Of a stretch of 64,000 nucleotides of DNA, positions 1-64,000 are shown piece after piece. The stretch spans positions 9,086 to 73,085 of the forward strand of contig CAVQHC010000009.1 in NCBI GenBank assembly GCA_963712235.1. The letters run 5' to 3'. A program made the position numbers and the translations under genes. The notes beneath the pieces were generated by a model. That model worked only from the letters and a program-made list of their open reading frames with translations. It did no database searches and had not been told where the DNA came from. This DNA comes from an uncultured delta proteobacterium (GTDB taxonomy: Bacteria > Myxococcota_A > Polyangia > Polyangiales > Houyiibacteriaceae). How positions within the stretch are numbered: the first letter of the stretch is position 1; the number at the start of each line of letters is the position of its first letter.

Positions 1-345
1 CCGGGCGACAACGCGGTGGGCGCAGGCCAGCCATTCGGGATTACCTGGTATTGGCGAGTCATGGGCAAAGCCCCCGCCGGGTACCAGGTCTTCGTCCACA
101 TCGATGGCTTCGGCCTGCGGCTCAACGGTGATCATGTGCCCGTTGGCGGTCGCTACCCAACCAAGCTCTGGGACGACGGAGACCTGATTTCAGATACCCA
201 AGAGCTCACCGTGCCTGCGAACTACCCCGTCGGCGACTACGCGATCTACGTGGGCTTGTTCAGCGGAAACACGCGCCTCGAGCTGAAGTCGGGCGCGAAC
301 GACGGAGAAAACCGGCTGAACGTCGGCACGCTGCGAGTTCGCTAG
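1..345 (+). CDS. C-terminal fragment of a hypothetical protein (5' end lies outside the window)
   Basis: Frame 1 is open from the window edge to the stop at 343-345 (track ORF 16..345). Third codon positions are GC-rich. No assignable motif. Confidence 0.45.
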   Translation, partial: PGDNAVGAGQPFGITWYWRVMGKAPAGYQVFVHIDGFGLRLNGDHVPVGGRYPTKLWDDGDLISDTQELTVPANYPVGDYAIYVGLFSGNTRLELKSGANDGENRLNVGTLRVR

Positions 346-353
346 GGCGGGGC

Positions 354-965
354 TCAGTCCGCGAACACCGAAGCAGCCAGATCGAGGCCGCCGGGGAAGG
401 CGCGCTCGGCTCGCTCTAGGTCCGGTGCGCGCGCCGGAGCCTTTTCGATGGTCCGAGAAGGGGGACCTTCGTATTCGACCGGGAGCGAAGGAGCAGCCCA
501 GCCGGCGACGGTCCGACCGGGATTGAGTGCTGGCTCGTAGGATTTCGCCACTCCGACGGGAACACCCGTCAGCGTGCGCTGATCCAGAATGAAGGCCTCC
601 TGTGCCCGGAGACCACGCATGCTGAGCGTCAGACGCCGGCGCTCGTCTCGCCGAAGCGCCTCGAATGCGACGCCCATGCCGACTGCGTTCCCATCCCCCG
701 GTCTTCGTTGAAACTCGACTCGCTGGACGCGGCCCGCGACGTAAAGCGGATCCTCCCAATCGGGAGGATAGAACGTCAGGGTCACCTGGCTACCGGGTTC
801 GAGAAGGAGATCGGTTTGAATCCAGAGACCTTCCTCGCTCACATCGGTAGCCCGATGCGCGATCGCCTCGCCCCAGAGCTCGGAGTAAACCTCGCACTCG
901 AGGTCGACGAGCCGTCGAACCGCGCTGCGCGCCTCGCGTTTGGCCCCAAACTGGCGAGCTGCCAT
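354..965 (-). CDS. PilZ domain protein (canonical c-di-GMP binding motifs)
   Basis: Track ORF 354..1493 trimmed to the ATG at 965; the upstream part is Arg-rich and overlaps the next gene. RSAVR (RxxxR) and DVSEEG (DxSxxG) motifs are present. Confidence 0.75.
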   Translation of the reverse strand: MAARQFGAKREARSAVRRLVDLECEVYSELWGEAIAHRATDVSEEGLWIQTDLLLEPGSQVTLTFYPPDWEDPLYVAGRVQRVEFQRRPGDGNAVGMGVAFEALRRDERRRLTLSMRGLRAQEAFILDQRTLTGVPVGVAKSYEPALNPGRTVAGWAAPSLPVEYEGPPSRTIEKAPARAPDLERAERAFPGGLDLAASVFAD

Positions 966-1003
966 AAGAAAGCTTGTATGCGAGCAGCGCCTCGCACGCC
1001 AAA

Positions 1004-1909
1004 TTACGGGTTGAGCTCGATGAGCTTGTCGGGTTCGAGCACGTAGCGAGTTTGATCCCAGCTTCCCGGTGTGGCCGTGGCCCCGCCCGCGCCGATCTCG
1101 TACATCCAAAGGCCCTCCCGACCCGCATGGGTGGTGCTGCCCGAGCAAAACAAGTCTAGCGGGGTCTCCGGGACTCGGATGTGATAGCGCCAGTGGATGT
1201 GGCCGTGCAGGATCGCACCGTTTCGCGCCGCAGCGCTGATCCCCAGAAGCTCGTCGGCGTTTTCGAGTCCGTGCGCCGGCCGGTCCGGCCGGCCGTTGGC
1301 GAGCCGCGGTGCGTAGTGGGTCGCGATCATCACGAAGGGCTCGAAGAGGCGCGGATCGTCCAAGATCCGCGCCAGCGCGTCGAGCTGATCGTCCGGAATG
1401 CGTCCGCTCGAATAGGTAGGCTTCGGGTTTGCCCGGGCGCTGTTGATTCCGATTAGCGCCAAGCCCTGTGCGGGAAACCAGACCTGCGGCCAAACACCGT
1501 CCACCGAATACTCCGGAAGCTCGGTCTTCATGAGCCCGCCGAAGTGCTGGTCGAACCAGCCTGCTTCGACCGTGTCGCGCAGATAGAGATCGTGATTGCC
1601 CGGAACCGTGAAAAAGCCAAGCGGTGCATGGGTCAGGGGCTCGATGATTTTTCGTGCGTAGGCGATCTCCGGCTCCGTCCCAAGTGCGGTGTAATCCCCC
1701 GTGCAGATCACCAGTTCGACGCCCTGCTCTTTGGAGAACCTTGCTAGCGCCTCGACCTTCTGCTCCGCGTCGGCGAAGACGCGCCGGCGCCTGAAGCTGA
1801 GATTTGCGAGGCCTACGATGCGCTTGTTCAAAAAGCTGCTCAACGGCACCCCCGGGAAGCCGTCCTCGAGGTGCAGATCGCTCACGTGCAGAACCTTAAT
1901 CACGGCCAT
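1004..1909 (-). CDS. Calcineurin-like metallophosphoesterase
   Basis: VLHVSDLHLED, TGDYT, GNHD and HGHIH motifs. Start taken at ATG 1909 (MAVIKVLHV), a 10-nt overlap with the argC stop. Confidence 0.8.
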   Translation of the reverse strand: MAVIKVLHVSDLHLEDGFPGVPLSSFLNKRIVGLANLSFRRRRVFADAEQKVEALARFSKEQGVELVICTGDYTALGTEPEIAYARKIIEPLTHAPLGFFTVPGNHDLYLRDTVEAGWFDQHFGGLMKTELPEYSVDGVWPQVWFPAQGLALIGINSARANPKPTYSSGRIPDDQLDALARILDDPRLFEPFVMIATHYAPRLANGRPDRPAHGLENADELLGISAAARNGAILHGHIHWRYHIRVPETPLDLFCSGSTTHAGREGLWMYEIGAGGATATPGSWDQTRYVLEPDKLIELNP

Positions 1910-2952
1910 TGCGCCGGTGCCTGCAATCCCGCCCCTTCGTCGAGGCCGAAACGGACGTTGAGGCACTGAATCGCCTGACCGGACGCGCCTTTGACGAGAT
2001 TGTCGATCGCACTCATCGCAATGATCGTACCGCCAGGGCGATCCTGGGCGTAGCCGAGGTGTACCCGGTTGGACCCCCGCACCCAGAGCGTGTCTGGGTG
2101 CAGGCCTTCGTCGAGGACCAGCACCGAAGGAGACCCGTCATAAAGCTCGCGGGCCGCCTCGATGCACTGAGCCGCCGTCAGGTTCGAATCCACAGGCTGC
2201 GCATAGCAGGTGGCAAGAATCCCCCGCGTCATCGGAAGCAGATGGGGAACGAACGCGATCCGAATCGGGGCTCCTGCGAGCCTACTCAGCTCCTGCTCTA
2301 TCTCAGGACCGTGCCGATGCGACCCAGCCTTATAGGCTCGGACGCCCTCCGCCGTTTCCGGAAAATGGGTCGCGCTCGAAACGCCGCGCCCGGCGCCCGA
2401 TACACCACTTTTGGCGTCCACCACGATTGCTTCTGAACGGATGAGACCGTTCTTTACCAGGGGCGCGAGCGCAAGCGTCGAGGCGGTTGGGTAGCATCCC
2501 GGCACCGCGACGAGATCGGCGTCACGGAGATCGTCCCTGTGCAGCTCGACCAGGCCATACACCGCTTCGGACAAGCGCTCTGGCACAGGATGCTTGCCGT
2601 ACCAGGTCTCGTAGACCGAGAGATCTTCGAATCGGAAGTCGGCCGACAAGTCGAACACTTTTTGGCCTCGTTGCCGCAATGCGCTGACGGCCTTGGCACT
2701 GGCCGCATGAGGTAGGGCGCAAAACGCGACATCGGCCTGTTCGGCGATCGCGTCCGGATCGAAGGGCTGCACGTGGCCCTGCACGATGCCCCGAAGGCTC
2801 GGCAAGACTTCCGCGACCGGTTTGCCGGCGCTGGCGTTGCCCACGATCGAAGCCAGCTCCAGCGATGGGTGAGCCAGGACCAGACGCACGAGCTCCGCCC
2901 CGGTGTAGCCGGTTCCTCCAACGACGGTGGCGCGTATGGGCTTCGGGGTCAT
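1900..2952 (-). CDS. argC: N-acetyl-gamma-glutamyl-phosphate reductase
   Basis: VVGGTGYTGAELVRL NAD-binding N-terminus and PGCYPTA catalytic Cys motif. 350 aa, full length. Confidence 0.95.
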   Translation of the reverse strand: MTPKPIRATVVGGTGYTGAELVRLVLAHPSLELASIVGNASAGKPVAEVLPSLRGIVQGHVQPFDPDAIAEQADVAFCALPHAASAKAVSALRQRGQKVFDLSADFRFEDLSVYETWYGKHPVPERLSEAVYGLVELHRDDLRDADLVAVPGCYPTASTLALAPLVKNGLIRSEAIVVDAKSGVSGAGRGVSSATHFPETAEGVRAYKAGSHRHGPEIEQELSRLAGAPIRIAFVPHLLPMTRGILATCYAQPVDSNLTAAQCIEAARELYDGSPSVLVLDEGLHPDTLWVRGSNRVHLGYAQDRPGGTIIAMSAIDNLVKGASGQAIQCLNVRFGLDEGAGLQAPAQWP

Positions 2953-3003
2953 CTGCTCAACTCCATCCTGATACTGACATGTCCGTTGTCTACGGCATTA
3001 AGC

Positions 3004-3036
3004 AAAAAAGCCGCGGCACTGAAGGCGCCGCGGCTT
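3004..3036 (-). terminator. Rho-independent terminator downstream of rpsI
   Basis: The minus strand reads AAGCCGCGGC-gccttcagt-GCCGCGGCTT followed by a T run (TTTTTT). It begins about 20 nt after the rpsI stop. Confidence 0.7.
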
Positions 3037-3056
3037 GAGATTGAGATCCGAAGTAC

Positions 3057-3467
3057 TCAGCGCTTGGAGTACTGGAACTTCTTGCGGGCGCCGGGCTGGC
3101 CTGGCTTTTTGCGCTCCTTCTTGCGAGCGTCGCGGGTCATGTAGCCAGCCTTCTTTAGGACCGGCTTGTTGTCTTCGTCCATTCCGACGAGCGCTCGGGC
3201 GATACCGTGCCGAACGGCCTCGGCCTGCGAAGAGACGCCCCCACCGGAGACGTTGACCTGCACGTCGAACTGGCCCTGCTTGGACAGGGCAGCAAAAGGT
3301 TGCATCGCAATGATCCGGAGGATCTCGCGGGGGAAGTAGTCTTCGAACGTGCGTCCGTTGACGGTCACGTTGCCGCTGCCCGCACTGAGGAAGACGCGCG
3401 CAATCGCGTTTTTTCGCTTCCCCGTGCCGTAGTTGCGTCCGTCTATGACTTTAGCGTGTGTCATCAA
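3057..3467 (-). CDS. rpsI: 30S ribosomal protein S9
   Basis: GGGVSSQAEAVRHGIARAL core and C-terminal ...RKKFQYSKR. 136 aa, directly downstream of rplM. Confidence 0.97.
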   Translation of the reverse strand: MMTHAKVIDGRNYGTGKRKNAIARVFLSAGSGNVTVNGRTFEDYFPREILRIIAMQPFAALSKQGQFDVQVNVSGGGVSSQAEAVRHGIARALVGMDEDNKPVLKKAGYMTRDARKKERKKPGQPGARKKFQYSKR

Positions 3468-3482
3468 CCAATACTCTCGAGA

Positions 3483-3911
3483 TCAAAGGGGAAAGGGCTC
3501 GGGCTGCTGGGCCACATGAGGATGCGTGCCTTCGGCGTGGACCTTCAGCTTGCGAAACATCTGACGGCCTAGGCTGTTCTTCGGAAGCATGCCTTTGACG
3601 GCACGTTCGACCACGAAGGCCGGTTTGCGTTGAAGCAGGTCACCGTAACTCTCGGAGGTGAGGCCGCCTGGGTAACCGGAATGACGCTGGTAGAGCTTGT
3701 TCGCGAGCTTGTTGCCCGTGAGACGGACCTGGGCAGCGTTGATCACGATCACGAAGTCGCCTGTGTCGACGTGCGGCGTGTACTCCGGACGGTGCTTGCC
3801 GCGAAGAACATGGGCCACCTTGGACGCAAGACGGCCAAGCGGTTGGCCCGCTGCATCGACGACATACCATCTGCGATCGATTTCAGACGCTTTGGCACTC
3901 TGAGTAGCCAT
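3483..3911 (-). CDS. rplM: 50S ribosomal protein L13
   Basis: [42 protein letters not shown] signature. 142 aa. Confidence 0.97.
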
Positions 3912-4076
3912 GAGATTCGCTCCTAAGACCCTGTTTAGGGGCGCGTTTCCTAGCCGCCGGTCTAGCTGGTGTCAAGCGGGCTGAGCGAGAGAACCGTCGG
4001 CCGAAACCCTGGGTTTTCGAGCCCTCGCCAATCGACTGCCCACCCTCGGCGCGAAATGGGTTAGAACGGGTAAGAG

Positions 4077-4649
4077 GTGAGAATTCTTATTCAATCGGCT
4101 GGGGCACCGAGGGCCTGCGCCCTGTCGACATCGATGCCATGCATCATGATCGCGGCCGTGCTTCTGTTTGCAGCGGGAGGGGCCAAAGCCCAATCGGGCG
4201 CGATCCTATGCTCGGTCACGGAGAATGGCGCGCCTGCCCGCGGCACGGTTTCGGTGACGCAAGATGGCAAAGAGCTCGGCGCAGGCTCCTGCGGAACCAG
4301 CCTTCCGGTGCCCGCCGGAAAGTGCAAGGTCACCGTGAGGTTGGACGGCGCACTCGACAACCCATCCAAGGTCGTCGACGCAGAGGTCAAGCCAGGACAA
4401 ACCGCATCGGTCACCGTCGACTTCCAAACCGGGGTGCTCGAAGTTCGAATCGAAAGCAAAGTGCAAAGCGGGACCGGACTCGTCACGGTCAACCGCGGCA
4501 CCCAACGCATTGGCACCCTCGGCAGCGGTGTCACCGCGCGTCTGAGCGCGGGAAAGTACCAGGTCGTCGTCCGGCTTGGGGGCCAGGAGCGCCGCTACGA
4601 GGTCGATCTGCGCCCTGGGCAACGACGCCTCGTTCGCGCGCAGTTCTAA
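4077..4649 (+). CDS. Secreted hypothetical protein with two beta-sandwich-like repeats
   Basis: Hydrophobic signal-like N-terminus (IMIAAVLLFAAGGAKAQ). Repeated G..V.V/K..V.V modules. The start could instead be ATG 4134. Confidence 0.55.
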   Translation: MRILIQSAGAPRACALSTSMPCIMIAAVLLFAAGGAKAQSGAILCSVTENGAPARGTVSVTQDGKELGAGSCGTSLPVPAGKCKVTVRLDGALDNPSKVVDAEVKPGQTASVTVDFQTGVLEVRIESKVQSGTGLVTVNRGTQRIGTLGSGVTARLSAGKYQVVVRLGGQERRYEVDLRPGQRRLVRAQF

Positions 4650-4734
4650 ATCGCCTTCCGACAAAAAGGCGGAATACGAACGAAACTACGTATACTCGAC
4701 CCGATCTCGCACACTGCTAGGGTCCTACTCAGCG

Positions 4735-7320
4735 ATGACCAATCTGCCGGAGCTCGCGCGGCGGTCACCGACGCCAGCGCCTTATTCGCCCAACGCGATC
4801 CTTCGATGGCTCTACCGGCGCTTCTTCGCACACATCCGAGTCGACGAAAACTGGAGCCGGGGCGTGCGAGAGGCCGCGAGCCAGGGGGTCGTCGTCTACG
4901 TAATGCGATCGCTCTCGTTCCTAGACTTTCTGTGTCTCGACTTCCTCTTGAAGAAGTTCGGTTTACCTTTGGTTCGATTCGTCAATGACCTCGGCCTTTG
5001 GATCCTCGAGCCCTTTGGCAAAGGTGAGCGCCGGCTGAGTCTCAGGCGACAGATTCCCGAAGCGCAGGCGCTGGAGCAAACCGTTGGTGATGGGTACAGC
5101 GCGCTGCTCTTCCTGAGACGGCCACCGAAGTTTGGCAGCCAGACTCGCCGTGGCCGTGAGCTCGAAGTCGATCTCATCGAAACGCTCGTGGCAAAACAGC
5201 GAACCAACCCGCAACCGATCCTTTTGGTCCCGCAGACGTTCGTCTGGAGCAAACAGGCCGGGACCGCGAGCCCGAGCCTGCTCGATCTGCTGTTTGGACC
5301 CGTGCAGTGGCCGGGCCGGGTCCGTGTGTTCTGTCAATTTCTGCTGAACTACCGGGACGCCAAGCTGCGTTCGGGCGAGCCTTTCAACCTTCAAGACTTC
5401 CTCGAGAAGAATCCCGGGCTGACGGACACCGAAGCGGCCGACAAGATCCGCTACGCCCTACTCCGGCGGATGGAGCGCGACCGGGCCGTCATCATCGGCC
5501 CGATGAAAAAGACGACCGCTCGCATGCAGGACGAGCTCTTGCGGAGCCCGCGGGTACGGACCCACATCGAGCAATATGCCTTAGAAAAGGGGATTTCATA
5601 CGCCAAGGCCGAAAGCATCGCCCACAAACAGCTCCGCAAGCTCTGCGCCAAGCAGAGCTTGTTCGTCGTCGACGTGATGCATCGGTTCCTCACCTGGGTG
5701 TGGTCGAAAATGTACGACGGCGTCGTCATCGACAAAGAAGGCGTCGAGCGCGTCCGTGAAGCCGCCCGTGATGCCTCTCTCGTTCTTCTGCCCAGCCACA
5801 AGAGCCACATCGACTACCTCGTCCTGAGCGACATGCTCTACGGCAACGCGCTCATGCCCCCGTTGATCGCGGCCGGAGAGAACTTGAGCTTCTGGCCGAT
5901 CGGCGTTCTTTTGCGCCGCGGCGGCGCCTTCTTCATTCGCCGAAGCTTTCAAGACGATTCGCTGTACCCCGCGCTCGTCGAAGCCTACATGCGAAAACTG
6001 ATCGCCGAAGGCTTCACTCTCGAGTTCTTCCTCGAGGGCGGCCGGTCGCGGACCGGCAAGGCCCTTCCTCCGAAGTACGGCCTGCTGTCGATGGTCTTCG
6101 ACTCGGCGTCGAAGCTTCGCGGCACCAAAGTCAAGCTGGTTCCAATTTCAATTGGCTATGAGCGCATCATCGAGGAGCGATCTTTCGTCCACGAGCTCTC
6201 GGGCGGTGACAAGCAATCGGAAAACGTCGGAGACCTGATCAAAAGCTCGAGCATCCTCCGTTCGAAATGGGGCCGGCTCTACGTTCAGTTCGGCGAAATC
6301 ATCGACTTCGACGAATTCACCGAAACCTTGGCGAAGCGGGCGGACGGCGGACTGCCGAAAGCCGGCGCCACGACGGCCGACCAGACGCGGAACGCCGTGC
6401 GCGCCCTGGCACACAAGGTGATGTACTCGATCAACGAGGTGACCGTAGTGACGCCGGCGGCACTCGTAGCCACGGCGCTGCTGAGTCATCAGAAACGCGG
6501 CATGACGCGAGCCTCGCTACTCAGCGCTTGCCAAGACCTGCTTGCCACGCTCGATGTGATGGACGCTCGAATCGCCCATCAGCTACGCATCGGAGATGAG
6601 CGCATTCGCGAAGACACAATCGACGAAGCGCTGCACTTGTTTCTGGACGCGCGGCTCATCGTTGCGCACGACACGGGTCCCGAGCCGATCTACACGATCG
6701 ATTCAGAGCGCCGAATCGCCCTCGAGTATTACCAGAATACGATCATTCACTTCTTCGTGCCGCGCGCCCTGATCGCGGCCGGACTGCTGGTGGACACGGA
6801 TCAAAGGGTCGACATCGCGCGCCTCAACGACCGCGTTCAGCAGCTCTCACGAGTGTTCAAGCACGAGTTCATCTACCGAACCGATGCCACGTTTGACCAA
6901 ATTTTCGAAGATGCGCTTCGCGAAATGGTGGAGGCTGGCGAGATCGAGATTCGAGAGGGCTATGCGCAAGCAACCGAGGGCGCGATGAGGCATCGGCTCG
7001 AGCGGTACGCCGTCATGCTCCAAACCTTCTTCGAAAGTTATTTACTCGCGCTGCGCGGCGCCGAGATCGTCCTCGATGGGCCGATACCAAAGAAGGATTG
7101 GTACAAGCGCACGCTCGCGCTCGGGCAACAGATGTACCTCGCGGGCGAGATTGAGCGCCGCGAGTCCTTGTCCAAGCTCAAGCTCGAAACGGCGCTCAAG
7201 GCGCTCGAAGACTACAAGCTCGTTCGGCTGAGCGGCGACATCCTCGAACGCGGCGAGGGCGTCGAAGGCGTGAGCGACCTTCATGCGCTAGAGCCGAAGC
7301 TCACCGGTTTTCTTCGCTGA
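4735..7320 (+). CDS. plsB: Glycerol-3-phosphate acyltransferase
   Basis: SHKSHID (HX4D) and GGAFFIRR motifs. 861 aa from ATG 4735 (the track ORF starts upstream at 4576). Confidence 0.9.
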   Translation: MTNLPELARRSPTPAPYSPNAILRWLYRRFFAHIRVDENWSRGVREAASQGVVVYVMRSLSFLDFLCLDFLLKKFGLPLVRFVNDLGLWILEPFGKGERRLSLRRQIPEAQALEQTVGDGYSALLFLRRPPKFGSQTRRGRELEVDLIETLVAKQRTNPQPILLVPQTFVWSKQAGTASPSLLDLLFGPVQWPGRVRVFCQFLLNYRDAKLRSGEPFNLQDFLEKNPGLTDTEAADKIRYALLRRMERDRAVIIGPMKKTTARMQDELLRSPRVRTHIEQYALEKGISYAKAESIAHKQLRKLCAKQSLFVVDVMHRFLTWVWSKMYDGVVIDKEGVERVREAARDASLVLLPSHKSHIDYLVLSDMLYGNALMPPLIAAGENLSFWPIGVLLRRGGAFFIRRSFQDDSLYPALVEAYMRKLIAEGFTLEFFLEGGRSRTGKALPPKYGLLSMVFDSASKLRGTKVKLVPISIGYERIIEERSFVHELSGGDKQSENVGDLIKSSSILRSKWGRLYVQFGEIIDFDEFTETLAKRADGGLPKAGATTADQTRNAVRALAHKVMYSINEVTVVTPAALVATALLSHQKRGMTRASLLSACQDLLATLDVMDARIAHQLRIGDERIREDTIDEALHLFLDARLIVAHDTGPEPIYTIDSERRIALEYYQNTIIHFFVPRALIAAGLLVDTDQRVDIARLNDRVQQLSRVFKHEFIYRTDATFDQIFEDALREMVEAGEIEIREGYAQATEGAMRHRLERYAVMLQTFFESYLLALRGAEIVLDGPIPKKDWYKRTLALGQQMYLAGEIERRESLSKLKLETALKALEDYKLVRLSGDILERGEGVEGVSDLHALEPKLTGFLR

Positions 7321-8202
7321 ACGACTCGAACGGCTCTTCTTCCAGACGCTGCAGACGTCCCGGAGAACACACCGCTCGCATTTGATCAAGTCTCGCCGGC
7401 TCGGGCAGTCCCGCGAGACGCCCAGGTGGCAGAGCGCGAAATCGTATTTGACGGGATCCGCCGAATCGAACTTTCGCAGCGCGGCCGTGATTTCTTCGGC
7501 GGTCGCCCAACTGGCGGTGCGGCGATTGGTCAGACCGAGGTTGAGGCTGATCCGGTGGATGTGCGTGTCGACGGGAATCAGGAGTACCGAAGGGGAGATC
7601 GGCCAAAGGCCGAGGTCGACTCCATCGGCCGGGCGAATCATCCAGCGGGCATAGAGCACGAGGCGCTTGCAGGCGCTGCCAGCCCGGGGGTCACTGATGA
7701 GATGACGCAAGCTACGGCTTCGAGTGTCGCCCCGAAGCGCATCGGCGAAACGGGCCAGACTTTCGCGAAAATCTCCATCGCTCGCCCGGTGAAACTCTGC
7801 AAAGGCATTGCCGAGGCTTTCCTGGTCGCGCAGCAACGCGCCTGCACGCGCCAGCATCGAGGCGAGGTGCTCACCGCGATAGATGCGGTGCGCGAACCCC
7901 TGAAGCCGATCGCGAAGCTCCGCCTCATTGGAGCTCGTGACGATTCGCGACGGTTCCGGGCCGAGAGCCGTCAGCACTCGATCAATGCTTCGCCGGGCGG
8001 ACACGGCGTTTCCAAAGGCTAGGCTTGCCGAGATGAGACCGACGATCTCCTGGTCGCGAGAGCCATGATAGCGATGGACGAAATCGACTGGGTCGCGCCG
8101 GCGTGTAGACTCCGCGTCGCAGCCAGCGAGCAGTCCGTCGAGGCGTTCTTGGATGCGGTCCACTTCGCTCAGGTTCTTGCTATATTGCCGAGCCAGCTGC
8201 AA
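7288..8202 (-). CDS. TIGR02757/DUF2400 family protein
   Basis: N-terminal DPV.FVHRY....D.EI.GLI.ASLAFGN pattern as I recall for this family, plus a Cys-rich C-terminus. The family assignment is from memory. Confidence 0.65.
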   Translation of the reverse strand: MQLARQYSKNLSEVDRIQERLDGLLAGCDAESTRRRDPVDFVHRYHGSRDQEIVGLISASLAFGNAVSARRSIDRVLTALGPEPSRIVTSSNEAELRDRLQGFAHRIYRGEHLASMLARAGALLRDQESLGNAFAEFHRASDGDFRESLARFADALRGDTRSRSLRHLISDPRAGSACKRLVLYARWMIRPADGVDLGLWPISPSVLLIPVDTHIHRISLNLGLTNRRTASWATAEEITAALRKFDSADPVKYDFALCHLGVSRDCPSRRDLIKCERCVLRDVCSVWKKSRSSRSAKKTGELRL

Positions 8203-8747
8203 TGACCACGAACCGTCGTCCCAAACGCGCCCTGTGCCTCATCACGATCTTCGTCGTGATCGCCTCGGGTTGCGCGCGCGATCCAAGCAGCGCTCGGGCG
8301 ACCACACCGGGACCGCGGTTGGGTCCCAGGCTCGACCTCAGCCTGCGTTTGACCGACGGCCGCTGGGTCGAGCTAGCCGAGCTTCGTGGCACCCCGGTGC
8401 TTCTCTTCGTGTTCGCGACCTTTGACGCGGTCAGTCAGGCATCGCTCAAGTCGCTTCGACCCTTCGTGCCGCAGCATCCAGAGCTGGTCGTAATCGGGGT
8501 CGCGGCGCAGCCGAGAGCTGGCCAACTCGTCGAAGCGTGGGACTACGCGCTCGATCCACCCTTCGCTCTCGGTACCAATCCGTACGGGCTCGTCGAAAAC
8601 GGAGAGAGCATGCTCGGAAAGATTCAGGCTGTGCCGACGTACATCCTCTATGATGCCAGCGGGTACGAAATCGCTCGAACGACGGGCTTACTGAGTGAAG
8701 CAGATCTCGCTCAACTCGTGAAACCCGTGTCCCGAACAATCGACTAG
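8202..8747 (+). CDS. Thioredoxin-fold (TlpA/redoxin-like) lipoprotein lacking CxxC
   Basis: Lipobox VIASGC. Redoxin-like L.G.PVLLFVFATF... segment in which FDAVS replaces the CxxC motif. Confidence 0.6.
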   Translation: MTTNRRPKRALCLITIFVVIASGCARDPSSARATTPGPRLGPRLDLSLRLTDGRWVELAELRGTPVLLFVFATFDAVSQASLKSLRPFVPQHPELVVIGVAAQPRAGQLVEAWDYALDPPFALGTNPYGLVENGESMLGKIQAVPTYILYDASGYEIARTTGLLSEADLAQLVKPVSRTID

Positions 8748-10444
8748 ATGAGCCCTTGGTCTTTCCACAGAGTGCCTAGCGAGGGCCCGAGACCGTCGAG
8801 CAGCAGCTGTCGAACCGCGTCGGCGGAAACGCATCCGAGGGCGTCGTGCGCAACCTGTGCGGCCGCCTCGAGATCGAGATTGCGAATCACTGCACGCGCA
8901 AGCGGCACGACGCTGACCGGCACCGAGACCTGGCGGTAGCCTAGTCCCAACGCCAAGCCTAACGAAACGGGATCGGCGGCCATGCCGCCGCACATCGAAC
9001 AAGGAATTCCCGCTTCGCGCGCGGCAGCGATGGTACGTTCGAGAAGCGCTAGAACGGCGGGGTCCAGCGGCCCGGCAGCAGGGCGCCCGCCGTGCCGATC
9101 GACAGCTAAGACGTGGTGCGCCAGGTCGTTGGTGCCCACTGCGAAGAAGTCTGCATGCTCTGCGAAGCGATCCGCCAGCAACGCCGCCGATGGCACTTCG
9201 ACCATCATCCCCACCGGCAGAGGCGGGAGTCTGGCGGTTTGATCGAGCAGCATCACTCTGCATTCGTCTACCAGAGCGCGCGCCTCACGGAACTCGGTCA
9301 GGGTTGCGATCATCGGGAACATGAGCGCAACCGGACCCTCCGCGCTCGCACGCAGCACCGCCTTGATTTGGGTCTTCAGCCACGCTTCTTCGCGCCCCGA
9401 AACGCCGTCGAGCTTCATACGCTTGTCTCCCCGCCAATCGAAGGTACGGAACACGACTCGCTTCGGAGCCATCGCTCGGATGACCCTGCGGTACAACTCG
9501 AGCTGATCGTCCTCGGATGGTGGCTCACGCCGGTCGAGGCACATGAACTCGGTCCGGTAGAGGCCGATGCCGTCGGCCGCGTTTTCGACCGCGGTCTCGA
9601 CCTCGGTCGGCAGCTCGATGTTGGCTGTGATCGATACTGACACGCCATCGCGGGTGACCGCGCTCGTCGAACGCTCGGCCTTCAGGAACGCGGCGAACCG
9701 GTCTCGCCGCCGCTCTGCCGCTCGTCTTTCGTCCGGAGACGCGCCCAGCGTGACCTCGCCAGAAAAACCATCGACCAGGACCAGGTCGCCATCCTCAATC
9801 TCGCTTGGCATCGGACCCAGGCCGACGACAGCCGCCACGCCGAAGGTGCGCGCGAGTATCGCGGTATGGCTGCTGCCGCCACCCTGCTCTGTCACGAGCC
9901 CCACCGTAGGCGGCGCCAAGACGTGGACCGCATCGGCTGGAGTCAGGTCGCGCGCGATCACGACCGTCGGACCATCGACGGGCGATTCGCGTCGCTCCTC
10001 GCCACGCAGGTTACGGAGCAAGTGCTCTTTGACGTGTTCGATATCGCTCGCGCGTTCTTGGAAATACGAGGAAGCGTCTTCGAGAAGCGGCTTTTTGAGT
10101 CGGTCGGTAACTTCCGACACAGCCCACTCCGCATTGACTCTCTCGTCGACAATCATGTTCGAAATCGCATCGATGAGGAGCGCATCGCCGTGCATCAGGA
10201 GGTAGACGTCGAGGATCGGTGCATAGGTGGGACCATGCTTTTGCGTGAGCTTCTGCTTGGCCGCTTCGATCTCGGCGCGCGAGCTCGATACGGCCGTGGC
10301 AAATCGCGCGAGCTCGGCGGAAACGGCTGCCTGCTCGATGTGTCGCCGGGGGCGACGGCGATGTTCCCGTCCGATCAGCCGGGCCCGGCCTACGGCCACG
10401 CCGATGGACGCTGCGATTCCCCTGAGGCGCGATGGCTGACTCAC
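8744..10444 (-). CDS. ptsI: Phosphoenolpyruvate-protein phosphotransferase (PTS enzyme I)
   Basis: GGGSSHTAILAR phosphohistidine motif and a PEP-utilising C-terminal barrel. The GTG at 10444 overlaps the ptsH stop (GTGA); the longest ORF start is 10480. Confidence 0.9.
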   Translation of the reverse strand: MSQPSRLRGIAASIGVAVGRARLIGREHRRRPRRHIEQAAVSAELARFATAVSSSRAEIEAAKQKLTQKHGPTYAPILDVYLLMHGDALLIDAISNMIVDERVNAEWAVSEVTDRLKKPLLEDASSYFQERASDIEHVKEHLLRNLRGEERRESPVDGPTVVIARDLTPADAVHVLAPPTVGLVTEQGGGSSHTAILARTFGVAAVVGLGPMPSEIEDGDLVLVDGFSGEVTLGASPDERRAAERRRDRFAAFLKAERSTSAVTRDGVSVSITANIELPTEVETAVENAADGIGLYRTEFMCLDRREPPSEDDQLELYRRVIRAMAPKRVVFRTFDWRGDKRMKLDGVSGREEAWLKTQIKAVLRASAEGPVALMFPMIATLTEFREARALVDECRVMLLDQTARLPPLPVGMMVEVPSAALLADRFAEHADFFAVGTNDLAHHVLAVDRHGGRPAAGPLDPAVLALLERTIAAAREAGIPCSMCGGMAADPVSLGLALGLGYRQVSVPVSVVPLARAVIRNLDLEAAAQVAHDALGCVSADAVRQLLLDGLGPSLGTLWKDQGLI

Positions 10445-10719
10445 TGCAGCTCCCCGAAACCATCGGCGACCAGAGCACAAAGCGCAGCGAGGGCAGACTG
10501 TGCGTCCGCGCCAGTCACCTGGAAGGTAATGTTCGCGCCCTGCCCACCACAGAGCAGGAGCACGCCCATGATGCTTTTCGCATCCGCGACCTGATCACCT
10601 TTGCTCACCTCGATGTGAGACTCGAATCGGTTCGCCAGATTGACGAGCTTCGCAGCGGCCCTCGCGTGAAGACCCAGGCGATTTGGAACCTCGACGGTGC
10701 CGGACAGCGTCGCGGTCAC
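10441..10719 (-). CDS. ptsH: HPr/NPr phosphocarrier protein
   Basis: VPNRLGLHARAAAKLV (His-15 region) and KSIMGVLLL (Ser-46 region). The GTG at 10719 overlaps the rapZ stop (GTGA). Confidence 0.85.
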   Translation of the reverse strand: MTATLSGTVEVPNRLGLHARAAAKLVNLANRFESHIEVSKGDQVADAKSIMGVLLLCGGQGANITFQVTGADAQSALAALCALVADGFGELQ

Positions 10720-11585
10720 GAGCCTGCCCGCTGCGCGTCCCGATGGGAAACTACAACTTCGTGAAGGCTGCCGAGCTGCCGGCCGAGCTCTTCGGCCATC
10801 GCCACGGACCTGTGCTTGCCCCCGGTACAACCGACGGCCACCGTCAGATAGGCCTTCCCCTCCCGGGCGTACTGCGGAAGGACATAGCCGAGCAGCGGCC
10901 CCAGGTGCCCGAGCAGCTCCTGGGTCTCGGGAGCGCTCATCACGTAGGCGAACACCTCGGGGTCCATCCCCGTCTTGGGCCGCAGCGCATCGACGAAGTG
11001 GGGATTGGGCAAAAACCGTAGGTCGAAGACCAAATCGGCGTCTACGGGTACTCCGTACTTGAAGCCAAACGAGAGGAGTCGCACGACCATCGAGGGCCGG
11101 TTGAGATCACGTCCGACGTAGTCGATGAGGCGGTGGCGAAGGTCGTGAACGCTGAACTCGGTGGTGTCGATCACCACATCGGCGCGAGCTCGAAGCCCGG
11201 CGAGCCGCTGGCGTTCCCGGCTGATCGCGCCGTGGAGGTCACCCGTACGGGAGAGTGCGTGCGGTCTCCGCGTTTCGCTAAAGCGGCGAACGAGCACGTC
11301 GTCCGCGCAATCGAGAAAGATCACCTGCACTCGATGCCCGCTTGCCTCGAGCTCCGAGAGGGTTTCTTCGGCACCGCTGAGGAAAGCTCCCGTTCGAACG
11401 TCGATTCCCAAGCCAATTCGCTCGAGCTTCCCCTCGCGGTCGACCAGGCCGATCAGCGCCGGGGCCAAGCTGGGAGGCAAGTTGTCCACGCAAAAAAAGC
11501 CAGCGTCCTCGAGCACCCGAAGCGCAGTGCTTCTTCCAGCGCCCGAAAGGCCCGTCACCACGATGATATGAGGGCGTTCGCTCAC
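10716..11585 (-). CDS. rapZ: RNase adapter protein RapZ
   Basis: VVTGLSGAGRSTAL.VLED.GFFCVDNLP N-terminus and CTGGKHRSV C-terminal motif. The GTG start overlaps the hprK stop. Confidence 0.93.
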   Translation of the reverse strand: MSERPHIIVVTGLSGAGRSTALRVLEDAGFFCVDNLPPSLAPALIGLVDREGKLERIGLGIDVRTGAFLSGAEETLSELEASGHRVQVIFLDCADDVLVRRFSETRRPHALSRTGDLHGAISRERQRLAGLRARADVVIDTTEFSVHDLRHRLIDYVGRDLNRPSMVVRLLSFGFKYGVPVDADLVFDLRFLPNPHFVDALRPKTGMDPEVFAYVMSAPETQELLGHLGPLLGYVLPQYAREGKAYLTVAVGCTGGKHRSVAMAEELGRQLGSLHEVVVSHRDAQRAGS

Positions 11586-12583
11586 CGGGCAGTTCCCGGG
11601 TCGGGGTCTTCCACGTCCTCCATCAACGTGTTGATGAATTTCTGCGCACCGTGATGCCCGGCGGCCTTCAGGATGTGATTGCGGGCCGCGACTTCGAGAA
11701 TGACGGCCATGTTGCGCCCCGGGCGAACCGGGATTCGCAGCATTGGAATCGGCACACCAAAGATCTCGATGGTGGAGTCGTCGAGGCCAAGACGCTCGAA
11801 GGGCTCGTCGTCGTTCCAGGGGCAGATCTCGACCACGAGCTGCACCGTTTTTTCGGACCGGACCGCATTCGCTCCGAAAAGATCGCGAACATTGATGATT
11901 CCGATACCGCGCACCTCCAAATGATTGCGCAGCGGTTGGGGCGCCCGACCGAGGATCCGCTCAGACGGAAGCAGCGAGAGGATCACCTGATCATCGGCGA
12001 CGAAGCGATGCCCGCGCTCGACTAGAAAGAGGGCGCACTCGCTCTTCCCGATGCCACTTGGCCCTAGGAGCAGCGTACCAATGCCATGGACATCCATCAG
12101 TACGCCGTGACGGGTTTCGGAGGGCGCGAGAATGCCATCGAGCACCAAATGGATCGCCTGAATCGTCCGGCTGGACCGGGGCTCGGCCACGGCGAGCGGC
12201 GTTGAGGTTGCCTTCGCCACCTCGACCAACGCGGACGGCGGCTCGATGCCACGCGTGACAACGACCAACGAGAGCCCTAGCCCAAACAGTATTCGTAGGC
12301 GCTCGAGTCGCTCGTCAGGCGACAAGCCTTCGAGGAAAGTGATCTCGGTTTCTCCGAGGATCTGAACGCGGGTGGGTACCACACCGTGCGTGTGACCGAC
12401 GAGCACGAGCCCCGGCTTCTGTACCCTCGGATGATTGAGCGTGCGGTCTTGCCCCTCATGGCCGGCGACCAAGCGGATGATGGCATTGAGGCGCGGCTCG
12501 GCGAGCAAGTGTGCGACCGTAATACCGCGTTCGACACGCATACTCGGAAGGCCGCCGTGGCGCGAAGAGGAGGACTGGGTCAC
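11582..12583 (-). CDS. hprK: HPr kinase/phosphorylase
   Basis: GPSGIGKSE P-loop and LEVRGIGIINV signature. 333 aa. Confidence 0.92.
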   Translation of the reverse strand: MTQSSSSRHGGLPSMRVERGITVAHLLAEPRLNAIIRLVAGHEGQDRTLNHPRVQKPGLVLVGHTHGVVPTRVQILGETEITFLEGLSPDERLERLRILFGLGLSLVVVTRGIEPPSALVEVAKATSTPLAVAEPRSSRTIQAIHLVLDGILAPSETRHGVLMDVHGIGTLLLGPSGIGKSECALFLVERGHRFVADDQVILSLLPSERILGRAPQPLRNHLEVRGIGIINVRDLFGANAVRSEKTVQLVVEICPWNDDEPFERLGLDDSTIEIFGVPIPMLRIPVRPGRNMAVILEVAARNHILKAAGHHGAQKFINTLMEDVEDPDPGTAR

Positions 12584-12622
12584 GCACCCATCATACGCGA
12601 GTGCGCCCCAACTGTCTGCCCA

Positions 12623-13087
12623 TCAGGGCTCGGTCAAAAGGCGATAGGCGTCGGCATTGTCGACGGCACGCAGGAGCGCACTGCGCTTCTCTTCGTTTCG
12701 AAGAACGCGAGACACACCTGCGAGAGCTGCCAAGTGCTTCTGAGGCATGGACTTCGGTCCTACGATGCCGACCAGAATTCTCACCGGCAATCGGTCGACC
12801 GCATCGAAGTCGACGCCAGAGGGGCAGATTGCCACGGCGGCTCGAAGCTCCTCGACGCCGTCGTAGCGGCCATGCGGGATCGCGACGCCGCTGCCGATGC
12901 CCGTGCTCGCCAAGCGCTCCCGCTCGCCAAGGACGTCGTAGAGGACTTCTTCATTGACCGCTCCCTCGGGCATCGTGAGCAGCGAAGCGATGACTCGCAA
13001 AGCGGCATCCTTGTCGCCGAGCGCAAGGCCAATCCGGACGCGTTCAGGATGAAGGAGGTGAGCCAGCATGACGGGCAGGCGATACAC
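12623..13087 (-). CDS. ptsN: PTS IIA-Ntr nitrogen regulatory protein
   Basis: STGIGSGVAIPHGR phosphorylation-site motif. Sits between hpf and hprK. The start may be ATG 13069. Confidence 0.88.
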   Translation of the reverse strand: MYRLPVMLAHLLHPERVRIGLALGDKDAALRVIASLLTMPEGAVNEEVLYDVLGERERLASTGIGSGVAIPHGRYDGVEELRAAVAICPSGVDFDAVDRLPVRILVGIVGPKSMPQKHLAALAGVSRVLRNEEKRSALLRAVDNADAYRLLTEP

Positions 13088-13113
13088 CAGCCGTCACAGG
13101 GGTGCAATGCGGA

Positions 13114-13440
13114 TCAGTCTTCAGGATTGCGAAGGGACTCGCCGCTGTGCCGCCGGCGGTTCGTCTCTGTTGCCTTGGTGTCACGAACCTGGCGGTCGAT
13201 CTTGTCGACGACCTGATCGATGGTCGTGTACATGTCCTCGGACTGACCGTGACCCGCGTATTGATGACCGTCGCCGGTCAGGTTCAAATCGACCCGGTGA
13301 AGGTGCCTCTCCATGGAAAAAGTAAACTCGGCGTGCAGAGGCGACCGGATATACTTTTGAACTTTGGCAATTTTTTCCGATGCGTGATTTTTGATGGCGT
13401 CGGACGACTCCATGTTGCGAAATGTGTAGCTAATGCGCAT
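13114..13440 (-). CDS. hpf: Ribosome hibernation promoting factor
   Basis: 108-aa YfiA/HPF-like sequence (FRNMESSDAIK.HA.EKI.K...) immediately downstream of rpoN. Confidence 0.9.
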   Translation of the reverse strand: MRISYTFRNMESSDAIKNHASEKIAKVQKYIRSPLHAEFTFSMERHLHRVDLNLTGDGHQYAGHGQSEDMYTTIDQVVDKIDRQVRDTKATETNRRRHSGESLRNPED

Positions 13441-13454
13441 CGATCCTCCAGCAG

Positions 13455-14876
13455 CTAAAAGTACTTCTTCCGTTTGGATGAGCTAAGAATACCGAGCATC
13501 TCGCGATACTTCGCGACTGTGCGGCGGGCAATCTTAATGTCGTCTTGACCGAGTATTTCAACGATTCTTTGGTCGGAAAGCGGAGCCTTCGAATCTTCAG
13601 CCCCGATGATTGTTTTGATCGCCTGCTTGACGCTCTCTGAGGCGATGTCGTTCTGGTGGTCTCTTCTTATGGCGCTGTTGAAGAAGTACTTCAACTCGAA
13701 AGTACCCCGGGGCGTATGGACGTATTTGTTGCTGGTTACGCGGGAAATCGTGCTCTCGTGCATCCCCACCGTCTCGGCGACGTCCCGCAAAATCATTGGC
13801 TTCAGGTACTCGATGCCTTTGTCGAAAAAATCTTGCTGCTTCTCGACGATGCACTCGGTGACCCTGACGATGGTTTTTCGGCGCTGGTCGATGCTCCGGA
13901 TGAGCCACTGCGCGCTTCGGAGCTTGTCCTGGATGTACTCCTTGGCCTTCGGATTGTCGGCCATGGCGGAGCGGTAGAAACCGCTAATCTTGAGCTTCGG
14001 CATGCCATCGTCGTTGGCTACGACGTAGTACTCCTCCCCTACGCGGTGCACGTAAACATCGGGGGTGATGTAACGTGGCTCCTCGGTCTGGAAACGGCGA
14101 GCCGGGCGCGGCTCGAGCTCGGCGATGATCTGCGCCACGTCGTACACCTCGTCGAGCGCGCAGCCACAGGCTTTGGCAATCGCCGGGTAGCGGCGCTTTT
14201 CGAGGTCCCCCAGATGGTCCCTAATCACGCGGAGCACCAGCTCGTCCATGCCGTAGTGCTTCGCTTGTATCAGCAGGCACTCTTGAAGAGAGCGCGCGGC
14301 GACGCCGAGCGGGTCGAACTGCTGAATCATGGCCAGGACTTCTTCGGCGTCCTCCGCGTCGAGGTCGGCCTCGGCGGCGAGTCGCGGCACCACTTCGTCC
14401 GGCGCTAGTCCTTCGATCTTCAGATAGCCGTTGTCATCGAGGTTGCCGACCACGAGCCCGGCGAAACGGCGTTCGTCCTCGACGAAATCGCCCATGCGAA
14501 CCTGCCATCCGAGATGATCATCGAGGCCCTCGGCGCTCGAAAGAGTTGCTTCGAGCCCAGGCATCTCGTCGTCCGGTCCGCGGCGGACCGACGGCATTGG
14601 GGCTTCGTTCGACTGGTTCTCCAGGTACCGCTCCCAGTCGATCTCGTCTTTCTTCTGTTCGTGTGCCTTGACCTCGGCTGAAGGCAACTCGTCGGCGCCA
14701 GGGGTGCTGGAATCTCGGGATTCCGGACCCTCTTCGAGCACGGGGTTCTCGAGCAGTTCTTCTTGGACCAGCTCGGTGAGCTCCATGCGAGACATCTGCA
14801 ACAGCTTGATCGCCTGCTGCAATTGCGGCGTCATGATTAGCTGCTGCGATAGTTTGAGTTGCTGCTTGAGCTCCAT
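13455..14876 (-). CDS. rpoN: RNA polymerase sigma-54 factor
   Basis: N-terminal MELKQQLKLSQQLIMTPQLQQAIKLLQ and C-terminal RpoN box ARRTVAKYRE. Confidence 0.96.
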   Translation of the reverse strand: MELKQQLKLSQQLIMTPQLQQAIKLLQMSRMELTELVQEELLENPVLEEGPESRDSSTPGADELPSAEVKAHEQKKDEIDWERYLENQSNEAPMPSVRRGPDDEMPGLEATLSSAEGLDDHLGWQVRMGDFVEDERRFAGLVVGNLDDNGYLKIEGLAPDEVVPRLAAEADLDAEDAEEVLAMIQQFDPLGVAARSLQECLLIQAKHYGMDELVLRVIRDHLGDLEKRRYPAIAKACGCALDEVYDVAQIIAELEPRPARRFQTEEPRYITPDVYVHRVGEEYYVVANDDGMPKLKISGFYRSAMADNPKAKEYIQDKLRSAQWLIRSIDQRRKTIVRVTECIVEKQQDFFDKGIEYLKPMILRDVAETVGMHESTISRVTSNKYVHTPRGTFELKYFFNSAIRRDHQNDIASESVKQAIKTIIGAEDSKAPLSDQRIVEILGQDDIKIARRTVAKYREMLGILSSSKRKKYF

Positions 14877-14969
14877 TCAGGTCCCGCGCCACCGGAAGTG
14901 CGCCGATCGGCAGTATAGACGCCTCCTGCCCTCAGGGAAACTCGCAGACCAAGCCTCGCGAATCTTTCT

Positions 14970-15959
14970 TTGCTCGGCTATTGTGTCGGGGTGGGGACTG
15001 CTCGAGCCGTGGACAAGGCTGTGGTCGTCGTGGCCGATGACGATCGGGCCGCGCGGGAGCGGATATCCGAGCTACTTCGTGCTCGAGGCTTAGTCGTCGT
15101 CGCGGCGAACAGCGGCCAGAAGGCCATCGACGCCGTTCGCGCACAGCCCGTAGAGCTCGTCGTCCTGGAGCTCAATATGCCGGGTCTGAGCGGAATCGAT
15201 GCGTGCAAAGTCGTCAAATCGATCGCGAAGGATCGTTTTGTACCCGTCGTTTTGCTGACTTCCATGTCCGAGGCGAGCGCACGCATTCTGCGAAGTGGCG
15301 CGGACGATCACGTTTCCAAGACACTCGAAGACGAGGATCTCGTGGAGCGTCTAGAGAACATGATTCAGGTGAAGCGAACACATGACGAGGTGCAGTTCGC
15401 CAGAAACGAGCTCGACCATGGATCCGTTCACGGAGCGCACCACGAGCTGCCAGATCATCGCCATTTCCACGACCGCCTCGGAAGCGAGTTCGACGAGGCC
15501 CAGAGGCACTTGGATCCGCTGGCCTGCTGCATCGTGGCGGTCGATGAGTTCCGAGACCTCGTCTCCGAGCGAGGGTCGGATTTTGCGGCTCGGATTCTCG
15601 AAGAAGTTTCGTCGCGACTGCGGCACACGATACGCGCGACAGACATTGCAGCGCGCTTCCGGGTTTCCGAGTTTGGTCTTCTGCTGCCGAACACGCGACC
15701 CGCAAGGGCGCTCACTTTGGCGGACCGCATCGTCTCGGAGCTTGCGCTCCGACCTTTCGAGTTGAGCGCGGCAAGCATCGAGCTGACGATTTCGATCGGC
15801 GTGGGCCTTTACCCGAGCGGCGCCATTCGTACCCACAGCGAGCTATTGGACGCGGCGAGCATCGCGGTCGCTCGCGCACGGGTCGCTGGCAAGAACCGCA
15901 TCTGCGTCGTCCAGCAGCAGGGGTACATCTACCGGCCGACATTGCCAGGCGCAGCCTAG
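14970..15959 (+). CDS. Pseudo-receiver / degenerate GGDEF domain protein
   Basis: REC fold with LVVLELNMPG, so Glu replaces the phospho-acceptor Asp. RVSEF replaces GGDEF, while the RATD (RxxD) I-site is retained 5 residues upstream. Confidence 0.8.
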   Translation: MLGYCVGVGTARAVDKAVVVVADDDRAARERISELLRARGLVVVAANSGQKAIDAVRAQPVELVVLELNMPGLSGIDACKVVKSIAKDRFVPVVLLTSMSEASARILRSGADDHVSKTLEDEDLVERLENMIQVKRTHDEVQFARNELDHGSVHGAHHELPDHRHFHDRLGSEFDEAQRHLDPLACCIVAVDEFRDLVSERGSDFAARILEEVSSRLRHTIRATDIAARFRVSEFGLLLPNTRPARALTLADRIVSELALRPFELSAASIELTISIGVGLYPSGAIRTHSELLDAASIAVARARVAGKNRICVVQQQGYIYRPTLPGAA

Positions 15960-16522
15960 CGGCTCGCCCCAAAGCAGCGGCTTCCAAGGGCGGCCACCAA
16001 GAGGCCAGCAACCATGAGCCAGAGTCCCCAGAGCCAGTCCGCCGTTGCTCCTTGGACCTCTGCCACTAGGCCGATCCGGCGGCAGGTGTAGATGAGAGGC
16101 AAGAGGCCTCCCAGTGCGAGCCCGAGCATGGCGGCCCTCGCGGCGCGCATCGTATCGCGGCTGCGTCGTTGCCACAGTATCCACAGAAGCACGATGGCCG
16201 CTCCTGGAGTGAACCAGAGGTTGCCAGCACCATCAATGGCCACTTCTAGGGCCGACGCCTCGAGCTCCGAGGAGCGCACGAACGGAACGCTGAAGCCTAG
16301 AAGAACGAGCGCGGCCCCAAACAATGGAGCGCCGCGCCCGAGACGCGGGTCCAGGAAGAACCCGACCTGGTCCAAGGCGCGATCCGAGCGTCGCGGAAGC
16401 TCGTCGAGGGGGATCAGCGTCAGCTCGTGCTCGGGGCAATCGACGCGGCCTTCGAAGCCTTCGTGACAAAAAGGACAGAAGGAGACCTCCGCGCGCTCCG
16501 ACGACCCTTGGGACTGAGACAT
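15956..16522 (-). CDS. Membrane protein with N-terminal zinc-ribbon
   Basis: CPFC...CPEH four-ligand motif followed by several hydrophobic helices. Confidence 0.55.
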   Translation of the reverse strand: MSQSQGSSERAEVSFCPFCHEGFEGRVDCPEHELTLIPLDELPRRSDRALDQVGFFLDPRLGRGAPLFGAALVLLGFSVPFVRSSELEASALEVAIDGAGNLWFTPGAAIVLLWILWQRRSRDTMRAARAAMLGLALGGLLPLIYTCRRIGLVAEVQGATADWLWGLWLMVAGLLVAALGSRCFGASR

Positions 16523-16581
16523 GGCTAGATCTGGGTCTCCGTGCGTTTTGCTCTTGTTCGTGTTATCCGCCGTCCTGGACG

Positions 16582-17019
16582 ATGGAGATTCGGGGACTCA
16601 CCAAAGCCGACTACGACTATATCATCTCGGTGCTCGACCAGTGGTGGGGCGGGCCGGCCGGAAGGCGCGCTGATCCCATGTTCTTCTACGAGTTTGGCGA
16701 ACACGCGCTGGTCGCCGAGCTCGACGGGGAGCTGATTGGCTTTCTCCTGGGAGTGATGCTGCCCGGGCCGTCGGCGACCGGATACGTGCATCTGGTTGGA
16801 ATTCACCCAGACCACCGACGTCGCCAGGTGGGCAAGAAACTCTACGCCCAGTTTACCGAACGGTGCCGGGCCGCCGGCATGAAGAGGATCAAATCCCTGG
16901 CTTCTGCTGGGCACGAGGGCCCGGTCCGATTTCACGAGTCCATGGGTTTCGAGAGCACTGAAGTCCCCGACTACGCCGGTCCAGGCCGCTCCAGAGTCGT
17001 CTTCGTGAAGGAGCTTTGA
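16582..17019 (+). CDS. GNAT family N-acetyltransferase
   Basis: ATG at 16582 (MEIRGLTKADY). HRRRQVGKKLY acetyl-CoA binding (Q/RxxGxG/A-like) segment. 145 aa. Confidence 0.8.
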   Translation: MEIRGLTKADYDYIISVLDQWWGGPAGRRADPMFFYEFGEHALVAELDGELIGFLLGVMLPGPSATGYVHLVGIHPDHRRRQVGKKLYAQFTERCRAAGMKRIKSLASAGHEGPVRFHESMGFESTEVPDYAGPGRSRVVFVKEL

Positions 17020-17073
17020 CCTGCTGGCGAGTCCCGGTATCCTTCAAGCTAGGTAGACGGGGGAAGGCCAGGC

Positions 17074-18095
17074 ATGGGTTACTCATCGGCGAGCGAGGCG
17101 CGGCAAGCTCGTGAATCGCTCGGCAAAGCACTCGAAGCACTGCAACAAGATGCGGACGTTCCCGAAGAGGTTCTCGGGCTGACGCAACACGTGGCCAAGT
17201 CGATCGGCGCCCTGTTCGAGGCGGAGTACGCCTCCACTGAGCCCGATGGCAAGACCTGCGTAAAGAACGCCCTTGGCACCCTCAGCCAAACTCTCGCCCT
17301 GCTCCAGGACGTGAAAAGCGACCATGCCGCGGTGCAGAGCACGACCGAAAGCATCGCAGACGTCATCAGTGTGCTGTTTCCACTGACGACTAAACCAACG
17401 CTCAGGCCAGAGGGCGCGTCAGAGCCCCCTTCCGCGGCGAGCGCACCGCCGGCGAGCGCACCACCGGCGAGCCGACCTCCGCAAGGTGTCAATCCCTCGG
17501 AGCGTCCGATTCCGCTTCGCTCTGCGCTGCGACGATCGCCTTCGGAGCGCTCTCCGTCACAACGCTCTCCGTCACAGCACTCTCCGGCGAGCGCACCACC
17601 GGCGAGCGCACCACCGGCGAGCGTACCGCCGCGAGCGTACCGCCGCCGAGCGTGGCGCCATCTGCGCGCGCGGTGGCGAGTCGGCCTGCTTCGCAGAGGC
17701 CGGTTTCTGACGGGCCTGCGCGGGTCCCTACTTCCTTGCTCCCCCCTCCTGCGCCAATTCCTGTGAGTCAACGACAACGGCTCGAGGCCAACCTTGGCGC
17801 AACCACGCAATCCAACTTCTACGTGGGCTTCAGCGGCGAGATCGCCCATGGTGGAGTGTTTCTCGCCACCTACGAAGCGTTCCCGAAAGACACCTCGGTC
17901 CGGATGCTCGTAACCCTGCCCGGCGGATTCGAATTCGAATGCGACGGCTATATTCGCTTCGTCAGAGATCCGATGGACTTCGCATCGGAATCCGAGCCCG
18001 GCATGGGCATTCAATTCGAAGGGCTGTCCGAAGAGGCTCGCGAATTGGTGATGCGCTTCATTCGCAAGCGGCCCCCGATCTTCTACGACGTCTAG
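17074..18095 (+). pseudogene. PilZ-domain protein (TIGR02266-like), frame broken in a 15-nt tandem repeat as sequenced
   Basis: Frame-1 ORF 17074.. carries a helical N-domain and an ASAPP repeat linker. Frame-3 ORF ..18095 carries the PilZ domain (GMGIQFEGLSEEA). The frames join at 17630/17631 if one base is restored. Confidence 0.6.
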
Positions 18096-18103
18096 GGCTT
18101 CCC

Positions 18104-18493
18104 TCAGCCCTCGCCAAGGAGCTTGCTCATGGATGCTTCGTCAACCGGCGTGAAGGAGTAGGACTCCATCTCCTCCGACGTGACCCACGCGTAGTCTTTG
18201 ACGGCGTGGCAGTGCAGATGCTCACTCAGCAACTTGCACTCGTAAAGATACAAGTCGACGGCGTACTTCTCGTACGGATGATTCACGAACGAGATCAGCT
18301 GACCCACGTCGACGCGGGCGCCAAGACGCTCCGCCACCTCGCGCGCCAAAGCGGCTTCGTCGGTTTCGCCGGTTTCCACGCGACCGCCCGGAAAGTCCCA
18401 GAGCATTGGAAGCACAGCGGTCTCACGCCGCTGTGTGATCAAATACCGCCCATCACGTTCGACCAGGGCCGCAACCACGCGAATGGTCTTCAT
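18104..18493 (-). CDS. NUDIX hydrolase (MutT-like)
   Basis: Nudix box GGRVETGETDEAALAREVAERLG. Start taken at ATG 18493. Confidence 0.85.
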   Translation of the reverse strand: MKTIRVVAALVERDGRYLITQRRETAVLPMLWDFPGGRVETGETDEAALAREVAERLGARVDVGQLISFVNHPYEKYAVDLYLYECKLLSEHLHCHAVKDYAWVTSEEMESYSFTPVDEASMSKLLGEG

Positions 18494-18538
18494 CTCCAAT
18501 GACACGAAGCGGGATATAGCACCCCCGCCCCCACGTGT

Positions 18539-18856
18539 TCACATCGGATAATCGTGAACGACGGCACGTGGAGGGCGCTCCACGTTGAGTACGGGGCTGG
18601 TGATCAGATCCCGACCGGCGGCGATGAAGAAAAGCGACTCGCCAACGGTAGGAAGCCCCTCCGACGCACTGATAGCGCCGTTGTCATGGAACTTGAGGCC
18701 ACCCGAAACCGTGCTTCGAAGCGCGAGGTGGCCACCCAGCCACTCGCCGCTTCGGCGGTCTCGAACGGCCACGCAGACGTTCCGACGCACGTGGTATTCG
18801 CTGTTGCGAGTGACGAAGATGCGATGAATTCGACGTTCTTTGCCCAAATAGCCCAT
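18539..18856 (-). CDS. Hypothetical protein
   Basis: 105-aa ORF with coding-like composition and no recognisable motif. Confidence 0.4.
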   Translation of the reverse strand: MGYLGKERRIHRIFVTRNSEYHVRRNVCVAVRDRRSGEWLGGHLALRSTVSGGLKFHDNGAISASEGLPTVGESLFFIAAGRDLITSPVLNVERPPRAVVHDYPM

Positions 18857-18902
18857 CCAAAACCTCCCGGGGGCGCTACGATAAGATTCGAAGTCACCTT
18901 AC

Positions 18903-19973
18903 ATGTGGGATAAAGTAGGACCAAGAAATTGGCGCCGTCCGCTCCTTTTGCGTCCGGACAACTTCACGCCGCCCTCTCGGACCCCCTGGGGGGGCCGACG
19001 GATCCGCGAGCGTCTGAAGGCCGACGCCCAGCTCCAGCCTGGCGGTCCGGTGGGCGAGGCGTGGGAGCTCTCGGTCGAGCCTGATTTTCCGAGCCGGCTC
19101 GCCGATGGACCCACCCTGGACGAGGTCCTGCGCGCCGACCCCGCCCTCCTCGGCGCCGAGGCGCCAAACGGATCGACCTCTCTGCTCGTCAAGTTGGTCG
19201 ACGCCGACGACGATCTTTCGGTTCAGATTCATCCTCACGACGACGACCCGGCGCTGGCGGTCGACGAGAGCGGAAAGCCGGAAGCCTGGTACATCATCGA
19301 CGCGGAACCCGGCGCGGGTCTGTACCTCGGGTTTCGCGAAGGCGTGTCGCGACAGGACGTCGAAACGGTGATCGACGCGGAGGGGGACGTCTCCGCGCTC
19401 ATGTCGTTCGTCCAGGTGTCTCCTGGCGATCTGTTTTTAATCGGTCCGGGAACACCGCATGCGATTGGCAGGGGAGTCTTGCTGCTCGAGCCTCAGCGTG
19501 TTGCCCCCGGTAAGCGCGGCGTAACCTACCGGTACTGGGACTGGAACCGGAAGTACGATGCCGACGGGCAACTGGACCCCAGCGGTCACCCGCGCACCCT
19601 TCACCGCGACCGCGCGCTGGACGTGACCACGTGGGAGGGCACAATGGACGCCGAGCGCATCGATCGGCTGAGTCACCGAGCCGGGCCGGCGCCTATCGAC
19701 GGGCCGGCCAGTCTCGAAGTCCTCATGAGTCACACTGGACCGCTCCGGTCGGACATCTTCTGCGTCCAACGCTTGGCGGGCTCGGGCGCGCTCGTGCTCG
19801 ACCCGGCGGATCGATTGCGCTCGCTCACGCTTTTAGACGGTCGCGTGAAGCTGCACGATGGACAAGCGGTATTGAGTCTGTCGCGCGGACAGACCTGCGC
19901 ATTGCCCGCCTGTCTCGGTTCGCTCCGCGTCGATCTCACTGCCGCGCACGCCGTGCTCTGTAACTTGACTTGA
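18903..19973 (+). CDS. manA: Type I phosphomannose isomerase
   Basis: PWGG...GE.WE.S..P, LLVKL.DA...LSVQIHP and a second His motif GTPHAIG. Confidence 0.8.
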   Translation: MWDKVGPRNWRRPLLLRPDNFTPPSRTPWGGRRIRERLKADAQLQPGGPVGEAWELSVEPDFPSRLADGPTLDEVLRADPALLGAEAPNGSTSLLVKLVDADDDLSVQIHPHDDDPALAVDESGKPEAWYIIDAEPGAGLYLGFREGVSRQDVETVIDAEGDVSALMSFVQVSPGDLFLIGPGTPHAIGRGVLLLEPQRVAPGKRGVTYRYWDWNRKYDADGQLDPSGHPRTLHRDRALDVTTWEGTMDAERIDRLSHRAGPAPIDGPASLEVLMSHTGPLRSDIFCVQRLAGSGALVLDPADRLRSLTLLDGRVKLHDGQAVLSLSRGQTCALPACLGSLRVDLTAAHAVLCNLT

Positions 19974-20006
19974 CGCCGTCATCTCGACGTAAGAGAGTGC
20001 CGCGCC

Positions 20007-20729
20007 TTGGCTGAGCCCAGAACCGTCCCATCGATCTCAATCGTAATTCCCGTCTACGACGAGGAAGCGATTCTGCGCGCGGCCATCCTCGAGCTATTTG
20101 ATCGCCTGAGCTTACTCCCCTGGCCCTATGAGATCTTGATCGCAGAAAACGGATCGACCGACCGAACCCTCGAGATCGCAACCGAGCTCGCTTCGCGTTT
20201 CGACGCGATCCGCTGCCATCACACCACGGCGCCGAACTACGGCAAGGCGCTCCGAGAGGGTATCCTGAGCGCCGAGGGTGAGATTGTGATTTGCGACGAG
20301 ATCGACCTCTGCGACACGGACTTCTACGAGCGCGCGCTATCGCTGCTTCGAGACCTATCGGTGGATTTCGTCGTCGGTTCCAAAGCCATGGAAGGCGCCG
20401 TGGACGGTCGCCCCTTTTTCCGGCGGCTCGGAACCTTGGTGATCAACTCCATGCTGAAGGCTGCACTCGGATTCAGAGGCACCGATACCCACGGGCTCAA
20501 GGCCTTTCGAAGGGAGAAGGTTCAACCGATCGCACGCGCTTGCCTGATCGATCGCGATCTGTTCGCGTCGGAGCTCGTGATCCGAGCAGAGCGGGCCGGC
20601 CTAGGCGTGCGCGAAATTCCGGTGCGGGTACAGGAGAAGCGGCCGCCAACAGTTGGGCTCGCCCGGCGAGTTCCCAGCGTCCTCCGAAACTTTGCAAAAT
20701 TGTTCATCGCGATTCGGTTCAAAAGGTGA
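20007..20729 (+). CDS. Family 2 glycosyltransferase (dolichyl-phosphate sugar synthase-like)
   Basis: [10 protein letters not shown]...ENGSTDRT...DEIDL (DxD) pattern. TTG start. Confidence 0.85.
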
Positions 20730-21661
20730 TGCGGAAACTGGCTTCGATCTCGGTGGACTTGGACGAGGTGCCTCGCTACGCGGCGATTCACGGAGTCGAG
20801 GCGCCAGCGGGGCCAGGCGCCCGCGCCGTGTATGAGAAATGCGTGCCACGACTCACGACCTGGTTCGATGACGACTCGATTCGAGCCACCTTTTTCGCCA
20901 TCGGCGAAGACCTCGAGCGAGAGGAGAACCGCAACACGATTGCCGGGCTTCACGCTGCAGGACACGAGATCGGAAATCACTCGTATCACCACCATTACGA
21001 TCTCACCCGTCGCGCGGCCGGAGACATCGGAGACGAGATTCAACGCGGCGCGACGATCATCGAGCAGAGCTGCGGCACGCGACCCGTCGGGTTTCGCGCC
21101 CCTGGCTATACGGTCAGCGACGTGCTGTTCAGTGCGCTCGAAGCGTGTGGCGTCGAGTACGATTCGAGCGTCTTTCCATGCCCGAGCTACTACGCCTTCA
21201 AGGCCGCGGCGCTGGGGGCGATCAAGCTTCGGGGCCGCCAGAGCTCGAGTATCTTGGACCGACCCGGGGTGCTGCGCGCGCCGAGGGAGCCCTACCGAAT
21301 CGGGCGGCCGTTTTGGAGAAAGGGGGACGGCATGATGGAGCTGCCGATCGGCGTTACGCCGCTGCAGCTCCCGTACATCGGGACTTCGCTCGTCCTTGGC
21401 GGAGACCAACTGGCCGAGCGGCTGAGCAGGCAGATGCTCGAAAGGGAGTTCATCAACCTCGAACTTCACGGGTTCGATCTGGCGGACGCCTCCGAAGACG
21501 GGCTCGAGGCGCTCAGACCGTATCGAGCGGACCTGAGGCGGTCGGCAGCGGAGAAGCTTCGCTCGCTTCGAACGGCAGTTCGGGTGATTCGAGACGCCGG
21601 CTACGAGCTCGTCGCGCTCGAGGAAGCCGCGCGGCGCTTCAAGGCGAAACCCAGCCCGTAG
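20729..21661 (+). CDS. Polysaccharide deacetylase family protein
   Basis: The ATG at 20729 overlaps the GT2 stop (TGATG). FF..GEDL...GHEIGNHSYHHHYD NodB-like motifs. Confidence 0.8.
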   Translation: MRKLASISVDLDEVPRYAAIHGVEAPAGPGARAVYEKCVPRLTTWFDDDSIRATFFAIGEDLEREENRNTIAGLHAAGHEIGNHSYHHHYDLTRRAAGDIGDEIQRGATIIEQSCGTRPVGFRAPGYTVSDVLFSALEACGVEYDSSVFPCPSYYAFKAAALGAIKLRGRQSSSILDRPGVLRAPREPYRIGRPFWRKGDGMMELPIGVTPLQLPYIGTSLVLGGDQLAERLSRQMLEREFINLELHGFDLADASEDGLEALRPYRADLRRSAAEKLRSLRTAVRVIRDAGYELVALEEAARRFKAKPSP

Positions 21662-22349
21662 ACGACTTGTTCTGAACGGCGCGGACGGCGAGCTCGTCGG
21701 CCTCTTCGTTGAGCCGTACGCCCTGGTGGCCGCGAACGTGAAATAGCTTGGCGTCGGGATGTGCTTCCAGCACCTTTCGCACTTCCCCGACCAGCTCCTG
21801 GTTCGCACGGACCTTCCAACCCTTCGTCAGCACGCCGATTGAATACGTCGAATCGGTGTAGAGCCTCAGCGGCCTGCCGAGCTCCGTTGCAAGCTCTGCG
21901 GCTCGAAGAATGCCCGTCAGCTCGGCGATGTTGTTCGTCGCCTCCCCGATGTACTCGCTGAGCTCGCGCTTCTGATCGGCCCAGAGCGCGACCGCGCCGA
22001 CGCCAGCTGGGCCCGGGTTACCGCTGCAAGCCCCGTCGGCGTAGACGAGCACTTCGTCACCATCCGGCTTTTCGGGGGCGTCCGATGTTTTTGAGGAGGT
22101 TCCACGCGAGGGCTTTTTGGATGACTTGGATGACTTCTGCACCGCTTCGCCCGGCGCGCAAAACGAATCGGGCTCGATCTCCGAGGCGGACCCAGAGGGC
22201 TTCAAATTCGAAGCGCTTGCAAAATATGCCCTGCCGTCCTTGGGTTTGTACCGGACCTCGACCCTGCCTTCGCGTGTAACGAGCTCCCCGCTCCCATCGC
22301 AACGGGCGAGAACCTCGGCATTGCGTAAACGCATTCGGCGCCATGGCAT
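21639..22349 (-). CDS. rnhA: Ribonuclease HI with an N-terminal extension of about 100 aa
   Basis: YADGACSGNPGPAG...NNIAELT...YTDS...HVRGHQG...NEEADELA (DEDD residues). Start at ATG 22349. Confidence 0.85.
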   Translation of the reverse strand: MPWRRMRLRNAEVLARCDGSGELVTREGRVEVRYKPKDGRAYFASASNLKPSGSASEIEPDSFCAPGEAVQKSSKSSKKPSRGTSSKTSDAPEKPDGDEVLVYADGACSGNPGPAGVGAVALWADQKRELSEYIGEATNNIAELTGILRAAELATELGRPLRLYTDSTYSIGVLTKGWKVRANQELVGEVRKVLEAHPDAKLFHVRGHQGVRLNEEADELAVRAVQNKSSTGWVSP

Positions 22350-22379
22350 GGAGCACGCGTTAGCACGAGGACTTGCCCC

Positions 22380-23324
22380 GTGAAAAGAACTTCCTACCCT
22401 CGGGCTATGTCTCGCTCGCTCAAGGTGGCGGCTGTCGTATCGATCAGCATGGCGGGCTTGCTTTTCGCGGCGATGCAACAGGCCAAGACACTGCGAACGA
22501 GTCGGCTGCTCCATCAGCTTCCGAGCACCGCCCGGGCCATCTTGAGGATTGACGTTGCATCGCTCGAAGGTACGCCTGCAGGCAAGACGCTGCTGGCTGC
22601 GTTCGTTGGCGCCGAGCAGCTCAGTGAAATCGAAGCGGTCTGCGCGCTCGATCCGATCGAGGCACTGAGCGAAGTCGTCGTCTGGATCCGCGGGCCTGAC
22701 GATCAGCCGCTTCAATCGATTGGCGTGATGCTGAGGGGACGTGCCGCAGGTGCCGCAACCCTCGCGGCCTGTCACCGTGCGCTCGTCGAAGGCCGTGGTG
22801 GCACAGTCGTGCGCCTCGACGGTCCCTCCGGGCCCATCTTGGCCAACCGCGATCGGCAGAGCGCGATCGCAGTGGTCGACGACCGCACGATCGTTGCCGG
22901 CTCTGTGACGACCGTGACGGAGGCCATTGGAGTTTGGCGCCGCACCGTGCCTGCCCTCGTCGAACGGCGCCCCATTGCATCGCGTTGGCCGCTCTTGAGC
23001 CGCGGGAGCAGTATTTCAGCGATCTTGGAGCCGCCAAACCACTGGATGTCTGCACTGGAACGGGTCGCGAAACGTTTGGACGGACCATCGGCTCTGGAGG
23101 GCGCGCAAACCATCGGCTTGTTCGTCGAGTCCGGGAGCGCAGCAGCCGTGACCGTGTCCATCGAAGTGAGCAGTGCCGAGCTTGCAGCGAAAGATGCAGC
23201 GCGCATTCGCGATTGGATTGCGTCGCCGCCCGAACACCTCGAGCAGCCATGGACGAGTGTTCTGCGAGACGGCTCGCGTGTCGGCTCACGAACGCACCAT
23301 CGAAGTGACGGTCGACGTGTCTAG
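22380..23324 (+). CDS. Hypothetical membrane-anchored protein
   Basis: N-terminal TM/signal segment (VAAVVSISMAGLLFAAM). The C-terminal ~20 codons look out of frame (see findings). Confidence 0.5.
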   Translation: MKRTSYPRAMSRSLKVAAVVSISMAGLLFAAMQQAKTLRTSRLLHQLPSTARAILRIDVASLEGTPAGKTLLAAFVGAEQLSEIEAVCALDPIEALSEVVVWIRGPDDQPLQSIGVMLRGRAAGAATLAACHRALVEGRGGTVVRLDGPSGPILANRDRQSAIAVVDDRTIVAGSVTTVTEAIGVWRRTVPALVERRPIASRWPLLSRGSSISAILEPPNHWMSALERVAKRLDGPSALEGAQTIGLFVESGSAAAVTVSIEVSSAELAAKDAARIRDWIASPPEHLEQPWTSVLRDGSRVGSRTHHRSDGRRV

Positions 23325-24451
23325 TCTTTCGACGCCTCCGTAGGGCCGATCGTCTCGGCCTCGCGCCCAACGAAGAACTCCGACCTTCTGTACCGGCCGT
23401 CGATTCGCTGGATCAGAATCTTGATGACCGCAGCAGCGGGAACGGCAAGCAGCACGCCAGTAAAACCCAGAAGCTCGGCGCCCACCAGCAACGCAAAGAG
23501 AACCGCAATCGCGGAAATCCCGACGGTGTCCCCCATGATCTTCGGCGTGACTACGAAGCCCTCCAGGCCCTGCACGATCGCGTGCACACCGAGCACCCAG
23601 AGGACCTGCGTCCAACCCTGCCAGTCGAGCGCAGTCATCAGCAAGGCCGTGCCGAGCGCGAGGGTACTCCCGAGATACGGAATGAAGGAAAGCAAGCCCG
23701 CCATGATCCCGATCGGCAGCGCCAAGGGCACCCCGATGGATCCGTACCCGACCGAATACAGGACCGACAAGATGGCCATGACGGTGAACTGACCTCGGAA
23801 AAACTGACCGAGCACCTCGTCCACCTCGTGAAAGAAGCCGTGCGCCTCCGGCCGATGGCGCGGAGGAATCAAGTCCGCGGCTCGGGCCACGAGGGCGTCG
23901 AAGTCGTATAGAAGGTAGAAAGCGAACACCGGGATCATCAGCGAGGCGACGATTGCGCCGACTGCCGATGCCGTCCCACCGAGAAGCCATTTCGCAACGG
24001 CCGTCGCTGGGGTGTAACCCTTGGTGACGACCGACTGCAGGTCGAGGTGGAGCTCCTCGAACGCGTCGCCCACCGAGTTGGGCACCTCCAGGCCGTACCC
24101 GAGGAGGATAGGTTCCCACTCCGCCCGACTTCGTGCGACGAGCCCGGGCAATCGCTTCACGAAGCTCGCAATTTCGTCGTAGACCATGGGAAAGATGACC
24201 AGGAGCGAAACGGCTGTAATCGCGAACACGCCGAGGAGAAGCACAGCAATGCCGACCGCGCGGCCGATCGAGCGGTCGCGAAGCAGCCGGCTCTGTTCGA
24301 TGCGGTCGACCAGCGGGTCGAGCATGTACGCGATCAGGAAGGCAAAGAAGACCGGCGCAAGCACGCCGCGCAGGGTGAAGAGCAGCCACCCGATGACGAG
24401 TGAAACACCGAGCCACAGAACCCAGCGCGGAGCCTTGTCTCGTTCAGACAT
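23321..24451 (-). CDS. AI-2E family transporter (PerM-like permease)
   Basis: Polytopic membrane protein of 376 aa. The overall pattern is typical of the UPF0118/AI-2E family (from memory). Confidence 0.85.
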   Translation of the reverse strand: MSERDKAPRWVLWLGVSLVIGWLLFTLRGVLAPVFFAFLIAYMLDPLVDRIEQSRLLRDRSIGRAVGIAVLLLGVFAITAVSLLVIFPMVYDEIASFVKRLPGLVARSRAEWEPILLGYGLEVPNSVGDAFEELHLDLQSVVTKGYTPATAVAKWLLGGTASAVGAIVASLMIPVFAFYLLYDFDALVARAADLIPPRHRPEAHGFFHEVDEVLGQFFRGQFTVMAILSVLYSVGYGSIGVPLALPIGIMAGLLSFIPYLGSTLALGTALLMTALDWQGWTQVLWVLGVHAIVQGLEGFVVTPKIMGDTVGISAIAVLFALLVGAELLGFTGVLLAVPAAAVIKILIQRIDGRYRRSEFFVGREAETIGPTEASKD

Positions 24452-24472
24452 ATCGGCCTTCTAGCACAGCCA

Positions 24473-25453
24473 TCAGGCCTGACGCCGGAAGCAATCGGGC
24501 GCAATGCCCAGGCGGCGGCGCGAAGGTTCGGTCGTTTCGATGAAGCGCGTGGTCACCGGGTCGTGGTACCCGCTTGCGAGCGCCAGGCCTGGGAGGTCGT
24601 TTCGGTAGAACTCGCCGATGCGGTGCATGCAGACCTCGCGGACGTACTTGCCCACGATGGAAGCCAGCGCCACCGGAAGGTGCCGGGCATCTGCATCGAC
24701 TTCGAAGCGAAGCTCGCCGACACCGTCGACGGCGTATCTGCGTTGGCCGTCACGGTTGGCGAGAGCCTCGACCCGATTGGAGTCAAAGCGGCCGAAGCGA
24801 GAGGCGTAGTCGCGGATGCCGCCGATCATTCCGCAAAGGACGAGCAGCGGAGAGTCTTGGCGAACGCAGACCGACGCGATCAGATCCTCGAACAGCTCCA
24901 GATCGACGGCGAGCTTGTTGATTCCATCCAAGAGCTTCGCATTGAGCAGGCCGGCGCAGGCGACGCGGCTTTGAACCTCGACGATGCGAAGGTTCGATCG
25001 GCCGATCAGCTGATCGAGCAGCCCCTTGCCGTCCGCGACGTTGCCGCCGAACATGGGCAGCGAAGGGTCGACCGCCCAGCACTGCCGCGCGGTCGCTTCG
25101 TCTGGACAGCACGCCCGAAGCCGCGGGCGCGACGTAGGCGCAACGCGATCGAGAAAGTCATCTGCCGAGGTCGGGAGCCGGCCTACCCCACGTTCCACCA
25201 GCGCCAGGGCGACCGATTCGGTGAACGCCATCCTTCCGAACCCACCGGTCTCCTTGCTGTCGGTCAGCCCGAGGCCGAGCCCGCGCTTGCACAGCGCCGC
25301 TCTGGCATACCGGGAGGTCTCGAGAACGACCGAGGTGGCCACCAGAGGCCCCAGTCTCGGCCCCAGACCGTTCTCGTCGACCCCCATCACGAGCATGTCC
25401 GCGATGTACCACGCCGGCCCCAAGCGGTACCACCCCGGGGGGTTTGGCCTCAT
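24473..25453 (-). CDS. Divergent RNase HII (type 2 RNase H)-like protein with a large insertion
   Basis: GVDENGLGPRLGPLV (compare GVDEAGRGPLAGPVV), TDSKE, ASIVGKYVRE and ASGYHDPVT motifs occur in RNase HII order, with about 150 extra residues between them. Confidence 0.6.
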   Translation of the reverse strand: MRPNPPGWYRLGPAWYIADMLVMGVDENGLGPRLGPLVATSVVLETSRYARAALCKRGLGLGLTDSKETGGFGRMAFTESVALALVERGVGRLPTSADDFLDRVAPTSRPRLRACCPDEATARQCWAVDPSLPMFGGNVADGKGLLDQLIGRSNLRIVEVQSRVACAGLLNAKLLDGINKLAVDLELFEDLIASVCVRQDSPLLVLCGMIGGIRDYASRFGRFDSNRVEALANRDGQRRYAVDGVGELRFEVDADARHLPVALASIVGKYVREVCMHRIGEFYRNDLPGLALASGYHDPVTTRFIETTEPSRRRLGIAPDCFRRQA

Positions 25454-25481
25454 CGCGAAATCACGGTAATATTACGATGTT

Positions 25482-26297
25482 GTGGTAGCTCGCATCCACT
25501 CTGCGTCCGGGGACGAGGATCAGGGGCAAACGGAGAACCCGATTGCCCGGATGGTCCGAGAAGCGATCGAGAGCGTCGCGACGCCCGAGGTGCGGGTGCA
25601 GATCCTTCATCGCGCCCTGCACATGGCACGCGAGCATGAAATTCCGGCCGCGGGGGATCGCCTGCACCACTTCGTGGACAAACACCTCCGAACCTCCCTG
25701 GAGTTCTATCTCGGGAACGCGGCCACGGATGCCGTGATGCAGAACCTCGAACCAATGCTGATGTTCGCAGAGACGATCGGCTCTCGGCCGCCACAGCTCG
25801 ACGAGCGCGAGGACCCGACGCGGGACCTCGGCCGTGAACGGGCGCGCTCGGGCGTCAGCAGAAAGTACAGCGGTCATCCATCGGAGCCGAGCACCTCGAA
25901 GTACCCTACGATCGAACCGTTGGGCTCGGCGCTACCCATGGTCTTCGTCGCCACGCGCAACCGATCGCGGTTCGACGCGATCGCCGCGAAGGTCGGCTCC
26001 GCCGCGGCCGTGCAGCAGATCGAGGACGTCGTAGCGTTTCTCGACAACGTCAAGGCGACCGCATCGTTGAGCCCACTGCTCGTCATCGATTGTGTCGAGG
26101 CATCGGTCCAGCCATCGACGATCGCGACATTGGCACACGAGCTGCCGAAAAACTCCGCCGTCTTGATTTGGGGCGCTACCGAAAAGCACCGGGCTCTGAC
26201 CGACCTAGCGACGGGCGATCGAGGATGGTTTCGCTGCGGCGTCGAGGCCAAGCCGGGCGATGTCGCCGCCCTCATCCAAATGCTCCTCGGCAAATAG
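25482..26297 (+). CDS. Hypothetical protein with a receiver-like C-terminal half
   Basis: ORF with coding composition and a flavodoxin-like alternating pattern in the C-terminal half. Start uncertain (GTG 25482 or ATG 25551). Confidence 0.5.
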   Translation: MVARIHSASGDEDQGQTENPIARMVREAIESVATPEVRVQILHRALHMAREHEIPAAGDRLHHFVDKHLRTSLEFYLGNAATDAVMQNLEPMLMFAETIGSRPPQLDEREDPTRDLGRERARSGVSRKYSGHPSEPSTSKYPTIEPLGSALPMVFVATRNRSRFDAIAAKVGSAAAVQQIEDVVAFLDNVKATASLSPLLVIDCVEASVQPSTIATLAHELPKNSAVLIWGATEKHRALTDLATGDRGWFRCGVEAKPGDVAALIQMLLGK

Positions 26298-27089
26298 CCA
26301 ACGAAGGATGCCTCTATCGTTGGCGGCGACAATGGCGCTGTCGTCCTCTTTGCGCGCCGGGTCACTCAGCCACGGCCAGTGGGGTGCTTGTTCCTCGCAA
26401 CCAAGACGCCGCTCCTTGGATCCACAGCCCACGCGGAGATGAAAGTGATCGTCGTGTGATTCGCCACTCGAAGGCTGATGAAGGACCCAGGTCGCGCGAA
26501 CCACTGCCTGAGGCGAACGCTCGTGACGCGCGGCGTAGCGGAGAAGTCGGACCTTGAGCTCGTTCGAGCAGAAGAGCCACTTCACGCGGGCTTCATCGTC
26601 CATGACCAAGCTGCGCACCAAGTGCCAATTGCGTGCATCGTCGAAGCGAAACGATTTGCCCGGCAGAACCGCGAACCCAAACCGATCGAACCGAAGCCAG
26701 GCATTGGAGCTCGCGGTCAGCCCGGCTGCGTCTCTCGCAAAAAACAAAAGGTCTGCGTCGCGGCCGCTGCGATGGGTGCGATGCCTGGCGTGCGAGCCGC
26801 CATGGTCGCTCGACAAATCGCCGATCCGAAGTGGGGGTCCAGCTGGAAATGCGTGCGCTACTTCACGCGCCGCCCGCTCGATCGCGCCAACGAGCGTCGG
26901 TGTGCCGTACTGCGTACGGTCGTGGGGCCGGAGCCGCTGGTAGCCCTCCCCCCTGTCCTCGAGGCGAATCGCGTCGTGAAGGTAGCCGTGATCCGCAGTG
27001 CCAACCGAGATCGTCTGGCCTGCCGGCAACGGCTCGGTCACGCAGGAGCAGATCACCATGATTCCCGCCATCGGGAAAACCCTCATCAT
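26205..27089 (-). CDS. mepA: Penicillin-insensitive murein endopeptidase (MepA/M74-like)
   Basis: GDLS...GG....H.SH..G.D.D and HDDHFHLRV metal-ligand motifs. Confidence 0.8.
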   Translation of the reverse strand: MMRVFPMAGIMVICSCVTEPLPAGQTISVGTADHGYLHDAIRLEDRGEGYQRLRPHDRTQYGTPTLVGAIERAAREVAHAFPAGPPLRIGDLSSDHGGSHARHRTHRSGRDADLLFFARDAAGLTASSNAWLRFDRFGFAVLPGKSFRFDDARNWHLVRSLVMDDEARVKWLFCSNELKVRLLRYAARHERSPQAVVRATWVLHQPSSGESHDDHFHLRVGCGSKERRLGCEEQAPHWPWLSDPARKEDDSAIVAANDRGILRWLFAEEHLDEGGDIARLGLDAAAKPSSIARR

Positions 27090-27158
27090 TTCAAATGCAG
27101 GATAGCCTACGGTTCCGCTTGACGTCCCAAAGCCGCCACGTAAGTTTCGGAATTAGTC

Positions 27159-28193
27159 ATGTCCGAGCCCATCGAAGGATTCATGGACCGCCTCAGCGCG
27201 CACCTCGACCGCGGCTGGGAATTGGTCACGCAGGGTGACTTGAACGGCGCTATGGCGTCGGCCGAGCAGACCCTGGAGCTCGACGGCGATTCGCCGGACG
27301 CCCATAATCTCATTGGTTACATCCACGCCGCCAATGGCAATCTGGACATGGCCCTCGAGCACTACCGTCAGGCCATCGACCTCGACGAGCACTACCTCGA
27401 GGCCATGCTCAACGCGGCCGAGCTTCTGATTCACCCCTTGGGAAGCTTGGCAGAGGCAATTCGCGTCCTCGACCAGGCGCTCGAGAGCTGTCAGACGGCA
27501 GACGACATCGCCGATGCCTCGGTCCTCAAGGTCGATGCACTGCTTCAGCAGGGGGACCGGGCCGCGGCTGCCGAGCTGCTCCTCGGGCTGCCAGAAGGGC
27601 CCTACGAAAACGAACAGCTCGACTTCTTGATCGGGCGCGCGCACTTCGAGCTCGAGCAGATCGATGCAGCGGCGGTTTTGATCGAACGGGCTGCCTCACG
27701 CCCCGACGCGTCGCCGGACGTCCTCTACTACCTCGGACTCCTGCGCGACCGGCAGGAGCGTAGCGGCGAGGCCTCGTTAGCCTTCCTGAAGACGCGACAT
27801 CTCGACGGCCTTCTACCGAGCCCCCCGTGGTCACCCAGCCATGGGCGCTTCGAAAAAATCGTGCAGTCCGCCCTGCGTGAGCTTCCGGAGGAACTCGCGA
27901 AACGGCTCGAGGGCAACCTGATCATGGTGAGCGACCTGCCTGGGCTGGAGGTCGTGGCCGAGGGCGTCGATCCACGAACCCCCCTCCTGCTGGACGAAAT
28001 GGCCACCACCGCCGGAGGCGAAGAGCAACGACGCCTCTTCGTCTACCAGCGAAACATCGAGCGGCTGATTCGACACCCCCTGGGGCTGCAAGAAGACGTG
28101 AAGGAGATCCTGCATCGCGAGCTCGAAGCCCATTTCAACAGGCCAAAAGACGAGCCGCCGGGTACGAAGTTCTCGACCAAGCGTCAGGGCTGA
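27159..28193 (+). CDS. TPR repeat protein with C-terminal zincin-like (DUF1025-type) region
   Basis: TPR-like repeats (AHNLIGYIHAANGNLDMALEHYRQAIDLD). The C-terminal assignment is tentative. Confidence 0.65.
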   Translation: MSEPIEGFMDRLSAHLDRGWELVTQGDLNGAMASAEQTLELDGDSPDAHNLIGYIHAANGNLDMALEHYRQAIDLDEHYLEAMLNAAELLIHPLGSLAEAIRVLDQALESCQTADDIADASVLKVDALLQQGDRAAAAELLLGLPEGPYENEQLDFLIGRAHFELEQIDAAAVLIERAASRPDASPDVLYYLGLLRDRQERSGEASLAFLKTRHLDGLLPSPPWSPSHGRFEKIVQSALRELPEELAKRLEGNLIMVSDLPGLEVVAEGVDPRTPLLLDEMATTAGGEEQRRLFVYQRNIERLIRHPLGLQEDVKEILHRELEAHFNRPKDEPPGTKFSTKRQG

Positions 28194-28903
28194 AGGTCCG
28201 AGGCAATCCCACCTAGGGCGGTCCAAATCCGTCGCATGTCGGGCCGTGCGGCCGCCTCAAACCGCAGGGCGGCGCCGCCCGATGGCGACGGGAAGCTCAG
28301 ACGAGCGCAGTGGAGCATCACCCGCCTCGCCGTGACGACCGTACCGTCAGCTAGGACTTCACGCCGCTTGCCACCGTACGCAGGATCGCCAAAGAGCGGA
28401 GAGCCGGAGCGGGCTGCGTGGACGCGAATCTGATGCGTTCGACCCGTGATGGGCATCAGCCGAAGAAGGGTCGCGCCCGAGCTGCGCGCGCCGACGCGGT
28501 ACCGCGTCAATGCGCTTCGCTCACCGGGGCCGCCCTGTGCGACCCGGAGCTTGGGGTTGCTTTGATCGATGGAGATCGGCCAGGCCCAGTCGCCCGCTTC
28601 GCCGGAAAGCTCATGAACGGTGATGCCGAGGTAGACACGCTCGTATGCGCCTGCGCGTCGAGCGTCGTGCAGCGTCCGGTTCGCCTCAGAACTGAGCGCA
28701 AAGGTCACCAAACCACTGACTTGAGAATCGAGGCGAGAGGTCGCGTGCGCGTGAAGGTCCCCAAACTGCTGAGATACCCATTGAACGAGCGACCGCTCCT
28801 CGGCGTGGGGTGCCGTCGTTGGGAGGCCCGGAGGCTTGTGAACGATCAGGAGATGCTCGTCGTGATGGATGATCTCGGGCTCGGCGCTCTTCGCCTCAGG
28901 CAC
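28184..28903 (-). CDS. RluA family pseudouridine synthase
   Basis: LLIVHKPPGLPT and TGRTHQIRVH motifs. The GTG at 28903 overlaps the upstream stop by 8 nt; the longest ORF start is 28984. Confidence 0.82.
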   Translation of the reverse strand: MPEAKSAEPEIIHHDEHLLIVHKPPGLPTTAPHAEERSLVQWVSQQFGDLHAHATSRLDSQVSGLVTFALSSEANRTLHDARRAGAYERVYLGITVHELSGEAGDWAWPISIDQSNPKLRVAQGGPGERSALTRYRVGARSSGATLLRLMPITGRTHQIRVHAARSGSPLFGDPAYGGKRREVLADGTVVTARRVMLHCARLSFPSPSGGAALRFEAAARPDMRRIWTALGGIASDLQP

Positions 28904-31529
28904 CGAGGATCTCCACCGTGCCCGCGTCACCATCGATTCGAACGATGTCGCCATCGGAAAGCGAGCGAGTGGCGTTCGCGACATTCACGACGGCGGGTAC
29001 CGCGTACTCTCTCAATATGATCGCCGCGTGAGAGAGCGGGCCGCCGAGCTCGGTGACGACACCCGAAGCGGCCAGGAACAACGGTGCCCATCCGGTGTCC
29101 GCGGCTGCCACCACCAGCACCTCACCGGGCTCGAAGTCGGCAGCCTGGCTGGCATCGCGGAGGATGCGCACCCTGCCCTCGGCGACCCCGCGGCTCGCAG
29201 CAAGGCCGCGGAGGCGCTTCGCCTTGGAAGCAGCGCCCAGTTCATCGGGTGGGAAGCCCACGAAGGTCGTAGGCGGGTCAGGCAGCGCGCGGTTCCGTTC
29301 GTACTCTAGGCGGCGTCGCTGGACGCGGATCGCGACACGCTCATTCTCGACGTATAGAACCCGCCGCACTTCCCCGAGTGTCAGAAAGAACACGGCGTCC
29401 GAGCCGGCCTCGGGCTCGCGCGCTTCGATTCGACGGGAGGCCTCGAGGGCGACTCGACGAAACATGCCGAGGACCTCTACGACGTGGCCTCGCAAATGCT
29501 CTCGAACCCGGGTGAAATGACGCACCAAGTCGAGAAGCTTTGCAACCGCAGGTCGAAGCGCGAAGGGAACGCTCTTCTTGAGCTTTTCCTCGGCCTCTTC
29601 CCGGACGGCCTGCAGGTCGCGCCCACGCTGGACCAGGTCGACCGTTCCTGCGAGATGCGAACGCATCGTCGCGAACATGAGTGTAGGATCTTCGGACCAG
29701 CGCGGCGCCGCGATTTCGGCTTCGCGAATGCCTCGGAAGCCGTAGTCTCGGAGGAAGCGAGTCAGTGCGTCCCGAGTGCGACCGCCGGGAAGGGCAGAGA
29801 CGGTGAGCTCGTTGAGGTCGGCTGTCCGGATGCGTTCGGCCAGCTCGGGCTCGTCGCGTGCAAGCTGGGCAATCTGCCAAAGCACGAACCCGGGACGCGC
29901 GCTGGCGACGTCTTGCAGGCCCGAAAGCAGCTCGCGGTAGACGCCGGAGGCCTGACTCCCCGCGAAGGCTCGCAGCAAGCCGTTGAGCAAAAGTACGGCG
30001 CTGAGCAAGTTCGCGTAGGCTGTCAACATGATCGAGCCCGTCTCGTCCAAGAGGTGTTCGACGTCGCCGAGCATTCGGTCGAGGCCGCTTGGCTCGAGAA
30101 GGCGAGGGTCGATGCCGTTGATTCGCATCCGCTCGTCCGAGAAATACATTTCAAAGTCCTCGATACGAGCCTTGAGGCGAAAGTTTTCGCGGGTGTATCG
30201 TGAAACGGTCTGAGGCAAGCGGAGGAAAAAGCCCGTCGAGCTCCGCTCGTCCACGACTTCATCGAGCTCGGAGGCGTATTGTCCGCCCCCAAGTCGAACC
30301 AAGGTGGCCGGATGGATCCATGGAACCTGAGAAAGGATCGCGCTGAATTCGGTCAGATTGAGGTAGATTCGCCCGCGGAAGTCGCCGACGAGCTCGGCGT
30401 CGCGCGGGACCGCACAGCCCATGGCGCCGAACGCACGGCGAAAACCGAGCTCGCTAAACTGGCTGAGCACAGACCAGGTAAACGGCGTGGCAACGCCGGG
30501 GAGCGCCTCTCCGACGTTTGCATTGCTCCAAACGATCTTGCGGCGATCGACGGGACGATCGCGTCGCGAGCTGCGTCGGGTTCGCATGCTTGGGACCACG
30601 ATCGGCCGCGCTTGCAGGACGTACAACTCGTGCTCGGCGAACGCCCACTCGACGTCGCGGGCATTTCCAAAATGGCGCTCGACGCGGGTGGCCAGATCGG
30701 TCAACTGCAAGAGCTGCTGCTCACTCAACGCCGGTGCTTCGCGCTCTGCGGGAGCGACGTCAACCTCGCGAACGCCTCCCGATCGATCGAGCAAGGTTTG
30801 CTGGGCCTTCTCGCCGATGATCCGATCGCGTAGCTGGCCGGTCGCCTTGTCGACTCGATAGGTGTCCGGCGTCACGCGTCCATCGACCACGGACGACCCG
30901 AGCCCATACGCGGCGCTGATCACGACCTCTCCGGCATCCCCTGTGAGCGGGTTGACCGTGAACAACACCCCCGAAACCTCTGATGGAACCATGGCTTGGA
31001 TCACCACGCCAACCGAGACTGGGATCTCCTCGCCGAGCGCGCGCAAGTACGAGAGCACCCGAGGGCGAAAAAGACTCGACCAGCAGGCCTTGATGGCATC
31101 GAGCACCTCGTCTTCGCGCATCAGGTTGAGCAGAGTCATGTGCATTCCCGCAGCCGACGCACCTTCCTGGTCTTCGTGCATTGCAGAAGAGCGCACGGCG
31201 AAGCTGATGGCGCCCTCATCCCGCATTGCGAGCAAGGCGTCCGTGACGCTTCGAACTACATCCTGCGGAAGCGTCGCATCCCGTACCCGCTCGGCGATCG
31301 CTTGCAGTCGCGCATCGGAGACGTGCGGTGTACGCAGAAGCGCCCGCGGACGATCCGCGATGTCGAGAACACTCGAAAAAAACGAATCACCAACCCAGCC
31401 AGGCATGGCGTACGCGGCAGGCACGGGGAAGCCCCCTCGCGCGAGCGCCGCGAGGCCACGGGCTTTGCCGCCAAAGCCGGAGGCCCTTCGCGGCACGACC
31501 GATTCAATTCGCTTCAAAACCCGTGGCAT
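28896..31529 (-). CDS. PEP-utilising enzyme with rifampin-phosphotransferase-like domain order
   Basis: N-terminal pyruvate phosphate dikinase-type ATP-grasp (GGKARGLA). The swivel phosphohistidine domain ([16 protein letters not shown]) sits at the extreme C-terminus. No PEP/pyruvate TIM barrel. Confidence 0.85.
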
Positions 31530-31624
31530 CGCAATCGGCGGGTTCTAGCGCACGCCCGGACCGAGGGCATGCTGGAGTCATGGACGCGGGGGGGGCCGGG
31601 CGCTATGAACGCGCCGTGTGGTGG

Positions 31625-33032
31625 ATGGACGACGATCATTTCCATGATCAATGCGGCGTGTTTGGCGTATTTGGGGCCGATGAGGCTTCAAATCTCGCCT
31701 ATCTCGGGCCTGCACTCGTTGCAACATCGAGGGCAAGAGGCCGCTGGCATCGTTTCGAGCAACGGCGAGCAGCTCTTCGTGCACCGCGGAATGGGCCTGG
31801 TGCAGGACGTGTTCACGGCCGATCAAATCGACAAGCTGCCTGGCAGCAGCGCCATCGGTCACGTCCGCTACACCACTGCCGGCGGCAGTCACATCAAGAA
31901 CGCGCAGCCGCTTGCAGTCGACTGCGGCCACGGCTCGATTGCGGTCGCCCACAACGGCAACCTGACCAACGGCTTGGCGCTTCGTCACCAGCTCGAAAAG
32001 GACGGCTCGATCTTCTCGTCGGACAGCGACACGGAGGTTCTCGTGCACCTCATCGCACGCTCGAGGGCTGAAACCATGATCGACCGCGTCGCCGACGCTT
32101 TGCATCAGGTCGAGGGCGCTTACTCCCTCGTCTTTCTCTCGCCCGACGAGCTCGTCGCGGTGCGCGACCCGTATGGGTTCCGTCCCTTGTGCCTCGGACA
32201 GCTCGACGACGCATACGTCATCGCTTCGGAGCCGCCCGCGTTTCAACTGATCGGCGCCAAGTTCATCCGTGACGTCGAGCCCGGTGAGATGGTGGTCATC
32301 AACGAGTCCGGCCTCCAAAGCCTACGGCCCTTCCGGACCAGCGCCGAGCGGAGGTACATGTGCATCTTCGAGTACGTCTATTTTGCGCGGCCCGACGCTT
32401 CCTTCGACGGGATCAGCGTATACGACGCCCGTAAGCGCATGGGGCGTGCGCTTTGGGAGGACCAGCCGGTCGAAGCCGACCTGGTCGTGCCCGTGCCAGA
32501 CAGCGGTGTCGCCGCGGCCCTCGGCTATGCGGAAGCCGCCGGTCTCCCCTTCGAGCTGGGCCTGATCCGAAGCCACTACGTCGGCCGCACCTTCATCGAG
32601 CCTGCCCAGTCGATTCGACACTTCGGCGTCCGCCTCAAGCTGCACCCGGTGCAGAGTCTGCTGAAAGGGAAACGGGTCGCCGTCATCGACGATTCGATCG
32701 TTCGCGGCACGACCAGCCGCAAGATCGTGAAGATGATTCGGGAAGCCGGCGCCACCGAAGTCCACCTTCGAATCAGCGCGCCGCCCACGATCTGGCCGTG
32801 CTTCTACGGCATCGACACCCCGACCCGTGAAGAGCTGATCGCCGCGCACAAAACGGTCGAAGAGGTCAACGAGTACGTCACCGCCGACAGCCTCGGCTAC
32901 CTTTCACTCGACGGCCTGAAGCGCGCAGTCGGCGGCGGGGGTTTCTGCAGCGCCTGCTTCAGCGGCCGCTATCCGGTTCCGGTGACAGACAACGTCGGAC
33001 TGCGACGTCAGTTGCCTCTGGTTGGCGTTTAG
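31625..33032 (+). pseudogene. purF: Amidophosphoribosyltransferase, frameshifted as sequenced (probable assembly indel)
   Basis: [28 protein letters not shown] lies in frame 2 up to 31708. [15 protein letters not shown]...PRTase domain lies in frame 3 from 31710 to the stop at 33032. Confidence 0.85.
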
Positions 33033-33056
33033 GCGCCGTCACATGCGCGGCAGCGG

Positions 33057-33910
33057 CTAGTGCCCTTCAAACCACCGAACAATGGCGGCATTCACCTCGC
33101 GGGGACGCTCCAGATGAAGGAAGTGGCCCGCGTCTGCGAGCTTCACCATTTCGAAGAGCGCGCTGAAGTGATTCTCCTGGCCCTCCGCGATCTCGGGACC
33201 GATGCAGCCGCGCGCTCGCCGTGCAGGTAGATCGTCGGAACGACGATGGGGTTCGCCCCCAGCATTCGACGTACCTCGAGGATGACCTTCGGCGAGCGCA
33301 GCGCCCGATAGTATTGGATGGGGGCCGGCATGCTCGAGCGTAGGCAGACCTTGAGCTCCTCAAAGTACTCGTCCCCGGGATCGTATTCCGGAGACCAGGC
33401 TTCCCAGAGGCGCTCGATGAAACGAAAATTTCGGAGCCTCACGATGCGATCGGACAGAACCGGCAGTTGAAAGAAACCCATATAGGCGCTTCGCCCGAGC
33501 TGACGCGGGTAGCGCTCGATGTTTGCTTCGATGGCCAACACATGAGGGACCGCGAGCATGGCCGCGGCGCGAAAACGTTCTGGCCGCAGCGACATTGCGC
33601 ATTGGGTGATGAACGACCCCCAATCATGACCGACGATTCGAATTGGCGCCGACGGCGAGAGCTCGTCCACGAAGCGCAGGACCGTCTGTGCAAGGGTAAC
33701 GGCGTCAAAGGGCCCCTGGAGCGAAGACGGTGCGTAGCCCGGTAGCCAGGGGCACACCACGCGATAGCCGGCGCCGGTGAGACGCTGCGTCAGTGGCGCC
33801 CAGGTTCGCGGAATGTCGGGAAAGCCATGCAGGCAGAGCACCAAGGGCGCGTCGTCCGCCCCCGAGGAGAGGTAGGAGAGCCCGGTCTGCTCGGAGCGAA
33901 GTCGTCGCAT
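33057..33910 (-). pseudogene. Alpha/beta hydrolase (epoxide hydrolase-like), frameshifted as sequenced
   Basis: LHGFPD and GHDWGS nucleophile elbow lie in the frame of track ORF 33143..33952. The catalytic-His tail DAGHFLHLERPREVN..WFEGH* lies in another frame ending at 33057. Confidence 0.75.
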
Positions 33911-33920
33911 GAGCGCAAGC

Positions 33921-34631
33921 TTAGGAGAAGAATCCCGCGAGCGCCTCCACAAGCCTGCCCGAGAACGACTCGTCGACGATTAGGTCTTGGCGCGCCTCGA
34001 TTTCGAGCGCGCACCGCCCGAATTCCTGGGCATGGCGCACCGGTGAGTAGGCGAGCCCGACTTTGCCGGACCATGGCTCGTTCGGTGCTACGTGGAAGCC
34101 GGCGTCTGCCAGGTGCTTTACGAGCCGGTAGGCCGGCTCTTCGTCGTCGTCGAACAGAACCCCAATCTCCAAGTGGCGTTTTTCGCCTTCGTAGTCGTCG
34201 GTGAAGGTGTGAATGGAAAACACCGTGTCGCATGCGCTGCGCTCGACGATCGAACTGACCGCGGCGTGATAGGGCTGGTAGAAACGCTCGATTCGACGGG
34301 CTCGCTCTGCCTCGAGGAGCGCTTCGTTTAAGTGAACCGTCCTGCCCTCGGCGCTCTCGCGGAACAAGGTATCCGAGTCGAGCGGCCTGTTTGGATCGAT
34401 CAGGAGCCGCGAGAAACGCGAAAGCACGGCTGGCGCATTCATGCGCGTGGCGACACGTCGCGTGAAGTCGGCAGCTCCGATATCGATCGCCCAATGCGTG
34501 TCGACGATCCAGCTGTCCTGCTGCGGCCAGGTCCATGGATCGGGAAGCGCCGCGGAAGCGTGCTCGCAGGTGAACACCAAGCGACCGTCGAGGTCGCCGT
34601 CGATGAGCTCCGCTGCTTCAGTCCAATCCAT
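33921..34631 (-). CDS. N-formylglutamate amidohydrolase family protein
   Basis: ATG at 34631 (MDWTEA). FTCEHAS and SIHTF motifs typical of the FGase family. Confidence 0.75.
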   Translation of the reverse strand: MDWTEAAELIDGDLDGRLVFTCEHASAALPDPWTWPQQDSWIVDTHWAIDIGAADFTRRVATRMNAPAVLSRFSRLLIDPNRPLDSDTLFRESAEGRTVHLNEALLEAERARRIERFYQPYHAAVSSIVERSACDTVFSIHTFTDDYEGEKRHLEIGVLFDDDEEPAYRLVKHLADAGFHVAPNEPWSGKVGLAYSPVRHAQEFGRCALEIEARQDLIVDESFSGRLVEALAGFFS

Positions 34632-34715
34632 CCGTCGAATTGTAAGCAAAGTCTCGAAAAGTCGAGCTCTTCGATGACACTGAACAATTGAGCGGTATAC
34701 TCGAAAACGAAGCCG

Positions 34716-35168
34716 ATGGGGGCGGTGGAGAGACAAAAACCCGTGCCGCACCCCGATGACAAACCGGACCTCCCCGGAAAGGCCAGACGCCGACCGAGCC
34801 ATTTCCGGAAAAAGCGCAAGGACACCACGACCAAAGTGGTGCGGGTGATCCGAAACCCCACGTCCGAACACCGTGGGGTCGCCGTCGTGGACCGAAGTCG
34901 CATTGTACCGAGGCCGCGGGTACGCCAAGAGCAGTGGAACGACGTGGTCAACCCAGCTCCCGCGCTTCCCGACCCGAGCCTGCACCGGCCGATCCCGCCG
35001 CCCGCGCCCCTGCCCTCAGAGGCCGCGACACCTGCGCCCAGCGTCCCAGGCTCGCTGTCCGAGCCGGCGCGGCGGAAGCGGCTGGAGGACATCGTTGGCA
35101 CCGTGGTCCTCGCACTCATGGTGGCCGCGATGCTGGTCGCCATGTGGTTGCGTATGACGGAATCCTAG
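34716..35168 (+). CDS. Hypothetical basic/Pro-rich protein with a C-terminal TM helix
   Basis: 150-aa ORF ending in IVGTVVLALMVAAMLVAMWL. No motif. Confidence 0.4.
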   Translation: MGAVERQKPVPHPDDKPDLPGKARRRPSHFRKKRKDTTTKVVRVIRNPTSEHRGVAVVDRSRIVPRPRVRQEQWNDVVNPAPALPDPSLHRPIPPPAPLPSEAATPAPSVPGSLSEPARRKRLEDIVGTVVLALMVAAMLVAMWLRMTES

Positions 35169-35205
35169 AAGGGACCTTCTCACGGGGTGGCAATGGCGCC
35201 GCAGC

Positions 35206-35417
35206 TACCGGGGCGCGGAAAAAGACGCGACACGGGGCTGCGTCGGACGGGGCGGCCTGCAAAGGTGGCCGGAAGGGCTGAGGGCCTGAGGCCACGCACG
35301 CCGCCCCTCGGAGCTCGCGCCAATCGGAGGCGGGTTGCTGTCTTGCCGATTGTCACTCACACGCCGACTCCGCCCCATATCGCGCCTTTTTCCGCGCCCC
35401 TCCATACGGAGACAGGA
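35206..35417 (-). repeat. Structured intergenic element, copy 1 (28-nt outer inverted repeat enclosing two hairpins)
   Basis: Arms at 35210-35237 and 35373-35400. Inner helices at 35249-35260/35296-35307 and 35265-35270/35290-35295. The inverse copy is at 58946-59154. Confidence 0.8.
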
Positions 35418-35438
35418 GAACAACCTTCCAACCGGCAG

Positions 35439-35881
35439 GCGGCAGCGCGAGCCCGAAGGGCGAAGCCCGGCGCCAAAGGCGCCGGCAAGGCAGAGCGAAG
35501 CGAATGCCGCGCCAGGGAGGATTACGGGTGGGGGTGGGCGGGGCGGTGTAAACAAGCCGTACCACGCACCCCCACCCAACACCCGCCTCCCCACCCACCC
35601 GCGGCAGCGCGAGCCCGCAGGGCGAAGCCCGGCGCGAAGCGCCGGCAAGGCGGAGCGCAGCGACTGCCGCGCCAGGGAGGATTACGGGTGGGGGTGGGCG
35701 GGGCGGTTCAATCAAACCTCACCACGCAACCCACCCAACCCCCCGCCCCCAAACACCCGCGGCAGCACAAGCCAAACGCCCCCCCCCCATCCACCCGCGG
35801 CAGCGCAAGCCCAAACGGCGAAGCCCGGCGCGAACGCGCCGCCAACCGCGAGCGCAGCGATGTGCGCGGCTGGGCGGGCGG
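35439..35881 (-). repeat. Array of three ~106-nt GC-rich REP-like units with C-rich spacers
   Basis: Units at 35439-35546 and 35601-35706, plus a degenerate unit at 35797-35881. The shared core is GCGGCAGCGCGAGCCC..GCGAAGCCCGGCGC..CCAGGGAGGATTACGGGTGGGGGTGGGCGGGGCGG. Confidence 0.85.
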
Positions 35882-35898
35882 TGTAACCAAAACCGCCC

Positions 35899-37611
35899 CT
35901 AAAATTCCGGCCGATCCTGATGCTGCCCAAACACCTCTCGAAACACGTCGCAGATCTCCTGCTCGGTGCAGTACACCTTTGCGGCTTCCACGATGCCCGG
36001 CATCACGTTGCGATCGGTGCGGCAGTCCTGTGCAATTGCGGCCAGTGCCTTGGAGACCGCCGCGTCGTCACGCTCGGCTTTGACCTTCGCCAAAGCCTCG
36101 ACCTGCTCTTTTTGAATTGATTCATCGACGCGAAGGGTTGGAATGTCCGGCTGTTCGTCCTGTTCGTATCGATTGACGCCAACGACCGTCTTCTCGCCGC
36201 GTTCGATTTGCTGCTGGAGGCGGTATGCCGAAGCGCCGATCTCGCGCTGCGGGTAGCCCTGCTCGACCGCCTCGACCATACCGCCCTGCTCGTCGATCTT
36301 GCGGATGTAGTCCAACGCCTCCTCCTCGAGGCGATTGGTCATCCACTCTACGTAATAGCTGCCAGCCAAGGGGTCGATCGTATTGGCGACGCCGGACTCT
36401 TCGGCGATGATTTGCTGAGTGCGGAGCGCCACGGTGACCGCTTCTTCGGTCGGAAGCGCGTAGGTCTCGTCGAGGCTGTTGGTGTGAAGTGACTGCGTCC
36501 CGCCCAGCACCGCAGCGAGGGCCTGAAGGGCTACGCGCGCCACGTTGTTGTAGGGTTGTTGGGCGGTGAGCGACACGCCGGCGGTCTGCGCATGCGTCCT
36601 GAGCATCAACGAGCGGGGATTCTTTGGACTGAACCGCTCTTTCATCAATCGAGCCCACATCCGGCGCGCGGCGCGGAACTTACCAATCTCCTCGAAGAAG
36701 TCGCTGTGGACGTCGAAGAAAAACGAAAGGCGTGGCGCGAATTCATCGACGTCGAGGCCGCGCTCGACGGCCCACTTCACGTACTCCAGACCATCGGCAA
36801 TCGTGAAGGCGAGCTCCTGGGCTGCGGTCGAACCGGCTTCTCGAATGTGATAGCCGCTGATGCTGACGCTGTTCCAGCGTGGCACCTCTTTCGCGCAGAA
36901 TTCGATCGAGTCGGTGACGATGCGCATCGCCGGACGTGGGGGAACGACCCAAGCATGCTGGGCGATGAACTCCTTTAGGCAATCGTTTTGGATTGTGCCG
37001 CCGATCTTATCTCGCGGGATTCCACGCTTATCGGCCAGCGCGACATAGAAACCCAGCAGAACGGCTGCGGGGCCGTTGATCGTCATCGACGTGGTGACCT
37101 GGTCGAGCGGAATCTCGTCAAAGAGGACTTCCATGTCGCGAAGCGTGTCGACCGCCACGCCGACCATGCCGACCTCGCCGAGCGAACGCGGCGAGTCGCT
37201 GTCGTATCCCATCAGGGTTGGGAAATCGAACGCGGTCGACAGCCCGGTCTGCCCCTGATCGAGCAGATACCGAAAACGCTCGTTGGTCTGCCGCGGCGTT
37301 CCAAAGCCCGCGAACATTCGCATCGTCCACAGGCGCCCTCGGTACATCGTGGGCTGAACGCCGCGCGTGTAGGGAAACTCACCGGGAAAGCCGAGATCAC
37401 GATCGTAGCCGTCGTCGAAGTCGGCCGGCGTCAGCAGGTCGGGGACCTCCAGATCGCTGTGCGTGACAAAGCGCTCCTTGCGCAGCGGCTGGCGGGCCAC
37501 AGCCGGCTCGACGGCCCGATCCCGCCACTGGGCAGCTCGTTCACGCACCCGCGCTTTTTTGTCATCGGACGGCATCTCAGCTGCCAGCTTTTTGGCGGGA
37601 TCCGCTTTCAT
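35899..37611 (-). CDS. Acyl-CoA (methylmalonyl/isobutyryl-CoA) mutase large catalytic subunit
   Basis: [22 protein letters not shown] and the TIM-barrel substrate domain. 570 aa with no C-terminal B12-binding domain. Confidence 0.9.
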
Positions 37612-37623
37612 CGCCGTCTCCTC

Positions 37624-38160
37624 TTAGTTCTCTACCGTGTCCTCGGCGCCAGGAAAAGGCAAGACCTCGCCCCGTACGACCTGCAGCATGCCCTCGACTT
37701 CGAGGGCAACTTCCAACTCGGGGCTCGTTTCGAGGAAACGTTCGAGATAGCGTTTCGCCGCCTGGTTCTCGCCTTTTTGGAAGTGCGCCGCGCCAACGAG
37801 GAACAAGCCGTCACCGTCGTCTTGCTGGATATGGAGCACGCGCTGACCCATTCGAATCGCGCGGTCGTATTCGCCCATCATCCGAAGCGTCTGCCCAGCG
37901 CCCAACATCGCACCGACGTAGTCCGGCGCGAGCTTCAACGCTTCCACGTAGCTCTTGAGCGCCTCTGGGTAAGCTTCCTTCTCGAAATAGGCGTGACCCA
38001 GGAAGTGAAATGCATATTCGTTTTTCGGATCGTCGCGCGCCACGCGCAGGAGCTCGTCGATCGCCAGGTCCGGTTCACCAGCGTGCAAGAGCTCCATCCC
38101 TTCTTCGGCAGCTTCCCAACGTTCGGCCTGGGCGTCGTCCACGGCTCTCTCCTCAGTCAC
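37624..38160 (-). CDS. TPR repeat protein
   Basis: TPR-like repeats (AFHFLGHAYFEKEAYPEALKSYVEALKLAPD). The GTG at 38160 overlaps the upstream stop; the longest ORF start is 38235. Confidence 0.6.
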   Translation of the reverse strand: MTEERAVDDAQAERWEAAEEGMELLHAGEPDLAIDELLRVARDDPKNEYAFHFLGHAYFEKEAYPEALKSYVEALKLAPDYVGAMLGAGQTLRMMGEYDRAIRMGQRVLHIQQDDGDGLFLVGAAHFQKGENQAAKRYLERFLETSPELEVALEVEGMLQVVRGEVLPFPGAEDTVEN

Positions 38161-38470
38161 GGTTGCCGTAGTCGATGGATCCTGCGCGCGTTCGGTCCCG
38201 CGGCCGTACACCCGAGGCCAAGGCGCCGAGCGCAATCACCAAGAACAACACGCCTCCGATGAGAAGCGTGATGCCCATCAGCTGTCGGTTGTCGAGCACC
38301 CAGTAGCAGATCGCGGCAATCGCCAAGGTCAGGACGGCAACGGCTGCAGAGACGCGTATCTGCAAACGACGACGTTGCTGCGCGCGCTCTTGGGCTTCGC
38401 GTTTGGCCTCTTTGGCCTCTTTGGCTCGCTCCTTGCGCGCCTGGCGCCGGTCGTTCTGCTTTTTCGCCAT
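38153..38470 (-). CDS. Small membrane protein with a Lys/Arg/Glu-rich N-terminus
   Basis: 105 aa with two hydrophobic helices after a charged coiled segment. Confidence 0.5.
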   Translation of the reverse strand: MAKKQNDRRQARKERAKEAKEAKREAQERAQQRRRLQIRVSAAVAVLTLAIAAICYWVLDNRQLMGITLLIGGVLFLVIALGALASGVRPRDRTRAGSIDYGNRD

Positions 38471-38482
38471 CGGCGAAGCATA

Positions 38483-39922
38483 CTACTGAATTGCTCGACG
38501 GGCCCGATCCGACAGGGAACCCCTCGGCACGAGCTCAAGATACTTCTCGTAGGCTTGCCGAGCCGCGGGGCTGTTGTCACTCGAAAGCGCTTCGCCCAGG
38601 TAGAACCAGGCCTCTGGTGGGGTGGCCGGAAGAGAAATCGACTGGCGGAACAAGCGACGGGCCGCATCTCGCTCACCGCGCTCGTAGTGGACCCGAGCCA
38701 TTTGATAGATCGCGGACGCTTCGAGCCCAGGACGCGCGTCCACCCCGCGAGCGAGCTGCAGCGCACGGGTCGCGTTCTTCATCGCGTCGGAGTACTTCTT
38801 CGCGCGCAGGATACTTTGGCCCATGCCCACCAGCGCGGGTGCGTAGTCCGGATCGATCTCGAGCGCGCGACGGTAGTAGCTCGCAGCCAGCGCCGAGTGG
38901 CCCTGGGCGTCGAGCGTGTCGGCGCGGTTCGTGAGCCCACGGGGATCGAGCGAGCTCAGCTCTGCGCGAACGGTCGCATCGCTCGGGGGCTCAGGGATTG
39001 GCGGAGCAGCGGGCCCGGGAGAAGAAGACGGAACCGAGCGAGCGCGGCGCGGCGCGGCGGGCGCTGCCTTCCGGGAAGTGAGCGCGGAGGCCGCTTTGAC
39101 CGGCGGCTTCGAAGGCTTCGGCGGATCGGACACCGCGGGCGCAGCGCGCTCGGCAAGCACCTCCACAGGAGGCTCGACGACCTCGACCGCGATTGGATCC
39201 TCGGGGGTCTCGACGTCCACGACCGCGGGCGGCTCCTCGAGCTCCTCAGCCGAGTCCGCAGCCGCTGGCTCCTCGACCACCGTGGCCACCGAAGAAGGGG
39301 CGGTGGCGGGCGGCGGCTGAGCCGCTTCACGCGGAGACGTCAACCGTACGATACCCGCGATCAGCGCCATCAGCGCGAGGAGTGCGAACAAGGCGAGGAA
39401 AACCTGCCGGGGCGTCAGCGCCCCTTGCGTCTTTCGCTCCCGTCGCTCCGCGAACGCGATCAAGTCGTCTTCGGCAGCTGGAGCCATCGCATCCAGCGGC
39501 ACTTCGCTCTCGCGCGACTTGACCTCCAGCAAACGGGCCTTGGCCCACAAGAGCTCAGCCTTGTCGTGCTCACCACGCGCCGCGAGTAGCTCGCCTAGTC
39601 CATGCAGTGGTCTCGGGTCCTCCGGGGCAAGCCTAGCCGCACCCTGCAACGCTTGCTGCGCGCGCAGCGTGTCGCCATCCGCCCACCAAGCCGCGGAACA
39701 GAGCAGCAGGTACTCCGGGTCGTGGTCCAGCTGAGCGTGGTGCGCGCTCAGCAGATCGAGGGCCTCACGCGGTCGACCGGTCGCGATCAGATCGCGTGCG
39801 ATCTCCAACGGATGCGGCTGCCCGGAGGTCTCCAGGTCGTCGAGCGCGTAGGCGTCGAAGCCGAAATCAGACACGGCGGCGATTCTAACAGAGTCGCTGC
39901 AGAATCGATGAATTCCCGCCAA
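38483..39922 (-). CDS. TPR repeat membrane-anchored protein
   Basis: N- and C-terminal TPR-like blocks flank a TM helix (VFLALFALLALMALIAGIV) and a Pro/Ala-rich linker. Confidence 0.65.
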   Translation of the reverse strand: MAGIHRFCSDSVRIAAVSDFGFDAYALDDLETSGQPHPLEIARDLIATGRPREALDLLSAHHAQLDHDPEYLLLCSAAWWADGDTLRAQQALQGAARLAPEDPRPLHGLGELLAARGEHDKAELLWAKARLLEVKSRESEVPLDAMAPAAEDDLIAFAERRERKTQGALTPRQVFLALFALLALMALIAGIVRLTSPREAAQPPPATAPSSVATVVEEPAAADSAEELEEPPAVVDVETPEDPIAVEVVEPPVEVLAERAAPAVSDPPKPSKPPVKAASALTSRKAAPAAPRRARSVPSSSPGPAAPPIPEPPSDATVRAELSSLDPRGLTNRADTLDAQGHSALAASYYRRALEIDPDYAPALVGMGQSILRAKKYSDAMKNATRALQLARGVDARPGLEASAIYQMARVHYERGERDAARRLFRQSISLPATPPEAWFYLGEALSSDNSPAARQAYEKYLELVPRGSLSDRARRAIQ

Positions 39923-39973
39923 ATCCCGAGTCAGGTCGGGCCTTCTGCCCTAAAGCTTGTATACTCCCGCCCA

Positions 39974-40621
39974 ATGTTTGAGGTCGCATGTTCCGGTTTC
40001 CCCATGCCGGTCAGCCGATACTGGCGAGAGTTCGATGCGGTGGAGATCTCGGACACCGAAATCGCCATTCCCGGCGCCGGCACCGTGCGGCGCTGGATTC
40101 GCGAAGCGCCAAAGGGCTTCCTCTTCACGGTGGTGGCCCCCGGCTCGGTGAGCGACTCGGGTTTTCGGCGCACCAAAGAGAACAAGGCGACCTGCGAGGA
40201 GGTGGCCGCGCTTGCGAGCGACCTCAAAGCCAAGGCGGTGATTTTTCACGCCGATGAAACGTTCAAGCATGGCAAGGCGAACCGGGCCGCACTTCGAGCG
40301 TTTCTAGGTTTTCTTCCATCGAACATGCCCCCGATCGTCTTCGACCTGGAAGCCTGGAAGCCTGCCGACATCGCTGCGGCATGCGGAGACCGGCCTGCGA
40401 TCGCCGCCTACGATCCGCTGACCGACGACCCACCCCCGGACTCGAAGATGGTCTACCTTCGCCTGCCGGGGCCGGCCGGCCATCGGTCGCGGTACGACGA
40501 GGCGTCGGTCGCCAAGATCGCCGACCACTGCAACAAGCTCGATCCCGAGCTGGGCATCTGCGTTTTCCGCAACATCGACATGCAGACCAACGCCCACCAG
40601 CTCATCAAGAGACTCGAGTAA
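39974..40621 (+). CDS. DUF72 (UPF0759) family protein
   Basis: ATG at 39974. 215 aa. The F..VE.. / F.F.VK-like pattern is recalled for DUF72. Confidence 0.75.
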   Translation: MFEVACSGFPMPVSRYWREFDAVEISDTEIAIPGAGTVRRWIREAPKGFLFTVVAPGSVSDSGFRRTKENKATCEEVAALASDLKAKAVIFHADETFKHGKANRAALRAFLGFLPSNMPPIVFDLEAWKPADIAAACGDRPAIAAYDPLTDDPPPDSKMVYLRLPGPAGHRSRYDEASVAKIADHCNKLDPELGICVFRNIDMQTNAHQLIKRLE

Positions 40622-40624
40622 TCG

Positions 40625-41569
40625 ATGTCGGAATCGGCGCCGACGCCGACGGTCCTCACGCTCTCCGCCGACGACGCAGGGGAGCGCATCGATCGCGTCC
40701 TGGCCCGCCGCTGCCCTGAATTTTCGCGAAGCGCGCTCCAGCGCTGGATCGAGCAAGGGCGGGTGGAGCAGTCCGGCGAGGTGGTCTCCCGCAAAACTAA
40801 GGCCGTGGACGGCGGCGAGGTGTTGATTCTCCCTGCCCCGCCCGAGGCGATGAGCGCCAAGCCGCAGGCGATCCCCCTGCAGGTTTTGTTCGAGGACGAC
40901 CAGCTTATCATTCTGGACAAGCCTGCGGGCCTCGTGGTTCACCCCGCTCCGGGTCACCCCGACGGCACCCTCGTCAACGCGCTGCTGCATCACGCCGAGG
41001 TGCAGGGGGGCTCGGACCCGCTTCGCCCCGGCATCGTGCACCGACTCGACAAAGACACCAGCGGCGTGATGGTGGTCGCGAAGACTTCGCGGGCCCACGA
41101 GCGCCTGGTCGAGATGTTTCAGCAGCACAGCCTCGAGCGGGCCTATCTCGCCATTGCGCTTGGAAGGCCACCGCAGTCGATCCGCTACGAGACCCTGCAT
41201 GGGCGGCATCCGGCGAATCGAAAGAAGTTCACCTCGCGCTCCGACCGCGGCCGACGAGCGGTCACGGATCTAGAATCGATCGAGCTTTTGCACGGAAGCG
41301 CCTTGGTTCGTTGCCGTCTCGAAACAGGACGCACGCATCAGATTCGGGTGCACCTCGCCGAGCACGGGCACCCTGTCTTGGGCGATCCGCTCTACGGGAA
41401 GTCGATCAGAGACCCGGAGCTTCGCCGCGTCGGCGCCGAGCTGGGGCGCCAGGCCCTTCACGCGGCGGTCCTTGCGTTCGACCATCCGATCACCGGAGAG
41501 GCGATGCGATTCGAAACCGAGCCTCCGGAGGATTTCCAAAAGGCTTTGCGCGCGCTTCGGCGCGACTAG
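40625..41569 (+). CDS. rluD: 23S rRNA pseudouridine synthase RluD
   Basis: N-terminal S4 domain (RIDRVLA), HRLDKDTSG catalytic Asp motif and GRTHQIRVH. Confidence 0.92.
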   Translation: MSESAPTPTVLTLSADDAGERIDRVLARRCPEFSRSALQRWIEQGRVEQSGEVVSRKTKAVDGGEVLILPAPPEAMSAKPQAIPLQVLFEDDQLIILDKPAGLVVHPAPGHPDGTLVNALLHHAEVQGGSDPLRPGIVHRLDKDTSGVMVVAKTSRAHERLVEMFQQHSLERAYLAIALGRPPQSIRYETLHGRHPANRKKFTSRSDRGRRAVTDLESIELLHGSALVRCRLETGRTHQIRVHLAEHGHPVLGDPLYGKSIRDPELRRVGAELGRQALHAAVLAFDHPITGEAMRFETEPPEDFQKALRALRRD

Positions 41570-41578
41570 TCGGCCCGC

Positions 41579-42271
41579 CTACGGCTCGGGCTCGCGCGCG
41601 CACTGCGGGTAGCCGTCGAGGACGGTCTGGCATTGAACCTGATCACACTCGCCCACGACGGAATTGCAGTTCTGGAAGAAGACCGGATTGATCAGAGTCG
41701 CCTCGCAGCACTCTAGAAGTTCATCACAGGTGTTCCCGCAGTCGCGCTGCCTGGAGATCGACGCCGCCCAGCCGACCCGACAATTCGAATCGCCCGCGTC
41801 CCGCGCGGCGATGCCCGAGGCCGACTCACCGACGAGCTGGCCGGAGAACGCATACACCGCGTCGTCGCCCAGCACTCGGATCTCAGAAGCTCGGAATGAA
41901 TTGCCCTCCTGGTCGATGGGGACGGGATCCGCGTACGGAAGCCTGAAGCTGCACGGCTGCCCGTTTTCATCGACCCCGACGAGCTCGACCGCTAGGTCAA
42001 AAGAGTACGCCGACTCCCCCGAGAGACTGCAGTTGGGGCTCGCTTCGAGCTTCAAGCCGTCGCCCGCAATGTGAAAACAGACACCGACCCCGCGGCTCTG
42101 TCCCTCCCAGAGGCCAGGGAACTGCGGTGGTGCCGGAGCGCCACCCATGCCGCCCGCTCCGGCCGCGCCGCCGCTGGGGCCTAGCTCGTCGCCGCATCCC
42201 ACGCCGGAGAGGGCAGCGAGCAAGGTAAGGCAGCCGGCCGCGGCCAGCCACCGGGTATGGATGAGGCTCAT
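41579..42271 (-). CDS. Cys-rich lipoprotein, hypothetical
   Basis: ATG at 42271. Lipobox LSGVGC. C-terminal Cys-rich segment. Confidence 0.55.
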   Translation of the reverse strand: MSLIHTRWLAAAGCLTLLAALSGVGCGDELGPSGGAAGAGGMGGAPAPPQFPGLWEGQSRGVGVCFHIAGDGLKLEASPNCSLSGESAYSFDLAVELVGVDENGQPCSFRLPYADPVPIDQEGNSFRASEIRVLGDDAVYAFSGQLVGESASGIAARDAGDSNCRVGWAASISRQRDCGNTCDELLECCEATLINPVFFQNCNSVVGECDQVQCQTVLDGYPQCAREPEP

Positions 42272-42284
42272 GGAAGTCGCTGGC

Positions 42285-42548
42285 CTACCACATCGGGGAT
42301 TCGACGTGTGCCTTGGAGCGGACCAGAAGATCGATGATGGCGCGGTCGTAGAGGTTCCGAGTGAGAAGCTCGGGCGCGACACGACTTTGGTAAAGGTCGC
42401 GTCCTTCCTGAATTTCCTCCTGCATCACATCGAAAAGAGTATCGTTTCGAATCCCCTCCGCAATCTTGTCTTCGTTGTAGAGAGCAAGGTCGCTCGATAT
42501 CGCCCTGGCCAAGCGACGTGCGGCTTCCTGAGTTTCGATTAGCGCCAT
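42285..42548 (-). CDS. Small hypothetical protein
   Basis: 87 aa from ATG 42548 (MALIETQEAARRLA...), helical, lying between tsaC and the lipoprotein gene. Confidence 0.5.
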   Translation of the reverse strand: MALIETQEAARRLARAISSDLALYNEDKIAEGIRNDTLFDVMQEEIQEGRDLYQSRVAPELLTRNLYDRAIIDLLVRSKAHVESPMW

Positions 42549-42591
42549 CGGTCCTCCGTGGGCGAAGAGTGACGCAGCAGGCCCACCCCTG

Positions 42592-43170
42592 TCAAAGAGC
42601 GGTCGGGTCAATCTCGATGGCGCCCGCCCGAAGGATCGTCATCGGGGTCCGGGTCGCGTCGATCAACGTCGAGGGGGCGCCTCCTGGAGAGACGCCGGGA
42701 ACCAGGCCCCCGAGCCCCTCGGCCAGCTCGCCGGGCAGGTCCGCCGCCCTTCGGAGCGGTGATTCCCCGGTCCGGTTGGCGCTTGTCGCGGTCACCGGGT
42801 GGCCAAACGCCCGGACCAGGTCGGCGGCCGGACTAGGGCCGGGCACTCGGACGCCGACCTTGCCATCGCGGCAAAGCCGAGGATTCAAACCGGGCTTCGC
42901 TGTTAGCAGTATCGTCAGCGGGCCCGGCCAATGACTCGAGATCAGGGCCCGTGCCGCTGCACAGGGGGCCTCCGCGACCGCTGCCACTGCGCCGGCGTCC
43001 GGCAAAAGCAACGCGATCGGCATGTCCGACGGCCGTCCCTTGAGCTCGGCGACGCGTTCGACGGCCTTCTCGTTTCGCGCGTCCGCCAGTAGACCGAGCC
43101 AGGTTTCGGTCGGACAGGCCACCACGCCACCCTCCTCGAGAACCCGAACCAGCGCGTCAAGCTCGTCCAT
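42592..43170 (-). CDS. tsaC: L-threonylcarbamoyladenylate synthase (YrdC/TsaC)
   Basis: YrdC-domain pattern PTET..GL.ADA.N..AV.RV...KGRP...P..LL. The ATG overlaps the purD stop (ATGA). Confidence 0.85.
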   Translation of the reverse strand: MDELDALVRVLEEGGVVACPTETWLGLLADARNEKAVERVAELKGRPSDMPIALLLPDAGAVAAVAEAPCAAARALISSHWPGPLTILLTAKPGLNPRLCRDGKVGVRVPGPSPAADLVRAFGHPVTATSANRTGESPLRRAADLPGELAEGLGGLVPGVSPGGAPSTLIDATRTPMTILRAGAIEIDPTAL

Positions 43171-44438
43171 CAGCCGCGGCGCGCCCGCCAGCCGATGTCG
43201 CGGCGAAGCTGCTTGCCTTTGAAATCGATCTTCTCGACGGCTCCGTAGGCGCGGTCGGCTGCTTGGTCGATCGAGTCACCGATCGCGGTGACGGACAGCA
43301 CGCGTCCGCCGGAGGTTACCACTGTGTCGCCCTGGAGCGCGGTGCCCGCATGGAACACCGTCACGTGCGGGAGCGCCGATGCGGCGTCGAGGCCGTGGAT
43401 CGGCGTCCCCTTTTCGTAACTGCCGGGATAGCCCCCTGCCGCGAGCACGACGCAAAGCGAAGCCGGCGCCTCCCACTCCGGCGTCAGCCCACCGAAATCC
43501 CCCCTGGCGGAGCCTTGAATGAGCGGCAGAATCGAACCCTTCCAACGCGTCATCAGCGTCTGACATTCGGGGTCGCCGAAACGCGTGTTGTATTCGAGAA
43601 CCAGTGGCTCGCCGTCGACGATCATCAGCCCCACGAAGAGCGCCCCGCGAAACGGTCGCCCTTCGGCAGCCATGCCACGAAGCGTCGGCTCGACGACGCG
43701 CTCGAGAATCTTGCGCTCGATTTCGGCGGTCACGACCGGCGGAGGCGAGTAGGCGCCCATGCCGCCGGTATTCGGGCCCCGGTCGCCGTCGAAGGCACGC
43801 TTGTGATCTTGCGCCGGCGCCAGGGGAATGAATCGCTCGCCGTCGGAAACGACGTGATAGCTCACTTCTTCGCCGACGAGGCACTCCTCGATCAAAACCC
43901 GATCACCCGCATGGCCGAAAGCGCACTCTCGCATGATGCGATCGACGCCGGCGACGGCTTCGGCGGCATTCCTCGCGACGATGACCCCCTTGCCTGCAGC
44001 GAGGCCGTCGGCCTTCACTACGAGCGGTCGGTTCGCCTCTTCGATGTAGCGCGTGGCCGCATCGGGATCATCGAAAACAGCGAAGCCTGCGGTCGGGATG
44101 GCATGGCGTGCCATGAACTCTTTGGAAAAAATTTTGGACCCCTCGAGCTGGGCGGCCTCGCGACTGGGACCAAAGGCCTCGATGCCGTTGTCTCGGAGCG
44201 CGTCGACGACTCCCGCGACCAGAGGCGCCTCGGGGCCGACGACCACGAGGTCCGCAGACTCTTTCTTGGCAAGCGCAACGACCTGGTCGGCGTTGCTCGG
44301 ATCGACCGGCACCGTTCGACCGAGCGCTGCGATCCCCGCGTTGCCGGGCGCCCCAATGACCTCCACTTCGCTGTCCTGCGAAAGCCGCCAAGCAAGCGCG
44401 TGCTCGCGCGCACCCCCTCCAACGATTAGAATCCGCAT
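43170..44438 (-). CDS. purD: Phosphoribosylamine-glycine ligase
   Basis: MRILIVGGGAREHALAW N-terminus and ATP-grasp core. 422 aa. Confidence 0.96.
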   Translation of the reverse strand: MRILIVGGGAREHALAWRLSQDSEVEVIGAPGNAGIAALGRTVPVDPSNADQVVALAKKESADLVVVGPEAPLVAGVVDALRDNGIEAFGPSREAAQLEGSKIFSKEFMARHAIPTAGFAVFDDPDAATRYIEEANRPLVVKADGLAAGKGVIVARNAAEAVAGVDRIMRECAFGHAGDRVLIEECLVGEEVSYHVVSDGERFIPLAPAQDHKRAFDGDRGPNTGGMGAYSPPPVVTAEIERKILERVVEPTLRGMAAEGRPFRGALFVGLMIVDGEPLVLEYNTRFGDPECQTLMTRWKGSILPLIQGSARGDFGGLTPEWEAPASLCVVLAAGGYPGSYEKGTPIHGLDAASALPHVTVFHAGTALQGDTVVTSGGRVLSVTAIGDSIDQAADRAYGAVEKIDFKGKQLRRDIGWRARRG

Positions 44439-44440
44439 CG

Positions 44441-45991
44441 TCAGTGCCGGAAGTGGCGTACGCCGGTGAAGACCATCGCCATGTTGGCTGCGTCGGCAGC
44501 GGCGATGACTTTGTCGTCGCCCTTCGAGCCACCGGGATGAACCACCGCGGTGATGCCAACTTTGGCTGCGGCTTCGATGCCGTCGGGAAATGGGAAGAAG
44601 GCGTCCGAGGCCATCACGGCTCCCTTCGAAAGCTCGCCGGCTTTCTGTGCCGCGATGCCAACGGCGGTGACGCGCGCCATCTGCCCGGCGCCGACGCCCA
44701 CCGTTCGGTCAGGCTTCGCAAAAATAATCGCGTTCGACTTCACGTGTTTGCAGACACGCCACGCAAAGTCGAGTGCGCGCATTTCATCGTCGCTCGGCTG
44801 ACGCTTCGTGACGACCTTGCCGGCACGAACCTCGCTCGGCCCAGTGGCGTCGCGATCCTGGACGACCAAGCCACCGCCGACGCGCTTGAACTGGAGCGCC
44901 GCGTAGTCGGCGGGAAGCCATTCGCCCGTTGCTAAGATACGCAGGTTCTTCTTCTTCTGGAGGCGTTCGAGCGCAGCAGGCGCGAAGCCAGGCGCGATGA
45001 TGCATTCGATGAAGGTCTCGGCGACTGCATTCGCGGTCGCCTCGTCGACCTCACGATTCAAGGCGACGATCCCGCCGAACGCGCTCTGGGCATCGGCTTC
45101 CCGGGCGATGCGGTACGCCTCTTCGAGGCTTGCGGCAGTGGCCACGCCACAGGGGTTGGTGTGCTTGACGACGACCGCAGCAGGCGCCTCGAACTCGCGT
45201 ACCGCTTCGATGGTGGCATCCACGTCGACCAGGTTGTTGAAGGAGAGCTCCTTGCCCCCTGCGCCAAGCGACTGAGCTAAAGCCAGGCTACCGTCACGGG
45301 CGTTCCGCTCGACGTAGAAGGCGCCCTGCTGGTGTGGGTTCTCGCCGTATCGAACGTCGTAGGCCTTGGTGAAGCTGAGAGTGAGCGCCCCAGGAAACTT
45401 GGAGTCGGTTCCCTGCGAGGTCAGATAGGCGGAGATCGCGCCGTCATAGGCGGCTGTCTGGGTGAACGCCTTGGCCGCGAGGCGTGCGCGGAGCGCCGCG
45501 TTTGGACCATCGCCCGACTTCACGGCGGCAAGCACCTCCGCGTAGTCCCCCGGCTCGGTCACGACCGTGACGCGCGCCTGATTCTTGGCGGCGCTTCGCA
45601 CCATCGACGGGCCGCCGATGTCGATGTTCTCGATCGTTTCCTCATGAGACGCGCCTCGCGCGACGGTCTGCTCGAAGGGATACAGGTTTACGCAAACGAG
45701 ATCGATCGGCTTGCCACCGATCCGGCCGAGCGCATCGCGGTCCTCGCGGCTATCGCGCATGAGAATCCCGCCATGCACCCGCGGGTGCAGCGTCTTGACA
45801 CGGCCGTCCATGATTTCGGGCGATTCGGTGTACTCCGATACGTCGATGACCTCGACTCCGCCCTCGCGGAGTGTCCGGGCGGTGCCGCCGGTCGAAAGAA
45901 TCTCGACGCCAGCCTCGGAGAGCCCTTTGGCAAACTCGACGACGCCTGTTTTGTCAGAGACCGAAATCAGTGCGCGTTGGATCTGTGTCAT
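44441..45991 (-). CDS. purH: Bifunctional AICAR transformylase / IMP cyclohydrolase
   Basis: RALISVSDKTG MGS-like N-terminus and C-terminal ...VFTGVRHFRH. 516 aa. Confidence 0.97.
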   Translation of the reverse strand: MTQIQRALISVSDKTGVVEFAKGLSEAGVEILSTGGTARTLREGGVEVIDVSEYTESPEIMDGRVKTLHPRVHGGILMRDSREDRDALGRIGGKPIDLVCVNLYPFEQTVARGASHEETIENIDIGGPSMVRSAAKNQARVTVVTEPGDYAEVLAAVKSGDGPNAALRARLAAKAFTQTAAYDGAISAYLTSQGTDSKFPGALTLSFTKAYDVRYGENPHQQGAFYVERNARDGSLALAQSLGAGGKELSFNNLVDVDATIEAVREFEAPAAVVVKHTNPCGVATAASLEEAYRIAREADAQSAFGGIVALNREVDEATANAVAETFIECIIAPGFAPAALERLQKKKNLRILATGEWLPADYAALQFKRVGGGLVVQDRDATGPSEVRAGKVVTKRQPSDDEMRALDFAWRVCKHVKSNAIIFAKPDRTVGVGAGQMARVTAVGIAAQKAGELSKGAVMASDAFFPFPDGIEAAAKVGITAVVHPGGSKGDDKVIAAADAANMAMVFTGVRHFRH

Positions 45992-46051
45992 GAGGGTCGG
46001 CCCATACCGCGCGGGTAGAATGTCGTCAATGGAATCTGGGCGAGACCCGGC

Positions 46052-48237
<2,186 letters not shown>

Positions 48238-50148
48238 TCAGTTCCCAGGGGTCGTGATGAACCGCACTCCGTAGGTCTCACTCGTCTGCGCCACGCGGCC
48301 GCCCTCTTCCCGTGGGTCGGCCGATACTTCGACGCAGAGCTTGCCGGCTTCCGCATTGCGCCACTTCTTGCTGGTCTCGCCGCGCCCCACGCCTTTGTCA
48401 TCGAACTTTGCACTGCGATCCGTTCGTCGATCGACCACGCGAAGAACCAGATCGACCTCCGGCAACGCGCTGACCTGCGCGATGACGTTCTTCGCGTCGG
48501 TATTCAAGCAAAAGGTGTCCACGTCCCCCGACCAACCGATCCAGCCGCGCCGCTCGTCGCCGAGCTCGAGAGGCTCAGCCAGCTCGAGCGAATCGTTGAG
48601 CTCGCGCTCGAAGGCCGCATCCTCCGCGAGGAGCCGCCATCGAACGTAGTAGGCATCGGACACGTTCTCGGTGGGCAGCTCGCCTTCCACGCTGTGCGCA
48701 CGCACGCGAATCAGGTGCATGCCGGGCTCGATCGCAACGTTTGGAAGCCGCTCGCCCTCCCCGAGGCCCCGAGAGTCAGCAACGGCGAGAGGCTCGTCTT
48801 GATCGGGCGTGAGGAGCTCGAGAACGATGTCCATGTTGGGGATCGAACTGACTTCCAGCTCAGCGGCGCGTCGTTCGGTCCCGACGTGCTGAATCTCGAA
48901 CAGATCGATGTCGCCCAGCTCTTCGCTGAGGCGCTGCCCGAGGTAAGCTTCCATTTGGACGTTCTCTGGTAAACGCGTTGCGATCTCGGCTGTGTGGTTG
49001 GGTTCTTTTTCCGAGGGCCCACGGGTCGCGAGCTGCCACGCGAGCAGGCCGGCGCCGGCCAAGAGAAGCACCCCTAGCCCCCACCACAACCTTCGCTTGG
49101 GTCGAAAGATCGAGTCGATTCGCTCGACGCGACGCGAGCCGCTTCCGAACGGCGCTTGGCCTACGCCACTCAAACGCCAATCTCCGGAGCCGACCGCCGT
49201 GAGGTAATCGACCAAATCGCGGCGGAGCTCCTCCGCGGTCTGGTAGCGGAGCTCAGGGTCCTTTTGAAGACAGCGCATGATGATCTCGTCGGCCTCCGCG
49301 GGTACGGAGAGAGGCGACCGCGCCGACGGCGGCAAGGCTTGTTCCGACAAGTGCTTTGAAAGCACGCCCACTGGATTGGGCGCTTCGAACGGCGGGTGCC
49401 CAACGACGCACTCGTACATGATCGCGCCCATGGCATAGATGTCGCTTCGTCCGTCGAGCTCCTGCCCGTGAATCTGCTCGGGCGACATGTAGTACGGAGT
49501 CCCAACGATCGTGCCGCTGCTGGTCACCTGGGTCCCAACGTTGCCCTCGAAGAGCTTCGCCAGCCCAAAGTCGAGCACCTTGGCCGTCTCGCCATCGCGG
49601 CCTTCGGCGATGACGATGTTCTCCGGCTTGAGGTCGCGATGCACGATCCCCGCGGCGTGCGCATCGGAGACCGAACCCGCCACCTGGGCGCAGAGGTAGG
49701 CCACGCGTCCGAACGGCAGTGCCCTTTCTTTTTCGAGGACTTTCGAAAGATCATCGCCGTCCACGTACTCCATCACCAGGTAGAGGGAGCCCGACTTCGT
49801 CCGACCGAAGTCGAAGACGTGAACGGTGTTGGGGTGGTTGAGGCGAGACGCAGACTCGGCTTCGCGGTGGAAGCGAGCCACATTCTCCGGTTGCTCTTGA
49901 AGCTCGCGATGCAGCAACTTGATCGCCATCACCTTGCTAATCTGGGTGTGCTCGACTCGATAGACGGTGCCCATCGCGCCCCGCCCAATCGGCGCCACGA
50001 CGCGGTAGCGCTCCGCGATGATGTCGCCGGGCTTGGGCAGAGAGGAGCCGAGAGACGTTCCGCACTTTCCACAGAACTTCGATTCGGGCGGGTTGCGCTC
50101 GCCGCATGCCGTGCACAGCGCCGGGCGGTCTGGCGCCGTACTAACCAT
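48238..50148 (-). CDS. Ser/Thr protein kinase with N-terminal zinc-ribbon, TM helix and extracytoplasmic domain
   Basis: CTACG...CGKCG ribbon. Hanks motifs VAIK-type (MAIKLL), HRDLKPEN, DFG and SPE. TM segment WWGLGVLLLAGAGLLAW. Confidence 0.9.
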   Translation of the reverse strand: MVSTAPDRPALCTACGERNPPESKFCGKCGTSLGSSLPKPGDIIAERYRVVAPIGRGAMGTVYRVEHTQISKVMAIKLLHRELQEQPENVARFHREAESASRLNHPNTVHVFDFGRTKSGSLYLVMEYVDGDDLSKVLEKERALPFGRVAYLCAQVAGSVSDAHAAGIVHRDLKPENIVIAEGRDGETAKVLDFGLAKLFEGNVGTQVTSSGTIVGTPYYMSPEQIHGQELDGRSDIYAMGAIMYECVVGHPPFEAPNPVGVLSKHLSEQALPPSARSPLSVPAEADEIIMRCLQKDPELRYQTAEELRRDLVDYLTAVGSGDWRLSGVGQAPFGSGSRRVERIDSIFRPKRRLWWGLGVLLLAGAGLLAWQLATRGPSEKEPNHTAEIATRLPENVQMEAYLGQRLSEELGDIDLFEIQHVGTERRAAELEVSSIPNMDIVLELLTPDQDEPLAVADSRGLGEGERLPNVAIEPGMHLIRVRAHSVEGELPTENVSDAYYVRWRLLAEDAAFERELNDSLELAEPLELGDERRGWIGWSGDVDTFCLNTDAKNVIAQVSALPEVDLVLRVVDRRTDRSAKFDDKGVGRGETSKKWRNAEAGKLCVEVSADPREEGGRVAQTSETYGVRFITTPGN

Positions 50149-50731
50149 TCAACGTCAAGTAGCGGTAACCGAGCCAGGCTGCGGCAAAGACGACGAGCAC
50201 CGCAAGCGCGCGCAAGGCCTTGGCTCGTCGTTGAACTACGGGGAGGGGCTCGTTGGCGCTGTCGTAACGAACGCGAGCCCGTACGCGATGACTCGGAGCT
50301 GCGGGCTCGGACACCTCGCCCTGCTCGCCGCCTGGGGAAAGATCTTGATTCGAATCGGCTTGCCCGGCTGGCACCCGATCGGCGGCGGGAGCGATCGGTT
50401 CGGGCGGCCGCATGCCGATCATCGTCTTTTGAGGCGTGCGCCCTTGTCGTGCCGCAGAAATCGGGGTGGGAGGAGGCGAGGGAATGGGTGCCGGGGCTGG
50501 AACCCCTGCGGGCGGGGCCCCTGGTTGAATCCCTAGCACCGTCTGTTTGCGAACCCGCTGCTGTGACGATGTTCGGCTCGGCCCGTCGTCCGCCGACGGG
50601 TCGGGGCTCTCGTGCACGCGGATGCGTGACTGGTCGAGGCGATCCGGGGTCTGATCGCGGCGTGCGTATCCGCATTTGCCGCAGAACGCATCATCCGACG
50701 GAACTTCAGCTCCACATTGGGGACAATCCAT
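50141..50731 (-). CDS. Zinc-ribbon protein with Pro-rich linker and C-terminal TM helix
   Basis: MDCPQCG...CGKCG motif and ALAVLVVFAAAWLGY TM segment. 8-nt overlap with the kinase gene start. Confidence 0.6.
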   Translation of the reverse strand: MDCPQCGAEVPSDDAFCGKCGYARRDQTPDRLDQSRIRVHESPDPSADDGPSRTSSQQRVRKQTVLGIQPGAPPAGVPAPAPIPSPPPTPISAARQGRTPQKTMIGMRPPEPIAPAADRVPAGQADSNQDLSPGGEQGEVSEPAAPSHRVRARVRYDSANEPLPVVQRRAKALRALAVLVVFAAAWLGYRYLTLNG

Positions 50732-50771
50732 AGCGCGTCCTTACCGTATCAGATTTCTTTCGCCGCTGCGC

Positions 50772-51577
50772 CTACCGGGGAATCCCCATCACGTCGGCCA
50801 TGTCATAAAGGCCGGCGGGTCGGCCGACGACCCAGCGCGCCGCACGTACCGCCCCTCGGGCGAAGATCGAACGGTCCGTGGCACGGTGGGTGAGCTCGAT
50901 GCGTTCGCCCTCGCCGACCAGGTAGAGGGTGTGCTCGCCAACGACGTCACCGCCGCGCAGCGCCATGACTCCGACCTCCTCGAGCGGTCGGGCGCCAACC
51001 TGACCGCTCCGTCCGTGGCTCACCACGCGCTCCGGGTCGAGTTGCTTCGCTGCGGACACCACCTCGGCGAGCCGGACCGCCGTGCCGCTGGGCGAGTCGA
51101 CCTTGTGCCGATGATGAATCTCGACAATCTCGGCATCGAATGCCTGGCCCAAGAGCTCGGTCGCGCGTGCTGCGAGGAAATACAATGCGTTGATGCCTTG
51201 GCTGTAGTTGGGCGCAAAGACGATCGGCACGCGCTCGGCGGCCCTTTCGAGGCCCCCCGGGTCGATGCATCGAGCCCGGTCGTTCCGATTACCATAGGGA
51301 TGTGCTGCCCGGCGCACAGCGGCATGAGCTTTGTGGTGGCCGAGGGGATGCTGAAGTCGATGACGACTTCGACGTTGCTCAGAAACTCCTCGACGTCGGA
51401 TGTGATGCAAACGCCCGAGGGCGCCGCTCCGATGAGCACACCCATGTCCCGGCCGATCAGCTCGCAGCCTTCACGGTCCATCGCGGCGACGAGATTGGCG
51501 TCGAGGTCGTCGGTCAAGACCGCAGCAATGCTTTGCCCCATCCGGCCCGCTGCTCCGTGGATCGCAACTTGCGCCAT
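50772..51577 (-). pseudogene. dapB: 4-hydroxy-tetrahydrodipicolinate reductase, frameshifted as sequenced (probable homopolymer indel)
   Basis: MAQVAIHGAAGRMG...MVIGTTGLDAS lies in one frame. ...VPIVFAPNYSQGIN...EIVEIHHRHKVDSPSGTA lies in another. They meet at the C6 run 51253-51258. Confidence 0.85.
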
Positions 51578-51620
51578 GGCCAGGGCATCGCAGATGCGGC
51601 GACGAGCGTCAATCGACTGG

Positions 51621-52781
51621 CTAGGTCGAGGAGCGGCCGGCGCTGAGCTCGACCAAACGGTCGATGAGGAAGCCACTCTGCTCGAGCGCTTCTTCGGTGA
51701 AGGCACCAAAGAACGCGCGAACGTCGACGAAGACCTGGTCGAAGGCATCCTGGTCGCCGTCCGCCAGGATCTGCGCCAAATCGGTCGCGGCCGCCCGAAA
51801 GACTTCGATCACTCGCTTGGAGTCGGGGTTGAACATCTCGATCGGCCCGTAGAGGTCAGACGACTGAGCGAAATGTCGGCCGGTCACATAGGCTTCGAGA
51901 AGGTAGGCCGGCGAGGTAAAGCGAAGCGTTTCCTCGAGCGTCGCACCCGAGCGGCTCAACGCCATTCCCAGCACCTGTGTCTTGAAGTGGTGCAAGACCT
52001 GAACGATCGCCATCATCGAGTCGTGGTCGGCCGGGGTCGCTTCGGTGATGACCAGACCCCGAGCGCTGAACATCTGCCGAACCCAATCGAGCCAAGCGTC
52101 CCCGCGTCCCGGACAGATCACCACCCTCTGCCCTTGATAGGTATTGACACCCGGGCCGAACATCGGGTGGGTGCCGACGACGCTCGCCTCGGTCGACGCC
52201 AACATCGCCGCCACCGGGTCGGCCTTGATCGAGGTCACGTCCATCAGGAGAGCATCTTTGCGCACCAGCGGGCCTAGCGACTCGATGACCGACCGTGTCT
52301 CCCGAATTGGCACACTGATGATCACCACGTTCGCTTTCGACGCGGCCTCTGCAGGCCGCAGCTCGGTGTGGAGGTCGGCGCTCAGCACCTCGTGCCCAAG
52401 ATCGGAGAACAAGGTGCGGAGCGAGCTCCCCATGCCCCCCTCGCCGCCGATGATCGCGACCGTCTGCGACTGGACGTCCAACGGGACCTCCGTACGCAGC
52501 GCTGCTTGCCGCTCACGGCTCATGAGCATCAGCTGGCGCCAAATCGACTCGATGCTCTCGGCGGAGAGCCCAAGCTCATCGGCCCGTGCACAGCGATCGT
52601 CGAGAACCCGGCGCTCACGGGCGAGGTCGCGGATTCGAACGCGGTGTGAACGCTTGCGCGCCGCGATGTCCGCCACGATGCTCATTCGCCGGACCAGCAG
52701 CTCCAGCAATTCGTGGTCGAGGGCGTCGAGCGCTCCTCGTAGCTCCAGAAGCGGGCCTTTGTCTGGATTCTCGTCGGTCAT
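51621..52781 (-). CDS. tyrA: Bifunctional chorismate mutase / prephenate dehydrogenase
   Basis: N-terminal CM_2 helix (LRGALDALDHELLELLVRRM..A..K) followed by the VAIIGGEGGMGSS Rossmann motif and a PDH domain. Confidence 0.88.
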   Translation of the reverse strand: MTDENPDKGPLLELRGALDALDHELLELLVRRMSIVADIAARKRSHRVRIRDLARERRVLDDRCARADELGLSAESIESIWRQLMLMSRERQAALRTEVPLDVQSQTVAIIGGEGGMGSSLRTLFSDLGHEVLSADLHTELRPAEAASKANVVIISVPIRETRSVIESLGPLVRKDALLMDVTSIKADPVAAMLASTEASVVGTHPMFGPGVNTYQGQRVVICPGRGDAWLDWVRQMFSARGLVITEATPADHDSMMAIVQVLHHFKTQVLGMALSRSGATLEETLRFTSPAYLLEAYVTGRHFAQSSDLYGPIEMFNPDSKRVIEVFRAAATDLAQILADGDQDAFDQVFVDVRAFFGAFTEEALEQSGFLIDRLVELSAGRSST

Positions 52782-52826
52782 GGCTTGGTTTTACATCGAA
52801 GAAGGGCGTACGCATAATGCGCGCCC

Positions 52827-54095
52827 GTGAGACGACTGCAACTCCATCATTGGATCCTGATTGCAATGGGTCTAGGCGCGGCCCTCGGGCTGGGTCTCAA
52901 CTGGGCCGGTGCCCAGGGCCTGGTCGATGCGAGCATCGTCGGCGACGTCGCCACGGTCGGCAAGCGGATCGGGGACCTCTTCCTCCGGCTCCTGCAGATG
53001 CTGGTCGTCCCTCTGATCGTTTCGTCGCTGATCACCGGAGTGACCGGCATGGGAGACCTCCGCACGCTTGGCTCGATCGGGGGGCGGGCCATCGGTTTCT
53101 ATCTAACGACGAGCTTCCTGGCGATCGTCACGGGTGTCGCCGTGGTGAACATCATCCGTCCCGGCGAAGGGGCCGAGCTTGCCCTGCTCGAAGAGGGTGC
53201 CGCCACCAAGCCGCTGTTGATCGAGACGCCGAGTAGCATCGGTGTCGTCCTTTGGGAACAGCTCGAGAGCTTGATCCCGAAGAACCCGCTCGCCGCGGCA
53301 ACCGAGGGCGACATGCTGCCCGTGATTTTCTTCTCCTTGCTGATCGGGGTTTTCATCGGGATCGCTGAACACCGCGAGGGCTCGAAGGATGCCAGCGTCG
53401 TCCGGCGTTTCTTCTCCGGCCTCTTCGACGTGATGATGCAGATGACGCTCTTCGTCGTGAGGTTCGCGCCGATCGGCGTATTCGGCTTCACGCTGTACGC
53501 GGCCGCGGGCAAAGGCCCAGCAGCGTTTCGGGTCCTCGGCTGGTACGCGCTCACGGTCTTCATCGCCCTCCTGATTCACGCAGTCGTCACCCTCCCGCTC
53601 ATCTTGAAGCTGCGAACCGGCCGCTCGCCCATCGAGTACGCCCGTCAGCTCCTGACCGCACTGGTGACGGCGTTCAGCACAGCCTCGAGCAACGGCACCC
53701 TCCCGCTAACGATGGAAAACGTCGAAAAGGCAGGAGTGAGACCGCAGGTCACCTCGTTCGTTCTGCCGCTCGGCGCCACGATCAACATGGACGGCACCGC
53801 ACTCTACGAAGCGGTGGCGGTTTTGTTCATTGCGCAGGTCTATGGGATCGACCTGACGATGACGCAGCAAGGTCTAGTCGCCTTGACGGCCCTGCTCGCG
53901 AGCATCGGCGCAGCGGGCATCCCGCACGCGGGGATGGTCATGATGGTCGTCGTCCTGAACGCAGTCGGACTACCCACCAGCGCGGTCGCCCTGATCCTCG
54001 CCGTAGACCGCATCCTCGATATGCTCCGAACAACGGTGAACGTCTGGTCGGACTCGATCGCAGCCGCCGTCGTCGACGCTGGGGAGCAGCGCTGA
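52827..54095 (+). CDS. Dicarboxylate/amino acid:cation symporter (DAACS family)
   Basis: SSNGTLP, GATINMDGTA and GIPHAGMV motifs typical of GltP/DctA-type carriers. Confidence 0.9.
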   Translation: MRRLQLHHWILIAMGLGAALGLGLNWAGAQGLVDASIVGDVATVGKRIGDLFLRLLQMLVVPLIVSSLITGVTGMGDLRTLGSIGGRAIGFYLTTSFLAIVTGVAVVNIIRPGEGAELALLEEGAATKPLLIETPSSIGVVLWEQLESLIPKNPLAAATEGDMLPVIFFSLLIGVFIGIAEHREGSKDASVVRRFFSGLFDVMMQMTLFVVRFAPIGVFGFTLYAAAGKGPAAFRVLGWYALTVFIALLIHAVVTLPLILKLRTGRSPIEYARQLLTALVTAFSTASSNGTLPLTMENVEKAGVRPQVTSFVLPLGATINMDGTALYEAVAVLFIAQVYGIDLTMTQQGLVALTALLASIGAAGIPHAGMVMMVVVLNAVGLPTSAVALILAVDRILDMLRTTVNVWSDSIAAAVVDAGEQR

Positions 54096-54137
54096 CGCTG
54101 GGACTGGCACCGACACTGACGCTGACGCTGACGCTGG
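54090..54137 (+). repeat. Imperfect (CGCTGA)n hexanucleotide tract overlapping the transporter stop codon
   Basis: CGCTGA CGCTGG GACTGG CACCGA CACTGA CGCTGA CGCTGA CGCTGG. Confidence 0.9.
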
Positions 54138-54191
54138 CAAAGACCTACCCACCCCTCCCCGAGTTCGATATCCTTTGCAAAGGGGGTTGCC

Positions 54192-54743
54192 GTGCAGAAA
54201 GAACCGGGGGCGAGACAAGGCTGGGATGCGATTCGCGGGCCCCTGCTGGTCACGCTCGGCATCACGATCGCGCTGACCCTGCGCGTCGCCCTGGTGTGGT
54301 CGGAGCTACCCGAAACGATGGCCTCCCACTTCGGCGCAGGTGGCAGACCGAACGACTATATGTCCAAGGTGCCGTTCTTCTGGTTGTTGGCTGCGTCGGC
54401 GGGCGGGAGCGTCGCGATCGTGTTTGCCGCCGCGGGGATGCTCAAACGGCTTCCCGCGCGCTGGATCAACATTCCGAATCGCGACTACTGGCTCGCAACC
54501 GACGAACGGCGTGAAGTCGCGATGAATCGCATCGCCGCCCCGATGGCTTGGATCGGGCTACTCACCGCCGCCCTCCTGGCGGTCGCCGTGGAATTCACCA
54601 TCGAGGCGAACCTCGAGCAGAGCCATTTCGCAAACGACGTGTTCATCGTGATGATGGTCGGGTATCTGCTCCTGGTTGCCGCGATCACGATATGGATGGT
54701 TCGGGACCTCTCGAAGTTAACGAACACCGGCGCCGACGCCTGA
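54192..54743 (+). CDS. DUF1648-type membrane protein
   Basis: LPETMASHFGAGGRPN motif after the first TM helix, with four predicted helices. GTG start. Confidence 0.6.
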   Translation: MQKEPGARQGWDAIRGPLLVTLGITIALTLRVALVWSELPETMASHFGAGGRPNDYMSKVPFFWLLAASAGGSVAIVFAAAGMLKRLPARWINIPNRDYWLATDERREVAMNRIAAPMAWIGLLTAALLAVAVEFTIEANLEQSHFANDVFIVMMVGYLLLVAAITIWMVRDLSKLTNTGADA

Positions 54744-55775
54744 GCTCCGCGCGACGCCCTTCGCCAACCGACTCGGCAACCACGGCCCCTCGTAAACGAA
54801 GGCCGTGTAGATCTGTACCAGGGTGGCTCCGGCATCGAGCGCTTCCCTGGCCTGTTCCGGGGTTTCAATTCCACCGACGGAGATCAGAACCATTTCGCGG
54901 CCCACTCTGGCGCGCAGTCGCTGGAGTACCTCCATCGAGCGCTCCCGCAGCGGCGGACCGCTTAGTCCGCCGGCGCCACAGCGTTCGACATCGTTCGCAG
55001 AGCTTGCGAGACCGTCCCGCGAAATCGTCGTGTTGGTGGCAATGATGCCGTCGAGAGCGAGTTCGAGCGTGAGGTCCGCAACCGCATCGACGTCCTCGTC
55101 GGCCAAGTCGGGGGCGATTTTGACCAGCAATGGGACGGGCCGGCCCGGAGACACTTCATTAAGTACTTCCTGAACCGCGCCGAGCAGCGGGCGCAGCTTT
55201 TCGGTGGCCTGGAGGTTGCGTAGACCCGGAGTGTTGGGCGAGCTCACGTTCACTACGACGTAGTCGGCGTATGGCCCCACCCGCTTGGCGCTCGAGACAT
55301 AGTCGCCGACCGCTTCCTCGTCGGAGACGACCTTCGTCTTGCCGATGTTGACCCCGACAATCGTTTGGTGCGGTTGCTGCAATCGGGCCACCGCATCTGC
55401 CGAACCGCGGTTGTTGAAGCCGAGGCGGTTGACCAGCGCCCGGTCCTTCGGAAGCCGAAACAGGCGCGGCTTGAGGTTTCCGCGCTGAGCCTGCCCCGTG
55501 AGCGTTCCGACCTCGACAAAGCCGAAGCCCATGGCGCCCAGCGCCTCGTAGCCGACCGCGTCTTTGTCGAAGCCTGCGGCCAAACCGATTGGATTGGGGA
55601 AGTCGAGCCCGAGGGCGCGAACGCGCGCCGAATCGCCCGCCTGGTGAAACACGCGTCGCATCAAGGTGAGCATCCCCGGAATTGCGGCGAGCAAGCGGAG
55701 GCCGCCAAACGCCAGATGATGAGCGGCCTCTGCGGGCAAGAGATACAGCAGTGGGCGAATCAGCGCCTTGTACAC
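54717..55775 (-). CDS. pyrD: Dihydroorotate dehydrogenase (quinone)
   Basis: [25 protein letters not shown] and GGI motifs. The GTG at 55775 has a GAGGGG Shine-Dalgarno-like sequence 3 nt upstream and aligns with MYY..VR N-termini. The longest ORF start is 55814. Confidence 0.9.
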
Positions 55776-55782
55776 AGTCCCC

Positions 55783-56844
55783 TCAACGGGCGAGCGCCGA
55801 CCATTTGGTGTCATCCCCTAGGCGCTGATCGATACGCACGTCGAACGCCTCTTCGATCGGTCCGAGAATCCCTGGATCGGTGGCATGAACCTGGCGCAAC
55901 GCGTCCCTGCAATGCGTCACGGCGGTCGCACTCATACGCCCGAGCGGTGGGCGCCTATTGGGAGAGATCATGCCGAGGCCGGCCATCATCGTTTTGAGCG
56001 GCACTGGGTTTCGGAACTTGTCGGTGACCTCGACGCTTTTGCCGTTCGGGAGGGTTCGCACAGCGCCAACCGAGCAAGTCACCAACCTGAGGATGGGCGC
56101 CAGCGCCGCGGCGAGCCGATCTGTCTCCTCATTGTCCCCGGAAACTTGGGAGCGCACCATGGACCCGATGGCACCCGGAACGATGTTCGATAGAACGCTG
56201 ATCACGCCGCTGCCGCGGATCTCGTCGTCCCGCATCATCGCGAGCGTGAGGTCATCATCCCCCGACAGGATGCTCAAGGCAGGCCCTGCGAGCTGACGGT
56301 CCAAGCGCATGCGATCCATGTCGCCGGTTGCCTGCTTGACCGCGGGCACCCGCTGAGGGTCGTTTAGGTGCAAGATCGCCAGATCGGCGGCGGAAAGCGC
56401 GCAGCCGCTGCGCCCCGGAATGATGTAGGGGACGACCGGAATGTCGGGAACGCCCTCCAAGATGGGCTCGTAGTACTCGGTGCGCAGCTCGAGGCTCGAA
56501 GGGCCGTTGTAGTAGCAATCCACGAGCAGCACCGCATTGGCTCCGGCTTCCTTCGCCTGAGTCGATGCGCGAATGGCTTCGTCGGTATTGTTGCTGCCCG
56601 TGCCCGCCAAGACGCCTGCGCGCCCTTCGACGGCACGTGCCGTTGCCTCGACGACGGCATCGTGCTCCTGCCAGGAAAGGGTTGGGGACTCGCCCGTCGT
56701 ACCGCAGGGAAGAACGCCGTCGACGCCTTCTTCGATCTGGAATTCGATGAGCCGGCGCAACGAGTCGTAATCGACCTGCTTGTCCGCAGAAAACGGAGTC
56801 GTCAGGGCGGTCCACACGCCATGAGGTCGGAAGGTCCCACTCAT
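55783..56844 (-). CDS. dapA: Dihydrodipicolinate synthase family protein (long form)
   Basis: LTTPF, GTTGES and YYN motifs, plus a possible Schiff-base Lys (VKQATGD). 353 aa with an insertion and a C-terminal tail, so the exact substrate is uncertain. Confidence 0.8.
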   Translation of the reverse strand: MSGTFRPHGVWTALTTPFSADKQVDYDSLRRLIEFQIEEGVDGVLPCGTTGESPTLSWQEHDAVVEATARAVEGRAGVLAGTGSNNTDEAIRASTQAKEAGANAVLLVDCYYNGPSSLELRTEYYEPILEGVPDIPVVPYIIPGRSGCALSAADLAILHLNDPQRVPAVKQATGDMDRMRLDRQLAGPALSILSGDDDLTLAMMRDDEIRGSGVISVLSNIVPGAIGSMVRSQVSGDNEETDRLAAALAPILRLVTCSVGAVRTLPNGKSVEVTDKFRNPVPLKTMMAGLGMISPNRRPPLGRMSATAVTHCRDALRQVHATDPGILGPIEEAFDVRIDQRLGDDTKWSALAR

Positions 56845-56927
56845 GCCGGGACCTTAGCGTTTTTCATCGCAAAGGAAAGCGGGATTGTACTTGACCAAAA
56901 CGCGAAAAAAGCCCACCAACGCGACAA

Positions 56928-58643
56928 ATGGCAGCCTTGGCCGCAGCTCTGATCCTCGGTGCGTTCGTGATCGCGTATCGATTCTACGCGCGATTTCTTG
57001 GCGAGCGCGTCTTCGAAGACCACGAGGAGCTCGTCACTCCCGCACACGCGCTCGAGGACGGCGTCGATTTCGTCCCCACGCAGCGCGCGGTGCTCTTCGG
57101 CCACCACTTCACCTCGATCGCTGGAGCGGCGCCGATCATCGGTCCTTGCGTGGCAGCCTATTGGGGCTGGGGTCCCGCGCTCGCCTGGGTGGTCCTGGGG
57201 ACGATCTTCATGGGCGCCGCACACGACTTCGGCGCACTGGTCGCCAGCGTGCGGGAAAAGGGCCATTCGATTGCGGAGATCACGGCGAAGACGATTAGCA
57301 ACCGAGCCCGCATTCTGTTCATGTGCTTCGTCCTGGTCCTGATTTGGCTCGTTCTCGCGGTCTTCTCCATGGCGATCGCGGGGCTTTTCGTCAGCCAACC
57401 CACGAGCGTGATCCCGATCAACATTCAAATCCTGGTTGCCATCGTGATCGGCTGGCTAGTCTACAAGCGGCGGGTGAGAATCCTTTGGCCGTCCCTGATC
57501 GCCCTCGCCGTGCTCTACTTCTTCGTGTGGGTCGGAACCGAGGTGCCTATCGACTTCGTCGCGATGGGCTTTGACAAGCACGCGGTCACGACGGGCTGGA
57601 TCTTATTTCTGCTCGTGTATTCGGCCATTGCGAGTCTCTTGCCGGTCTGGCTGCTGCTGCAGCCTCGCGACTACATCAACAGTCACCAGCTCTTCGTGGG
57701 CCTCGGCCTGCTGTTTCTCGGCGTTCTCATCGCACACCCGAGCTTCGACGCTCCGATGTACCGGACGGCACAGGCCGGCGCGCCGTCGATCTTCCCGATC
57801 TTGTTCGTGACCATCGCATGCGGTGCGATTAGTGGCTTTCACGGCCTCGTTTCGTCCGGGACCACGTCGAAGCAGCTCGACCGCCTGCCGGATTCTCGCA
57901 TCATCGGCTACGGCGCCATGCTCGGCGAAGGCTCGCTCGCCCTCGCCTCCACCCTCGCAGCGGTCGCCGGGATTGGTCTGGTCGGCGCCTGCGCGCTTCC
58001 CGGCCAAGGAGTCGTCGATGATCTGAGCTGGGCGGTTTACTACGACAGCTGGGCACATGCCGGTGGCAACAAGGCGGCCGCGTTCGTCCTCGGCGGCGGT
58101 GCGTTTCTCGAAGCGGTGGGATTGTCCCCGGAGCTGGCGCGCACGCTGATGGCGGTTTTGGTAATCGCGTTCGCAGCGACCTCACTCGACACCGCGACAC
58201 GCATCCAGCGTTTCATTCTGAGCGAACTCGGCGAGGCGCTTCGAATCAAGCCGCTGACCAACCCGTATATCGCGACCGTCATCGCGGTCGTACCGGCGAT
58301 GTACCTGGCGCTCGCCGAAACCCCAGACCCCGCGACCGGGCAGGCTAAGGCGGTCGGATGGGTGCTCTGGCCCATCTTCGGGGCGAGCAACCAGTTGCTT
58401 GCCGCCCTTACCCTGATGACGCTTTCTCTCTACTTCTTCGCGCGGAAGCGACCGGTTTGGCCGCTGGTCATTCCAATGCTCCTGGTCATGCCGGTGGCGG
58501 GCCTCGCGCTCGTCACGAAGCTCCAACAGTTCCTCGCCGAAGGCAACGCCCCACTCACAGCATTGGCATCCCTTCTACTCGTCCTGCTTCTGTGGATGAT
58601 CGTCGAGGGGTTGATCGCGGTACAGCGCTTGAGACGCGTTTGA
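56928..58643 (+). CDS. cstA: Carbon starvation protein A
   Basis: LFGHHFTSIAGAAPIIGP and GFHGLVSSGTTSKQ motifs. Polytopic, 571 aa. Confidence 0.92.
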   Translation: MAALAAALILGAFVIAYRFYARFLGERVFEDHEELVTPAHALEDGVDFVPTQRAVLFGHHFTSIAGAAPIIGPCVAAYWGWGPALAWVVLGTIFMGAAHDFGALVASVREKGHSIAEITAKTISNRARILFMCFVLVLIWLVLAVFSMAIAGLFVSQPTSVIPINIQILVAIVIGWLVYKRRVRILWPSLIALAVLYFFVWVGTEVPIDFVAMGFDKHAVTTGWILFLLVYSAIASLLPVWLLLQPRDYINSHQLFVGLGLLFLGVLIAHPSFDAPMYRTAQAGAPSIFPILFVTIACGAISGFHGLVSSGTTSKQLDRLPDSRIIGYGAMLGEGSLALASTLAAVAGIGLVGACALPGQGVVDDLSWAVYYDSWAHAGGNKAAAFVLGGGAFLEAVGLSPELARTLMAVLVIAFAATSLDTATRIQRFILSELGEALRIKPLTNPYIATVIAVVPAMYLALAETPDPATGQAKAVGWVLWPIFGASNQLLAALTLMTLSLYFFARKRPVWPLVIPMLLVMPVAGLALVTKLQQFLAEGNAPLTALASLLLVLLLWMIVEGLIAVQRLRRV

Positions 58644-58649
58644 CGGGTG

Positions 58650-58922
58650 GCGGCCGGCTCGCGCTGCCGCGGGTGTTTGGGGCGGGAGTGTTGGGCTCGC
58701 GCCACCGCGGGTGTTTGGGGGGGGCGGGTGCGCGTGTCGCCGTGCGGCTTTCGCTGCCGCGGATGTGGTGGGGGCGGGAGTGTTGGATGGGTTGACTGGT
58801 TTGGTTTAGTTACACCGCCCGCCCACCCCCACCCGTAATCCTCCCTGGCGCGGCATTCGCTTTGCTCTGCCTTGCCGGCGCCTTCGGCGCCGGGCTTCGC
58901 CGTTCCGGGCTCGCGCTGCCGC
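58650..58922 (+). repeat. REP-like unit (58815-58922) preceded by decayed unit/spacer fragments
   Basis: This is the reverse complement of the 35439-35546 unit. The fragments repeat ..GCTGCCGCGGGTGTTTGGGGCGGG.. three times. Confidence 0.8.
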
Positions 58923-58945
58923 CTGCCGTTTGGGGCGGTTGGTAG

Positions 58946-59154
58946 TCCTGTCTCCGTATGGAGGGGCGCGGAAAAAACCCGTCATGGGGTGGAGTCGACG
59001 TAACGAGTGACAATCGGCAAGACAGCAATCACCTCCGATTGGCGCGAGTTCCGAGGCTCGGCTTGCGTGGTCCAGGCCCCCATGTGCCTCCGACCACATC
59101 TGCAAGCCGAGCCGTTCGATGGAACCCCGTGACGGGTTTTTCCGCGCCCCGGTA
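58946..59154 (+). repeat. Structured intergenic element, copy 2
   Basis: Arms at 58963-58989 and 59125-59150. Hairpins at 59011-59017/59035-59041 and at 59055-59072/59092-59113. Confidence 0.8.
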
Positions 59155-59157
59155 CGC

Positions 59158-59409
59158 CTAGCTCTTCTTCACCCGCCGATAGACCCACAAAAGCGCCAGC
59201 GAGCCCGCAATCGCGATGGCAAAGCTCCGGACGTTGAACCCCGTCACGTCGCCAAAACCGAGTTGGGTGCCGATGAAGCCACCGACCAATGCGCCCGCGA
59301 CACCGAGGGCGGTCGTCCGGATGAAGCCGCCGCCGTCCTCACCTGGCATGACGAACTTGGCGAGTATGCCCGCAAGCAAACCGAACACGATCCACGAGAT
59401 GATCCCCAT
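59158..59409 (-). CDS. GlsB/YeaQ/YmgE family stress-response membrane protein
   Basis: MGIISWIVFGLLAGILAKFVMPG... a Gly-rich three-helix protein. ATG at 59409. Confidence 0.8.
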   Translation of the reverse strand: MGIISWIVFGLLAGILAKFVMPGEDGGGFIRTTALGVAGALVGGFIGTQLGFGDVTGFNVRSFAIAIAGSLALLWVYRRVKKS

Positions 59410-59477
59410 TGAAGCCCTCCTCACCGGGGAGTGTTGAGCAGGATTGGTGTTGAGGGCCAGTGTTGGTGTTTGTTACA

Positions 59478-59733
59478 CCGCCCGCCTCGACCCGAGCCTC
59501 CGGCGGCATTCGCTTCGCTCCGCCTTGCCGGCGCATTCGCGCCGGGCTTCGCCCTTCGGGCTCGCGCTGCCGCGGGTGTTTGGGGGGCGGGTCTTGGGTG
59601 GGGGGCGTGGTGAGGTTTGATTGAACCGCCCCCGCCCACCCCCACCCGTAATCCTCCCTGGCGCGGCATTCGCTTCGCTCTGCCTTGCCGGCGCGTTCGC
59701 GCCGGGCTTCGCCCTGCGGGCTCGCGCTGCCGC
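59478..59733 (+). repeat. Two further REP-like units (59478-59573 and 59626-59733)
   Basis: Same orientation as the unit at 58815-58922. The second unit has the C-rich G4-complement block; the first does not. Confidence 0.8.
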
Positions 59734-59766
59734 GTGTTTGGTGGGGGGAGTGTGGGCTGGGTTGGT

Positions 59767-59832
59767 GTCAGTGCCAGCGTCAGCGTCAGCGTCAGCGTCA
59801 GTGCCAGCGTCAGCGTCAGCGCCAGCGTCAGC
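59767..59832 (-). repeat. Imperfect (CGCTGA)n hexanucleotide tract (11 units) overlapping the DUF420 gene stop codon
   Basis: The plus strand reads GTCAGT GCCAGC GTCAGC x3 GTCAGT GCCAGC GTCAGC x2 GCCAGC GTCAGC. Confidence 0.9.
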
Positions 59833-60346
59833 GAAGCATGAAATAGATTAGGACACCGGTGATGGAGACGTAGAGCCAGATGGGAAGGGTCCATCTCGCG
59901 AGGCGCTTGTGTGTTGCGAAGCGCTGTCGCGCCGCCAAGAAGAAGGTCGTCAGGATCATCGGAAGCATCACGATCGACAGAAGCACATGGCTGATCAGAA
60001 TTGAGAAATACACGATCCGTATCGTGCCCTCGCCCTGGTAGGTCGTATCGCCGTGTGCGTAGTGGTAGAGAACGTAGCCCACGAGAAAGACGGCGGATGC
60101 GGCAAAGGCGGAAACCATGAGCCGCTTGTGAACTTCGCGTCGGCCGTTTCGAATCGCAACAAGCCCGGCAACGAGCAGGGTAGCCGAAGTCGCGTTGAGC
60201 CCAGCGTTCACGCCCGGCATGAAGCTCAGGTCTGCGTTGACGCCGCCGCCTTCCCGGACGAGCAAGAGCCAGCCGAGAAATCCGACCGCCGCGCTCGAGA
60301 CCAGGGCGTTGAAGATCCAGAAACTACGATCGCTTTGGCGAGCCAT
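59828..60346 (-). CDS. DUF420 family membrane protein
   Basis: Four-helix protein of 172 aa. The HK.LA...LP.WLYVS..GV..Y pattern is recalled for DUF420. Confidence 0.75.
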   Translation of the reverse strand: MARQSDRSFWIFNALVSSAAVGFLGWLLLVREGGGVNADLSFMPGVNAGLNATSATLLVAGLVAIRNGRREVHKRLMVSAFAASAVFLVGYVLYHYAHGDTTYQGEGTIRIVYFSILISHVLLSIVMLPMILTTFFLAARQRFATHKRLARWTLPIWLYVSITGVLIYFMLR

Positions 60347-60361
60347 CGCGCGAACCTAGGC

Positions 60362-61549
60362 TCAAGCACGCAGCTCGGCCAGGGATTGGTCTACTGCCTC
60401 GAGGACGCGGGGAATTTCATCATGAGCGTTCGGCCAGTGGGGCGCGAGGCGCATCAGGCCGTCCGGTGTGTTGACGATGACACCGCGATCGCGAAGCGCG
60501 GCGGCGAGCTTCGAGAGGCGGACGTCGGCCGGCACGGTCACGCCGAGCAGCGTGGAGCGAAGCGCGGGCGCCGTGGCCCGATGACTCTGAAATCCCCTCG
60601 CTACAAGACCCGCTTCGAGCGCTTCGAGGTAAGCATCGACGTGTCGGTGGATGGCCGGCACGCCCAACTGGCCGAGCAGCTCGAGCGACGCGCCGAGCGC
60701 AGCAAGCCCGATGACGTTGCTGGTGCCGGTTTCGAGCGCCGGTGCGCCTCGCTTGAGCGGATTGTCGTAGCGCAGCCGCGGCTCGTCGCTCACCAAGAAG
60801 GCAATTGGGTCCTCATGCCCGAGCCAGCCTGCGAGCCGCGGCTTCATCGCGGCCGCGCAGCGCTCGGCCACGTACAAGAATCCCGTTCCCTCGGCCCCCA
60901 TTAGGTGCTTGTGGCTACCTGAGCTCAAGTAGTCGATTCCCCAGGACACATCGACTGGCGTTGCCCCGAGCGCTTGAATCGCGTCGACGAAAATCTCCGC
61001 GCCGTATTTGTGGCAAAGCGCCGCCATCTCGGCGAGCGGCATCCGAAGCCCCGTCTTGTATTGAACGGCGCTCACCGCAACGAGGCGGGCGCCCCGCCGG
61101 AGGTCCCGTTCGAGCGCGGCGAGGCCTTCATCGACGGAGCGATGAAAGCCGTCGAGCGACAACCAGCAAAGCTCCAGGCCAAACTCCTCTGCGGCCTGTT
61201 GCCATGGCGTCACGTTCGCTGGAAACTCGCCGTCGAAAAGAACGACGCGATCGCCCTTGCGCCAGGGCAGCCCGAACGCGATGTCGATGACGCCCTGCGT
61301 GGTGTTGGCCACAATCGCAATTTCACCAGGACTTGCCGAGATGAGCGAAGCTAAATCGTGCCGAACTTGCGCAAGCCGCGGCGCCCAGCGGACGAAGCCC
61401 GCCATCCCGCCGCAGGCGTAGTCTTCGGTCACCTCTCGAATACGCTCGCAAACCGGAGCGGAGAGAGGCGAAATCGCCGCGTGGGCGAGGTACGCGACCC
61501 CTTCGAGCTTGGGAAACAGTGCCCGGTCACCGAGCTGAGGCTCCACCAT
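60362..61549 (-). CDS. Class V aminotransferase-fold PLP enzyme
   Basis: SGSHKHLMG PLP-Lys motif. 395 aa. The substrate cannot be assigned. Confidence 0.85.
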   Translation of the reverse strand: MVEPQLGDRALFPKLEGVAYLAHAAISPLSAPVCERIREVTEDYACGGMAGFVRWAPRLAQVRHDLASLISASPGEIAIVANTTQGVIDIAFGLPWRKGDRVVLFDGEFPANVTPWQQAAEEFGLELCWLSLDGFHRSVDEGLAALERDLRRGARLVAVSAVQYKTGLRMPLAEMAALCHKYGAEIFVDAIQALGATPVDVSWGIDYLSSGSHKHLMGAEGTGFLYVAERCAAAMKPRLAGWLGHEDPIAFLVSDEPRLRYDNPLKRGAPALETGTSNVIGLAALGASLELLGQLGVPAIHRHVDAYLEALEAGLVARGFQSHRATAPALRSTLLGVTVPADVRLSKLAAALRDRGVIVNTPDGLMRLAPHWPNAHDEIPRVLEAVDQSLAELRA

Positions 61550-61579
61550 GCTCCTACCTTAGCACCACGGAGTTCGCTG

Positions 61580-62548
61580 CTAGAGCGTGCTCTGAAAGAA
61601 ACGCCAGGCTGCGATGGACGCATCGATGTCGCGGCTGGTCGCACCGATCAAGCTCTCGGGCAGGTACTGCCAGCCCGACGGCCAGGTGTGACCGGCGCCT
61701 TGGACCGCAAAGAGCTCGACCTTCGCGTCTCCGCGGCAGCCGGTTGCTTTCGTGCGTTCTATACGGGTGCCATCTTGCGGAACGAAGTCAGGGATCAGCG
61801 TCACCGCCTCGCTCGTGCAAGCGGCCTGACGCTTCCAGAACGCGAAGGTTCGCTCCGTGGAAAGAACTTTACCAAGCTTCTGCCCGTCAAACTCGACGGC
61901 CCCGCCGTCGGAGGGCACGACCGGGTCCTCGGTACCGTTGATCATCAGGACCGAGAGAGCCTCTTTGCCGCAGCGGCCGCGTCTCCGCGCCACGTTGTAG
62001 GGCATAGCGCCGATCACTGCGGTGAACGCACGGAGCTTGTTCGTCCGCTCGCATGCGAAGCGATGCGCCATCATCGCTCCATCCGAGACCCCGACGACAA
62101 ACACTGCCTCGGGATCTACGCTTCGCTTCTCGACTAGCTCGTCGATCAAAGCCGTCAGGAAGCCCACATCGTTGACGCGCTCCCGTTGAGCGACGTAGGC
62201 CTGCACGTTGCGGCCGTCATTCCAATGCCCGCCGATCCCTTCGGGATACACGACGAGGAAATCGTCTTCGACCGCAAGCTCGTTCAGCTTCCCAAAGCTC
62301 AGCGCCACCGTGTCGTCGTCGTCTCCAAGGCCCCCATGCAAGACCAGCAGCAACGGGCGAAGCCCCGACATCGCCCGTCCCCTCGAGTCGAACACCCGGA
62401 CGTCACGAACAATCCCCTCGTGCTTGAACACGAAGCCCTTGAGCCGCCGCGCATCCTCAGCGTCGCTCACCGGCGCCCCCGACTGACACCCCAGCAAAAG
62501 CAGCAACAGCAGGGGACACTCTCTACCCACACAAACCTTGGAAATCAC
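61580..62548 (-). CDS. PHB depolymerase-family esterase lipoprotein
   Basis: LVLHGG..., YPEG....WN and GVSDGAMM nucleophile elbow. The GTG at 62548 lies 1 nt after the upstream stop and gives lipobox LLLGC. The longest ORF start is 62605. Confidence 0.72.
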   Translation of the reverse strand: MISKVCVGRECPLLLLLLLGCQSGAPVSDAEDARRLKGFVFKHEGIVRDVRVFDSRGRAMSGLRPLLLVLHGGLGDDDDTVALSFGKLNELAVEDDFLVVYPEGIGGHWNDGRNVQAYVAQRERVNDVGFLTALIDELVEKRSVDPEAVFVVGVSDGAMMAHRFACERTNKLRAFTAVIGAMPYNVARRRGRCGKEALSVLMINGTEDPVVPSDGGAVEFDGQKLGKVLSTERTFAFWKRQAACTSEAVTLIPDFVPQDGTRIERTKATGCRGDAKVELFAVQGAGHTWPSGWQYLPESLIGATSRDIDASIAAWRFFQSTL

Positions 62549-62549
62549 T

Positions 62550-63140
62550 TCAACTCTCAGCCAAAGATCGCAGCGACAGGATGACATCGCCTCGTACGAC
62601 GTCATCGCCCTCGTTCGGCACGACTCTTTCTACCTTCGCCGCATCTGGCAGGGCGTCACCCTGGTACACCAGGCGGTTAAACGTCTTCATCACCTCGAGG
62701 AGCCCGAGCGTTTGGCCTCGTTTCACGATGTCCCCTGCCGATACGAACGGCGGCTCGGACGGAGACGGTCGACTATAGAAGCGGCCGCTCATCGGCGCGG
62801 TGAATGCGAGCGCGCCTTTCGAATCGGCCATTACGGACGAGTCTGCGTCGCTCTGCTTTACCGTCGCTGTCGTCGAGACGGAGAGCAACACGTCGCCGTA
62901 CTGAACGGGAACGCGCGCTCGGCCGCCGCCGATGCGCGCGCTCACTCGCCCCTCCACATTTCGTGGAACGATGAGCTCGCGCCGCACACCGAGCACTTCG
63001 ATCATCCCAATCGACTGTCCCGAAGCGAGCAGCTCGCCCTCGGCGACCCTGGCCATGAACACGCCGACGCTAGGCGACAAGAGCTCACTTCCCTCCCCGT
63101 CGATCCTGCGGGCACGCAGTACGTAATCGCCCTCGCTCAC
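62550..63140 (-). CDS. Biotin carboxyl carrier-like protein with tandem biotinyl/lipoyl-type domains
   Basis: The second domain has EVMK. The first has EVLG at the equivalent position. The GTG at 63140 overlaps the carboxyltransferase stop (GTGA). Confidence 0.72.
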
Positions 63141-64000
63141 GCACGTCCTCCATTCATCAAGACGTTGAGGTCGTGCAGGCTCCAAATTCGTGGGTTCTTG
63201 ACTCGGCGGTACCCGACGCCCTGATAGCTCATCTCCACCAAGACTTTCAGCCAGTCCCGAAGCTCGTCCAAACGCACGATCTCATCGGTGTCCATTTGCG
63301 TGGCGGCTACGTAGGGATCCATGTCTGCTTCGATTCGAGCCTCCACCTCCGCCATGCGCGTTTCGATCTTGGCGCGCTCCTCGGGGTCGGTCGTGACGAT
63401 CTCGAATTCGTCGTCGAGCTTGCTGTTGTACGAGGCGATCGCGAGCGTGCGACCCTCCATGACGCTGAGCCGGGAAATGGGGGTCGAAAGCTGCACGACG
63501 GGATCGTAGGGAAGCCCCGCCATCGCATAGTAGCCAGCGCCGGATGCTTTTCGCAGCAGCACCGTGAACATCGGTGTCTCGTTGGTGCTGTTGGTGTAGA
63601 TGAGGTTGGAGCCGTAGGCGAGAAGCCCGTGGCGCTCGGCCTCGGCGCCGATATCGAAGCCGCTGATGTCCTGGAGCCAGATCAGCGGAATGCCATCGCT
63701 GTCGCACGCCCTGCTGAACGCGCTGATCTTGGCGATGCCTTGCCGGTAGAGAATCCCTGCCGGGCGCGGCTCGTCGCTGGTCTCCGGATCGTCGATCAAG
63801 CCCTGCCGATTGAGGACGAAACCCGCGTACAGCCCACCGACGCGAGCGATGCCGCAGATCATCTCCCGGCCTACCGACGGCAACACCTCCCAGAAGAGGC
63901 TTTGATCGCAAAGCCGCGCAAGGATTTCGGTCGCATCGTAGGCCTGACGGTGGTCGACCGGGACTAAGCCTGGAAGCTCCGCAGGCGAGTACGCGGGCTC
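63137..64000 (-). CDS. Acyl-CoA carboxylase carboxyltransferase (beta) subunit, 5' end outside the window
   Basis: The frame is open to the window edge. [20 protein letters not shown] and [11 protein letters not shown] motifs of the carboxyl transferase domain. Confidence 0.88.

Follow-up and report, generated by a model that had tools for sequence, protein, structure and literature searches.

The 64,000-nt stretch of DNA analyzed here (hereafter the window; G+C content 63.6%) carries two copies of a previously undescribed ~190-nt non-coding repeat family of uncultured myxobacteria, which we call E. Descriptively, it is established that E is a high-copy, non-coding repeat with a conserved structure, that it is dispersed in the genomes of a clade of uncultured, Polyangia-like Myxococcota and that its copies undergo turnover. 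A limited literature search found no published description of such an element, and its high-copy, interspersed nature is not visible from the window sequence alone.

Two copies of E in the window share one architecture

A sequence-only reading of the window had reported two inverted copies of an intergenic element, one of them at 35206–35417, and a repeat search found both where it had placed them. The repeat is real, with an extent that had been drawn too narrowly: similarity between the copies continues to ~35545 and 58815, respectively (96%), and the additional ~130 nt beyond 35417 consist of a conserved linker followed by a separate family of 160-nt repeats. Covariance model matches and folding delimit the two E cores and their helices as follows.

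35209..35401 (−): copy A, E core of 193 nt (covariance model match of 210.8 bits, fold)
35210..35246: copy A, 5′ arm of the closing helix P1 (segments 35210–35230, 35234–35238 and 35242–35246)
35249..35307: copy A, long hairpin P2 with lower stem, 6-bp upper stem and variable apical loop (35271–35289)
35309..35363: copy A, P3a and P3 hairpin with the conserved loop GGTTGCTGTCTTG (35328–35345)
35364..35400: copy A, 3′ arm of P1
58962..59151 (+): copy B, E core of 190 nt, inverted relative to copy A (covariance model match of 213 bits, fold)
58963..58998: copy B, 3′ arm of P1, read on the − strand
58999..59053: copy B, P3a and P3 hairpin
59055..59113: copy B, long hairpin P2
59116..59150: copy B, 5′ arm of P1, read on the − strand

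Both copies fold into a common architecture, in which P1 (37 bp) encloses the long P2 hairpin and a shorter, two-part P3a/P3 hairpin. The minimum free energies are −120.8 and −113.6 kcal/mol for copies A and B (z = −5.4 and −7.0), and none of 200 dinucleotide shuffles folded as well. Most of the helices had already been recognized by comparing the two copies. The outer inverted repeat is indeed present, although it is longer than the 26–28 nt first given, with 37-nt arms (35210–35246 with 35364–35400 in copy A) that are 86% complementary. Also confirmed were the 7-bp CAATCGG/CCGATTG hairpin, the compensated 6-bp helix (GTGGCC/GGCCAC versus GTGGTC/GACCAC), the sequence switch within the inner third of the outer helix and the diverged apical loop. 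The proposed 12-bp helix, which is the lower P2 stem, exists with one mismatch in copy A, and the claim of three helices kept by compensatory substitutions holds with the amendment that a fourth covarying helix, P3a (CGGNNN/NNNACG), lies underneath the 7-bp P3 hairpin. A segmental duplication was rejected as the origin of the pair because the two 570-aa genes beside copies A and B are unrelated. Full-length members of the wider family measure 187–195 nt and all have terminal inverted repeats.

E is a large family in uncultured Myxococcota

At least ~130 distinct full-length copies were recovered from Myxococcota metagenome-assembled genomes (MAGs) and sediment metagenomes. A strict pattern for both ends of E, applied to a species-representative genome collection, returned 46 loci with 44 true members from 11 species-level MAGs, nearly all of them Myxococcota (Polyangiaceae, “Myxococcales”, “delta proteobacterium”). 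Using a pattern for the P3 hairpin only, at least ~90 more full-length copies (97–223 bits) were found on metagenome contigs, and a covariance model built from the strict-pattern members detected extra degenerate, truncated or interrupted copies in those loci. Genomes contain several to more than ten copies, with at least 6–11 strict-pattern copies in individual MAGs, and many copies are cut by contig ends. The CstA protein encoded in the window has at most ~90% identity to database proteins, all of which are from Myxococcota MAGs.

A phage or plasmid origin was rejected, as blastn searches of the respective collections gave no match to E; the sole pattern match on a viral contig was not confirmed by the covariance model. 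The suggestion that E belongs to no known RNA family stood up: at gathering score, the window gave no Rfam 15 match, and relaxing the search to an E-value of 10 added nothing but sub-threshold, miRNA-like hairpin noise, with no match of E to the msr, HEARO or IS605-orfB motifs. ARAGORN predicted neither tRNA nor tmRNA in the window, and mimicry of an acceptor stem plus CCA was dismissed, as “TCCA” follows the helix in only ~60% of copies. E does not encode a protein, since copies differ by single-base indels, as the sequence-only reading had argued from structure; moreover, the distances to the stop codons have no frame preference.

Compensatory changes in all helices

Across 46 copies aligned with MAFFT, 96% of the pair cells are paired, with double-sided changes at 16 pairs (135 cells). 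None of 500 shuffles reached the observed values, and slid controls were 38–50% paired. A model-based alignment of 103 copies gave 94.4% paired cells and double-sided changes in 37 of 60 pairs (589 cells), again reached by 0 of 500 shuffles and with slid controls at 40–46%; this alignment is biased towards structure, and an independent MAFFT alignment of 129 copies agrees with it. Selection on secondary structure, as proposed from the two window copies, is thus borne out by paired cells and double-sided changes far above shuffles and slid controls, and the pairing is maintained in ~130 further copies elsewhere.

Even the outermost part of P1 changes with compensation in the wider family (GGGGCGCGGAAAAA/TTTTTCCGCGCCCC, GGGGCTCGG.../...CCGAGCCCC, GGGGCACGGGGGAAC/GTTCCCCCGTGCCCC and GGGGCTCAGCGCGAC/GTCGCGCTGAGCCCC), and only the CGGGGC/GCCCCT tips of this helix are constant across subfamilies. 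By contrast, hardly any variation is seen in the P3 loop (GGTTGCTGTCTTG) or in the junction strands. Copies with uncompensated substitutions, which the sequence-only reading had set against a structural interpretation, do occur: L021, L028, L031 and L034 have mismatched, recombinant-looking inner arms, and others are truncated. They form a small minority and look like decaying members of a repeat family. At three loci (L065 1053–1240, L089 11300–11487 and L137 1675–1863), the 3′ arm of P1 is replaced by a common foreign end, CATGAGAAGGCCACCCGGTGTCAAGGGGGATCGGGCCCC.

The P3 loop (TGCTGTCTT; also UGCUGUCUU) has a perfect 9–10-nt complement, (C)AAGACAGCA, downstream of E in 14 copies; in L029, L030, L036, L006 and others it lies ~47 nt beyond the 3′ end of E. 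In 15 copies, an AGACAG complementary to the loop is found at +8 (35409–35414 and 58949–58954 in the window), and complements in 5′ flanks or shuffles never exceed 8 nt. Judged from these complementarities, the loop and its downstream complement may engage in a predicted long-range pairing.

The antisense strand is the one selected to fold

Mismatches within the helices are strongly strand-asymmetric. Read in gene-sense orientation, the MAFFT alignment contains 229 A·C or C·A mismatch cells versus 23 G·T cells, and the model-based alignment 167 versus 13; in addition, P2 contains a tandem T·C/C·T mismatch in ~45% of the copies. Read on the opposite strand, the A·C cells turn into G·U wobbles and the tandem T·C/C·T into tandem G·A/A·G. 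The reverse (antisense) strand has the more stable fold in 116 of 129 copies, with a mean advantage of 8.2 kcal/mol, as it has in copy A (−126.9 versus −118.6 kcal/mol) and copy B (−118.0 versus −110.1 kcal/mol). The base composition of E is balanced (G 34.3%, C 33.9%), and its loops are A/C-rich on the antisense strand. Mutational bias was rejected as the source of the asymmetry: unpaired columns show a purine over pyrimidine transition bias of only ~2:1, so that mutation alone is not enough for a ratio of ~10:1.

The asymmetric mismatches therefore indicate that one single strand is selected rather than a duplex palindrome, and they point to one folded single strand where the sequence-only reading had left the choice between RNA and single-stranded DNA. 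Copy A is sense to the abutting + strand gene and pairs best on the − strand; copy B is sense to the abutting − strand gene and pairs best on the + strand. The selected folding strand is the antisense strand of the abutting gene, i.e., − for copy A and + for copy B. This conflicts with the genomic context described below, from which transcription of the sense strand within a 3′ UTR is to be expected. For the window copies and most copies with 160-nt repeats (class-a copies), antisense RNA could come from transcripts that read through from the convergent far gene; this source fails in tandem gene contexts.

E lies directly past stop codons of housekeeping genes

In the window, each E abuts the end of a gene on one side and faces a convergent gene across further repeats on the other.

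34716..35168 (+): gene for a 150-aa protein without Pfam match; TAG stop at 35166–35168, ~40 nt 5′ of copy A
35402..35435: conserved linker CCATACGGAGACAGGAG..., which separates E from the 160-nt repeats; contains the AGACAG complementary to the P3 loop
35436..35890: ~3 units of a structured 160-nt repeat family, filling the rest of the spacer between the convergent genes
35899..37611 (−): methylmalonyl-CoA mutase gene, convergent far neighbor of copy A
56928..58643 (+): CstA gene, convergent far neighbor of copy B
58650..58927: 160-nt repeats beside copy B, present as units and fragments
58928..58961: conserved linker beside copy B
59158..59424 (−): GlsB/Transgly_assoc gene; TAG stop at 59158–59160, 6 nt from copy B

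Among 112 scorable copies, 95 stand behind a same-strand gene, i.e., in sense orientation. The stop codon is typically about 0–14 nt away (median 12 nt; 63 of 96 copies at 30 nt or less), and the nearest convergent gene on the far side of E is at a median of 262 nt. Gene contexts are convergent in 43 cases, tandem sense in 17, tandem antisense in eight and divergent in four. The neighbors are housekeeping genes such as rpoD, whose stop codon directly abuts E, cstA and the genes for methylmalonyl-CoA mutase and an aminotransferase, and Pfam searches with ten neighboring proteins returned housekeeping domains. Clustering of 248 neighboring ORFs revealed no recurrent protein family beside E, only orthologous neighbors. 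Stop codons that abut E are TAG in 35, TAA in 19 and TGA in nine cases, compared to 270, 98 and 270 for the other ORFs of those loci. TAG and TAA together are enriched beside E (54/63 versus 368/638, p = 2.5e-5, with a baseline that includes some spurious ORFs).

Both orientations of E occur in the window, 23 kb apart, without a switch in GC skew, so that the orientation of E follows the gene rather than replication. A replication-coupled insertion into single-stranded DNA, as in IS200/IS605-like elements, was rejected on the same grounds, together with inverted pairs at distances of 0.1–1.5 kb elsewhere.

E is one module of a mosaic

E is accompanied by a linker, an L-module, a T-module, an AT-rich module and the 160-nt repeats, all in fixed relative order. 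On its far side, E is followed by the linker (CCATACGGAGACA...) and then 160-nt repeats, by the AT-rich module or by a terminator-like module. Class-a copies, which have 160-nt repeats, lie almost only between convergent genes (21 versus 2), whereas a tie of the AT-rich module to tandem gene contexts proved unsupported (12 versus 6). The terminator-like module stands on the far side of E in ten copies, eight of them at exactly 19 nt, and never on the near side.

Several of these modules are repeat families in their own right. The 160-nt repeats form tandem or interspersed units (35439–35890, 58650–58930 and 59503–59750 in the window), each composed of a GCGGCA...TGCCGC hairpin and a G-run/C-run hairpin, and in class-a copies their place is always the far side of E. 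Their sense orientation contains 21.7% A versus 7.9% T, and they fold better on the folding strand of E in 23 of 27 copies, a strand preference that could be a composition effect. The L-module CCGGAGAACGGCTCGCGACGGGCGTGCTCGCGGGCGTAC is a short hairpin-bearing repeat that abuts either end of E and always points into it (L004, L014, L017, L028, L105 and others); it also occurs on its own at L053 4740–4775. The terminator-like module comprises GAAAAGGGGACAGTCCCCTTTTTC and a conserved ~40-nt tail (GAAGGGTTAAGTCCAAGCACGTCACACACGACGCC), 19 nt 3′ of E (L105, L072, L143, L123, L111, L097 and L149), and itself belongs to the mosaic. Hexamer tracts of the (GTCAGC)n type, with CTGGCG/CTGACA variants, are found at 59767–59833 of the window with an inverted partner at 54089–54160 and recur in E spacers of several genomes (L048 6640–6720, L066, L100, L006 and L020). 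A set of 15-nt tandem repeats at 17435–17653 of the window (CGGCGAGCGCACCAC, 2.5–4.7 copies) is apparently unrelated to E.

Sites gain, lose and exchange E

Comparison of orthologous sites revealed filled and empty states. The stop codons of the CstA and GlsB genes are 2 nt apart in L047, 91 nt apart in L053–56, where the spacer holds an L-like module only, and 515 nt apart in the window, where repeats fill the interval; the spacings of 2 or 91 nt in relatives mark the empty site. In L048, a divergent copy of E follows an additional gene that was inserted there. The interval between CstA and DUF420 is a hot spot in L047, L048, L050, L052 and L053, with the small GlsB gene present, absent or moved, and in L048 a 23S_rRNA_IVP gene and a 159-aa ORF have been added to it along with E. 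A second pair is provided by L120, which carries a classic bidirectional terminator where the orthologous spacer of L028 holds modules and E; this filled/empty pair represents a replacement and not a duplication.

At three orthologous sites, the flanks are 87–92% identical and the elements 84–86%, with elements from different subfamilies, and E copies at non-orthologous sites of different species are up to 99.5% identical. Recombination or gene conversion could have replaced elements at orthologous sites instead of transposition. No sharp boundary of E could be defined. The flanks read ..(T)AC on the left and CCNTACG.. on the right, and those of 129 copies lack any direct repeat. The sequence-only reading had named ends of insertion sequences or MITEs with target-site duplications as the finding that would speak against its interpretation, and we detected no such duplication around the 129 copies. 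Likewise, no transposase was found within ~4 kb of any copy.

A structure-dependent mobile repeat as the favored explanation

The reading that we favor, with roughly even confidence for and against, is that E is a structure-dependent, non-autonomous mobile repeat of the ERIC/REPIN type that spreads via a strand-specific single-stranded intermediate. E is part of BIME-like mosaics occupying the short spacers behind genes, and according to this model it would be gained, lost and replaced site by site. Selection would act on the three-branched fold of a single strand, the one antisense to the gene with the abutting stop codon. A putative trans-acting protein encoded elsewhere would recognize this fold, along with the invariant loop and junctions, as its substrate and would copy or move E through a single-stranded intermediate, the existence and chemistry of which we infer. 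After insertion, E would be transcribed passively, along with the ends of transcription units.

The combination of invariant loops, covarying stems and subfamilies shared across species suggests that the fold is recognized by a specific partner, since a need for just any stable hairpin would not yield such a pattern. RNA seems slightly the better candidate for the intermediate than ssDNA, because G·U and tandem G·A pairs are tolerated and the loops are A-rich. No mobilizing enzyme for E was found among the genes adjoining the copies.

The alternative that survives best is a host function. As an RNA module with a stable fold, E would define or protect mRNA 3′ ends, insulate convergent transcription units and substitute for bidirectional terminators. 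A role as terminator substitute has been proposed for REP, ERIC and Correia elements. The position of 95 of 112 copies behind a same-strand gene at a median of 12 nt from the stop, the concentration of class-a copies between convergent genes (21 versus 2) and the presence of modules and E in L028 where L120 has its bidirectional terminator all fit such a function, as do the high stability of the fold on either strand (−110 to −130 kcal/mol) and the A5/U5 tracts that flank the inner closing helix in the window subfamily. These tracts, however, are replaced in most of the wider family (GGGGA/UCCCC, GCGGA/UCCGC and others), and a bidirectional terminator built on them was rejected given GGGGA/TCCCC, GCGGA/TCCGC and GCGCG/CGCGC in other subfamilies; a terminator scan of the window copies returned one weak site, in copy A only. 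Moreover, a clamp needs neither invariant loops and junctions nor subfamilies that are 99.5% conserved across species, the sense transcript is the worse-pairing strand, and close relatives have no E at the same site. We consider the host function possible and, on balance, unlikely.

Somewhat less probable still is that E represents a family of small RNA genes, in which the antisense strand would give rise to a discrete RNA of ~190–200 nt with a partner protein, for example as a guide-like scaffold, with the 3′ flank reading into the neighboring gene, or as a retron-like template. The G·U and tandem G·A pairs and the A/C-rich loops (CAAGACAGCAACC, AGUGAC) of the antisense strand would suit an RNA, and the architecture may be likened to that of retron msr-msd RNAs. 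Directly upstream on this strand, ~25 nt are conserved and relatively AT-rich, ending in ...GTCTCCGTATGG or ...GGATATGAATGG, and the motif GGAAC-N17-CGTA, which resembles an ECF sigma factor promoter, is found at the right distance in 12 copies. It ends ~8 nt before the antisense-strand start of E (L005, L014, L020, L023 and others). This ECF-like match is restricted to 12 of 121 copies, though, and no sigma-70-like promoter was seen beside copies A and B, nor a sigma-54 promoter match by eye beside E. Copies with the terminator module have a terminator-like hairpin only ~19 nt upstream on the antisense strand, which leaves no room for an antisense promoter. Neither a reverse transcriptase nor a TnpB or IscB gene adjoins any copy, and Rfam gave no match to msr, HEARO or IS605-orfB motifs. 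In a related form that we regard as similarly doubtful, E would be a structured RNA of a new class, derived from the antisense strand and acting as a component (scaffold, guide or template) of a mobile or defense machinery, with the protein encoded elsewhere and RNA-mediated spread; if this is true, the fixed placement at stop codons would reflect the target choice of the machinery.

Finally, E is very improbable as a classical cut-and-paste MITE, with P1 as terminal inverted repeats bound as duplex by a DDE transposase and its covariation arising from both ends co-evolving with diverged transposases: the 37-nt terminal inverted repeat, the small, ORF-less and multi-copy nature, the TA one base before E in 44 of 129 copies and the enrichment of TAG and TAA in adjacent stop codons would agree with this, but covariation extends to three internal helices, the 10:1 asymmetry of A·C to G·T is impossible to obtain from duplex binding sites, and there is neither a target-site duplication nor a transposase beside the copies. 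Target-site duplications of TA or of 5 bp, as for IS630- or Tn3-like elements, were specifically rejected among the flanks of the 129 copies; P1 bears a possible likeness to the 38-bp ends of the Tn3 family.

If the favored reading of E as a mobile repeat is true, widespread sediment and soil myxobacteria would carry a high-copy element that is recognized by its shape and not by its sequence and that colonizes the few bases past the stop codons of core genes such as rpoD. The puzzle remains that the strand selected for folding is opposite to the one that the context says is transcribed. Its answer may be a new structure-specific mobilizing enzyme, a new RNA-protein system or a new way to end transcription units, the last of which would concern GC-rich genomes with few canonical terminators. 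Apart from this, E offers a large natural covariation set for a 190-nt three-way structure absent from Rfam (~130 copies, 37 of 60 pairs). It also breaks metagenome assemblies and would be useful as a marker and annotation model for these MAGs.

Comparison with known repeat and RNA systems

E lacks defining features of MITEs, REP sequences, attC sites and retrons and matches no Rfam family. MITE-like properties are the terminal inverted repeats and the small, non-coding, multi-copy nature; target-site duplications and sequence-conserved ends are missing, and no transposase of an IS that might share such ends lies within ~4 kb of any copy. Among the MITEs of Neisseria, the Correia (NEMIS) elements resemble E in having 100–190 bp, long terminal inverted repeats, co-transcription and long RNA hairpins. 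Unlike E, Correia elements have sequence-conserved ends and a TA duplication, and E in turn has conserved internal hairpins.

The attC sites share with E a conservation of structure instead of sequence, a location directly past a stop codon in fixed orientation and a bottom (antisense) strand that folds. E is larger, lacks the RYYYAAC/GTTRRRY core sites and has CGGGGC/GCCCCT at the base of its stem; it is not found in cassette arrays or with an integrase and is dispersed beside housekeeping genes in conserved synteny. Retron msr-msd ncRNAs are common in myxobacteria, and the favored strand of E would match their layout with a closing helix of ~35 bp (a1/a2-like), a short hairpin with conserved loop, a long hairpin with variable tip and a total of ~190 nt. 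In contrast to retrons, E has no adjacent reverse transcriptase, is present in dozens of copies per genome and has no Rfam msr match, and the region downstream on the favored strand is the 3′ end of a convergent housekeeping gene.

Like REP, BIME and REPIN sequences, E occurs where several different palindromic modules cluster with linkers behind genes or in convergent spacers; a single-strand hairpin as the proposed substrate and the persistence of subfamilies in lineages are further common traits. Several distinct modules and linkers clustered at gene 3′ ends, as seen around E, are what characterizes a BIME-like mosaic. REP sequences differ in being simple hairpins of 20–40 nt, or inverted doublets of such hairpins, with a GTAG or CGTC tag, compared to 190 nt and three helices with CGGGGC...GCCCCT ends for E. 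REPINs are mobilized by RAYT (Y1 HUH) transposases, whose gene typically has the repeats on its flanks, and no RAYT gene was found near E among 170 E loci.

ERIC sequences (enterobacterial repetitive intergenic consensus, also called IRU) are imperfect palindromes of 127 bp. They are intergenic, multi-copy and non-coding and lie in transcribed regions near gene ends, as E does; both are more conserved between species than their surroundings and have a predicted RNA hairpin with compensatory changes, and a mobilizing enzyme is known for neither. E belongs to another phylum and is probably unrelated in sequence; it is longer and three-branched with a covarying terminal helix, and it has the strand asymmetry and the strict position just past stop codons. 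By its logic, E stands nearest to the ERIC, REP/BIME/REPIN and Correia elements, and attC sites and retron RNAs offer parallels.
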